A stretch of 63,040 nt of DNA, the filler included, from Reclinomonas americana ATCC 50394 (lineage: Eukaryota): NCBI GenBank assembly GCA_048213135.1. It is 14 parts of 14 records of this genome, joined end to end, with 100 filler letters (N's around TTAATTAATTAA, not from the genome) between each part and the next. Parts side by side here need not be neighbours in the genome. Positions count along the whole stretch, not along the records: positions 53,460 to 56,417 come from AFZH01022700.1; 13 more parts are not named here. The stretch is one strand, 5' to 3'. Positions 1 to 63,040 of the stretch are shown in pieces. A model generated the notes under the pieces. That model did not search any database and was not told where the DNA came from. It saw only the letters and a list, made by a program, of their open reading frames with translations. A program made the position numbers and the translations under genes. Positions within the stretch are counted from its first letter, which is position 1; every line of letters starts with the position of its first letter.

Positions 1-805
1 ACGTCGCTGCTGTCCGTACCGTACTACGCCGTCGTCGGCCGTACGACGCAGGGGGGGGGGGTGAAGGAAGGGACGGGAAGGAAAAGGAGCAAGGGAGAAT
101 CAGCAATACATGCGAGAATGAACAGAAAACGACAGTATGCATCGCCAGTGAGGAGGATAAGGAGAACGGTGCAGTGTCTCTCCAATCCGAATCAGTAGGC
201 GTGAGAGGGAGAGGGAGAGAGAGAGAGAGAAGAGAAGAGATAGAAGAGATTGAAGAGAGAGGCTACTTGTCAGCAGAGCAAAAGACAAGGTGCAATCAGG
301 AGCACGTGCAGCAACAGGCTGCAAGTGAGGGTTGATGATATGATGCATTCTCTCACGAGTGAGTGCACAGAGATGCGAGAGGCACAACAAGTGCGAGAAC
401 GAGGGTGAACAACACTGAGCGAGAAGGCGCACACAAAGCAGGAGAACAACAAGTTACGCAGCAAGTGAGGACGATGACGAGAACGATGCACTGTCGTCGC
501 ATTCCGCACGAGAAACACACAGTGACTGAGAGAGGAGAGGAGAGGAGAGGAGTAGAGACCGAGAGAGAACAGAGGCAGTTGTCAGCAGAGCAAAGAGACA
601 TGGCGAAAGTAGGAGCACATGCAGAACAGAAGAAAGACAATCTGAAGCACAGAGAATGATGAACCGATGCATTCCCTAACGAGTGAATGCACAGAGATAC
701 GAGAGAAAGCACAAGGGCACTCTGCGAGCAGGCACACTTTCCCTCTCTCTTCCCTCTTTCTCCTCTCTTCTCCCTTCTTTCTTCTCTTCCCGCCTCCATC
801 CACAC

Positions 806-923
806 CTGGCCTCTTCTTCTTCTTCTTGGGCACCACCGCCACTCCTGCATTAGTCGCCGCTGCAGCAGTCGCCTTGACCCCGCCCATTCCACCAAGCAGA
901 ATGTCGCGCGCGTCAGACGCCAT
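806..923 (-). CDS. DMAP1: DMAP1/SWC4 (NuA4/SWR1 subunit), first exon only; the gene runs off the contig start
   Basis: MASDARDILLGG...KKKKKRPG resembles the DMAP1/Swc4 N-terminus (DvRDIL...KRPeG). Donor G|GTGTGG at 805. A polypyrimidine tract lies near the contig start. Confidence 0.6.
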
Positions 924-1074
924 TCACCCACTTGCTCAGAGAAAAGCAAACGCTTGTTGTGTGTGTCAAACTGAATCGCACAAAGACAGCTCTCCCAAAC
1001 GCAGTCGCGCAATGTAATGCAGAGTTGAAGGGGAAAGGGGATGTGAGGCACACACTCGAGCGGGTTTGCGCGCT

Positions 1075-1550
1075 CTCCTGGAATGCAAATCGATTTCAAA
1101 ATGACAAGTGTGCAGGACAAAGAGCTGCACGGAGAACACACACGCTCGTTGACGGTGAGAGCAGCGCATGGGGAAGGGAGCTGCCTATATATGTACCACA
1201 CTCTATCCGCTCACTTGCGTGCAACACGCCCGGCGGGAATGCGACGTCAAATTCAAAATGCACAGGAATACGAAAACGGACTCAGCGCTCGTTCGCGCGT
1301 AGGGAAGGGAGCTACGCATGCGTGACACTATACTTGCTCACGGGCCTCTGCCAAACACGCTGGAATGCGACGTCAAAGTGAAAGAATGCGCAGGACAGAC
1401 ACTCTCCTGCAAAGGGAACAGCACGCTCGTTCGCGGCGAGGTCAGCGCGTAGGGAACGGGGCTACGCATGCATCACACCTCTATCCGCTCACTGGCGAAA
1501 AAAACGCCGAGATCTGGAATATTACGACGTCGTGCAAATGCATTGGACAT
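1075..1550. repeat. Degenerate ~130-150 bp tandem repeat, about 3 units
   Basis: Recurring blocks GGAATGCGACGTCAAA, CGCTCGTT, GGGAAGGGAGCT and CTCTATCCGCTCAC. No continuous reading frame. Confidence 0.55.
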
Positions 1551-1826
1551 TGTGCTGAATACCAGTCTCCCGACCTCCACCGCAGAACACGACGCCAATG
1601 AGAACAGTATGCGATCTTCGCAGACAGCTCTGCCTCCACGACTCCCAGTTCCACAGCCGCAGACTGCCCTCACGCAGGACGACCGCCGTGAACTCTGGCC
1701 ATTATCCAAGAACCGCACATGAGTTGCAACTCTCCGCGAGCCCATACCGCTGCGAGCTGCGATTCAGTCTGAGACACAACTGGCCATGGCGCCACTGCTG
1801 CGCTTGGCAGCAGAGAACATGCACAG

Positions 1827-4470
1827 CTAGCTAAATCGCTGTCGCGCAGCTATCTCGCACGCGTCCGAGTAACGACCACAACTGTGCACACAAGCCATTC
1901 TCTGTTGGTGACATGTGCACAAGATCGAAGAACCACGGTGCTCTGCACGCAACGGCCAAGATTTGTTGTCTGCCTGCAGTTGCAGGCAACGGAAACAGAA
2001 CTCTCGGCGACACTGCACGTCGTACATGGAAGCACATCGCTGAATGAGAGACCAACCAAAATTGCTGCCGCGCACAGCCTCACACACGCACCTGTGAGCA
2101 GGCAACGTGCTTGCAATGCGACGTGTGCTCTGAGCAGATTCGACAGTGAACGATCAGAGTCAACACTCAAACATCCTCGCCCTGAAACGACTACTGCTTC
2201 GCTCACCGACAAGACATCGGCAGCGCGGGCAGGCGCGGATCAAGGGGACTTGCCCTGGCAGATTCTCAATCTGCTTCGTCCCGCACCCTTGCAGGGCCTG
2301 ATTGAGCTCGTCTGCTACATCAAAACACTTGCCGCATTTGAGCGCTCCGGCCGGGCATTGACGACCGCACCGAGTACACAGCCTGCATATCACGATGACG
2401 ACAAGACAGTGATTGGAATGCAAAAAAACGCTCGTGACCAGCTCACAGACGTACCGCGCTCTGCACACCGCGCAATCGATACAAGCTCCGTCACGTTCGG
2501 CAACCTCCAGTTGAGTTCGACACTGCGACCATGACGAGTAAGACTCAATCGACTTGCAGCATCGGCCTCGAGAGTACACGAGGCACACACCTGGGGACAT
2601 TCGACGCTGCTCTGCGACACAAACTGCCTGTTCAAGAAGTCCTGGTATTGATCTGCCAGTGGCGCCAAGTTACGTTCAGCCGCAGCCGCTGCGACAATCT
2701 CGACAGCAATTTCTGAGGGCACCGCACGGGTCAGCGACCAGAGGATAAATAGAGGTGTAATCACAACGTGCGCGTTACACACACACACTCACTCCACACA
2801 CACACACACTCACTCACTCACTCACTCACTCACTCACTCACTCACTCACTCACTCACTCACTCACTCACTCACTCACTCACTCACTCACTCACTCACTCA
2901 CACTCACATACACTCACATACACTCACATACATACACACACACACACTCTCTCTCACTAACACACGCACACACCTTGACGACAGTGACAGAGCACTCTGC
3001 GGCCTGCTGCAACGGCCGACCGCAGATCATCCATCAAGCACTCGGCATGGATTCCGTGGCCACAAGAAAAGGCATACACAGGAGCGGTCTCCTCGGTGCT
3101 CATGCACAACTGGCAGAGCACCGACGAGTCGCGCACTCGCCGAACAAAAACAAGAGATGCGGCAGGTACCGGCTGAGGAGCAGCGTTTGGCTGTGCAGTA
3201 CGTAGGCTTCAGAGTTCGAAAGCGATCAATCCGAGCATCACTGCCGACACGCAACTCGCCCTGAGGCAACTGCTGCTGCTGCTGGCGCTGGTACTGCAGT
3301 CGCTGCCACATTATTGTCCACCGGCCGCGGTGTCACAGCGCGCCCCTCGTTCGCCAACAAGTCCAAACATCGCTGTTCCCATTCTTCAAAACTTGAGCTT
3401 CGCTGTAACCCGTACGGGGCCTGCGGAGCTGCAGATCGCGGAACAAACACGCCCACATTCACGCCACCGTCGCCATTGTGATCGTCTGCTGGTGCGGGAG
3501 CTACGCGGACACGCGAAGGAGGAGGCCTCGAATCCTGTACAGGCGTGAGTGAGGAACGTAGGAGCATTTCGCGTCACGCACGCACCCCTGCTCCGGATCC
3601 GTGGCCAGCTGCGACAGAAAAATATTGTCGCTTCGGAGGTTGCTCAACGCGCTTGCGATTCGCGGCTTCATCTCGTCGTTGCTGTTCTGCCGCGGCTCTT
3701 TCTCGTCGCACCTGCGGCGATACAGCTGGTACGGCTCTTGCTTGCCGTTGCTGCACTTCCCATGGTCTCTCAGCTTGTCGCCGTGCTCTATCTGACTCCT
3801 CGCGATAGTCAATCCATCGCCTGCGCTTCTTGACACCAGTGTAGAAAACAACACAGGGCAGACATCCCATGGCTGCGCGCGCGATCCGTCACGTGAGAAG
3901 AAGCGCCAAGTTAGAAGCAGTGCATGAGCGACGCACAGAGAAGACAAGCTCCCATCTGCAGCATACACGACGGTTCGCGATTCTCCGCTTGGACATCTGC
4001 CAAGTCAGAACAAGCATAGTATACAGCTGACAGCGGCTGCAGAAGAACACACTGTTGGTGAGATTTCAACTCAAGAATAGGAAACACTTCAACGAAGCAA
4101 CGCAACAAAGCTCGTCACCACCACGCAAGTCTCGCAGCATCTCCCACAGTCTCCTGGGTTGCGATCACCGTACGGCCAATCTGATCATGACAAAACGCTT
4201 CTAAACAGAGGCGATCTGCGTGTAAGGAAGCAACAAAGACACAAACTTGCAACGTTCATCCCGAGTTGACACGGTACGCTGTGATAGCGGATGAGTGATC
4301 GGAAAAATCGTACACACATTTCAAACAGCGGACACAGATGCACCATGCAAACGAGCAGACACACATGGCTGCGGGGATGGTAATCAGTGAATGCGAGGGT
4401 GCACGAAGAGTGGACAGATCGCGTGACACGCACTGCACGTCTGGAAGGCATCAGTCAGATTGCATCTCAT
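1827..4470 (-). CDS. RBR (RING1-IBR-RING2) E3 ubiquitin ligase with an N-terminal PLAC8-like Cys-rich domain, 14 exons
   Basis: In-frame GT-AG exon chain: 4470-4434, 4368-4344, 4278-4247, 4180-4107, 4051-3937, 3872-3586, 3534-3256, 3190-2974, 2712-2591, 2522-2455, 2382-2207, 2129-2092, 2012-1954, 1881-1827. RING1 CQLC..CGHGIHAEC..CHC; IBR ECPQC..CAVC..LCTRC; RING2 ACPRCRCLVEHTSHCKHVACSQCRREFCFRCL. Confidence 0.85.
2775..2955. repeat. (CACT)n/(CA)n microsatellite inside an RBR intron
   Basis: Perfect CACT run at about 2806-2900, flanked by CA runs. Confidence 0.95.
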
Positions 4471-4709
4471 TGCCACATTCACGCGTGCGGCGTGTGTGCT
4501 TGTGAGACAGTGTGTGTGTGTGTGTGCGTGTATGTGTGTGTGCGTGTGTGTGTATATGTGTGTGTGTCTGCTGTCTGGCGGACAGCGCGTGACGGACAAA
4601 CGATGCACTCCTTCACACGCGTTGTGTGTGTGTGCGTGCGTTTTGCGAAAGAGGGTGGGGGTTGCTATGCAAGGCTATCCACTCGGATGAGTCACTCCAG
4701 GGAGGAAGG

Positions 4710-4741
4710 ACAGAGAGAGAGAGAGAGAAAGAGAGAGATCT

Positions 4742-4792
<51 letters not shown>
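4710..4792. repeat. (GA)n microsatellite
   Basis: Directly visible. Confidence 0.95.
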
Positions 4793-4794
<2 letters not shown>

Positions 4795-5479
4795 AAGACG
4801 TTCGGTGAGGGAGCAGCGCGCATACGTAGGGCTGCCTATGGATGACACCTCTACTCACTCACTGGCCTCCGCGAAACACGCTGAGAGTACGTTCACAGTT
4901 GATGCAACACGCGAACAAAAACACACACATGAACATGTACACACGAACGAGCGACAGATACACACACTGATACACACACATGCATACCACAAGCGCGCGC
5001 ACTCTCACACACACTGACACAGAGTCACTCTTGACCCTTGACACGCAGCGAATCACACAATTGCAAGTCATGCACTCATAGCAAGCTCACTCTCTCCTCC
5101 CTCCCTACTCACTCATGCACTCTCCTCCTCACTCACTAACCAGCAGCGGTTGGTATTCCACAGGAGACACACAGTCGGGTTGGTGTTGCATTGAGACGCA
5201 GATACCGACGCGCTTATTGATACTCTCTCAGTGTGTGCGTGTGTGTATGTCTCTGTAGCATGAAGAACCTTGCCCACAAGCTTGATCTAGATCTTTCGAT
5301 AGCGCTCCATGATCTACAGCGGTGGTGCACACTGCTTCTCGATCGTGGTGACAGTGTGTGCCTGTGTGCGCGACGAACTCTGCGCTTCCTTGCATGCATG
5401 TGACGTCGTCGACTCGGAATGGCCTCACCCACCGCACAAGCCCTTAAGTGTTCCGAGTGTCGTTGAAGCAAGGCGAAGC

Positions 5480-6380
5480 AGGGCGTCGATATCTGCAGCT
5501 GAGCGACGAAAATGGGTAACATTTGCGAGTCGTTCGCCTCACTCGTTAGTACGGCACGCTCGGCGAGAGGATGTGAGGTAGGCAGGGCTGGCCACAATGC
5601 GAGGTTTGCGATGAGTGGCAAGGCGCATGCAGTGCATGGTCATGGGTTCGAAATCCGACGAAAATGGACATATGCATCGCATTGCTATTGTCGTCGACCT
5701 GGCACGGCCTCACCCACAGCTTCAGCACCTCAGTGCAGTGAGAGTCAATGTCAACCACAAGAGCCATCGTTTGTGTGCAGAGAGGCAAGGCGATGCAGAG
5801 CTTCGATATCTCACACGCCGACGAAAATGGATAACGTGGCCGAGTGTGGAGTGGCGATTCGTCCGCCTCAGTTGACACTCACGGTGTGCCGTGCGATAGG
5901 ATGGGAGAGACGCAGTGTCGGTCACGAGAGTCGTCACGTGAGCGCTGCGCAGACTGTTCGATATCTCACACGCCGACGAAAATGGATAACGTGGCCGAGT
6001 GTGGAGAGGCGAGTCGTCCGCCTCAGTTGACACTCACGGTATGCCTTATGACGAGATGGGAGAGACGCAGTGGCGGTAACGAGAGTCGTCACGTGAGCGC
6101 TGCTCGATACATATCTCACACGCCGACGAAAATGGATAACGTGGCCGAGTGTGGAGAGGCGAGTCGTCCGCCTCTATCGTCAGTCGCGGTCTGCCTGGCG
6201 AGGTGATGTGATTGAGGCAAAGCTGGTCACAAGAGCCGTCATCAGAGGCTGCGATGAGCGGCTGCACAGGGCTTCGATATCCCACACGCCGAAAATGGAT
6301 AACGACGCCCGATTTGGAAGCGACTCGTCTCTCACTCTCTGACGAGGATGCAAGCAACTCAATCGCTGCAGATCGTCGAC
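5480..6380 (-). pseudogene. Decayed ~150-165 bp tandem array (6 units), possibly a relic LRR-repeat gene
   Basis: Core GATATCTCACACGCCGACGAAAATGGATAAC, or variants of it, at about 5487, 5648, 5804, 5959, 6110 and 6275. Minus-strand fragments SLPNRASLSIFGVWDIEAL, DIEALHRLASL and DIDALLRLAST are interrupted by stops and frameshifts. Confidence 0.4.
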
Positions 6381-7008
6381 GCCACTGAGATCACCCTCCC
6401 TATATGCAGTGCATGTCCGTGTGCGCATACAGGGAGTGAGGGAGTGAGCGTGAGAAAGAAGAGAGACATGCAGACGCACATGTACACACTCACACACACA
6501 CGCACGCACACATTCGCTCGCGCTCACTTACAGTGTGTGTGTGTGTGTGTGTGGTGGGTGGGTGGGTGTGAGCATCATGCATGTTTGCAGTCAATGTGAA
6601 ACGAGTGCAGTCACTGTCGCGGCATCGTTCGTGGTGCATGCAAGTGGCGTGCATTGCAGTGTCCCCCCGTTTCGATATTCTCCGGCACCGGTACCAGCTT
6701 CGTGTATCATAGCAATGCGTACGCGTGCTCAACGAATCACTGGTCGCCAGTGTAGTGTTGGCTGATTATCACAAAGTGTGACGCGCAGTGAGCACAGCCA
6801 CGTGCAGGAATTGAATCTTGCATTCGTCGCCCGTCAATCTAGACCCTGGACACACATACCAAATTCGTGCTGTTCTGCGAAACAATGGTGTCTGCTAAAT
6901 GGCCCAAAATGGTATGGCGAGTTTTTCCGATGGACAATAAAAGCCAAAGAACAAATTTCGCGTCTTGTCTCTGCATTTTTTCTTTCTGTGTGAGCCAAGA
7001 CAACTTCC

Positions 7009-8664
7009 ATGTCGTTCACCAAGTCTATCGTGCTGTGCGCACTGGTGGCCATTGTCTGCCTGGCCTCTGTGGCCCAGGCCGGAGGTATGCACGAACACCA
7101 ACACGCAACGCTGCATTTCGTGCTGTCCGCCTCATATTCCTCTTCTCTTCTGCGCTCGCAGGTGGCAGCTGCGCCGCCAACGTGGGTGCTTGCAACCCCA
7201 ACGGAACCTGCAGCAGCGGAACCTGCTCGTGCTACAACAACTGCTACACCGCCTCCAACGGCGTCAATGTGTGCGGCGACTGGGCCGGTCCTTTCTGCAC
7301 TTGGTAAGTCGTAAATACGGGCCATGTCGTTCGCCAGGCTTCTCATCTTCTCTTGTCGTCTCAGCCACCCCTACAAGACCTGCTCCAACCACGGCACGTG
7401 CAACGCCGCTGGCGCGTGCGTGTGCGCCGCTGGCTACACGGGCTCCGACTGCAGCCAGACGGTGCCGCCGCCGCCGACCTGCTCCGACGAGACCACCTGC
7501 AAGGGCCGCGGTCGCTGCAACGCCGCCGGCACGTGCGTGTGCGCCAAGGGCTGGACTGGTGCCGACTGCAGCACCGTCTTCGACCCGTCGCCAGTGGCCT
7601 GCGTGGCCGACAACAACGGCAACGATGCGCGCTGCGGTGCGCACGGCAACTGCCAGAACGGCGCCTGCGTGTGCCACTTCAACTGCAACGTGCTCAGCAA
7701 CAACCTGTGCGGCACGTGGAAGAACCGCTTTGGTGACGCCTGCAGCGTGTCGCCGTACCCGCTCGCCACCAAGTTCGTCGCGACCAAGGACTCGTTCGAC
7801 GCGTACGAGGGCGTCACCGCCAGCGACGACTTCTCCATCCTCTACACCGCCACCAGCACCCTGGTCGACGCCGTCGGCACCAACCTGCTGCTCAAGTCGA
7901 CCAACTACGGCGCGTCGTGGTCGGTTCTGACCGCTGCCGGCACTCGCGCGTGGGAGTGGCTGGCGACCTCGGCCGACGGCAAGGTGCTGGTCGCCCCCGA
8001 CGACCACTACATCTACGTGTCGAAGGACGCTGGCGCCACGTTCACCGCCAAGGCCACCGATGTTGCGCGCGTCTACTCGGCTGTCTCGGTCGACGCCAAG
8101 GGCAAGACCATCATTGTCGTCGCACCCGTCACGCCGGCGCCGATTGTGCTGATCTCGTACGATGGCGGCGACACTTTTGTGGAGCGCGGTGCCGGTGTCT
8201 TCTCGTCGCCGTACGCTCCCTACGTGTCGGCCGACGGCACGAAGATGGTGGTGGCTGAGAAGGACGGCTACGTGTTCACCTCGTTCGACGCCGGCCTCAC
8301 CTGGACGAAGCGCACCACCACCGGTGTCTCCACCAAGTACTACGACGCGGCGACCAGCGACGATGGCACGCGCGTGCTGGTGTCGTCGCTCACCGGCAAG
8401 CTGTTCACCTCGGACGACTCGGGCATCACCTTCACCGCCCGCGAGACTGTGCGCAACTGGCGCACCGTGGCCGTCAGCGCCAGCGGCCTGGAGATGTACG
8501 CCTGCACCAACGAGGGCCTCGTGTTTGTGTCGCAGGACGGCGGTGTCTCATGGCAGCAGCGCTTCGACACCAAGGAGCTGATCAATGGCACTGCCACCAG
8601 CGCCGATGGCATTCGCGTGGCGGTTGCCGGTGGTCCGGGATCGTTCTACACGGCGTCCTTCTAA
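7009..8664 (+). CDS. Secreted protein: signal peptide, about 4 EGF-like (tenascin-type) repeats, C-terminal Asp-box/BNR beta-propeller
   Basis: Exons 7009-7084, 7162-7303 and 7365-8664 join in frame. Hydrophobic MSFTKSIVLCALVAIVCLASVAQA leader. CSNHGTC..CVCAAGYTGSDCS motifs. Asp-boxes STNYGASW, SKDAGATF, SYDGGDTF, SFDAGLTW, SDDSGITF, SQDGGVSW. Confidence 0.9.
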
Positions 8665-8719
8665 ATGGGAGGAGAAGGCTGTGAATGCATTTCGAATGAA
8701 ATCACATCTGCAATGCGGA

Positions 8720-9210
8720 AAGCAGGGGAAGGGGGAGGGGGAGGGGAAGGGTGGGGGGAGGGGGAGGGAAGGGTGGGGGCAAAGGGGAAGGGGAGGAGAG
8801 GGAGAGGGAGAAGAAACTGCAACATAAAGGACAAAAGCAAGAAGAAAGCAAAGGAAATAAAGAAGAAGAAGAAGAGGACGCAGAAAAAGAAGTACGAGGA
8901 GAAGAGAAGGAGAAGAAGAAGGCGACGAGGAGGAGAAGAAACAGTAACATGGAAGGACAATTGCAAGAAGAACGAAGAAGAAGAAGAAGAAAGCAAAGGA
9001 GGTGGTGAAGAAGAGGACACAGAAAAGAAGTACGAGGAGAAGAGAAGAAGAAGGAGAAGAAGGCGACGAGGAAGGGAACGTGGAAGGAGGAGAAGAAACA
9101 GCAACATGAAGGACAATTGCAAGAAGAATGAGAAAGCAAAGAGGTGGTGAAGACGGGGACACAGAGAAGAAGAACAAGAACGAGGAAGCAAAGGAGAAGG
9201 AGGAGGGAAA
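8720..9210. repeat. Purine-rich low-complexity tract with an internal duplication
   Basis: AGAAGTACGAGGAGAAGAGAAG...GAAGGACAATTGCAAGAAGAA occurs at about 8885-8972 and again at about 9025-9128. Confidence 0.8.
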
Positions 9211-9849
9211 CACTTTCCCGATCGGACTTGTCTGCAGCGGACAGACGCGACACGGACAGCGGCTCGCTGCTCATTTGTCACCGTTTCACACTCAATCACT
9301 CACTCACTCACGCGCGCGCGTTTGTGTGTGCGTTTTGCGCATCAGAGAGAGTGAGAGAGGGGGTTTGGGAGGTGCTGGCGTATGAGAAGCGAGTGTTGAG
9401 TGAGAGACTGAGAGAGACCAAAAAAGAAGACAGATATGATTGTTGCGCGAGGAGCGACTGTGGCTGCGTGTGTGCCCATGGGCGCGCCTGGAGCGTTGCG
9501 TACTCTATGTTATATTGAGTGTGTGACCACGCGTCTTTTGTGTGACACATACCCCCGCCAATTATTCTCGCTGTGTCAGTTGCACCTTGACGCAAACGCA
9601 CGAACAATGACACACGCGCACACGCACTCTCTCACGCACTCTCTCATACACACTGACACACTGTTACACGCGCAGAAGCGAATCACACAAGCTCACACAC
9701 TCATTGCGCACTCTCTTCTCCACTCACTCGCACACTCTCTCCCCCACTCTCTCTCACTCACACACTCATATGCTCTCTCACTCTTGTTGTGTCACAGTGT
9801 GTCACTCATTCAGTCTGTCTATCAGGCAGTTTCTTTCCTTCTATCTCGC

Positions 9850-9912
<63 letters not shown>

Positions 9913-10012
9913 NNNNNNNNNNNNNNNNNNNNNNNNNNNNNNNNNNNNNNNNNNNNTTAATTAATTAANNNNNNNNNNNNNNNNNNNNNNNNNNNNNNNN
10001 NNNNNNNNNNNN
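9913..10012. other. Artificial contig spacer (first of 13)
   Basis: N44-TTAATTAATTAA-N44, which puts stops in all six frames. The others are at 15323-15422, 18586-18685, 20092-20191, 22397-22496, 31595-31694, 39654-39753, 42543-42642, 47978-48077, 49231-49330, 53360-53459, 56418-56517 and 61264-61363. Confidence 0.99.
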
Positions 10013-10018
10013 AGAGAG

Positions 10019-10126
<108 letters not shown>

Positions 10127-10494
10127 GCGTGAGCAAGGGGGAGGAGAGGAGAGCGCACGAGAGAGTGCAGATGAAGCACTTGCGCCAGAAAGCCGCTCAC
10201 TCGGGGATAGAGCGCGGATGCGAGGCAGTGAAGAGAGAGGAGAAAGAGCGATTGACGGAGAGGTAGAAGACGACACAGCGCGAGGATGTGGGAGAGAGTA
10301 CAAGGGAAAAGAGAAGGGAGAGAGAGAATAGAGGCGGGAGATGGCAGAGTGCAGAGAAGTGAGAAGGGAGAGGGAGGAAGAGCGCGCGCGCGAGAGAGAG
10401 AGGCGAGTTGGGAGAAAGAAAGAGTGCATGCGCGTGGGTCGTGCTTCGTGGATTCTTGCATCCAGTCACTGGTCGTGTTGTCTCTGAAATGTTG

Positions 10495-10612
10495 ATTTTC
10501 GCACATTTCATGCTCCTCTGTCTCTTTGCTGCCTTGTGGATCGAAGAGAGTGGCGAGGTATAGTTCAAGCAAGATAGTCAGGACGAAGGGCAGCTTTAGG
10601 CAGGTTTGAGAG
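10495..10612 (+). repeat. Dispersed ~120 bp repeat, copy 1
   Basis: TTTTCGCACATTTC.TGCTCCTCTGTCTCTTTGCTGCCTTGTGGATCGAAGAGAGTGGCGAGGTA is near-identical to 13397-13505. Confidence 0.9.
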
Positions 10613-10694
10613 GCTGTGTGTCGGACTTGATTGACTCTTTCTTGTTGGAGCTCGGCGCCGCATTCTCTTTTCTTGTCGTCATCCACTTGTGAGC

Positions 10695-10950
10695 TGGAGT
10701 ACTTGACTGCATCCATTCCTTGTTGCAGTGCGTGAGTTCTTGTCTCCTGAAACACGAGCGCTTTCTTGTTTTCGCGTTCTCTTGTTCTTTTCGTCGTCCT
10801 TGTTGCAGTGAGTGAGTTCTTGTCTCCTGAAACACGAGCGCTTTCTTGTTGTCGCGTACTCTTGTTCTTGTCGTCATCCGGAGTACTTGACTGCATCCAT
10901 GCCTTGTTGCAGTGAGTGAGTTCTTGTCTCCTGGACACGGGCGCTTTCAT
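10695..10950. repeat. Tandem minisatellite, 3 units of ~80-105 bp
   Basis: TGTTGCAGTG.GTGAGTTCTTGTCTCCTG.ACACG.GCGCTTTC at about 10721, 10801 and 10905. Confidence 0.85.
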
Positions 10951-11257
10951 GTGGTCGCATTGTCATGTTCTTGTCGCGAACTGAGCGCATCTGTGGCGCA
11001 TTTCCTGAGCTTCCTGCTGCCCTTCTCATCAAGCACGAAGTCTTTCTTGTTTTAGCTTTCATCCGAGTGCCTCACTGCTTATCTTGAATCGCCTTGTTGT
11101 CGTCTCTCGTCGTTCTTGAGTTGAGGGCGTCGCTCTGGCTGTGCTGCTCGACCCTTGGCATTTCTCCTGTCTGGCATCCTTTCCCTGTTGCAGAAGCCAG
11201 TCATTGCTTCCCTGCAATTGCCTTCTCCCCTCACCCTCCCTTCTCCTGCATCCACAG

Positions 11258-11374
11258 ATCCCCGCCCACACCAAGATGAGCTTCCGTGCCGCCCGCGAGC
11301 TCAAGAGCACCGTCTCCGAGAGCACCACTGCGCCAAAGGGCAGCGGCAGTGGTTCCAGTGGATCCAGCGCGTAA
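11258..11374 (+). CDS. Terminal exon of an HU/IHF-family histone-like DNA-binding protein (partial)
   Basis: A polypyrimidine tract and CACAG acceptor precede IPAHTKMSFRAARELKSTV...*, which matches the HU C-terminal pattern IPAxxxxxFxxxxxLKxxV. Upstream exons were not found on this contig. Confidence 0.55.
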   Translation: MPAHTKMSFRAARELKSTVSESTTAPKGSGSGSSGSSA

Positions 11375-11491
11375 CTTAACAGCGCAGACAACAGCGACGA
11401 CGATGAAGAGACAAAGAGCGCCCTGAATGAACGTCGTCAATGGTCCCATGGGACGCTCTCATTCACACATCGCCCCGTGGTCGCGCCAACG

Positions 11492-13996
11492 ATGCACTTC
11501 CTCGCGCGTCTCGTCGCCTCACCTGTGCGTTTCTACGCCACCGCGTCGCCAGCGGCTGCCGCTGCGGCCGCCCACTTCAACATTGGCGAGATGTCAAGTT
11601 GAGTCACACAGAGACACAAGAAGAGATGCAGAGGCGCAGGGCAACTGACTCGTGCGCGTGCAGCCAAGCTGACGTCACCGCAAGGCCGCGAGGAGCTCGG
11701 CAAGCTCGTCAAGGCACACGCCGAACTGGCAAACTTGTTGCGTGTGCCATGCACAACACAAACACACACGCGCACGCACACTCACCGTGACAGAGATAGA
11801 GAGAGTGAGAGTTGAGAGTGAGTGAGAGTGAGAGGCAGTGAGCAGTGAGAGAGAGTGGAAGGGAGGAGAGAAAGTCGAGTTGAAGGCACTTTCATGATGC
11901 ACTCGTCACTCGCTGCACACGCGCTCAGTAACGCACGCACTGTGTACACTAGTGAGGAGTACAGAGCGGAGAAGAGAGAGGGGAGAGAGTGAGAGAGAAG
12001 AGCAGGAGAGGAGAAGAGAACACTTGACGTTATGCACTTTAGTGAAGTTGTTGTGCACGTTGCTCTCTGCTTGCACACACACACACGCACACTGCACACA
12101 AGCAAGGAGAGAGTGGAGTCAGAGAGAGGAGAGAAGAGAAGAGAAGGGGGGCAAGAGAAGAAGAGTGACTTTGTGCGTTTTGCTCGTTACGATGTGTCAC
12201 TCTCTCTGCACACACGCACATAGTAAGCACGCACACACACAGCACACACACACAGACAGAGTGCAGCGCATGATCGCATGCGCGTGCAAGAGTGAGCGCG
12301 TGTGTTGTTGGCCATGATGGCCGCGCCATCTCCCTCACACACTCTCTCTCTTTTTCCCCATCACAGGAACGCCATTCGCGACGAGTCGATTGACTTTTCG
12401 TCGTACAAGCGTCAACTGCGGACGGCGGGTTTGGCGGATTCGTTTGAGCAGGCGTACAAGCAGCTGTTGGCCGACGAGAAGTCGCTGCCGAAGCTGGCCA
12501 ATGAGTGGGAGGCGGTGACCGAGGCCAAGTTTGCGTCGCTTGTTGCGTAACAGGAGGAGGAGGGGGTAAGGGGAAGGGAAGAAAGGGGAAGGGTGATGCA
12601 TGCTGAAATGTGATTGCGGTTTCTTTCAATGCAGAAGACTGTTCTCTCTCTCTCGTCGCTTGCAGAAGTGCTTCTTCTTGCCTCCTTTCCCTGCTGCTGT
12701 GTGTTTGTATTCTCGCCTGCGATGCGAGCTTCTGTTGTCTCTTACGCTCGCAAAAGCGCTTCTTCTTCTTGCATCCTTTCCCTGCTGCTGGCGTATTGTG
12801 ATCTCCTCTGCAATGTGGAAGCTAGAGTTCTCTCTCTTCGCTTGCACTTTGTTGCGCTTCTTCTTGCCTCCCCTCCATGTTGCTGGCGTGTTGTAATCTC
12901 GCCTGCAACGCAGAAGACTTTGTGTTCTCTCTTGCAGAAGCGCTTTGCGTTTCTTCATCCCGCCTGCAACAGTTCTCTTGCCGCTTGCAGAGGTGCTTCT
13001 TCTTCTTGCCTCCCTTCCATGCTGCTGGCTTGTTGTGATCTCGTTTGCAATGAGGAAGCTGGTGTTCTCTCTCGTCGCTTGCACTTTGTTGCGCTTCTTC
13101 TGCTTGCCTCCTTTCCATGCTATTGGCGTGTTGTGATCTCGTCTGCAATGTGGAAGCTGGTGTTCTCTCTCGTCGCTTGCACTTTGTTGCGCTTCTTTAA
13201 TTGCCTCTCTTCCATGCTTATATTGTTCTCGGAGTGCAGTGATCTCTTTGCTGTCTTCTTCTTCTCTCCTTTGACGCTGGCGTGTGTGTGATTGCACTTC
13301 CATTTGCAACATCAATTCTTCTTCTTTCTTAGTTCTGTACGGGCGATGTGGCAGTCTGCGTTCGCTTCGTTGTCTTGTTGTTTTGAATTGTTGGGTTTTT
13401 CGCACATTTCGTGCTCCTCTGTCTCTTTGCTGCCTTGTGGATCGAAGAGAGTGGCGAGGTAAAAAGTTCAAGCGAGTACGTCAGGCAACTGTGGCAGGTT
13501 TGAGAGATTGTGCTGTACTAATGTTTGCGAGAGTGATGCTTCAACTTGCCTCCTTTTTCTCGCGTGTGGGATCATTTCGTCTACCTCTCGACAACACTCT
13601 TCACATCACAGAGTTTTCTTTGCCGTCGTGCTTCTGATGTTCGCGCGCTCTCCGTGCTCATGATCTTGTTCGTTTGCTTCTCATCCACTCCTTCACGTTC
13701 CCTTCCCATCCTCGCTCTCTCTCGTGTCCCTTTCCATTCACCACTCCCTCCTCCTCCCCTCTTTCTCCCCCTCCCGACAGACCCAAGCAGCCCGCGCACA
13801 AGTGGAGACCTCCCAGGCACGACTGAACGCCATCCGCTCCGAGCTCGACGCCCTGCGCAACCGCAAGCCGATCAACCAGGTCACCGTCAACGAGTTGCTG
13901 GCGCAGAACCCGAGCATTGCCAGCCACATCGAGTCGGAAATCGACCAGGAAATCTGGGAGTCGGCCGTGGCCGAGGAGCAGGAGGCGCACCACTAA
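11492..13996 (+). CDS. ATP7: Mitochondrial ATP synthase subunit d
   Basis: Exons 11492-11597, 11664-11736, 12367-12541 and 13781-13996. Presequence-like MHFLARLVASPVRFYAT. IDFSSYKRQL..DSFEQAYK and RKPINQVTVNELLAQNP..EIDQEIW match subunit d motifs. Confidence 0.85.
12625..13215. repeat. Intronic minisatellite in ATP synthase d intron 3
   Basis: Repeated TGTGATCTC..TGCAATG.GGAAGCT.G.GTTCTCTCT..TCGCTTGCACTTTGTTGCGCTTCTT and CTTCTTGCCTCC blocks. Confidence 0.85.
13397..13505 (+). repeat. Dispersed ~120 bp repeat, copy 2
   Basis: Near-identical to 10495-10612. Confidence 0.9.
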
Positions 13997-15145
13997 GCGC
14001 GCTCTTTTCATTTTTCCCTCCCCCTCCCATTTCCATTCTTCCCGTGTTACGACGGGAAAGTAGCACAGGCACCCTCTGTGCACCCCCTCTTCTGTTGTTG
14101 TTGTGATGATTGGTGAAAAGGCCAACATAATGGCAGTGTGGTTGGGAGGGGAAGGGAGAGTAACAGGGAAAGGCAGAGGAGAGGAGAGGGAGAGGGAGGG
14201 AGGATAAGGGGAGGAGGAGGAGAGGGGAGGAGGGGGAGAGGAGAGGAGAGGAGAGGGGAGGAGAAGAGAGGAGAGGAGGGAGAGGAGGAGCGAGAGGAGA
14301 GGAGAGGACAGGAGAGGATAGGAGAGGAGAGGAGAGGAGTGGAAGGAGAGGAGAAGAGAGGATAGGAGAGGAGAGGAGTGGAAGGAGAGGAGAGGAGGGG
14401 AGAGAAGGGGAGAGGAGAAAAGAGAAGAGGAGAGGGAGAGGAGAGAGAGAAAAGAGACACTTAGTGGGTGAAGGAGAGAGGCACAGAGAGAGAAGGAGGA
14501 GCGAGAGCGCGAGAGATTTGAGGCCGAGGAGAGAGAAAGAGAAAGAGAGGGGGAAAGCAAGAGGAAGAGGGACGGATGAGGAGAGTGGGGGAAAGCAAGA
14601 AGAAGAGGGGAAAGAGAAAAGGAGAGACAGGAAAGAGAGAAAACAGAAGAGGGCGTTTAGTTGGAAATGGAAAGGTAGATGCGAGGGAAAGGGAAAAGCG
14701 TTGGGATGTAGACTGAGAAAAAAGGGAGAAAACAAGAGGGCAATGAAAGGGCGAAAAGCGCAGGATACGAGTGCAGCACCGCGTTGCGCTGAGCGAAGAG
14801 ACCGCCAGCTGCATGCATCCTCGCAAGGAGAAATCGATCGCGTCGGAGACAACTGCACGACATGCAATTGCAAACTCAATGCACGCTCTCGAATCACACC
14901 GCGCACACACGCACTGCACCAGTCGCACAAAAACGGCGACAAGAGGCCAAGAGGCAAAGATGCTCGGAGATGACCAAGCAATCATGACAAGTGTACAACG
15001 TCGGAGTTGGTGACAATCCATCTGTCCGTTATCGCTTACCACCACCGACACAAAACTTTCATCGAGACGCGCGCAGCAGCTCTCTGTTATCCCCCAAGAC
15101 ACACACACCCCCTCTTTATAAAAACACAAGTTATCCTCAACAATT

Positions 15146-15322
15146 ATGGCCTCCTCATCATCGACCCCCTTTGTGCGCGTGGAGAGTGCGAATTGCCAAG
15201 TTGCGTGTGATGATGATCGGGCCATGTCGCCTCTCACTCACTCTCGCTCTCTTGTGTGCAGTACACGGAGTCGACCATTGAGTCGACCTTCCAGTACCAC
15301 ACGACGCGCGTGGTGGAGACGG
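15146..15322 (+). CDS. INO1: Inositol-3-phosphate synthase (MIPS), N-terminal fragment
   Basis: Exons 15146-15199 and 15262-15322 give ...FVRVESANCQ|YTESTIESTFQYHTTRVVET, matching the MIPS N-terminus ([24 protein letters not shown]). Confidence 0.8.
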
Positions 15323-15422
15323 NNNNNNNNNNNNNNNNNNNNNNNNNNNNNNNNNNNNNNNNNNNNTTAATTAATTAANNNNNNNNNNNNNNNNNNNNNN
15401 NNNNNNNNNNNNNNNNNNNNNN

Positions 15423-15477
15423 TGACGCCGAGATCGAGCGAGGCCACTCTCGGCGAGGCGGTGGTCGTCACAGTCAT
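15423..15477 (-). CDS. Probable glycoside hydrolase family 15 (trehalase-like), N-terminal fragment, bacterial
   Basis: MTVTTTASPRVASLDLGV resembles the GH15 start (LDLGVIGN) and lies immediately downstream of otsB. Confidence 0.45.
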
Positions 15478-15491
15478 GCCTGTCCCTGAAG

Positions 15492-16289
15492 TCAGCTCTG
15501 GAGAAAAGATTCGAGCGTGAGGTCGCCGCCCTCGGCGGCCGCGAGAAGCACATGGCGCAGCGCCGTCGGCGAGGCCAGGCGATGGCGGGCGCAGGTCTCG
15601 CCGTCGCCGATCCGAATCGACAGGCCATCTGTCGCGTTGACCGCGGCGAAGCCATCCTCGTCGGTGATGTCGTCGCCGATGAACACCGGCGTACGGCCGG
15701 CATATCCATCCTGCTGCAACAACCAATTGATCGCACCGCCTTTGCTAGCGGTCGCCGGCACCAGCTCGGCAACGGCCTTGCCACGCTGCAGGCGCATGGA
15801 GGGGCCGATCTCGGCAGCGACCTCCTCCATCAGCGCCAGCGCCTCGTCGGCGAGCGACGGCGCCAGTCGCCAGTGCAGCGCTACGGACTGGCGCTTGTCC
15901 TCGACGATGACGCCGACATGGCTGTTGGCGAAGCGGACCATTTTTCGCGTCGCGGCGTGCAGCGCTTCCGAAGGCGCCGCGAGCGGAGCATCGGCACCGC
16001 CGAGCCGGATCTGGGCCCCGTGCAGGCCGGCAGCGTCGAACCGGTATGGCGCCATCATCTCGTCGAGCAAAGCGACGGGCCGCCCGGAGACCAGAGCGAG
16101 CGCGCCGCCGAGCCGCTGGCGCAGCGCGTCCAGTGCGCCCGGCAGGCGCCGGTCAATCTTCACATCCTCCGGCGAGGGTGCGATCTCGACCAGCGTTCCG
16201 TCGAAATCCAGGAACAAGGCGATCTGCCCGGTCAGAGCAGCAGCTTTTGCGGGAGGCTCGGCTATTTCGGGGCTCAGCATCTGTGACAT
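15492..16289 (-). CDS. otsB: Trehalose-6-phosphate phosphatase
   Basis: HAD motifs ALFLDFDGTL, ALVSGR, SKGGAI and FIGDDITDEDGF. Confidence 0.95.
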   Translation of the reverse strand: MSQMLSPEIAEPPAKAAALTGQIALFLDFDGTLVEIAPSPEDVKIDRRLPGALDALRQRLGGALALVSGRPVALLDEMMAPYRFDAAGLHGAQIRLGGADAPLAAPSEALHAATRKMVRFANSHVGVIVEDKRQSVALHWRLAPSLADEALALMEEVAAEIGPSMRLQRGKAVAELVPATASKGGAINWLLQQDGYAGRTPVFIGDDITDEDGFAAVNATDGLSIRIGDGETCARHRLASPTALRHVLLAAAEGGDLTLESFLQS

Positions 16290-16503
16290 GGCGGTCTGGT
16301 TAAAAGGCGAAACGGGCGAAAGGACGACAGGCCGTCCCCTCATCGCCACACTCAAGGTTCAGTTTGGCACGAGGTCGCCATGATCCGGTCACGGCGGCGA
16401 CGCGATCCGGCTCGGGAAGCCGGCCTGCACACGAAACATTACGCCTGCCCGCGCGTTCTGTTCCCGCGCCGTTGTGGCAAGCGTCAGCAAAAAGTGAGGC
16501 ATC

Positions 16504-18177
16504 ATGCGTCTTGTCGTCGTGTCCAACCGCGTCACCATGCCCGAGCGGGGCGAAAAGGTGGCGGCAGGTGGCCTGGCGGTCGCGCTGCGTTCGGCGCTCG
16601 AACAGCATGGTGGCCTCTGGTTCGGGTGGAGCGGCGCGATCAGCAGCGAGCCCGCGGCGACGATGGAACCCGTCAAGCACGGCAAGGTCAGCTACGCCGT
16701 CACCGACCTGACCGAGGCCGAGCGCCAGAGCTATTATCTCGGCTTCGCCAACCGGGCGCTCTGGCCGCTCATGCATTACCGGCTCGGCCTGACCGAGTTC
16801 ACCCGCGCCGACTATGCCGGCTATCTCGGCGTCAACCGCCGCTTCGCCCGGCTGCTGATCCCGCTGCTGAAGCCCGACGACATCATCTGGATCCATGACT
16901 ACCATCTGATCCCGCTCGCGGCCGAATTGCGCCGGCGTGGCGTCACCAACCGGATCGGCTACTTCCATCACATCCCCTGGCCGCCGGCCGAAGTGTTCGG
17001 TTCGCTACCCTTTTCCTCGACGCTGATCAGCACGATGACCGCCTATGACCTCATCGGCCTTCAGACCCAGAACGACGTCGCCAACCTGATCGGCGGGCTG
17101 GTCGCGCTTTCCGGCGCACGCCGCGAGGGCAACCGGGTCAGGACCGGCCAGCGCGAGGCGGTGGTGCAGGCCTTTCCGATCGGCATCGACGTCGAGGGCT
17201 TCCGCAAGCTCGCCCAGGCTTCGGTCCGGGTAGCGACGCAGCCAGTCCGGGCGACGACAGCGCCGCTCGGCAGCCGCAAGCTGGTGATCGGAGTCGATCG
17301 GCTCGACTATTCCAAGGGCATCGTCCAACGGCTCGAAGCCTTCGGCACCTTCCTGCGCAACCATCCCGAACATCGCGGCGAGGTCGGCCTGCTGCAGATC
17401 GCGCCCCCGTCGCGCAGCGACGTGCCCGAATATGCCGAGCTCGACCGCATGTCGGACGAGGTCGCCGGCCGGCTCAACGCCGCGCTCGGCGAGTTCGACT
17501 GGACGCCCATCCGCGTGGTGAAGAAGGCCTATTCGCGCAGCGCCCTCGCCGGCCTCTATCGGCGCGCGCAGGTCGGACTGGTGACGCCGATGCGCGACGG
17601 CATGAACCTCGTCGCCAAGGAATATGTCGCAGCACAGAATCCCGAGGATCCCGGCGTCCTGGTCCTGTCACGCTTCGCCGGCGCGGCACAGCAGCTTGGC
17701 GAGGCGCTGATCGTCAATCCGTTCGACACCCATGAGGTGGCCGAGGCGATCAGGACCGCGCTGGCGATGCCGTTATCGGAGCGACGGCGCCGCTTCGAGC
17801 GGCTCTATGCGACGATCTCGTCCACGGACATCGACTGGTGGACGTCGCGCTACCTTGCCGCACTCTCCGGCCTCGATATCCCCAGCGGCGACATCGTGCC
17901 GCCGGGCGGCCCAAAGCACTTCGCACCACACGCAAATCGGGCGCCAATACCAATTCCGCACGCGCAAATACGCCTCCTCCTCCCGCCCGCGCAGCGCACG
18001 GCAAGGGCGGTTCAACACGCGCCAAGGCCTTGCCGAACGCTCCCTCAGCTGGCTAGAAGCGGCGCGCCAGGGGGTGGTGCACCCCAGCTTGCGCTTGCGA
18101 CTCAGTGGTTGCGGTGTCAGGTCTGCTGGGGGTATTCGGCTGACATGGCCGTGGAGGCGGGCGGAGGGCTTTCTTGA
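16504..18177 (+). CDS. otsA: Trehalose-6-phosphate synthase (GT20), with an atypical ~90-aa C-terminal tail
   Basis: MRLVVVSNRV, AGGLAVAL, WIHDYHL, GVDRLDYSKG, RDGMNLVAKEY and LVLSRFAGAA. Confidence 0.95.
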   Translation: MRLVVVSNRVTMPERGEKVAAGGLAVALRSALEQHGGLWFGWSGAISSEPAATMEPVKHGKVSYAVTDLTEAERQSYYLGFANRALWPLMHYRLGLTEFTRADYAGYLGVNRRFARLLIPLLKPDDIIWIHDYHLIPLAAELRRRGVTNRIGYFHHIPWPPAEVFGSLPFSSTLISTMTAYDLIGLQTQNDVANLIGGLVALSGARREGNRVRTGQREAVVQAFPIGIDVEGFRKLAQASVRVATQPVRATTAPLGSRKLVIGVDRLDYSKGIVQRLEAFGTFLRNHPEHRGEVGLLQIAPPSRSDVPEYAELDRMSDEVAGRLNAALGEFDWTPIRVVKKAYSRSALAGLYRRAQVGLVTPMRDGMNLVAKEYVAAQNPEDPGVLVLSRFAGAAQQLGEALIVNPFDTHEVAEAIRTALAMPLSERRRRFERLYATISSTDIDWWTSRYLAALSGLDIPSGDIVPPGGPKHFAPHANRAPIPIPHAQIRLLLPPAQRTARAVQHAPRPCRTLPQLARSGAPGGGAPQLALATQWLRCQVCWGYSADMAVEAGGGLS

Positions 18178-18585
18178 TGCGAGGCGCACTCGGGGGATCG
18201 GGCGTGCTGCTACGCCGTCTCCGCGAGGTGATGGCGGCGCCGGTCAGTCCGCAGGAGCGGCTCGACAGGCTCGTCGTCCTGATCGCCAGCAACCTCGTGG
18301 CCGAGGTCTGCTCGGTCTATGTCCTGCGCGAAGACGGCTCGCTCGAACTCTACGCGACCGAAGGCCTCAACCGCGAAGCGGTCCACCTCACCACCATGCG
18401 TGCCGGCGAGGGCCTGGTCGGCCTGATCGCCAGCGAGGCCGAGCCGCTCGCGCTCTCCGACGCGCAATCGCATCCAGCCTTCTCCTATCGACCGGAAACC
18501 GGCGAAGAGGTCTACCGCTCCTTCCTTGGCGTGCCGATCCTGCGCGGCGGCGCGGTGATGGGCGTGCTCGTCGTGCAGAACCGGG
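18177..18585 (+). CDS. ptsP: PTS(Ntr) enzyme I, N-terminal GAF domain (partial)
   Basis: LLRRLREVMA...AEVCSVY...LELYATEGLN...GEGLVG...YRPETGEE..SFLGVPILR. GGAGG RBS at 18163-18167. Confidence 0.93.
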
Positions 18586-18685
18586 NNNNNNNNNNNNNNN
18601 NNNNNNNNNNNNNNNNNNNNNNNNNNNNNTTAATTAATTAANNNNNNNNNNNNNNNNNNNNNNNNNNNNNNNNNNNNNNNNNNNN

Positions 18686-19215
18686 TTGCCGCGCGCCGGC
18701 ATGACGAGTTGCGCCTGCTTGACCTTGGTACCGGGACGGGCTGCCTCCTGATCGCGACCTTGCGCGAGTTTCCGCGAGCGAGCGGGCTCGGGATCGACCT
18801 GTCGCCCGATGCAGTTGCGACCGCGACCGGCAACGCCGCCCGTAACGGCGTCAGCGCGCGCGCGGCCTTCCATGAGGGCGACTGGACCGCCGGGATAAAC
18901 GAGCGTTTCGACCTCATCCTGTCGAACCCGCCCTATATCGGCAGCGCCGAGATCGCCCATCTCGACAAGAATGTACGCGAGCATGACCCGCTGCTCGCCC
19001 TCGATGGCGGGCCGGACGGACTGGATGCCTATCGCGCCCTCGCCGCCGGCCTGCCCGGGCATCTGAAGCCCGGCGGCCTCGCCATCCTGGAGATCGGCGC
19101 CGGCCAGGAAGAGGCGGTCGTCGCGTTGATGCGACAGGCGGGCCTACGCCATCTCGACTCCCGGCGCGATCTCGGCGGCCATATTCGCGCCCTCGTCTTC
19201 AGGCATGTTCCCTGA
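18686..19215 (+). CDS. prmC: Release factor glutamine methyltransferase (5'-partial)
   Basis: LLDLGTGTGC, FDLILSNPPYI, ALDGGPDGLDAYR, LEIG and DLGG. Confidence 0.95.
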
Positions 19216-19583
19216 CCAATGCACAGCAAGCTGCGCGAATTTGCTTGGAAGAAGCGGCAAAACCAGCTATGCACGCATGGTCTTGAAGACAGTGTCGACA
19301 GCATATAACCTTTGGCCAGGTTCCGCAGAGCGGGCCGAACCCTCGGATCACTGCCAGAATCGACGTTACTGACATAGCGAGACCGAGGCTCCGAGCGCGC
19401 GAGACAGCCGTTCGGAGAGGGAGCCGGTAAGGCTCCATTGGAAAGAGCGCGTGAAGACCCATACCGGCGCAGAGCCCTTTCAGGTCGACCTTCCCAAGCG
19501 CGGCGCCGCAACCCGCCGCGCTATACGACGTGCATGACGACCTCAAGGTTGCTTCGAATGAACACAACGCGAGACAGACGCGA

Positions 19584-20091
19584 ATGAGACCAGGTCAGAA
19601 CCGGCGCATGCGCGGCCGCAACAACAATAACAACAACAATAATGGCAACCGGAAATCTCCGAACCCGCTGCAGCGGAGCTACGAGTCGAATGGTCCGGAC
19701 GTCAAGGTCCGCGGCACGGCGCAACATGTCGCCGAGAAGTACCTGCAGCTCGCTCGCGACGCCCAGTCCTCGGGCGACCCGGTAGCGGCTGAGAACTACT
19801 TCCAGCACGCCGAGCATTATTATCGCATCCTGCTCGCGGCGCAGGAGCAGATGACCCAGCAGTTCGGGCATACCTTCCAGCCGAATCGCGCCTTCGTCGA
19901 AGATGCCGACGAGCTCGAGGAGGAGGGCGAGGAAGAAGCCGGCTTCCAGGGCGGCCAGCCGCAAGGCGAACACCAGCACAACGGCATGAACGGCCATGGT
20001 GCCCAGCGAGAGGACGGCGAAGGCGGCGGCCAGAACAACGGCCAGCGCTTCGACAGGCCACCTCGCCAGGACCGGCAGGAACGCAATTTCG
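19584..20091 (+). CDS. DUF4167 domain protein (3'-partial)
   Basis: RSYESNGPDVKVRGTAQHVAEKYLQLARDA..GDPVAAENYFQHAEHYYR, in its typical position after prmC in Alphaproteobacteria. Confidence 0.9.
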
Positions 20092-20191
20092 NNNNNNNNN
20101 NNNNNNNNNNNNNNNNNNNNNNNNNNNNNNNNNNNTTAATTAATTAANNNNNNNNNNNNNNNNNNNNNNNNNNNNNNNNNNNNNNNNNNNN

Positions 20192-21297
20192 CCACCGCGA
20201 TCATGGCGCTCGGCCATGGCAACCTCATCGGCGCGTTGCTCTCCCGGCCCGGCCTCACCGTGCCGGGAGATGCCCTCTTTTTCGCTTGCGTCCTCCTCCA
20301 GCTCGGCCTGCTGCTCTGGATCATCCGGCATCAGAGCCGGACGCTTGAGGCCGCGGGAGACATGGCCAACGAGGCGCGCCGCGACGCCACGGCTCAAGCC
20401 GAGGAATTGCATCAGGCGCAGCTGCGTGACATGGCGCGCGAGGCGGCTCGCCGCAAGACCACTCAGGACATCGTCGCCGGCTTCAACACGCAGTTCGTCG
20501 CGACGCTCGACACGGTCCTGCAGGACATCCGAGACCTGAGGGGTCGTGCCGCCTCGCTGAACGAGATCGCCGACATCGCCAATGGCGAGGTCACCGCCGT
20601 GGCCTCGACCTCGGAAGAATCCTCGCGCAATGTCGCGGATGTCGCCACCGCGACCGAACAGCTCTCGACCGCGATCACCGCGATCGATCGCCAGCTCGCC
20701 ACCTCACAGGCGCTGGTCGCAGAAATGAACGGCTGCGCCCGTACCACCGCTGGCTCGGTCGACGTGCTCGACCAATCCGTGCAGCGCATCGACGGTATCG
20801 TCGCCCTGATCCGCGGTATCGCCGAGCAGACCAATCTCCTGGCGCTCAACGCGACGATCGAGGCGGCGCGCGCCGGGGATGCCGGCAAGGGCTTCGCGGT
20901 CGTCGCCGCCGAGGTAAAGAGCCTGTCGCACCAGACCGCGCTCGCGACTCAGGACATCGCCGGCCAGATCGCCGAGATCAAGCAGGCGACCTCCGGCGTG
21001 GTCGAGACGATCGCAAGGCTGACCGCCGGCATGGCCGACATGGACGAACGCACGATCTCGATCGCGGCAGCGCTGGAGGAACAGGGCCAGATGACCCATG
21101 TCATCAGCCGCAGCATCGCCGAGGTCGCGACCGGCACGGAGTATCTGGCGCAGACCACCAACAACATCCGCGGCTCGGCCAACCAGACCCATGAGGTCGC
21201 AAGCGCCGTGCTCGCCTCGACCACCGCCCTCGAGGGCAAGGCCGAAGAGCTCGAGAGCGCCGTTCACCAGTTCCTGCAGCGCGTCTCGGCGGCCTGA
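20192..21297 (+). CDS. Methyl-accepting chemotaxis protein (5'-partial)
   Basis: TM helix followed by the [36 protein letters not shown] hairpin signature. Confidence 0.95.
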
Positions 21298-21327
21298 GGA
21301 AACCGACGTTCCGCCTCGGCGCGGCGA

Positions 21328-22396
21328 CTAGGCGGCGACCTCGCGCGCATTGGCGCCGAGATAGGCGATGGCAGCCGCGACACCGCCTTCGCCATGCGGG
21401 ATGCCCTTCGCCTGCAGCGCCATTTCGACCGCGCTCAGGCTGCCCAGCACCATCGGCGCGTTGACATGGCCCATATGGGCGATGCGAAAGGCCTTGCCGG
21501 TGAGATCGCCGATGGCGAGGCCGAGCGTCACGCCGCAGACCTCTCGCGCATAATCGGTGACTTCAGCCGGATCGCCGTCGACCAGGATGGTCGTGACCGA
21601 CGGGGCGCGCTGCGACGGCTCGACGACGTTGAAGCTCAGCGCCTGGCCCTCCGCCCATTTCGACATCGCCGCCTGCGTCGCAGCCGCCAGCAAAGCGTGG
21701 CGCTGCCAGACGGCTTCGAGGCGCTCGGCGAGGATCATGTCGAGCGCGGCACGCAGGCCGAACATCAGGTGCTCCGGCGGCGTGCCGCAATGCTTCATGT
21801 AGAGCAGCGGGTCCATGCGCGCGGTCCAGTCCCAATAGGGCGTGCGCATCGTCGCCTGCCGGTGCGCATGCAGCGCCTTGCCATTGGCCGCGACGAAGGC
21901 GAGCCCGGCGGGGTCATCAGCCCCTTCTGCGAGGCCGACATCGCGACGTCGACACCGAAGGCGTCCATGTCGAACGGCATGCAGCCAAGCGCGGCGACGC
22001 CATCGACCATGTACAGCGCCGGATGGCTGGCGGCATCGATGGCGCGTCGGATCGCCTGGATGTCGTTGACCACGCCCGAGGCGGTGTCGATCTGGACCGT
22101 CAGCACAGCCTTGATCGCGTGATCCCTGTCCTGCCGCAAGCGCTCTTCCACTGCTGCCGGATCGACAGCCGCGCGCCAGGAACCCGCGAGCACCTCGACA
22201 TCGGCGCCCATGAAGCGGGCCATCTCGCCCCAGCCGATGGCGAAGCGGCCGCTGGCGAGGACCAGCACCTTGTCGCCACGCGAGAGGACATTGGTCAGCG
22301 CCGCTTCCCAGCCGGCCAGTGGCCGTTGGCGGCGTAGAGGAAGGTCTCCCCGGCGTGCGGAGACCGCCTTGAGTCGGCAGCAGGGTTTCGGTCAGG
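21328..22396 (-). CDS. Class V PLP aminotransferase (serine/alanine-glyoxylate type), 5'-partial, with apparent indel errors
   Basis: YAANGH..WEAALTN, DTASGV, VDGVAALG, SASQKGLMTPPG and FRIAHMG. The frame breaks at about 21903 and 22315. Confidence 0.9.
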
Positions 22397-22496
22397 NNNN
22401 NNNNNNNNNNNNNNNNNNNNNNNNNNNNNNNNNNNNNNNNTTAATTAATTAANNNNNNNNNNNNNNNNNNNNNNNNNNNNNNNNNNNNNNNNNNNN

Positions 22497-25400
22497 AGAG
22501 AGACGAGAGAGAGAGAGAGAGAGAGAGACCCTCGGGCAACAAGCCACGCACCACTCGCTGCACACAGCGCATCAGAGGTGGCGCCTAGAGAGAGACACTC
22601 TTGTGCAAATGCCACTCGCTGCATAGAGCCCGCACCCGAGAGAAACACTCATTTCGGAAGTCCACTCTGCACACGCACGAGGGAAGAGAGAGGAGTCAGC
22701 AATTCGCTGCTAACTTGATGCTGCGCAGAGAACGCTGGCCAGCGTGTTTGATCTGCTGTCGGTTCACGTGTGCTCGGCGCTGACGCATGTGGAGAGCGAT
22801 GTGCCGCTGGACGCGTGTGAGACACTGGGTGGCATGGTCCGAGCGCAGCCGCAGTTGTGCGCGCGACACGCACATCAAGTGCTGCCGTGCTTGGTCGACG
22901 CCGTGGCCGCGCTCTGCAAGCGCACCTCACCAAAGCTGACGCAGCGCAAGTTCGACTCGTTCATCGTTGTGTACTCGCTGATGACGGCGACGACCACGAC
23001 GTCGTCCACCACCACTGCGGCCGCCGACCCCGCCTCTGCTGCGTCTGCGAGTCACGCGTCGCGAATGGAGGACGGTGACGACCATTCTCCTGCTGCTTCT
23101 GGTAGCGGTATGTCAACCGAGATGGAACTCGATCGACCCGGATGGCACGTGTATCCGGTGGGTCTGGAGGCCGGTCCCGTGTTTCCTGCGTCTCGTGCTG
23201 GCGTCGCCGGCCTGTTTGCTTTCCGGTCGCTGCAGCCACCGGCCACTTCGTCGTCTTCCTCCTCCTCCTCGTCCTCGTCGTCGACCGCAGCGCATCCGCC
23301 TCACATTGTGCAGGCCGCTGAGCGACTGCTGCCGAGTGTGCTCGACATGTGGATGGAGCTGGTGCCTGCCGAGCCGTCCGAGTCGCCGGCTGTGTTGCGC
23401 AACATGAAAGTGAGATGACTGGACTCAACGGCGTGTGCTCCTGCTTTTTTGAGTCACTGACCCGTCATTTGGATACAGATTGTGCTGCGCTTGCTCAACG
23501 CCTGTCTGCAACGACTGGCAGAGTCACACGCCGGCAGCTTGCCGCCGGCCGTGCAGACCAAGTGCGAACGCATGGTTTTGCGATACAGTCCGCTGCCTCG
23601 CAATCCACGCTTCGAGCAGGACGAGCCGGAGCTGATCATTGACACGGATGTGGCGCTGTTGCGCTGCCTGACGTGGCTCGTGCAACCAAACAGCGACGCA
23701 GACGACGCCACAGTGCGCAAGGTGCTATCGGCGTGCTTTTTTACACTGCGTGAGATGGTTTGTTGCTGCAAGAACTGTTGAGTGTGGTGAAAATGCTCAC
23801 ACGATTGGCGCACAGAGGCAACGCTCTCAGTATCAAGGCGAGGCGGCGGCGGGCATTGCCGAGTCGTATGCACGACTGTTGCGATCGCTGGCGGTACAAC
23901 ATGCGACGCCCATGTGGCAGGTGCGTCGTGTTTCGCACGGATGCTCGTCAGTGTAGTCGGTGACTAACTGGTGTCTACCGCGCGCCTTGCAGCATTTCAC
24001 CGAGTTCTTCTGGAATGTGCCGGCGCAGTCGCCACTGAAACGCACGCTGGTGGAGATGTTTGCGGAGTTTGCGGATCGCGAGGACGGCCACAGTCCACCG
24101 GCGGACGTGGCACGCCACTGGCTGCTGTCGCTGCCGCGACTGTTGTGGGAGATGAAGCAGAATGCCTTGTCGACCTCGGAGGTATGTGTGTCTATGCCTT
24201 CAAGATTTACCTCATTCTCACTGATGTGGGCGGTGCAGCGTATTCTGCGAACGCTGTTGCAAATGTCGCGCCGAGGAGACACGGACATTGTCGGCGCCAT
24301 GCACGATTCACTGATTCCACTCTTCTACACGGAAGTGATGAGCAAGAACGGAAAAGGTTTGTGTGATTGATGGTCGTTGACTGTCCCTCTCTTTTTTCTA
24401 ATTATCGAGCGCAGTGAAGCACGTCTTCGGCCCGTTTGCGACGTACCCTCGCCACTTGCAGCAATTGTTGTTGGACCTGGTGTACCGCTCGCCGTTTATC
24501 TCGCAGCAGATGGTGGCAGCCATTGCGGAATGCTGCATGCACGGTGCGTTGGGCGTGGTCTTCTTCTGCCCACAATCGCATGCGACTGATTCGCTCTCCC
24601 ACACGCACACACACGCACAGAGAGTGTATCCACGTGGACGTGCACACACGCCATGGAGGTTCTCATCAGTCAGAAGACACGCGTGGTTGAGCGTCCAGTG
24701 GTGGGTGCGGCTGGCGTTGCAGTTGCGTCGCGTGCTGACGTCCAGTCCATTTCAACAATTGGTAGTCGCTTACCGCAGCGCAGAGCGACGACGATGGCAC
24801 GGTGCATGTGGAGTACATGTCACCGCACCCGCTGCACCTGGCCGATGCGCTGGCGTTTGTGGTTACTTTGTTGCTGCGCTCGCCTGCCAAGAGTGTGGCC
24901 ACATTCGAGAGGCAGTGGGAGCTGGCGGCCACGGCACGGGCGGCACTCCGTGGGCTCTTTACGCCCGAGATTTTGGCCGACCTGCTGGTGCCCTTCGCGG
25001 TGGACTCGATGGTTTGCAATCGTCTGACACACGCGCGTTGTTGCTTCCATCATTCGCGCATCTCATTTCGTTTCTACAGAACGAAATGGCTTTGGCGCTC
25101 ACGTTTGGATACGCCGAGCACGGTGCCGCTCTGCTGCTGGCCCTCATGGCCGACGTGTGCGGAGCCTCGTGCGTGTGGAGTTTGGCGCGTGAGCAGTCTC
25201 CTGCGTTCATGGTGCGGGCTGGACGCTTGGTGGCGCTGGCGGTGGCGCACATTGCCGAGGAGCAGGACGATGAGTCGGTATGCCGTACAGTGAGTGTGCA
25301 CTGTGGCCCACCTGCTTGTATCTCACGGCTGAATGGATGCAGGCCATTCTCTGGGATCTGGTTCGTGCATCTCCACAGCTGCTGGAGGAAATCATAGAGG

Positions 25401-25733
25401 CGTTTGTCAGTGGCCAGTGGCGGGAACACTACTCGGCGGTCGGCAACAGCGTGTCGGACGACTTGGTGCGTTTCAGCCTCTCGCTGTGCCGCGCAGGAAC
25501 ATTGCGGTCGCTGGTGTTGCAGTTGCTGCCGCGTTTGACACAAGTGTTGAGGATGTTGCAGGTGATTGATTGGTTTCATTATGGGAGCACACGTATGCGT
25601 GTTCTCATGTGTTTCACTGCAGGAGTCCGCTTCGGTCTCTCAGCTGGCAACACTGGCCGAGTTGTCGACTGAATTGCACGTGCTGGAATCGTTGGCCGCC
25701 AGCAGCAGTGGCACTGATCTCGTAGTAGATTGA
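22497..25733 (+). CDS. TEX10: TEX10/IPI1 pre-rRNA processing (rixosome) protein, multi-exon, 5'-partial
   Basis: LLSVHVCSALTHVESDVPLDA (Ipi1_N-like), LLPSVLDMWMELVP and GPFATYPRHLQQL. GT-AG introns; stop TGA at 25731-25733. Confidence 0.7.
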
Positions 25734-25905
25734 GCGCAGTTAGAAACACACTTCATAATAGATGAATAATAATAGCGTGCTGTACAGGTAATTTTTTCTC
25801 TCCTCCTCCTCCTTCCGCGAAATGCACACACTAGCTAAACAACAAAAGGAACAACAACATCAACATCTAGGGGTTTGTTTGCGTGGGGTGGTGGAAAAAA
25901 CAGTG

Positions 25906-28900
25906 TCATCGCGGCGCGGACCGCGGCGGCGGTGGTGGAGACATATCCCCCAGGTGGTACGGTCCGGATTCGGTCTCGTACTCCTCACCCTCCTCATCAT
26001 CATCGTCATCGTCAGCATAACCGCTGCCGCCGTTGCCGTGATACTGCGAGGAGCCGCCATTGGAGCCTACAAACTGACCGCCGGTGGCTGTGAAAGAACA
26101 CACAGACGCGAGTGGGCACAGTGGACGGGGGAGGAGGAGGAGGAGGAGAAGAAGAAGGAGCAAGGCGATCCACCAACCTTTCGCTGCCGGAGACATTCGG
26201 GATACGGGTGGACGCCCATTCTGCTGTTGTGGCTGTTGCGCGTGTCTGGCGTGCGCGTACTCGCCCACAGAGTATGCGTCGGGGATGTAGTCGTGAGTGC
26301 CCCGCGGTCCGTAGCCATTCGCCGGTGCACCAAACACGATCCGACCGGTGCTAAAGTCCGAGTCACCACCACCCTGCGCCAAGGCCTCCAACTGCGACAA
26401 GCTACGCAGATTGGCGCCGCCGCTTCCACCAACAGACCGAGAGCCCATCATGTCATCGGTGCCGTCGTCGTCGTCACTCGACGGATAGGTCGCTTCCCTA
26501 AAGTTCGACGACGTACTGCAACGCACGACGGTAAGTCACTGGGCGATGGATGGGTGGGAGTGGGGAAGAAGTGAGGCCAAGGACGCAACTAGAAGAGTGC
26601 AGACGATGGCGGCGGTGCGTGAGACGCATGATGATGATGGTGATGCTCCGTGTGCGACGAGGACGCCAGCGAGAACACGGCAAACTGGCGGTCCAGCTCC
26701 GTACCCTGTCCACCGGATCCGTTGACCGACACCAACATCGAGGTGGCGGTGGTGGTCGTGTCGCTGCTCCAACTCGCATCCTCTGCAGACATCAAGATCG
26801 CTTCAGCAACCTCACATTGCCACTGCCACTCACTTCTGAATTAGATAAACACGCACCCTCCGCAAGACGCTGAGCAGCTCTCGAATCCGCCAGTGCCCGT
26901 AGTCGCTGCTCGTGCTGTCGGAGCTCCTCCTCCCGTCGCAACAGAGCGGCGGCAAGTGAAGATCCGTCGACAGCCGGGTCAGGCACCACGTCGTACTCAT
27001 CGTCGCGAGATGACACGTGCATGGGTGGGACCTGGCGCGCACAAACACACACGTGAACAACACGTAATAAACAACCACAAAGAGAGGAGAAGAAGAATGC
27101 GAATGCATACCAGCGATGGTGAGGCACCAGTGGGGGCCGACGACTGCGAGGAGATGTGATGAGACGGTACGGCACCCTGCTCGTAGCCGCTGGCAGCCTT
27201 CCTTCTCGGGTCGCTGGAGGCGCGCTCCGGAATGCGTGGCAGCTCATCTCGACTGAACATGTGCTCCGCATGCTCGCCATCTCGCGGTCGCGCAGAGTCG
27301 GCGGGTGACGTGGGTTGAATGGCCGACGCCGACGGCTCCACAGCATCGTCATCACCCTGCGCGCGCTGCAGTCGATCCAAAGACTGCTGTGCCTGCCGCC
27401 GCATCTGGGCTGCCAACGCTGCAGGCGAGGCGCTCGGATCCGCCGCAGTAGTCGATCGCTCCTGCCGGCCCTGCTTGAGGCGATCCAGGCGACGCTGCGC
27501 CTCCTGCTGCAAGCGAACTTGTGCAGAATCCGCCTGCGTCATGTCCACAAAGTCGGGCGTCGACCGCGCCGACACGCGACTTGCACCACCCGGGGCAGCA
27601 TTGTCCGACGACGACATGGCCGACAGCGACAGCGGCGACGTGACAAGAGACTGCGTGGTGGTGATCGACGACGAGTCGACCGACAAGTGACCGCCGCGCG
27701 TCGAGTAGTCGGCCAGCCCATACTGCTGCTCCGATTGTGAGCGCCCGTGCTGGCGCAGCGAATGTGACTTGGCTGTTCGATGAACAGACAGACACGCACG
27801 TCAGCAACGAAGGTGAAAAAACCACCTTGCGTTTCCTCTCGACGCAACGTGGAGTGGCTGTCTCGTACTCGTCGCCCTCGAACTCATCATCATCCTCATC
27901 GCCATCTCGGTCGTACGCGTGGCCTCTGATCTCCTCAGTGACCATGTGCACCTCCTCGTCCACCTCGGAGAAGCTGTGGTCGGCAGCCGATTGCAGTGGC
28001 GAGTCTGAGACGCCGTACTGTCGCCGCAGGGCATCGAAGCGCAGGTCCGACTGGCCACCGGCACTCATCTGGCGCAAATGCTGCTCAATGCTGCGCTCTT
28101 GGTCGTCGGCGGTGGTTCCCGGCGAAAATGTGAATGACGTGGCTGTGATGTGGGCGTTGGTGAGCCGGGGGGTGAAGGGGGAAAAGGGGAGAGAAAAGAG
28201 ATCTTGCGTACCACCACTGCTCGAGTTCATCGTGGCTGATAGTATGGGCGACGGCTGTGCCACTGGCTGTGCCGACGGCTGCGGTGCAGTGATGGCAGCA
28301 TATCGACGCAGCAGGTCGTCAGTGGACTCACGCTCTTCCTCGCCGCCTGTGACATTGCTCTTGTTAGGAAAAAGGTTGCACACAGGGAGCGGATGCAGAC
28401 AAACAAACCTCGCGTGTCCATGCGGCATGCCGAGTATATCCGCACCAGGTCAGCAAGGAAGTCGTGTACTTCCACGTCGCCGTCTTTCCTGCTCGCGGGA
28501 GGGGAAGGGAGAAGGGGGAGAAGGGAAAGGGAGAAGGGGGGGAGAAGGGGGGAGAAGGGAAGGGAAGGATTAGTCGCGGTACACGCATTATTAGACTCTC
28601 TCTTTCCCACACACATGCACGATCTCTCTCTCTCCAACACTCGTAATTACTCTCTCATTCACTCTTTCTTCTCTAAATCGCTCAAACACAAAAACACACG
28701 CATTCTCCATCTCACTCAAACATTTTCTCCCGCGCGCTGACTTACATACTTAGAAAAGGAAACATAAAATAATAGTGTGATTGTATCGAGCCCACACGCA
28801 AAACCAACCATCTATCTCTTTCCACTGTCGCGCAATCATACAATACACTCGTTTCCTCGCTCAATTACCCTCACTTTCTCACAAACAAACACGAACAAAT

Positions 28901-30835
28901 ACGATAATTCAAGCACACATGAACGCATCTCATTCTCTCGCGCGCACACTCTCACTCGCTCGTAATTGCTCTCTATCCCCGGTACTCACGAACACATGCG
29001 TACAGCAAGCGCGCATGTGAGCAGTGAGTGAGCGAGAGTGAGTGAAGAAGAGAGTGTATGTGTGTATGAGAATGGGAGAGTATGAGAGCGAGTAAGAGTG
29101 TTTGAGTGTGACTGAGAATGCGTGCGGTGGTGTATGCGAGAGAGAAGAAAGCGCGCGTGAGTGAGTGAGTGAGCGAGAGAGTGAGTTCGGGAGAGCATGT
29201 CTGTGTGTGTGAGAAAGACAGAGAATGTGTGTATCATTCGTTTCTCTCTCAATCACTCGTTCATACAAGAGCGCGTTTTCAAACACGCTCTCAATCACGC
29301 AAGCACTCATTCTCTATCGCTTTCCTCTCTTCTATCTCTCTCTCGCATGCGTACACACTCTCGTCTCGCTTACACACATACGAGAGCGCGATCTCTCTCA
29401 CACACGCACACACAGACACAAGCTCTCTCTCCCTCTATCTGTTCCCCTTTCTCTATCTCACTCACAAGCACCCTCTTCTCTATATCTGTCACACTAACCG
29501 TCGATCGAGCGCACGCATGGCCTCGTGAGTCAGTCGCGCACTGTTCGGCTGCGACGACAGTAGAGAGCGAACGAGGGGTCCCAGCTTCCGCCGAGGAATG
29601 GACAGTTCGTCTGCGGCACCCTTGCGCCTGTACATCACAGTCAGCCACCATTGTCGCCAGTCATGCGGCAAACACTCATGTCGCAAATACGCAACTTGCG
29701 AGTGACCAAGTCTGGCGACTTCAACAACCGCTGGCGCGCCAATAGGTAAAACAGCAACTCCACGGCATTGTAGAACTCGACCATAAACTTGGCAAACAGA
29801 TCGACTTCTGGGTTATTGCGACGCAAATTACCGACCGCCAGGTTCAACTCGTCGGTGGACTGTCGAACGAGTGAGAAGAAGGCAGTGCGATGATATGCTG
29901 GAGACTGCGAGACGCAACACTCTTGATCAGCGTGGCCAGTCCAAACTTCTTCTCCAGGAAATAATGTACAAAGGCAGGCATTGTTTGGAACTCTTCCTCG
30001 CCGGCAATCTCCACCGAAAAGTGCTGCGCGGAGAGAGCGCAATCGAGATGAGAGCTCACGTTGCGCGCTCGGTATGGACACCGATGTCACGAACCAGGTA
30101 ACGGGACTCGTAAATCTCTTGCACCATCCGCTGCGTCCACTTGAGCGAGCGCACCAACACACCGTCGCGGTACTCGCGCGCCAGCAGGTTTGCACGCATG
30201 CGGTTGGCCGATGAAGGGCGGTCAGTGCTGTGCGCGACAAGGAGGGAAAGGGTGAGAAGGGATAGAGGGGAGGTAGGAGAGAGAGAGTGTGTGTGTGTGG
30301 CACACCTGCGGCTTCCCGACGACTGGCTGCCCGCCGGCGATGCATCGGTACTAATCACCGAGACGAGTGCTGGTCGCTCGACCAACACGCGGGCACGCAC
30401 GCTGCCGTCTGGCTGGCGGTCAAAGGTTACCGGGCGGTCCTCGCCGAGCAGGAGGCGCATTACCTGGATGAAGGGGAAGAGGGGAGGAGAAGGGAGGGAA
30501 GGGGGTGGGGAAGGGGAGGAGAAAGAGAGTGAGATGGCGGAAGAGAACGAAGAGCGAATGCGAAGAGGAAAGGGAGAGGGGGAAGAGAAAGATGGCCTAG
30601 ATGGCACAGAGAAAGGTGCTCGGAAAGCGAGTGCAAGAGAGAGGTCTGTGCGGCGTGCGGAGTGGGGAGATTGAGACGACTTCGAATCAGGAGGAGAAAG
30701 GGAAGGCGAGAGTGCGGAGAACAATTCGAGAAAAAGAACATGACGGAGAGAGATGTCAGTGCAGAATGCGAGGAATGAACGAGGCGGACCAAGTTACGAG
30801 GAATACGAGATGACGAGGCGCAGAGAGGTCCATTC
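25906..30835 (-). CDS. Uncharacterised multi-exon protein: helical domain plus a long low-complexity C-terminus (5'-partial)
   Basis: Spliced exons WTQRMVQEIYESRY, FVHYFLEKKFGLATL and EVDLFAKFMVEFYNAVELLFYLLAR, followed by S/A/D-rich exons. Family not assigned. Confidence 0.65.
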
Positions 30836-31758
30836 GCTGCTGAGAACAATGTTTAGAGAGAACAATAGGGCCCGTGTCTGCGAGAGTTGATACGGAGAGA
30901 GAGGGCGAAGGCGAACGAAACGGTGGCGCAGTGAGAAAGGAAAGCGCGAAGACGCGTTGGTGCAAGGAACAAGCGGGAGAGAAGGAGATGGCGCAGAGTT
31001 CACGCAGTGAGCGATGGAGAACAAGAGACGTCCACTGTGATCGAGACAGCAACGGAAATAGAACGAGGTGGTCCGAGATGGCGATGGGGAACGAGACATC
31101 TTCTCTGAGGACAAAGTCTACCGAGATTGCAGAGAGGTGAGAATGAGAGGTGGTCCAAGTTGGCGCAGAGACAACGCAAAGAGCGCAGGGGGTCGAGAAG
31201 CGTTCCCTGAGAACGAAGACGATCGAAAGCGAAGGGACCGCGCAGAAAGCGACAAGAAGGAAGTCCATCGAGACAGCAGAGAGGAGAGAACGAGAGGACC
31301 CATGCCTACGAGAGCGAGAAAGATATCGAGACAGGAGAAAAAGCGATCGAGAGCGAAGAAGGTGGTCCAACGGTTCACGATTTCCAACACAGCAGACGAG
31401 GAGAGCAACGCAAAGGGAGTACGAATGCATGGAACAACACAGCAAAGCCGATCGCCATGACGATCGCACACAACGAAACCTCGCACTCTCATTCATCAAC
31501 GACAACCGATGCCACCACTCTCACACACACACACATCTCCACAACTCCCTCTCTTCCTCACTCTCTTTCCACACAACACACACCCACCTTTTCANNNNNN
31601 NNNNNNNNNNNNNNNNNNNNNNNNNNNNNNNNNNNNNNTTAATTAATTAANNNNNNNNNNNNNNNNNNNNNNNNNNNNNNNNNNNNNNNNNNNNTGCGCT
31701 CTCTCTGTCTCTCTCTGTGTCTCTCTGTCTCTCTGTGTGTGCTGTGCAATTGTTCACC

Positions 31759-32146
31759 TTCGCTCGGCCTCTGATGAGTCTGGGCTGAGGCGACCGCCGA
31801 GAAATCCGGGACTGGGCGACAGATTGGAGGTGGAGCCGCCACCACCGGCGACCGACCCGCCTCCAGCGCCTCCGCCTGCCAGAGGAGGAGGAGGCGAGGC
31901 AGGACGCAGGGACCGCGAGGGTGCGAATCGCGACACGGAGGGCGGTGTCGTGGATCGCTTCGACGTGAACCTAAGAGGAGTGGAGTGAGGGGAGTAGGAG
32001 TGAGCGGCCATTTCGCGCGGGCGTGTGTGCGCGTGTGCGGGCGATGAAACACGCGTGGCTTCGAGTGTGCGCTGTGTGTGTGTGTGTGTCTTGGGTGTTG
32101 ACACGTACCCTGCGATCGAGTACACCTCCGCTGGCGACTTCGACAT
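31759..32146 (-). CDS. Hypothetical protein, first two exons (3'-partial)
   Basis: MSKSPAEVYSIAG|GTACGT intron|FTSKRSTTPPSVSRF...EAERR followed by a GT donor. Confidence 0.5.
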
Positions 32147-32491
32147 GGTGGCGCGTGTGTGTAGTGCGTGTGATTGGTGTTGATCGGTCCGTTGGACTGT
32201 GGGTGTGATATCGAAACGCCGAGAAACGGGCCCTCTGCCAAACAGCACAGCTGCATGATGATTGTCATCCTGAGTGAGCACCAGGAGATAAGAGATCACG
32301 AAAGCTGCGAAAAAAAAAGGAGCAATGCTGCCGTTTCCGCATGCACATGAGAAACCAAGCGAAGGGTCGCGGCTCGCGACATGGCCAAGTCCAACCATCT
32401 CCAACAGGCCAGTCTTGAGGACAGGAGGGCTTTCTGATATCCATTTGAGGGCCTTGGATCTAAAGCGTCGAATTCGAACAGGTCGATGTCG

Positions 32492-32522
<31 letters not shown>

Positions 32523-32952
32523 CTTTACTAATCCAAACAGCAGCAGCTGCATGATGATCACCATCTTGGAAGTGCGATCTTCAATGCAAAGCATGGCTGG
32601 TCGGTGGTTCTTGCAGCATAGCGTTTTCTGCAGACAAGTACACGGCACATCCAATTCGGTAAAGCAAGCAGAGCATTGGTGGTGAAGTTGAACATGTTGT
32701 TGTTGCAAAGAGAGCTTGTCGTGTTGCCGGGGAGGGTCATATCGCTGGTGGCTTGAGCACATGGTAGACGCAGTTGTCATTGTTGTTGCTGTGACACAGA
32801 GAGAAACATGAGAGTATTAGTAAGATGCTGTTGGTGCTGTTGTTGCATGCGAGAGCAAGTCGTGTTGTTGGCGAGGCTCCTAACCTGTACATAGCGATAC
32901 ACTCTGTGACCTTTCTCTTTTCTTTTCTCTCTTTTTCTTCTTCTTGTTGAGA

Positions 32953-35900
32953 TTATACATCGCCGCCCTCGTATTCCTCGGCGAACGAGTGCACGGTGTG
33001 CGTGGAGAATGGCACCGGTCCGGGCCTTCGCATCAGTGGGAGGGCGTTGAGGTTGATGTAGCCGCCGCCGTTCTCCATTGCTCGGCGCATGCGTTTCAAG
33101 CTGCGAGTGGAGTCAGTCAGTGATTGTTTGGCGTTTCTCTCTTTTGCAGTTTCCGCATACCGTAATTGTTGGATGACGGCGGCGCCAATCAAGGCCAGCA
33201 CGCCGAGAATGCTGAGCACGAGGAAAATGACGAACCAGCTCGTTGATCCGCCCTGCAATCCGGGTGAGATTGGTGGAAACAACCTTTGTGCTACGCACAC
33301 GACTCACCGCATCGCGATCCTGGTAGAAGCGCAAAAAGTGCTGCAAGTCATTCATCACCACGGCGTTGCTGAGAATCGAGTTGTGATCGACTCCAGAGTA
33401 TGCTTGCCGCTGCGCGATGATGAGCACGCGGTGTGAGGGCGCGTCCCCTCTTGCTCCCTCCCTCCCTCCCAGAAAGAAACGCAACGATTTCTGTGCTGGA
33501 CCAGCGAGAGCACACTTGGAGGCCCTCCAGCGGAACGGTGCCGTCGCCGTCGCCAATGACCACGGTTGGTGGTGTGTCGAAATCGGAGGGCTGGCCGCGC
33601 AGATTGAGCCAGTGCAGGCTGCGTTCGGTGGCCACGGAGTAGCCGTACAGGCACAGCGTGCGCACACCTACGTGAAAGCGAAAGTGAGACGCGGTCGCAA
33701 CTCAATAAAATCGCCATCACCACAGCGTACCAGGATCGACAACGTACGAGTGCGACTTGGCCTGGCGGATGCCGTTGAATGTGTCCAGCCAGTTCATGGC
33801 TTCGGGGGAGCCGTCGCGCATGGCTGCGTATTGGATGAATGCCGGCATGTCATCCACGTTCCACAGGCGGGTTGAGTTGCCTTCGCTGTGGAGGGGGAGG
33901 GAGATGAGGGGAAGGAGAGGGAGAAGAATAAAGAGAGAGAGAGAGTGGATGAGAGAGGGAAGTAAGGAAGAGAGGACAAGGGAAGAAGGAGACGAGAAAG
34001 GAGTTCATGTTGTCTGTGCTGCGAGTGGCACACAATAGGGGGAAAGAAAGAGAGAGAACAGTGGAAGAGAAGGGGGAGGTGAGGGGAAGGGAGATGAGGG
34101 GAAGGAGAGGGGGAAGAATAAAGAGAGAGAGAGAGGATGAGAGAGGGAAGTAAGGAAGAGAGGACAAGGGAAGAAGGAGACGAGAAAGAGGTTTATGTTG
34201 TCTGTGCTGCGAGTGGCACACCAGATCAGCAACGATGACAGCGGAGGGGGAAAGAGAAAGGACAGTGTCACTTCGCTGTTGGTCGAACACTTGAGAAGGG
34301 ACGAAGAAATGGAAGAATGGCAGCAGCAAAGAGAGAAAGAGAGGGAGAGAAGAGAAAGCGTCACTGCGCATGTGCGCTTGCTGTGAGTGGTACGCCTGGG
34401 GGAGAAAGGAGACGGAGAAGCGAGGAAGGACAGAGCGCGTGTGCCTGTGCAAATGACCCACCGCGTCTTCACAATCGGCGCTGTCCAAATGGGTGGCTGA
34501 TCGGCAATCTGATAGGGCACCAAGAAGTTGAAGGAACCCGACGAGCGCTCCATCAGCCGAGCATCCAGATTCCTGATCCACAACCACAAGTGAGTACGTG
34601 GAGAAGAGACGGTCGACAATGCGCACGACACAAACCTCAACAAGTTGATGCCCAGCACAGTGAACGAGGAGGCGTCGCCAGAGACAACTCCACGCAACGC
34701 CTCACTGGCGCCACCGTACGCACCGCACATGGAGATAAAGTATGCAATATTTGCACGCTTCCACTTGGCGTCGACAATCTTGTTGAAAAAGTACGTGGAG
34801 AATACGGCGCCTGTTGGGAGGCGCATGTGAGGGTGGAAGAGTATGTCGGTGCGCAACGGCAAGCAGACTCACCCATCGAGTGCCCGATAATGTGCACCTT
34901 GCGGTTGCCGTTCTCGCGACGCGTCTGCTCAATGAGTGCCTTGAGCTGATCGAACCAACCAATCTTCTCCAAGTAGGCCGGTGACATGCGCCAATCGTAC
35001 TGTGCGCATCGCACGTGAGTGGCGAAGAGAGGAAGATGGGGGGAGGAGAGAGAGAGGGAGGGAGAGAGGAGCGTACCGGGGCAGCGTGCAGGTCGCGACC
35101 GACCGTGTAGCCGAGCAGACCGGTCAGTGTCTGCACCAGGTCGCGCATGTAGGCCGTGCCGGGGACGCCGTACTGTGAGGAGAGAGTGTTGGCGACACTG
35201 GAAGGAAGAAGAGGTGGTGGAGGCAGGCAGGCATACGTACCCCTTCGATGCGATCCAAGTAGTCGACGGCGTTTACGTTGCCCCAGCCGAATGTTCTGGG
35301 GTGTGGGGGTGAGTGGAGGGAAGGGTGACAATCTCAAGACGGAGAACGGGAGGGGAAAAGAGGGGAAGGACGGACAACAGTGTGAAGATACACAGGTGGA
35401 AGGTGTTGGAATGACGGATTGTGTGCGAGCGAGGAAGAGAGAAAGAGGTAAAGGAGTGGAAGGGCAACGGTGTGAAGGAACACGGGCGGCAGGTGTTGGG
35501 ACGTAGGTTTGCAATGCTCTGAATGTGTGGGCGAGGAAGAGAGAAAGAGGTAAAGGAGTGGAAGGACGACAACGGTGTGAAGGCACACGGGAGGCGGGTG
35601 TTGGGACGTAGGTTTGCAATACTCTGGGTGTGTGAGCGAGGAAGAGAGAAAGACATAAAGGAGTGGAAGGACGATAACGGTGTGAAGACGGGCGGTGGGT
35701 GTTGGGACGAAGGTTTGCAATACTCTGAGTGCGTGAGCGAGGAAGAGAGAAAGGAGAAACGCGGAGTGGAAGGACGACAACGGTGTGAAGACACACGGGC
35801 GGTGGGTGTCGGGACGTAGGTTTGCAATACTCTGAATGCGTGAGCGAGGAAGAGAGAAAGAGGTAAAGGAGTGGAAGGACGACAACGGCGTGAAGACACA

Positions 35901-37753
35901 CGGGAGGTAGGTGTTGGGACGTAGGTTTGCAATGCTCACAATGTGTGAGCGAGACGTAAAGGAGTGGAAGGACGGTGAAGATACAAGAGCACACGGTGAA
36001 TGCATGAGATTGCAGCAGAATGAGCTCGTCAGTGGAATGGGTGTGTGGGAGAGAGACAGAAAGAAAACAGCAGGACTCAAACAGTGGCGAAGCGCGTGCT
36101 ACAAGAGTGCCAACGTGCTCCAAAACACAAACCTGGTCGTCACACCCTCCACGGCCGAGGAAAACGTCTGGGTGGTCTTGTCGTAGCGCAGCGCCAGGTT
36201 TCCCATCCAGCAGGTTCCGCTCCATAGGCGTGTCAGAGCCACCCATGAGTGTGCCCAGTCGCTGCAGGGCCAGGGGCGGGTGGGTGTCACAGGAGAGAGG
36301 GGTTGGGGAAAGAGGGGGGAATGGACGTACTGCATGCCCTGGCAGTTCGCAGGGTCGTCAGATTTTGTCTCCAGAGCGCTGCGGGATGGAGGGAGTGAGT
36401 GAATCGGCGAGAGAGGGTGGTAGGGGCAGTTAAAGGAGGAGAAATGAGTGTGAACGAAAGCAAGTGGCGAGCGAGTGCCTACGAAGGAGAGATAGTATGC
36501 AAGTGCGCGACTTTGAGCAGTGAGGGTGAATGGAACATCCGTCAGAGTGAAAGGCAACCCGAGAGAGTATGAGAGTGGTTTGAGGAAAGGGCCAGTGAAT
36601 CAACATCAACCATGCACAGAGAGACCAGAGCAAATGACAACAGGAGAGGTCGAAGAGGTGAAACACGAATCGAGGCAATGGCGAGTGCGTACACATGTAC
36701 GAGGCATGCAGAAAAGCGTGCAAGCAGGAAACATGGCATCATGAGTGAGAGAGCATGAGTCGGTGCGTTGGCACGAGCAAAGAACAACAGAGAAGGCGCA
36801 GGCGCGAAACACAGATGAGGAAGGCAAGGGCGAGCGAAGAAAGCCTTGTGACACGTGCGACAACACAGGATCGATCATGAGTGATCAACGTATGAGTGAC
36901 CACCCCTCGCCCGAGCAAAGGACAACCAGGGAGCATGTGAGCGCGAAACACACAGCACAATGCGCGCCCATGAGGAAAGAGAACGAGAGGAGACTAACTG
37001 CACACACGCATTCGAGCACTCTACATGAGCGTCTGAGGAACAAGCGAATGAGCGAATCCACCACACTCACACACACACGTCACGCCACCACGCTGCTCCA
37101 CGAGAACACAATGACAAATCTCTTTCTCTCTCTCTCTCTCTGACCGCCTAAAAATGAACAGCCGGTCCCTCGCATTCGCAAACTACACACTTACACACAC
37201 AAGCAGCAACACACGCACAGTGCACTCTCTGCCTCTCTCATGCACACATACAACGACACACAATATGATCACACACCCAACAGGCAAGAATAGGTGTCAG
37301 TTGTCCAACCTCTCACAACACACACACAAGCTCACATCCCTCTCTCCCCACCCCCCTCTCTCTCATTCTCTCTCTCACACACACAGCTGCTGCTACTGCT
37401 CACCTGCCAGCCAAACCCGGCATCAACACCACAGGATTCCTCGAAAAGTTGGGATCGGCATCGTTGTAGGCGAGCAGCACTCGTCGCACTGACGAAGCTG
37501 TCATTGTCTCTGTTTTCACTTGCTCGTTGTCTTCGTCTTCGTCGTGAGCGATCAGAGGGCGATTCGTCATGCCATTGTCATCATCGCTTTCGTGATCTTC
37601 GCGCGCAGTCACGAGTGATAGTGTGGTCGTGAGTGATAGCAGGAGAAGGAGGAGCAGGAGGAGGAGGAATGGTGGTGGTGTGGAGGAGGAGGAGAGGGAG
37701 TGGGAGCGTCGTCGGTGGGGTGGTGGAGGCGTGGACCACCTTGTCGCAGACAT
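32953..37753 (-). CDS. LCAT / group XV phospholipase A2 family, with an N-terminal hydrophobic leader and a C-terminal TM helix
   Basis: PVVLMPGLAG|SALE, YDWR, KVHIIGHSMG (nucleophile), GDGDGTVP, VDHNSIL. TM segment WFVIFLVLSILGVLALIGAAVI. Confidence 0.9.
33895..34222. repeat. ~130 bp direct duplication in an LCAT intron
   Basis: 33901-34032 is near-identical to 34092-34222. Confidence 0.85.
35395..35985. repeat. ~105 bp minisatellite, about 5.5 units, in an LCAT intron
   Basis: GGGACG.AGGTTTGCAAT at about 35498, 35604, 35704, 35811 and 35916. Confidence 0.92.
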
Positions 37754-37916
37754 TTTCAAACAAAAGACGAGCGATTGAATGTGTCCTGTGAAGTGCGTCT
37801 TTGAGGAAGGGTTGCTGGAGGGTGGGAACGGGACGCTCGGTGTGAGAGTAGAGGTATAGTATTAGTGAGGGAAGTTGCGGGTGGCAGCACACTCGGTAAG
37901 GCTTGACAATTGGGGG

Positions 37917-39335
37917 ATGTACGACGTCGCATTGTTGTTCTGTCCCACCCAAACGCGCTCAACGAAGCTCGAGTTTAAGTCCGTCTCCACGAGCTCGTAT
38001 ACAGAGCGTGAGATGTTTTCTGTTGTTCGAGGAGAAAAGATGGATGGTGCAAGGGTTCTGATACTTGAGGAGAAAGAGAGGGCGAAAGTTGATAAGATAA
38101 TTAAGTGTGTGAGGAGCAACGATGACAAAGTGGCTGAGAAGGCATTCCAGCGTCGCGGATATCAGAAGACAGTGAAGGACTATGGCCTGTTTAGGCTTGA
38201 CAACCAGGGCGAGCATGACACCTGGGTACGGATTCATATTCAACGTGCAACTGCCCGCAATGGCCGAAGTTCCTGTGCCATGTCTCACGTCCACTTCGTC
38301 TGCTGCGAGGTGAGTCTGTAGATGTTCTTTGATCACATCGTAGCGTTCTAACTTCCAATTCGTGCCCCTCAGAAGCCGACGACAGATCTCAACCCGGATG
38401 CATATCTGGCGCTTGCGAATGCACTTGCACTGTCGAGCATTGCATGTGACTGTTCACATTACGAGCATCGACACGTATACGAACTTTGGTATGGCCCACC
38501 AGCGCAGCCTCCGCCGGCTGATTGCAGTCGACCGAGCCGTCCATCTTACTTGAGCCCGGACCTGGAACTTGAAGATAGCTTGGCAACGATCAACATCAGT
38601 TTTTCGGGTCTCGATAATCTAGGCCCCTTCGAGCTTAGCACCATTTCCATCTGTTTGTTGATCGCCATCGGTACGCCACTGCGAGAACCTGTTTCCTTCG
38701 CGTTCCGCACTAATTCGTGATTGAATCCAGGAGTTCGCTATTTGGGTATCATGCGCAGCGAACTGGCAGCGTCTTACACTGTTGAGATGTACTCTGAGAT
38801 CTGCTGGACGGCGTCGGAGTTGTATGCAGCATTTTCCTACATTTTCAATGTCTGGTCGGTGCCGTCTTGCATCGACACATCCTTGACAGAGCTTACGGAT
38901 CGAAATTTTTTGCGCTTACAAGACGGTCACTACTTCATCACGTCCGCTGCGATCGATTTGCTGGAACTCCGTGACGCACGTTTCAGTTATCAGTCGCCGG
39001 AACCGGCGCCTGACTTAGATCGACGCGAAGAATCTGGGATCGGAGACGATGAGGCTGGAGGTACGCTGTCCACTCGGTGTGTTCACGATTTTGTCTGCTT
39101 ATTTGCCGTCGCAGATGCGTCCGACTCTGCCACGGTAGCACTCGGAAAACGCGGACGGCCACATTCCGCGGTCGCAGCCGAAGACGAGAGCGGCGCGCCT
39201 GCCCGAAAACGCGGAAAACATGCGAAAAAATCGAACCGGAGGGGACCATGTCGTGTCCAAATTGCTGCCGCTGCCTTCCGACACAAGCATGCCGGCGCCA
39301 GTCGATCGCTGCAGATTACGCACAAGCACCCTTGA
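37917..39335 (+). CDS. Orphan 4-exon protein with a basic NLS-like C-terminus
   Basis: In-frame exons 37917-38309, 38373-38670, 38731-39060 and 39115-39335 with GT-AG introns; CTAAC/CTAAT branch-like motifs in the first two. C-terminal KRGRP..RKRGKHAKK. Confidence 0.75.
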
Positions 39336-39524
39336 CGTCTCAGATGTGCGACAAGCAGAACATCTACCAGTGTTGTTGACATCATTATTGCGGAGCTGTG
39401 ACTTGTTTGTTAAATGAAGTCTGTGAGTACTCCGACGCCCCCGAAGATCAGTAGCAAGCCCACTGCACCTCTCTCCACAACCCCCGAAGTAAACCAATTC
39501 CTTGCCTTGTAATTACCGCTCCTC

Positions 39525-39564
<40 letters not shown>

Positions 39565-39753
39565 ACCCGTCCTCACTCAGCTCTCGTCGCACGCTGCTCA
39601 TCAGTCTTGTCTCGTCGTTCGTGTGTACGTACGTCACGTACGTTACTTCGTCGNNNNNNNNNNNNNNNNNNNNNNNNNNNNNNNNNNNNNNNNNNNNTTA
39701 ATTAATTAANNNNNNNNNNNNNNNNNNNNNNNNNNNNNNNNNNNNNNNNNNNN

Positions 39754-39850
39754 GTACCGTACCGTACCGTACCGTACCTACCGTACCGTACCGTACCTAC
39801 CGTACCTACCTACCTACCTACCTACCTACCTACCTACCTACCTCTACTAC

Positions 39851-39947
<97 letters not shown>
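39754..39947. repeat. (GTACC)n/(TACC)n/(CT)n simple repeats at a contig start
   Basis: Directly visible. Confidence 0.9.
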
Positions 39948-39949
<2 letters not shown>

Positions 39950-40038
39950 AAAAAGCAGAGCCCGAGGCCACGCCCAAAACGGCCATCGGAAAAATTACAT
40001 TTCATCGCGACTCTCCCCCCCTCGCTCACACACCAAGC

Positions 40039-42262
40039 ATGAGCACAAACCACCACGACGGGGAGCCACCCCCCGTCACCATCGACGAACACACACCACC
40101 CCCGCCCACCTCCTCCTCCCCATCATGCTGCTCCACCTGTGCCTACGCAATGCTGGCGATCCCACTCTTTGTGCGTCGTCCGATGTTCACCACAACCTCT
40201 CACCGCACTCACGCATTCGGCAAGCACAGATCATTCGCGTGTTGCTCGCCCTTCTCCTCTTTGTGTGGTACCTTCTGCGCGGCTTGCTGCTCCTGCTGGT
40301 CGCCTTTGTGTGCCACCTCTTCTCGTGGCAGTGGCACTCCAAGGCGGTGACTGATGTACGCGACTGCATGCCACAGTCGCGGTGTGCGCGTGCAGTGCTG
40401 CTCGTGCCCGCAGTGCCGGCCATCATTGTGTGGTGGGCTCTGCGTCTGTGCTTCCTCATGCTGTGGCTTGTCGTTGCGTCCACAGTCGGACTTGCATGCT
40501 CGACACAAATGCAAACTCTCTCTCCCTCCCTGTCCACAGTTCAGCATGCTGCTGGTGATTGTGGAGGCGATCATTGATGCCGTGCGCCACGCCTTCCGCT
40601 GCTGTCGCTGTTGCGAGCGACCGAGAAGGAGTCGTCGCACGGTGCACGATCGATTCTCAGAAGCGATTGCTGCTGCTGACGAGGCCACTACTGCCAGCTC
40701 GGCCATGGATTCATCGCGCTTCAGCTTGGACGCGCGCAACCCGCTGCGTGCCAGTGTCGATAACCTCGATCTGTGTCGCACGACGCTGGTTGAGCAGCTG
40801 GCGCTGTCGATGCACGACATGAAAACGTACCGCGGTGCTATCGCATCGCTGGCTGGTGCGGCAGTGAATGCGGATCCCGATGAGCGGCTGGCTGCTGTCC
40901 AGCAACTCCTCGAGCAGCTGGTGCTCGAGTGCCCTTCGCCGGCCGTGCGCAGTCTGTTGCGTGCGCTGCAGGTGGTGGATGCCGGCAAGTGCTTTGCCGT
41001 CACAGTTTCGTTGCTGGGCGAGGGAAGGATAATGGCCACTTGTGAAGCTCAACAAGAGCTGCGCTCTTCCTTTGTACCAGGTGGACTCACGCTATCGCGA
41101 GGTGAACGTGTCGCTGACCGGCGGTGGCCGGCGCTTCACCAACGCGTCGCACTGGTGGACCAAATTCCGGCTCACGTGCGGTCTGCACTGGCACACCTCC
41201 TGCGCTGTGCCTCGTCAGTTCAACGACGCTCGGCATGCACTCGAGCGGGTGCAGGCGCAGTACAAGGATCATCGCGTTTGTTTGCACGGACACAGCCTGG
41301 GAGCCACCATGGTGTGATCTCTCACACTCTGCTCGCTCTCCCTCCTCCCGCTCCCTCTCACTCATCTCTCGCCAACCAGGTCACTTGGCTGGAGAACCAC
41401 GCACCGGCGGAGCCTCGGATGGATCTGTACCTGTTTGCCACCATTCGCCCGCCGCGTCAATGGTTGACGACGTCGCGTGCGGAGAGTCCAGTGCAGGTGA
41501 GTTTTTTCCGATCAACAGGCCTGTCTCTCTATCTGCTCACACGTCGTGCCAGTTCACCTCCTCCACTCCCACCCACCGATCGATCATCCACACCGCGGGC
41601 GCCTTGCACACCTACCCGACGCTGACTTGCCAACACGTCACAAGCACCGCGCCAGCGTCCCATCGCCAGTGGCTCTCGGGTCTGGTGGCTCGGCGCGACG
41701 CGTCACCTGCTGCTGCTGCTGCGACCGCCAACGGCGACGCGCAGTCATTGCACCGAACAGGTGCTGTGTCTCTTTGTTGCATTCCCGCCGTGTTCTCCAC
41801 TCTCAAGCACTCAGTCGTGCAGAGCTCGATGAGGCGGAGATCAAAGTCGTGTCGCGTGTCCTTGCCAAGTCACGAGAAGCGCTGGCGGCGCCCTCTCCAG
41901 ATCCCACGGATGGCATCGGTACGTGCAAGCTGACAAGAAGAAGCTTGAATGTGCTCTCACTCTCTCCCGAAAAAAGTGTGGACCCGCGTTGCTGGAATTC
42001 GCCAGGCGCTGGAGGAGACTGTGAGCATCATCAACGACTACAACCCCGATGCCCAGCAATGCAGCCGTCTGCAACGCGTGATCGGCGATCTGCTACGCAG
42101 TTTGTGGCGAGGTCAGCGTCGTTCCCACTCCGTTGTTCCTGCGTCAGGCAATTCATTATTTACTGCTGTGCAGCCTTCCGCCAGCAGATGGGTGGCGACC
42201 AGAACCGCACCAAGTCTCTCGATGTGCTCGGTGGTCTCGGCGAGGTCGTCGACGATGCTTAT
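40039..42262 (+). CDS. Membrane-anchored class 3 lipase-like alpha/beta hydrolase (3'-partial)
   Basis: Several hydrophobic N-terminal exons, then the RVCLHGHSLGATM nucleophile elbow and MDLYLFAT. GT-AG introns. Confidence 0.65.
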
Positions 42263-42642
42263 GGTGTGTATTCTTTATGGCTTCATAAGTCGCGCACTCC
42301 TTCACCTTCCCCCTGTTCCTTCCCCCTTCATCACCCCTGTCTCCTTCGCTCTTCTCCCTTTTCTTCTTTCCCCCTGCCCTCATTCTCCTCTTCCTCCTTC
42401 TCTTCCTTCTCTTCCTTCTCCCCTTCTCCTTCCCCCTCCTTTCCGCTGTTCCTTTGCCCTGTTCCTTCCCCTGTTCCGTTCCCCCTGTTCTTCCCCCTGT
42501 TCCTTCCCCCTTCTCCTTCCCCCTGTTCCTTCCCCCTGTTCCNNNNNNNNNNNNNNNNNNNNNNNNNNNNNNNNNNNNNNNNNNNNTTAATTAATTAANN
42601 NNNNNNNNNNNNNNNNNNNNNNNNNNNNNNNNNNNNNNNNNN

Positions 42643-45381
42643 GGGCGCAGCAAGCTGGCCAGCATGCTGCAGGCGCTGCCCGTCGGCTCGAATCATGTGG
42701 CCGAGGCGGAGGTGCTGCAGCGCCTGGTGGTGGCCGACCGCGATGTGATTCTCGGCGGCAACCACCCCGACACCATCAAGGCTCGCAGCGTTCTCGCGCG
42801 CACGTTGCAGGCGCGTGGTCATGTGGAGGAGGCGGCCGCCGTGCAGCGTCGTGTGGTCGCCGACCGCACGCGCAGTCGGGTGTCGGCCTCGCTCAGCCGG
42901 GAGGAGGCCGAGCAGGTGCGACTCACCACCGCACGCAACGCCATGGCCGCCTCCCTGCTTCCTCTCGGCTACAACACCGAGGCGGAGAGCCTGCAGCGCG
43001 GGGTGTTGGCCGAACGCGAGCGTCTCCTCGGCAGCGACCATCCGCAGACCATTCTGGCTCGCTCACAACTCGCCTCGACGCTGGCCGCCAACGGCAACCA
43101 CGCGGAGACGGAGCAGCTGCAGCGTCGCGTGCTGGCCGACCAGGAGCGACTGCTGGGCGGCGAGCACCCGGACACCATGAGTGCTCGCAGCCAGTTGGCG
43201 CAGACGCTGCTGGCGCGCGGCAATCGCGACGAGGCCGAGGCCCTGCAGCGCCGAGTGGCTTCCGAAAGAGCTCGGATCCTCGGTGCCGATCACCCGGATA
43301 CCATCACCGCGCGCCGTCATCTCGCCACCACGTTGCAGGCCAATGGCAAATTTGCCGATGCCGAGCGACTGCAGAGCCAGGTGCTGGCCGACCGTGAACG
43401 ACTGCTGGGCGCTGACCACCCCGACACTGCCGAGGCGCGCGGCGACCTGGCCACGCTGCTGTACACCAGTGGTCGCTACGACGAAGCCGCAGAGCTGCAG
43501 GAACGCGTGCTGCTCAACCGCGAACACACGCTCGGCGCCGATCACCCCACCACCATGGCAGCACGGCAGCACTTGGCCTCCATGTACCACGCACGCGGTC
43601 AGAACGCCGAGGCCGAGCGGCTGCTGCGTCAGGTGGTGATCGATCGCGAGCGCACCCTCGGCGCACAGCACCCCGACACCATCTCCGCGCGCAGCAGTCT
43701 CGCTGCCACGCTGCAGACAGGCAAGCAGTACGAGGAGGCCGAGGAGCTGGAGCGTCGCGTGCTTGCCGACCGCGAACACGTGCTGGGCGTCGACCACGCC
43801 GACACCAACAGCGCTCGCAGCAAGCTGGCGTCTACGCTCTTTGCGCGTGGCGAGTACGCCAAGGCCGAGAAGCTGCAGCGGCAGGTGTTGGCGCACGAGG
43901 AGACCGCACGTGGCGTCGATCACCCACAGACCGTGACTGCGCGCAGCCTGCTGGCCGCCACACTGCAAGCGCGTGGGGGGCACGAAGAGGCGGCACACTT
44001 GCAGCAACAGGTGGTGGAGGATCGCGAGCGCCTGCTCGGTGTCGATCACCCCGACACGCTGGCCGCCAAGAGCCGCCTCGCCGCCCAGTTGCTGCAGTGC
44101 CGTGGGCGCGAGAGTGAGGGCGAAGAACTCTTGCAACGAGTGGCGTCGGAGCGCGAGCGCGTACTCGGCAGCGCGCACCCAGACACCGTACGCACGCGCA
44201 GCAACCTGGCCACTGCTCTGCGCAACGGCAGCCCCGTGCGCGCACGTCAAGTGACATCGTCGTCGTCGCCGCCGACGACGACGACGGCGGTTCACATGGT
44301 TAATGCCACCGCCGCTGCTACCCCCACCGCATCGGCGCCGCCGATGAACGAGTACGAGGACGTCTCAGTTGTCGTCGAACCGGTGCTTGAGTTTGGAGGC
44401 GAGTATGCCGAGGCGGAGGAGGTCGATCGTCGGGCGCTGGCGGAGAGCGAACGATCACTGGGAGTGGACCATGCGGAAACCGAGCAGGCGCGCAGCAAGC
44501 TGGCGTGGACGCTGTACGCGCGCGGCAAATACACCGAGGCAGAGGAATTGCAGCGGCGTGTGTTGGCGGATCGGGAACGGCTGCTCGGTGCCGAGCACCA
44601 GGATACGGTGGCGGCGCGCAGCAATCTTGCTGCCACACTGCGCGCCAGTGGGCAATTCGCGGACGCCGAAAAAGTGGAGCGACGAGTGTTGGCCGATCGA
44701 GAGCAGCAGCTCGGCGCCAACCATCCGCACACGGTTGCCGCCCGCAGCCAGCTGGCCTCGACGCTGTATGGCCGCGGCAAGCGCACCGAGGCCGAGCAGC
44801 TGCTGCGCCGTGTGGTAGCGGACCGCGAGCAGCAGCTCGGCGCCACCCATCCCGACACGGTGACGGCGCGCGGCAATCTGGCCTCTGTGCTCTCGCACGC
44901 ATCGTCGTCGACCTCCGAGGCCGAGACGCTGGACAGGCAGGTGCTCGCCGACCGTGAGCGCCTTTTGGGCCCCCACCACCCGCACACGCTGGTGGCGCGC
45001 AGCAACCTCGCCTCCACACTCCACCAGCGTGGCAAGTACACCGAGGCGGAGGAGCTGCAGCGCAGTGTGTTGGCCGACCTGGAGCGCACTCTGGGCGCCG
45101 AGCATCCGTCCACGGTGACTGCCCGCGGAAACCTGGCGTGGACACTGCGATCGCTCGGCTCGTATGCCGAGGCGGAGCAGCTGCAGCGACGAGTGCTGGT
45201 GGAGCGCGAGCGGCAGCTGGGTGTGGAGCACCCGGCGACGGTGGCGGCGCGGAGTAATTTGGCGTGGACCCTGCACGCCAGCGGCAAACTGGCCGAGGTC
45301 GACGAGATCAGGAGAGCGGCGGTGGCCGAGAGAGACCGCATACACGGCGGCGGCGGTCGGGAGGGTGACGATCGACTGTAG
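42643..45381 (+). CDS. Intronless 42-aa TPR array (TPR_10/TPR_12, kinesin-light-chain/NLR type), 5'-partial
   Basis: About 18 units of LGxxHPxTxxARxxLAxxLxxxGxxxEAExLxxxVLxxRER, in two blocks separated by an S/T/P-rich linker. Confidence 0.93.
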   Translation, partial: GRSKLASMLQALPVGSNHVAEAEVLQRLVVADRDVILGGNHPDTIKARSVLARTLQARGHVEEAAAVQRRVVADRTRSRVSASLSREEAEQVRLTTARNAMAASLLPLGYNTEAESLQRGVLAERERLLGSDHPQTILARSQLASTLAANGNHAETEQLQRRVLADQERLLGGEHPDTMSARSQLAQTLLARGNRDEAEALQRRVASERARILGADHPDTITARRHLATTLQANGKFADAERLQSQVLADRERLLGADHPDTAEARGDLATLLYTSGRYDEAAELQERVLLNREHTLGADHPTTMAARQHLASMYHARGQNAEAERLLRQVVIDRERTLGAQHPDTISARSSLAATLQTGKQYEEAEELERRVLADREHVLGVDHADTNSARSKLASTLFARGEYAKAEKLQRQVLAHEETARGVDHPQTVTARSLLAATLQARGGHEEAAHLQQQVVEDRERLLGVDHPDTLAAKSRLAAQLLQCRGRESEGEELLQRVASERERVLGSAHPDTVRTRSNLATALRNGSPVRARQVTSSSSPPTTTTAVHMVNATAAATPTASAPPMNEYEDVSVVVEPVLEFGGEYAEAEEVDRRALAESERSLGVDHAETEQARSKLAWTLYARGKYTEAEELQRRVLADRERLLGAEHQDTVAARSNLAATLRASGQFADAEKVERRVLADREQQLGANHPHTVAARSQLASTLYGRGKRTEAEQLLRRVVADREQQLGATHPDTVTARGNLASVLSHASSSTSEAETLDRQVLADRERLLGPHHPHTLVARSNLASTLHQRGKYTEAEELQRSVLADLERTLGAEHPSTVTARGNLAWTLRSLGSYAEAEQLQRRVLVERERQLGVEHPATVAARSNLAWTLHASGKLAEVDEIRRAAVAERDRIHGGGGREGDDRL

Positions 45382-45491
45382 ACATTTTTTTCCTTAAAAA
45401 GAACAACACTACTTCATTTTTTCATCATCGTGTGGCAAGAGGCCTTTGTTTTTTCTTTTTCCACCCACCCACCCTTCTCGACGACACTTTC

Positions 45492-47947
<2,456 letters not shown>

Positions 47948-48077
47948 CTGCACAAGGGAATCAGTGAGCGCGCGCGCNNNNNNNNNNNNNNNNNNNNNNN
48001 NNNNNNNNNNNNNNNNNNNNNTTAATTAATTAANNNNNNNNNNNNNNNNNNNNNNNNNNNNNNNNNNNNNNNNNNNN

Positions 48078-49230
48078 CCTACGACTACAACACGAACCAG
48101 TACTACTACCCGCCTGTGCGCCGTCGCAAGAGCACCAATGTGGGCGTGCGTGGTCAGACCCCGGAGCGCGGCAACCGCCGTCTGTCGGCGTCGCCGCGTC
48201 GCCGCTTGGACGACTCTGGCAACTCGAGCATGAGCATGAACGATCAGTCGGTGGCGGAGAACGAGGATGCCGCCATTATGCGCGTGTCGCAGGCGTTGAG
48301 GGAGGTCGAGCAGACGTTGCAGGCGATGCGTGAGAACACCAAGGAGGAACCCGAGGTGCTGGACAACTTGGCGCCCATCTCCGAGTCGGCTCAGCTCAGC
48401 GGCCGCGGAAACCGTCGCTCGCCCTCGCCGCTCACGCGGCTAGGCAAGAACACCGCCAGTCGGTACCTGAACGGATCAGGTGCGGCTGCTTGTGTGTTGC
48501 GAGAATCCGCAATTCTTGGACTCATTATTCTTTTCACAGCACGCTCGTCGCCGCGCCGCACGGTGAGCTCATCGCCACAGCGCGCACGCAGCGGCACCAA
48601 TTCGTCACTGGACGGGTCGTTGCCGTCGGCGGCGGCTGCCGATGTGTCGGCCGACTCGTTGGCGCAGGTCGCTTTGGACCATGAGCGCTCCGCCGACATG
48701 ATTGATCACGTCAATGGTCGCTACCCGTCTGCCGATCGTCGCACCACGGACGGTGAGACGTTGACGGACGAGCAGAGGACTGCAATCGAGCGGTGAGTGA
48801 TTTCGCCATCCATTCTATTCGTTGTCTAGCGAGTGGGCAGGGATCCTCACTCTTCGTGTTCGTGTCACAGTCGGCGACAGTTTGACAAGGAGCGTTTGTA
48901 CTTTACGCACACGCTGCGAGATGTGGTGTCGCCGACTCTGCGCCTCAAGGAGGTATGGATGGACAAGCGTGGCGACGTTTGTGATTCACAGTTTGTCGTT
49001 TTTTTGACATGTCACCCGGCTAGATTCACGCCATTGACCGAGCCGACCCCGGAGACATGCGTCTTGTGGGAGTTGCGCACTCATCATGCACCACCCGTTG
49101 TTTTTATGTCTCTCCCTCGCTCACCCTGCTGTCGTGCAGTTGGAGCGCCTGAAGAAGGCCGACCGCGAGGTGACCCACCTGCTGTCCAAGGTCGATCCGA
49201 GGATTCTCGACATTGAGAAGCGCACGGCGG
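48078..49230 (+). CDS. Hypothetical spliced protein, internal fragment (S/R-rich plus coiled-coil)
   Basis: GC3-rich exons separated by short GT-AG introns. Confidence 0.6.
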
Positions 49231-49330
49231 NNNNNNNNNNNNNNNNNNNNNNNNNNNNNNNNNNNNNNNNNNNNTTAATTAATTAANNNNNNNNNNNNNN
49301 NNNNNNNNNNNNNNNNNNNNNNNNNNNNNN

Positions 49331-49867
49331 CATCGGCGGCCGATCGCCGTGCCTCGCCCGTGGGCAAGAAGGCGCAGTCGCCTGCGTCACATGCCCCGCC
49401 GTCTGCGGCCTCGCCGTCGACAGCCGCGTCGGGAGCCTCTGCCAGCACTCCCACTCGCTCGGCTCCCTCACCACCCGCACGTCGCCCAACGCCACCACCG
49501 GCCGGAAGCAGCCTGCGACCGAACTCGGCTTCGTCGCCGAACAAGACGTCGCCCAAGATTTCGCCAAAGCCGTCGCCGCGTAGCTCATCGTCGGCGATGC
49601 GAACGGGCTCCACGACCACCACCACGACCACCACTGCGTCTTCGTCAGTCAGCAACCTGCCACTGTCGCAGCGCAGCGGTGACAGCAACCCGACTGACGA
49701 GGAGAGCAACTCTGCGTTGCGTAACCACCACCTCGTTATCCCCCTTTATTTGGGTGCACTCACTTTGCTCTCTTGTGCACAACAGACGACAACGGCTGAG
49801 CAGTGGCGAGGCCAAGGTCAAGGCCCGTGAGCTGGTGGCCCTCCTCAAGTCGCGCTACGCCAAGTGA
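49331..49867 (+). CDS. C-terminal exons of an S/P-rich protein, possibly the same gene as 48078-49230
   Basis: Exon to 49715, GTTGCG...CAG intron, then RQRLSSGEAKVKARELVALLKSRYAK*. Confidence 0.6.
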   Translation, partial: HRRPIAVPRPWARRRSRLRHMPRRLRPRRRQPRREPLPALPLARLPHHPHVAQRHHRPEAACDRTRLRRRTRRRPRFRQSRRRVAHRRRCERAPRPPPRPPLRLRQSATCHCRSAAVTATRLTRRATLRCVTTTSLSPFIWVHSLCSLVHNRRQRLSSGEAKVKARELVALLKSRYAK

Positions 49868-50241
49868 GGGGTGTGTCTGTGTGACCACTTGTGTGCGTTG
49901 AGAGGGAAGTGGCGACGGTTGCAGACGGACACCTCTCAACCGTTTGGCTCAACTTCTCTGAAGAAAAGAAAAACAACAACAACAACAACAACAACCACAT
50001 CTGTCGCCTCCACTACCCTTCTTGGAGCTAATTATTCGTATTCTTTCTCTGTTGCCGGTCTTTCACAGCCGTTTCTCTTCTTTTTTTTCTTCCCCATTCT
50101 CTCATGTCTTTCCCCGTTTCGTTTTGCAAGAGCTTGTGCGAGTCTTTTTTAAAAAAGCAGAACTTTTTTTCACTCATCCGCGGCGGCACACTTCATGTCC
50201 CGAGCGTCGCACTTGTCCTCATGCAAACCCCCCCAGTGAAA

Positions 50242-51272
50242 ATGGAGCGCGAAGAGCTGCTTCCGCGGCACTTGTCGCGCGAGGACTACTGCCGACGAAT
50301 GCGCATGCTGTTCAGTGTGCCGACGGTGGTGCACAGCGATGGAACCATCAATCAGGAATATCCTTTTGCCCCGCACACTATGCTTACTCGTCGAAGTGTG
50401 TGCATGTTCTCCTTCACTGCTTCTGTTGTCCCTCCAGCGCACATACTTCAAGCCGATTGTCGACGTGCGCATTCGGCCGCGAGAGTGGGGCGATCGAGCA
50501 GAGGACCTCGCGCGTCTCGATGCCGGCTTGGTGGCGCACGGTGTCGGCGCCTGGGCCGAGATCATTCACGACTTTCTGCCGTTCTGGGTGCGGCCTTTGT
50601 GTGTGCATTCGTTGCATGTAAGAGGCCTCACTCGGAAGTGTGGTGCAGGACGCGACTGAGCTGGTGCACGGCACCGCCAAGGGCATGGGAGTGACGCCTA
50701 CGTGCGTTCGACGATTCTGTCGCGGGTGGAAGGGAACAGTGGTGCAGCTGCGTGAGCGAGCGGAACGCGAGTTGTCGCAGCAGCAGCGGGAGGAGGAGGT
50801 GGTGTTGCCACCGCGACCGCCCATTCCACCACCGCCGACATCGTTGGTCAACGTGATGGGCGCGAGTGCCCTTCACCAGCAACACGGAGTGCAGCCGAGT
50901 CGCGAGTCGACACCTCCGGCGCGACCAGCGGGGCAGCGGACGATTCAGTTCGCTTCGACAACGACGACCACCACGACCACCACGACAACAAGCAAGTCGC
51001 CGCAGCCGCCACTGTCAAAGCTCGGCGCCCCCGAAGTCGTCATTGTGGCGGACGACGACGACGATGCCACAGAGGAGGAGGTGGACGACGATGCAGACCG
51101 GCTTCCCGATCGCCCACCAGGCCTCACTGCGCGATACGCCGAAGACCTGCTGAGCTTCGGCAGCGACGATGAAGACGACGGAGGAAGAGGTGGCGGAGGC
51201 GGAGGAGGTGGCGGTGGTGGTGTAACAGCCATGGACGACGACGACGACGATTTCGCGTGGGGAGGCGTGTGA
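50242..51272 (+). CDS. Myb/SANT-like domain protein with an acidic tail
   Basis: Exons 50242-50357, 50443-50587 and ~50649-51272. INQEYFKP...WG....LDAGLVAHGVGAWAEIIHDFLPFW...GWKG. Confidence 0.7.
50358..50442 (+). other. U12-type (minor spliceosome) AT-AC intron
   Basis: 5' ATATCCTTT, branch-like TCCTTCAC at 50410-50417, 3' CAC. Removal restores the frame (GA|A TAC TTC AAG = EYFK). Confidence 0.85.
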
Positions 51273-51293
51273 GTAAAGCACTTGACACAGCGT

Positions 51294-51988
51294 TCATTCC
51301 GTGTCCATGCCCTCTTCGTCGTCGCCATCGCTGGACGACTCCATAGCCTCTGCTTCTGCGGCTGCTGTGACTGCAGCAGCAGCTGCGCCTGCTCCCGCCG
51401 GCATCACCACGTGGTGCTCCGGGAGGATCATGTTGGGTATTGTGTCGCTGACACTGTATTCCATTCCGCACGCCTCGCATTGCAGGTATCCGTTCTCCAG
51501 CACCACCTGTGGGCGTCACACACAGAGAGTGAGAGAGGTGAGAGGCAAAGAGAGGCAAAGAGAGTGTGTGTGCATGCGAGGTCCCACCTCTTGCAGCAAG
51601 TGATGCAGGGAAGCCAGCAAGCCTTGGTTGGTTTGTACATCGGCTGGTAGCTCTTCTGGAAGGTCCGTAATGCCCATCTGTGAGAAGGCAATGTGGTGAG
51701 TGGTGTTGGTGATGTGAATGAGCACATGGCGCGCCCTCCCTCGCTGACCTGTGAGGCGGCCCTGAGCAGTGCAGGGTAGTCCAGCTTCGGCAGCATGCGG
51801 GCAATGAACTCGGGCTTGGCTGGTGTCGGAACCTGCGTGCGTGTGTGTGTGTCAGCGAGTCAGCGAGTGTGAGTGTGCTTGTGTGCTGCTGCGCGAACAC
51901 GCACCTCCTTGATGCTCTCTGGTACGATCTTCAGCGGGAAGGCCTGGCACTTGAGGCACGCCAGCATGTTGTGCGTGAGAAGCCTCAT
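51294..51988 (-). CDS. TRM112: Methyltransferase activator subunit Trm112, 4 exons
   Basis: MRLLTHNML..FPLKI, PEFIARMLPKLDYPAL, LHHLLQE and G.LQCEACGMEY.V.DTIPNMIL. Confidence 0.95.
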
Positions 51989-52492
51989 GGTCGCGGGTCG
52001 GTGATTGAAGGGAGTGTGGGACGAGTGCTAAACGTCGAGAGTTGTCTTCTTCTTCTTGTTGCTCGCAAGGAGAGCACCAAGTACACAAGCTGTGCACTGT
52101 GTTGAGAAGGTGGTGTGAAGGAGAAATAAGCAACTCGCAGCAGCAAGATCGACGTTGACTGTCGTGTCCCCTTGTCTCTCTCACACACACCCTCTGAGTC
52201 CACCCTCTCGTCAAGTCGTCGTGCGCGCACAGCACCGTCTCCCTTGCTGCACACCACCGACGCATTCTCGACATGGCCGGTCAACCACGTGCGTTTCACT
52301 TTCTCTCTCTCTCTCACTCACACACACATTGTCTCGCGCGCGCTCACACACTCTCTCACACATGCACACAGCGAAAGTAAACTTTGGAGCTGGGGGCGCG
52401 GGCGCAGGCTCGAGTTTTGGTGAGCTCCTGTCTCGCTGTTGCCGCAGACACGTTCTCGCTCATTCACTCACTCATCCGCGACAGCTGGCAAA

Positions 52493-53359
52493 ATGGCATT
52501 TCCCGCTGGAAAGTTTGGTGCGCCTGCTGCTGGTGCAGGAGCTGGAGGCTTCAAGTTTGGAGCAGCAGCAGCAGCAGCACCTGCAGCAGGTGCTCCTGCG
52601 GCACCGGGCGCTCCTGCGGCGGCTGCGGGGCCACCCAAGTTTGGATTTGGAGGCAAGATCGGTGCACCGGCAGCGCCTGCTGCAGGCGCACCGGCTGCAG
52701 GTGCCCCCGCTGCGGGCGGCAAGTTTGGGGGATTTGGTGGGTTTGGCAAGGTCGGCGCGCCTGCTGCGGGTGCTCCTGCTGCTGCTCCTGCTGCTGCCGC
52801 TCCGGCTGCTGGCGCTCCTGCTGCAGCAGCACCAGCGGCACCTGCAGCTGCGGTAGCTGCGCAGCCGACCACCATTGGGGCGGGTGCGCCGAAAAAGTTT
52901 GGATTGGTGCGTCGACAACCAGCCAGCGATTGCGTGTGAGACATGGTGGGGATGCTGATGTGGTGTGTCGTGCAGGGAGCACCGGCTGCGCCTGGAGGCC
53001 TCTCTCTGTCAATCAAGACTGCGGCACCGGCTGGGGGTGCGACTGCGGCAGCACCGGGCACCGCGGCCGCACCAGCCGCTGCAGCTGCTCCGACTGCTGC
53101 TGCTGCCACCACCACCACCACGGCCACCACTGCAGCCGCGGCACCGGCTGCTGCTGGAGCCGGCACAGCTACTGCGGCCGCTGGCGGCGCCGGCATCAAG
53201 GCGTTCTCGGCGGCACCAGCTGCGGGAAGGTCAGTGTTGATGCGTGTTCTCCTTCTCTTTGTTGCCTTCGTGGAGACTCATCAGTCGATTGCAGTACGGC
53301 GCCGGTGAAGAAATCGTGGAGTTGCGTTGTCTTCCTTTTTTAGTTGTTGTCATCAAGCA
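52493..53359 (+). CDS. FG-repeat protein, probable nucleoporin N-terminus (3'-partial)
   Basis: KFG, GFKFG, KFGFGG and FGGFGGFG motifs in Ala/Pro/Gly spacers. Confidence 0.55.
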
Positions 53360-53541
53360 NNNNNNNNNNNNNNNNNNNNNNNNNNNNNNNNNNNNNNNNN
53401 NNNTTAATTAATTAANNNNNNNNNNNNNNNNNNNNNNNNNNNNNNNNNNNNNNNNNNNNACACACACAAAAAAACAGAGTCTTGTTATTTAAGCAGAGCG
53501 GGATCTCCTCTCGCCAATCTTTTTCTTTTCTCCCTCCCCCT

Positions 53542-56226
53542 TTACACCACCAAGACGACATTGTTCGGCGGTGATTCCGGCCGCACTGCGATTTCCCGGA
53601 GCGACAAGTGGCGCACGGGGCAGCCACACTGGATGGCCACGTAGAGCGCCTGTACACCATTTGCGCCGACCGGATTCTCTGTGGCGCCGAAATAAATGAG
53701 GCACATACGAACGAGCAGGCGAGTGAATTCACCGCGTGCGCGCAACTCGACAGGCTCAGTTGTCGCAATTCGCGGTGTTGTACCAAGGACGCCGAGAAGG
53801 CGCAGGTCGCCACATCGTTCAGACCGCAGTCTGCAAGGCGGAGTGTGGATGAGAGAGAGAACACATACGACTTGCGAGGTGCGTGCGAGAGTGTGTACCT
53901 TCCAGGAGCAACACAGCGAGTCTTGGTGCCTGGTGCAGCACCATCTTCATTGCATCGGCAGTCTGGAGTGGATTACCTGGCGAACGAGAGACGGCTAGTG
54001 TGAGCGCACTGACAGAGACGGAAAAAACACGATGTCCGTTACTCACCGCTCACGTCGAGATACTCCAGAGCCTTACATGACACCGTCTGTGCGAATAGTG
54101 CGAGGCCAGCATTGGAGATACCATTGTCTGCACAGTGGCGTGGAGTGAGTCACACCACTCGCCACCCAGCACTGTGATTTCGCACGCAACTCGCGACATT
54201 CAAGTACGACAATGGCTGATGGCCGGCAAGTGCCACTGCCAGCACGTACATGCCAATGTCGGTCAGACCTGTGCCGGCAAGATCAAGTCGCGCCAGGTAT
54301 GGCGTCGCTTTCAACAGCGGCTGCACGAACTGCGCAATGTCGGTCCCCAGTGGATTTTCTGCACGCACAGACGCATGGTCAGATGCCAACAGGAAACGCA
54401 CACACACGCACAGCGCCGGAAATCACGCAACGAGCCAACGAAAGGTTCTCCAGCGGGCAAGCAGCGCCACTGAGCCCGGTGGCGAAATGTACAAGACCAG
54501 CCGCCGTCAAATCGTTCTGCGATAGGTCGAGCGATCGCAGAGTGCGATTGCACCGAATGGCCGTGGTGAGGTGCCGTAGACCGAGCTCGCCGATCTGATT
54601 GAAGGGAATGTACAACGACGACAGCGAGGTAGTGGTCAACAGCAATCGGCTCACAGCACGCCAGCCGGTGGGACCTGCTTCAGCATCTGTGGCGCAGCAA
54701 GTTGAGCACTCTGGCATTCACTCGCTCCAACACGACAGCGTCCGCAACTGCGTAAAAGCAGGCTCTGCACGCCCGGGTGCAACTGAACGGCGGCACACAG
54801 CGAGTGCACGCCGTCGTGTCCAATGGGACCGGCGACACGCACGGTCGACAGCCCGGAGTACATCAGGAGACGAGCGAAATCGGGAACCAGTCCGCCCTCA
54901 CAGATTTGCTCAAACGAGACCACACTCCTGCATACGTGCATGCGCATCAGTGGCACTGCTCTTGCTCACTGACTCTCTTTTCATCTTGCTCTCTGACACA
55001 CGCGTACCGCTCCAGCAGGTCACGGAACCACATGGACACGGCCCACAGGGTGCTCGCATCATCAAACGACAAGAAGGATCCCACGAGGCGCCACAGTGGG
55101 TCCGGTAACCTGGTCGACAGCTGCGGCCGCCCACGAGTTGACTCTGCTGCCCTCTGCGCACAGAAGAATGGGAGTGAGGCGTGGTGCACTTGAAGGTCAG
55201 GGAGCTCGTCCACTCGGCACGAACCGTGAGCATCAACGGGAACGCGGAAGACAGTGGTGGAACTGCGCGCAAGCAAAAACCACTGCAGTGAGTCGTTCTG
55301 CTCATACAAGACAGCAGGAAAAATTGAGGCACGCAACTCTCGCGGACGCGAGCGACTGCTTTCACGCTCGACGAGGCACGCGCTGGCGCACTGTCGGCTG
55401 ATGCGCGCGGCAGCGGTGGAGAAAAGGCGAGCTGCGCGGTGCCGGACGACTGCATCGACGCAGGAGTGCGGGGGCTTGCCGTTGGCGGTCGCGCGAGTCC
55501 ACCCACGGTGGTCGACGGCAACGCCGACGAGAATTTCATACCGGGCGACGGTCGGGTGGAGGTGGATCGCGACGCTGTCGGTGACATGAAACTCTGACCG
55601 AGCGACTTTTCCGCTCCTCCATCCTGCGATGAGTCAGTCAGTCAGTGCGTGTGCGAATGTGTGTGTGGCGGCGCTTCCTCCCCGAGGTCGACGAGCGCAC
55701 CGAAGAGTGATCGTCGTCGGCCGACAGATTCAGAGCCTCCACCGAGACACCGGCGAGCTTCAGCAACTCCATGTCGTCACCACGCTCCAGCCGCCTGCGC
55801 AGCGTGGAGTTCCACCGATTCTTCACCGCATTCGCCGTGCGCCCGTCCAACTCCTTGGCCATACTGCATGAGAAACGAAGTGTCAATAAAACACAGAAGA
55901 GAGAGACGCGCTGAAAGGAAACAACGCAACGCTGCCCAGCGATTGCCCATCGAGGCACGCATCCGCACAATTGCCGCGTCCTCCTCCACCGACCACTCGC
56001 CACGCTTCACTCCCGGATCCAACTGGTTGCACCAGCGCTCCCGAATCGACTTGCCCGAGCGGCCTTGACCCATGAGCTGCGCAATCACTGATGCCACGCC
56101 CCATGAACACACACACAGAAGACGAAGAGAGAGAGACAAAAGGCACAGTCGCTCACCCTTCCATCGCTTCGCGCCATGCGTGCTAACCAACGATCGCAGC
56201 AACTCATCGTCGGCCTCTGTCCACAT
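53542..56226 (-). CDS. R2R3-Myb + F-box + RNI-like LRR fusion protein
   Basis: In-frame spliced chain from MWTEADDELL..RERWCNQLDP..WSVEED..GNRWA..LDGRTANAVKNRWNS, through an S/P linker, to F-box RLPDPLWRLVGSFLSFDDASTLWAVSMWFRDL and about 8 LRRs (e.g. LRSLDLSQNDL, LARLDLAGTGL). Stop TAA at 53542. Confidence 0.85.
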
Positions 56227-56934
56227 GGTGTGCGCTGTGCAGCAATGACAGAGGGAAGGGAGTAAGGGAGAGAGTAGTGGTGAGTTGGAGACTGAGGGAG
56301 TGCTCACAGTCTGCATCTCTTCCTCTCCCTCTTACACATACTCTCTAACTCACCTCTTCTCTGTTCCTTCCTCCATTCTACATCCCGCTCCCTTCCCTCA
56401 GCATCTCTCTCTCTCTCNNNNNNNNNNNNNNNNNNNNNNNNNNNNNNNNNNNNNNNNNNNNTTAATTAATTAANNNNNNNNNNNNNNNNNNNNNNNNNNN
56501 NNNNNNNNNNNNNNNNNGAGAGTGTGAGTTTGCGCGGGAAATGCAGCACGTGCGGTGCATTTCGCAGGTGCGTGCATATCTCTCTCTTCTCTTGTGTGAG
56601 AGGCACAGACATGCATGCACAGGTGTGTCTGTCTGTCTGTGTAAGTGAGAGGGGGATAGAGTGACGCAACTGCGGTGACTCGCTGCGCGTCTGCCATGTC
56701 CTTTGGTGGCACTCGTGGACGCGCGCAGGCACAGACTCTGCTCTCACTCACTCGCTCACACACACTCTTTCACACAAACAGACACTGCAACGAAGCCACA
56801 CACGCCGACACAATCAACAATTAATCTTCCGCTTGATTGCTAACTAACTGACAATGGGACGTTTTTTGCTGATTGCACTACACTTCATGTTGGTTTTTTC
56901 TCTGTGCCTGCTCGTGCGTGACTTCTTATTGTTT

Positions 56935-58996
56935 TCAGCCACGTGGCATCCACAGCTTGACCAGACCATCCGCTGAGGCGCTGGCCAGCAACGGCTCACC
57001 CGGGTGGAAGTCGACCGAGTACACAATATCAGTGTGACCGTCGAGAGCTTGCAGGATGCGGCCGTGGCCCTGCAATGGAAGAAAGAGAAGAGATAATGAG
57101 TATGTCGGGGTTGCGCTGCTTGCTTGTTGCGTACCTGTCGTCCGCCAACGTCGTACACGTAGACTTTCTTGTTGGTGCTGCCTGAGGCCAGCAGCATGGT
57201 GCGGTTGAGATCGACGAGGAATGCACTGCGTTGCGAAGAAAAAAAAACACCGACAATCAGCACTGTGGCAGGAGCAGCACATCTAGCAGACCACTAACAC
57301 CAGACCTCTCGTCGTCGGCCGCCGAGGAACCGCCACCAGCTGCGCCATCGTCGTCTGTGGCGTCGGCACTGCCACTGCCGGTGAACTGTGAGCCGACAAA
57401 GAATGACGAGCGAATGGGCCAGTTGCGGCTCTTGGCGCCGTAGAACTCGTGCAGCAGTGAGATGCGCAGGCTGGCCTGCTTCTTCATGAGCGCACCGCGG
57501 TCAAACACGCGAGTGACATTGTCAAAACTGTTGACGGCCATGAACCGGCAATTGTCGCTCTGTGGAGGAGGAAGAGAGGAAAGCATGCACGTAAGTAGCT
57601 GCCTGCCATGCATGTCAACCGCCAGTTGCCAATAGTGTACCTCAGCTGTCGGACGCGACAGTGTCACACACGACACCGGTAGTCTCTGCTCGCCAATCTC
57701 CATGCTCTCCACAGCCTCACCCGTTCGCATGTCCCACGTCTTCAGAACGCCCCGCTGATCCGACGACAGAACCACCTGGCGACCCATGGCACACGAACTG
57801 CAAACATACAAGCGCGCCAATCAGCGTCGACCGCGGCGCGATGTCCGAGAGGAAACAACAGAAGAGTAACGCAACATGCACGTCACTGGGTCTTGGTTGA
57901 CAAGCCGTATCACCGGCTGCGCCGACGACAAGCGGTCGTCGTGGCCGTGAATGGTGCCACTTGTGTCACCGTACATGCACAAATGTGGACCTGTCGGAGA
58001 TGTGAATGAGAGAGAGAGAGAGCAAAGAGAAAGATGGCCCAGCTTCTCTCGCATTTTCTTGCTCTCCCTCTCTCCCTCCCCTTTTCTCTCTCCCTCTCCC
58101 ATCCCTTCCCCTCTCCCTTCCCCCTCCCTCCGGAGCAACGCACTGTGGTTGGTGGCCCACTGCACAGTCTGAATGAGTCCGGTGGCCTCCAATGCCGTGA
58201 CGCAGCGGCTCGTCGCCACGTCCCACAATCGAAGCGTGCGATCAAAGGAACCCGACAAGAGAGCGTTGCTGCACACAGACACAGCAAACATGAGCATTCG
58301 TCACTCCGTTTCCCCTCTCATCTGGCAGCGGTGTGTAACCTGTCGGGTGACCACGCCAGATCCGCCACATTGCTCGTGTGCTCAGCCAGGCACGAGATCT
58401 CCCGCGGCGCATCCGAATCGAAAGCCCACAACCGCACACTGCCATCAAACGAACCCGTGGCCAGCTGCTCACCATACGGACTGAACCGCACACAATACAC
58501 AGCTCCCGTGTGCCTGCCCAAACAAACACACAAACGCAGAGGTCAGCGCCAGTTGGCGTGGATTCAAGGATACTGCCAGCAGCAGCAGCAACAACAACAC
58601 ACCCACGCAAGTCCGCACGGAAGGAGAAGAGCGACGTGACCTCTGTCGATCGCTGCAGCGGGCGTAACCTGCTCCCCGTGCCGCGCGCATTCGACTGCGT
58701 CGGTTCCCCGCCCTCAAACGCCGACACGGGCGGCGACAGCACCGCAGTCGACGGCGTCACCGGCGTCGTCGCAATCGTCGGCGTGGTGGCCGCACTGCCA
58801 CTGCCACCGGCACCTGCCACTGGTGGCGCTCCGGCCTGCGGCACAAACACCACTGGCGTCGCCGGGTATCCATTCAGAATCGCCATCATGGGACTCACAG
58901 CTCCACTGGTGCCAAACGCCGCCGCCCCCTGTGCTGCAGCCGGCGTACCACTCCCAACAAACGAAGCCGGCGCACCTGTCTGCACGCGCAAAGGCT

Positions 58997-59031
<35 letters not shown>

Positions 59032-59457
59032 TGTTGCTGAGCCAGCTGCTGCGACAACTGCTGCAGCTGTTGCTGCTGGTCTGCTGCAGTCTCCTCTGCC
59101 GACTGCGGGTCCACAATGCTAAAGGGCGCCACGGCGGATTTGCCGCGCTGCTGCAGCACCTGGTTGAATCTGTGTGCAAAGAAACGACATTGATCATCAT
59201 CATCTCATCTGCTTACGTGCGAGTCTTTCTTTCTTCTCTCTTGTTACCTGACATTCAAGTCGTACAGACTCTTCTGCAACTGCTGCTTCTCGCGCTCCAG
59301 GCGCTCCACCTTGTTCTTCAGCTGCTTGTTCTCATTGTTGACTCGTTCAAATTCCTGCACAAAGTGAGCATCAGTGAGAGAGAGAGGGAGAGAGAGGGAG
59401 AGGGAGAGGCACAGGAAAGCGCACCTGCTTGTAGAAGGAGTCAGCAGAGTGATACAT
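56935..59457 (-). CDS. Coiled-coil / poly-Q / WD40-repeat protein
   Basis: ENKQLKNKVERLEREKQQLQKSLYDL; GHTGAVYCVRFSPYGEQLATGSFDGSVRLW; GHTDIVYSVDFHPGEPLLASASADGLVKLW. Confidence 0.92.
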
Positions 59458-59544
59458 TTCCCCTTCAGAGAGCCTTGGGGTTACAGTGAAGCGTCCAGCG
59501 CGGAAATTGCCTCGACACGTAACCCTCAATCACTCGCTCGAAGA

Positions 59545-60935
59545 ATGTTCGACGACGCTGATGCCGTGGCTTCTCCACCTCTTGCTCCAACAGAAGCACG
59601 CAGTGGCGGCGCGATGAGCAAGGGAAGAACGCAAGTTGCGTCTTTTTTCTTCCCGAACATGACACACAGATCGCTCTCTCTCTCGCTCGCTCTCTTGCGC
59701 CCGAGCGTGTGCGCCATCGCGCACTGTCTCACACTCCCCACTCTCCACACACGCACACACGAGTCATTGTGTGCAACATGCACATCGGATGTCTTAAAAC
59801 GCCTCTCACTCTCTATCTCTCTCACTGTCATTTCAGACACCCGCCGACGACCACGACCGCGTGTCGCTCTCCTCCTCCTCCACCGCCGCCTCCTCCTCAC
59901 TGCGACGCACAGCCGCCACCCAGCGAAGGAAAGAGGTGATTCTCGCCTCATGCGGGCCCTGTGGCACTCCAATGTCATTGTCCTGAATTCCCTCCTCTCT
60001 CTCTCTCTCGTGCGTAGGCATCGCCACCGCAGTCGCCCTCGCTGACGGTGACGTCACCGGCGGCGTCTGTGCGCTCGGATCCGGGTCCTGTGGCGGGCAA
60101 TGGCCATGCGCGACGTCGAACCGTCGTTCGTGTGGTCGATGATCCTTCTTCGTCGACGGCCGTGACGCCCAGTGGGACTCTGGCGGGTCGGCGACGCACT
60201 TCACTGCAGTTCTTGGCGGTACCGACGCGCGGATCGCCTTCGTCTGCGTCTGCATCGGAGGAGGACGGGGAGGGATCGTCGTCGATGGATCGCGATCGGA
60301 GGGAACGAGTGGAGAGGTTTTTGACACGGCGACGAGGTGCGTTCTGCTTTGCTCATGCGTACGTGCGTGCGTGGAGACTCATGCATGCGTGCGTGCAGTG
60401 AGTATTGTCAAGCACGACGACACGCCGATGTGGGTGCACGACACGTGAGTCACCACCAATCGATTTCTCCTCTCCCCTTCGCTTTCCGCTCACTCTTTCC
60501 CTTGTGCCTCGCAGCGAGTGGCAGCTGACGCCGATCCAGACGACCGTGGACGAGAATGGGGAGGTCAAGGTCGATGTGTCACCGCGACCGGCGCTGTCGA
60601 CGGCGATGCTGGAGGCCATGAATCGTCTGACGCCGCGTGGGATCTACACCAGTGTGTGTGGCTCGCAAAAGGGCGACGATGACGATCGCACCTCGCGTCG
60701 ATCAACGTCGAGTGCGCGCACGCGGTTGCGGCGGGCCGTGAAGCGCGACACTGGGCTGACGGCGTGGGAATCGCTTCGCATACTCAAGTATCACCGCACG
60801 GTGGGATTGCCGCAGAAACGCGAGCGACTCGACAAGCTGCAGCGTCTGTGGCACTGGCGTGACTCGAGAATACCGCAGCATCTGCGAGGCGACGGGATCG
60901 ACAAGCATGTGGCCAGTGTTATCTGTCGGCCATGA
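59545..60935 (+). CDS. Hypothetical 4-exon protein
   Basis: In-frame GT-AG exon chain ending ...VASVICRP*. Divergent from the WD40 gene. Confidence 0.6.
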
Positions 60936-61016
60936 TGGGTGGATGTACAGCAACGGGTTTCTCTTTATACTTCGTCAATAGACTGCTGAATTATGATGGA
61001 GGAGGAGGAGGATTGA

Positions 61017-61263
61017 CTACTTTGATTTCTTGGCTCTCCAGTCCATCAGCGCCGCCAGCGGATCGTCACCCATGTCGTCGTCATCGTCGTCGTCGGCCAC
61101 CATGTTCACGTCAAACGTGCTGGCATGTAATCGTCTGTCGAGAGAGAGAGAGAGAGGAGGTCAACAAAAGGAGAAGAGCAATCAGCAGGTAATGCGCTCC
61201 ACAACTTTTGGTGTCGCGCCTGCTGGAGATGCGTGGTCCGATCGAGTGCCTCGCGCGTCTTAG
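61017..61263 (-). CDS. C-terminal exons of a probable ZNF830/CCDC16-like protein
   Basis: Acidic tract followed by DWRAKKSK*, resembling the DWRxK terminus of ZNF830. Confidence 0.4.
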
Positions 61264-61908
61264 NNNNNNNNNNNNNNNNNNNNNNNNNNNNNNNNNNNNN
61301 NNNNNNNTTAATTAATTAANNNNNNNNNNNNNNNNNNNNNNNNNNNNNNNNNNNNNNNNNNNNCCTCTCTCTCTGTGGCCCGCTCCCTGGCTCTCTCCCT
61401 CCTTCTCTCTGTATATCTGAGTCATGAGTGACTGGATGGAGGGACGTATCACGGAGAAAACCACGCACGCGCGAGCCCGCTCAGTTTCGCACACAAATCG
61501 GCGTCGTTAGCATTTTTGATTCATTTGGTGAGAGAAGTGGGTCCGACCCTGTTCGCACACATTCACGCACACACGCACTCCCTCTTCTCCATCGCTCGCA
61601 CGCTCTCTCTCTCTCTCTTTTGCACACACATGCACGCGAATGCACGCAGCGCAGTATGTCTCGTGCACTTTGCACACTCATGACAAGTGCACATGTGTCC
61701 CAACCTCCGAATCACTTGTCAAGCTCCTTTCTCGCGCACTCTCCCTCCCCTCACACACACACACACTCCCTCCCCCACTCCACCCCACCCCACCCTCCTC
61801 CTTTCCTTCTGTGTGATCCGTCTGTCAGTCAGTCACTCGTACGGTTGCGAATCAGAGGAGACGTCCTTGCTCCTTTTTCCACTTCTCACGCTCGCGGTTG
61901 CCACAGAC

Positions 61909-63040
61909 ATGCGACGGGTAACAGCCATTGCGGTCGTGGCCGCTGTTTTGGCCGTCATTTGCGCCGTCTGCACAGTGGACGCTCTGTACACGATGCCGGC
62001 ACCGCCACCGGGTTCCGCCGCAAGCAAGGGCCATTCGTACGCGGCATTCGCAGCTGCGTATCGGGCCATTGCACGAGAGTCTGGCGACTACGACAACGAT
62101 GCCGACGACTATGACGGCGACGGCGACGATGGTGACTTTGGTGGTCTCATTGACCTCGACAATAATGTCCCAGGTCTGGTTTGCGAGCGTCTGTTTGGTG
62201 TTTTGTAGTGAGTGGGCAGTGCATGGAGGGGGAGAGAGGGGTGCAGCAGACGTCCTCTCCCTTTCACCGCTTGCTCACTGTGTTCATCCATCTCTGCCTA
62301 CAGCGCCAAGCTACTCGTCGACCACACGACATGCGCTGTACCCGGCGCCCTCTTCGTCGGCGGCCGGCTGCCAGCATGCTGGTGGCGATCGCGCTCTTTA
62401 TGGCCCCTCCATGGCCAACGATTCGTTCTACCTGAACATCCCGTCGACCACCTCGTCGGGTCTCTCGGAGGACTACTACCTGCCATTCATCTGGCAGCCG
62501 CAGCAGCAGCAGCAGCAGCAGCAGCAACTGCCGGGCCCGTTCGGTCCTCCACAGCCGTTCTACGGCGGCGGTGCTCTGGGAGGCTTGCCATTCCCCAACC
62601 AGTTTGGACTGCCTCCGTTTGCCTACGGCGATCCGTTCCTGGGTCAGGGTCCGGTGCGTGGTGCTCACGTGCGACATGCTTACTTTTTGCCCTGCACACT
62701 CACGCTCTCGTGTGTTGCGCTTGCAGTTCATTGGCCAGGGACCGTTTGGTGAACCCAACTACTCAGCCTGGTACCAGAAGCAGATTTTCAACTACGCTGC
62801 TGGCTCCGGCACCAATGGCGACGGCAGCACTGGTGACGGCAGCACTGGCGGCAGCACTGGTGGTAGCACTGGTGGCAACACGGGTGGCAACACGGGTGGC
62901 AACACGGGTGGCAACACGGGTGGCAGCACGGGTGGCAGCACTGGTGGCAGCACTGGCGGCAGCACTGGCGGCAGCACTGGTGGCAGCACTGGCGGTAGCA
63001 CTGGTGGCAGCACTGGTGGCAGCACTGGTGGCAGCACTGG
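61909..63040 (+). CDS. Secreted low-complexity protein with (S/N)TGG tandem repeats (3'-partial)
   Basis: Signal-like MRRVTAIAVVAAVLAVICAVCTVDA; D-rich, poly-Q and GPF-rich exons; last exon ...GSTGGSTGGNTGG. Confidence 0.8.
62823..63040 (+). repeat. 12-bp coding tandem repeat GGCAGCACTGGT/GGCAACACGGGT
   Basis: About 18 units with mainly synonymous variation in the STGG frame. Confidence 0.95.

Follow-up and report, generated by a model that had tools for sequence, protein, structure and literature searches.

A gene of the eukaryote Reclinomonas americana ATCC 50394 (assembly GCA_048213135.1) very probably encodes, in one continuous chain, two Myb repeats of the R2R3 type, a degenerate F-box-like motif, and about ten leucine-rich repeats (LRRs) of the ribonuclease inhibitor (RI) type. 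Judged from the DNA of the locus, this combination of Myb, degenerate F-box and RI-type LRRs is probably a real gene, and it is apparently undescribed.

The locus and its gene model

The assembly consists of 108 Mb in 16,441 contigs, and the window that we analyzed, 63,040 nt in all, is a set of contigs strung together with 100-nt spacers. These spacers are at 53360-53459, 56418-56517, and 11 other places, and each is made up of 44 N, TTAATTAATTAA, and 44 N. The gene lies on the minus strand of contig C7233 (window positions 53460 to 56417). In agreement with the first-pass annotation, which had described a phase-consistent, stop-free GT-AG chain linking Myb, linker, F-box region, and LRRs, we find a chain of 13 exons that runs from 56234 to a TAA at 53542, is interrupted by 12 introns of 62 to 80 nt, and encodes 615 residues (Table 1).

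A second copy of the locus, together with its upstream neighbor gene, is present in the same assembly (L013, contig G000:C2960, 7,897 nt). We read it as probably the other haplotype because most of the genes of this genome that we searched came in such pairs. Contig C2960 spans the join at 56418-56517, and the two contigs placed side by side there are true neighbors. The same 13-exon frame is kept in the second copy from the Myb repeats to the last LRR, with an exon total of 1,850 nt in both copies. Twenty-two of the 26 exon differences between the copies are synonymous (P = 8e-8 against a transition expectation of 0.33), the introns (843 nt in total) contain 35 SNPs, and every indel is intronic.

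Table 1. Features of the Myb-F-box-LRR gene (window positions unless L013, the second copy, is named)
Feature	Position	Strand	Content and comparison of the two copies
E0, tentative first exon	56671..56697	-	ATG, 9 codons, phase-0 donor GTTGCG; in frame with E1 via a 169-nt intron (second copy)
Contig spacer	56418..56517	.	E1 of the second copy falls here
E1	L013 3134-2954	minus	181 nt, open; acidic tract then basic stretch; own ATG; coding-like score 0.25 bits/nt
E2	56157..56234	-	First half of Myb repeat R2, contains ATG 56226; 2/2 differences synonymous
E3	55931..56087	-	R2 recognition helix and first half of R3; PF00249, c-Myb family best PDB matches
E4	55701..55863	-	R3 recognition helix and start of linker; 3/3 differences synonymous
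Intron 4	55624..55700	-	77 nt, putative Myb-to-linker join; in-frame TGA 55640-55638 among CTGAC branch-point repeats
E5	55338..55623	-	S/T/P-rich linker; 4/6 differences synonymous, no indel in 286 nt; donor 55337 (rank 1/62)
E6	55225..55262	-	38-nt linker micro-exon; acceptor rank 3/43, donor rank 2/62; flanking introns with indels
E7	55008..55153	-	Degenerate F-box-like motif (~55120-55013); acceptor rank 1/43
E8-E14	53542..54927	-	About ten RI-type LRRs (26-29 residues) and stop; 11/12 differences synonymous
E8	54927-54749	minus
E9	54686-54432	minus
E10	54358-54191	minus
E11	54127-54047	minus
E12	53976-53899	minus
E13	53830-53747	minus
E14	53678-53542	minus

The start of the gene is probably farther upstream than 56226, where the first-pass annotation had placed it. 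In the second copy there is an open 181-nt exon of matching phase (E1), with a phase-1 donor compatible with the acceptor at 56235; ATG 56226 is therefore probably internal. Based on this reading of the second copy, the full protein is likely to have 685 residues if it includes E0, or 668 residues if translation begins at the ATG inside E1. E0 is tentative and is the weakest part of the gene model, because scores as high as 13.2 are reached by chance bridges of more than 200 nt that connect real tandem genes. A further in-frame intron of 57 nt (55506-55450) is possible inside E5.

The upstream neighbor (window 56935-59600; L013 3570-6600, minus strand) reads by eye as a WD40-repeat-like protein with an N-terminal coiled coil and poly-Q, and its stop is 237 nt ahead of E0. 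Two other observations concern splice signals and gene structure elsewhere in this genome. The usual splice donor is of the GTRAG type, unlike GTTGCG, which is the commonest donor in this genome: it is found in 8 of 19 fixed introns, and 52 occurrences were seen versus 11 expected (window 53542-56234, L027, and L033). At positions 4570-4960 of L033, three tandem and partly decayed units that resemble first exons lie between an aldehyde-dehydrogenase-like gene and an F-box-like/LRR gene.

The Myb domain and its probable junction with the downstream exons

The two Myb repeats match PF00249 with an E value of 4.6e-18 and 65.5 bits (cutoff, 24.4) over exons E2 and E3 with the intron read through, and E4 completes R3. 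The best single-stretch PDB matches are v-Myb, c-Myb, and B-Myb, and the R2R3 assignment made at first pass is thus confirmed; SNAPc4 tops one PDB ranking in which repeats are summed. We found no R1 repeat upstream, where E1 of the second copy is acidic and of low complexity and has no Pfam match. A tree built from 12 Myb rows gave no resolution. When the domain is aligned with 1H8A, using a correspondence of c-Myb residue numbers that is partly our assumption, K128, K182, and N183 are kept, as is R133, and C130 is replaced by Ile. Two tandem repeats, these four conserved residues, and a disordered S/T/P tail are features that the protein shares with the c-Myb and B-Myb R2R3 factors (PDB 1H8A, 1MSE, 1GV2, and 1A5J), from which it differs in the Ile at position 130 and in a tail that continues into the F-box-like motif and LRRs. 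According to the portion of the c-Myb study that we consulted, K128, K182, and N183 are the residues that read AACNG (PMC3240579). Since all three are kept, the Myb repeats are predicted to bind AACNG-type sites. The linker that follows, described at first pass as an S/T/P linker, consists to 36% of S, T, and P over 148 aa and has six S/T-P sites.

The critical question for the gene model is whether the Myb exons are joined to the exons downstream. The alternative is that there are two tandem genes, or that the transcript is mainly Myb only: a 222-residue Myb protein would end at TGA 55638, and a linker-F-box-LRR protein would start at ATG 55587. Both the in-frame stop and the downstream ATG are present. 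The mere existence of a chain across them is weak evidence for a join, because many splice paths and most shuffled sequences provide one: of 78,812 splice paths enumerated, 24,818 arrive in the F-box frame, and 2,499 of 4,000 shuffles (62%) permit some in-frame bridge across the TGA. The evidence rises above chance on two counts, namely, how good the splice sites are and how the second copy differs from the first.

For splice-site quality, we used profiles trained on 19 introns from outside the tested stretch, each of them fixed by continuity of the reading frame. The donors of the three joining introns rank 6, 1, and 2 of 62, and their acceptors rank 11, 3, and 1 of 43. The best-scoring of the 78,812 paths takes all three joining introns and ends in the F-box frame, with the proviso that the path score is a sum, which favors intron-richer paths, and that paths that stop early are not strictly comparable. 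The donor of intron 4, GTGCGC, had ranked 24 of 62 under a first training set of 12 introns, and its rank rose after the introns of two other genes were added, one of which has the same donor. GTGCGC is also a donor in the aldehyde-dehydrogenase-like gene, where the frame runs through, and it is not enriched in an unsupervised donor count in which GTTGCG and GTGCGT are enriched. One of the CTGAC repeats of intron 4 is 19 nt before the acceptor, which is the branch distance of most of the fixed introns; branch motif and acceptor are at normal spacing and in phase. A bridge as good as intron 4 occurs in only 41 of 4,000 shuffles (1%), and at three control junctions between tandem genes there is no good bridge of 55 to 95 nt (best score, -6.2); both results argue against separate genes. 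We rejected two alternative donors for this intron. The one at 55692 has a score of -4.8 (rank 61 of 62), and the one at 55767, third in rank, would require an intron of 144 nt, after which the frame stops near 55537.

The stretch that spans the join has 8 differences between the copies; 6 are synonymous in the frame of the model (P = 0.019), compared with 1 and 0 in the other frames. The proportion for linker exon E5 alone is not significant (P = 0.097), and the coding score of micro-exon E6 is itself negative. Because no Met precedes the motif in the F-box frame, the F-box exon must be spliced to the linker exons. Two separate genes would also have to fit a 3' end and a promoter into the 50 nt between stop and ATG, an interval that contains none of four polyA-like hexamers. 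Two tandem pairs that we measured are 237 and 176 nt apart, and a third pair in this genome is possibly separated by only 46 nt.

The behavior of intron 4 itself counts against the join. It is the sole SNP-free intron of the 12, differing from the second copy by a single 3-nt in-frame deletion, and a retained coding tail could look alike; if it is retained, the product is the 222-residue Myb-only protein, which ends in a basic cluster. A second-order Markov composition test is neutral, failing to distinguish this intron from coding sequence. On balance, we consider two genes or a mainly Myb-only transcript improbable, and a single gene carrying Myb repeats, F-box-like motif, and LRRs very probable. 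The single fused gene of the first-pass annotation is therefore supported at the DNA level by the second-copy pattern, the splice-path rank, and the shuffles, while its start site and its number of LRRs have to be revised. A Myb-only isoform from the same gene is possible.

LRRs, the F-box-like motif, and Skp1

The LRR part matches PF13516 (LRR_6) with an E value of 1.8e-7, and its top PDB match is ribonuclease inhibitor; GALA proteins are also among its PDB matches. Approximately ten RI-type LRRs of ~28 residues occupy residues 385 to 660, rather than the eight or so first counted. Eight are recognized by pattern; those at residues 412 and 525 were read from the translation. Six LRR introns are phase 1 and fall at the same place in the repeat.

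Directly preceding the LRRs is the motif that had been called an F-box in the first-pass annotation, which had named failure of the F-box HMM as a result that would count against that call. The motif has no Pfam match even at an E value of 10 (PF00646 and PF12937), and it is absent from both genome-wide lists of F-boxes (13 and 48 matches). Many F-boxes read LPxE; this motif reads LPDP. One interpretation, then, is that within a single gene the motif is a relic that caps the LRRs, and that the protein is a Myb factor with an LRR tail that binds a protein or ligand and has no link to Skp1. The motif also has no PDB-sequence match and no clear fold match (Foldseek, VIA). The AlphaFold model of the lone segment shows two helices, compared with the three of the F-box fold, at a pTM of 0.39; neither this model nor that of a paralog segment was informative.

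The motif belongs to a small, genome-specific family with unusual Trp residues, which likewise favors a relic. Two other genes (four loci) carry it at 38 to 39% identity. These paralogs (L003/L004 on G000:C142 and C515; L005/L006 on C371 and C408) have an invariant Trp and the pattern W-x-V-S. In C142, the motif is internal and follows exons that look ankyrin-like by eye and have no Pfam match; in C371, LRR-like exons come after the motif. In 2 of 5 rows, one paralog has a weak F-box-like match (E value, 0.016), which speaks against the relic interpretation. When a profile of the motif family is compared with seven clear F-boxes of the genome, the hhalign probability is 45.6 and the E value is 2e-4. 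With a profile built from those seven F-boxes, the motif scores above all 1,908 of the 1,908 scored shuffles, yet it is fifth among 1,218 open reading frames of the window. The same profile, run on the best 150 of 12,496 LRR proteins, has as its top three hits proteins that are named F-box in UniRef. Under a broader local profile (12 rows, one of which is not an F-box stretch) the motif is weak, and 13 of 1,889 shuffles score as high. In the Atlas, three of three named rows are F-box clusters (0.81 to 0.89), and these are leads only. Within E7, the single difference between the two copies is just upstream of the motif, a further point against a relic.

Co-folding with Skp1 also argues against a relic, a check that had been proposed with the first-pass annotation. 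The 40-residue segment is predicted to dock on a stand-in Skp1 from another organism (P0020) with a score of 0.63, compared with 0.02 for the best control. Contact agreement among docking runs is at least 84%, partner pLDDT is at least 64, and the contacts are mainly with Skp1 residues 96 to 136, the C-terminal helices. Among solved pairs, 51 of 78 microbial and 71 of 105 eukaryotic ones attain the docking mark; among mismatched microbial pairs and unrelated eukaryotic pairs, 2 of 108 and 2 of 126, respectively, do so. Because Skp1-F-box complexes have been solved many times and are a textbook pair, a docking pass demonstrates likeness to an F-box and not binding. Of 57 C-terminal residues, the Skp1 of this genome shares 48 with the stand-in, and the 18 comparable interface residues are all identical; seven more interface residues are in exons left out of the comparison.

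Based on these predictions, we consider it likely that the motif binds Skp1, provided that this is one gene, and rather unlikely that it is a relic without a Skp1 link. The F-box claim is thus retained in altered form: the Pfam HMMs find no F-box, and the paralog matches, profile comparison, and predicted Skp1 docking are consistent with a degenerate one.

The Skp1 proteins of this genome have a peculiarity of their own. The main Skp1 (L027 419-506 and L035, minus strand) has Ala where P0001, P0010, and P0020 have Pro after NDF-T/S, and a second, divergent Skp1 (L029/L030) has Ala at the same position. We take that Pro to be the site that is hydroxylated in Dictyostelium.

Proposed function and comparison with known proteins

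No ortholog of the Myb + F-box + LRR gene was found by single-exon protein searches or in the metagenome parts scanned. Word-index searches with an LRR exon and with the Myb exons gave no match among longer proteins, which is a weak result, as even Myb relatives were missed. A HMMER search with the LRR exon gave 12,496 matches at an E value of 0.001, of which the best 150 are generic long LRR arrays. Among those 150 listed, the best alignment over the whole LRR region has ~29% identity, and none of the 150 matches the Myb part. A scan of 31 of 64 metagenome parts found 3 loci, all with LRR-only matches. In the R. americana genome, no contig has both one of the 85 Myb matches and one of the 21 matches to LRR_6, although a second case is still possible because neither list includes the present locus; none of 28 Myb-matching loci with ~1.5-kb flanks has an LRR match, and none of 4 extended, partly masked loci around the F-box-like paralogs has a Myb match. 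In titles and the beginnings of abstracts we found no Myb + F-box/LRR protein, although the supplementary tables of plant F-box surveys could list one; the parts of the main text of PMC5412402 that we consulted contain no Myb-F-box case. These results suggest that the Myb version is rare.

Parts of the design are known. F-box followed by RI-type LRRs is the arrangement of bdelloid rotifer proteins that are named "F-box domain-containing" in UniRef (P0157, P0140, and P0259), in which the F-box is N-terminal and no Myb match was found (none among the 150 LRR matches listed). DNA reader, F-box, and LRR are combined in FBXL19 and KDM2A/KDM2B. Like FBXL19 and the short forms of KDM2A/KDM2B, the R. 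americana protein has an N-terminal DNA-binding domain, a long linker, and an internal F-box (degenerate here) directly before C-terminal LRRs; SKP1 binding, which has been shown for FBXL19/KDM2, is predicted here as well. It differs in that its reader is an R2R3 Myb domain, predicted to be sequence-specific, whereas theirs is ZF-CxxC, which recognizes unmethylated CpG, plus PHD; in its ribonuclease-inhibitor-like LRRs; and in an F-box that is below the Pfam threshold. No exon scanned has a Pfam match to ZF-CxxC or PHD, and we saw no JmjC domain. The protein is thus not a member of the FBXL19/KDM2 family but may work like one; the likeness is of design, by analogy, and we claim no homology.

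Our leading, still tentative, interpretation of function is that this is one nuclear protein that holds Myb on DNA and the F-box on Skp1 while the LRRs present a neighboring protein to an SCF ligase for ubiquitination. A basic stretch before R2 would direct nuclear import, and the Myb repeats would hold the protein on AACNG-type sites. The linker would be flexible between Myb and F-box, the degenerate F-box would dock on Skp1, and the LRR horseshoe, as expected from its family, would capture a nearby protein on that DNA. The captured protein would then be presented to the SCF ligase and ubiquitinated, a scheme in which we infer the recruitment of Cul1, the substrate, the DNA target, and the splicing of intron 4. 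Of the two functions initially suggested, a DNA-tethered SCF adaptor is plausible, although it has precedents in FBXL19 and KDM2A/B, and nothing that we found supports a ligand-sensing transcription factor. Ubiquitination does not follow from the architecture, because FBXL19 purifications held SKP1 and no CUL1/RBX1. A more specific version is unlikely: a sequence-addressed SCF receptor, built independently, whose LRRs would pick a promoter-bound protein for destruction, and for which the product of retained intron 4 would be a Myb-only competitor.

Most Skp1-binding F-box proteins work in SCF complexes, which counts against a nonproteolytic role. Nevertheless, a single Skp1-bound protein whose F-box/Skp1/LRR end recruits a co-regulator complex would be compatible with the same one-gene and predicted docking evidence and with the degenerate state of the F-box, and we regard it as somewhat less probable than the SCF interpretation. 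Precedents would be the recruitment of CDK-Mediator by FBXL19 and of PRC1 by KDM2B. The FBXL19 study, as far as consulted, reports that SKP1 was bound, that CUL1/RBX1 were not detected, and that the F-box is needed to recruit CDK-Mediator, and, in its authors' description, FBXL19 acquired its DNA-binding domain to recruit proteins and not to ubiquitylate them (PMC5997449). The sections consulted of a review describe KDM2B as reaching a CUL1 ligase via its F-box and as needing its F-box and LRRs for Polycomb binding, and they credit both KDM2B and FBXL19 with ligase roles (PMC7000146). These precedents are animal proteins with a different DNA-binding domain, which weakens their bearing on recruitment by the R. 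americana protein.

The weight of this case is limited, as it is one gene in one unannotated genome with no ortholog found and with a sub-threshold F-box. If the SCF-type or recruiting architecture is as modeled, the combination of DNA reader, F-box, and LRR, which has been described as an acquisition of animal FBXL19/KDM2, evolved a second time, in this instance with a Myb domain that is sequence-specific. The gene would then provide a case within one chain for asking whether such proteins ubiquitinate chromatin targets or only recruit them; the papers on FBXL19 differ on this point.
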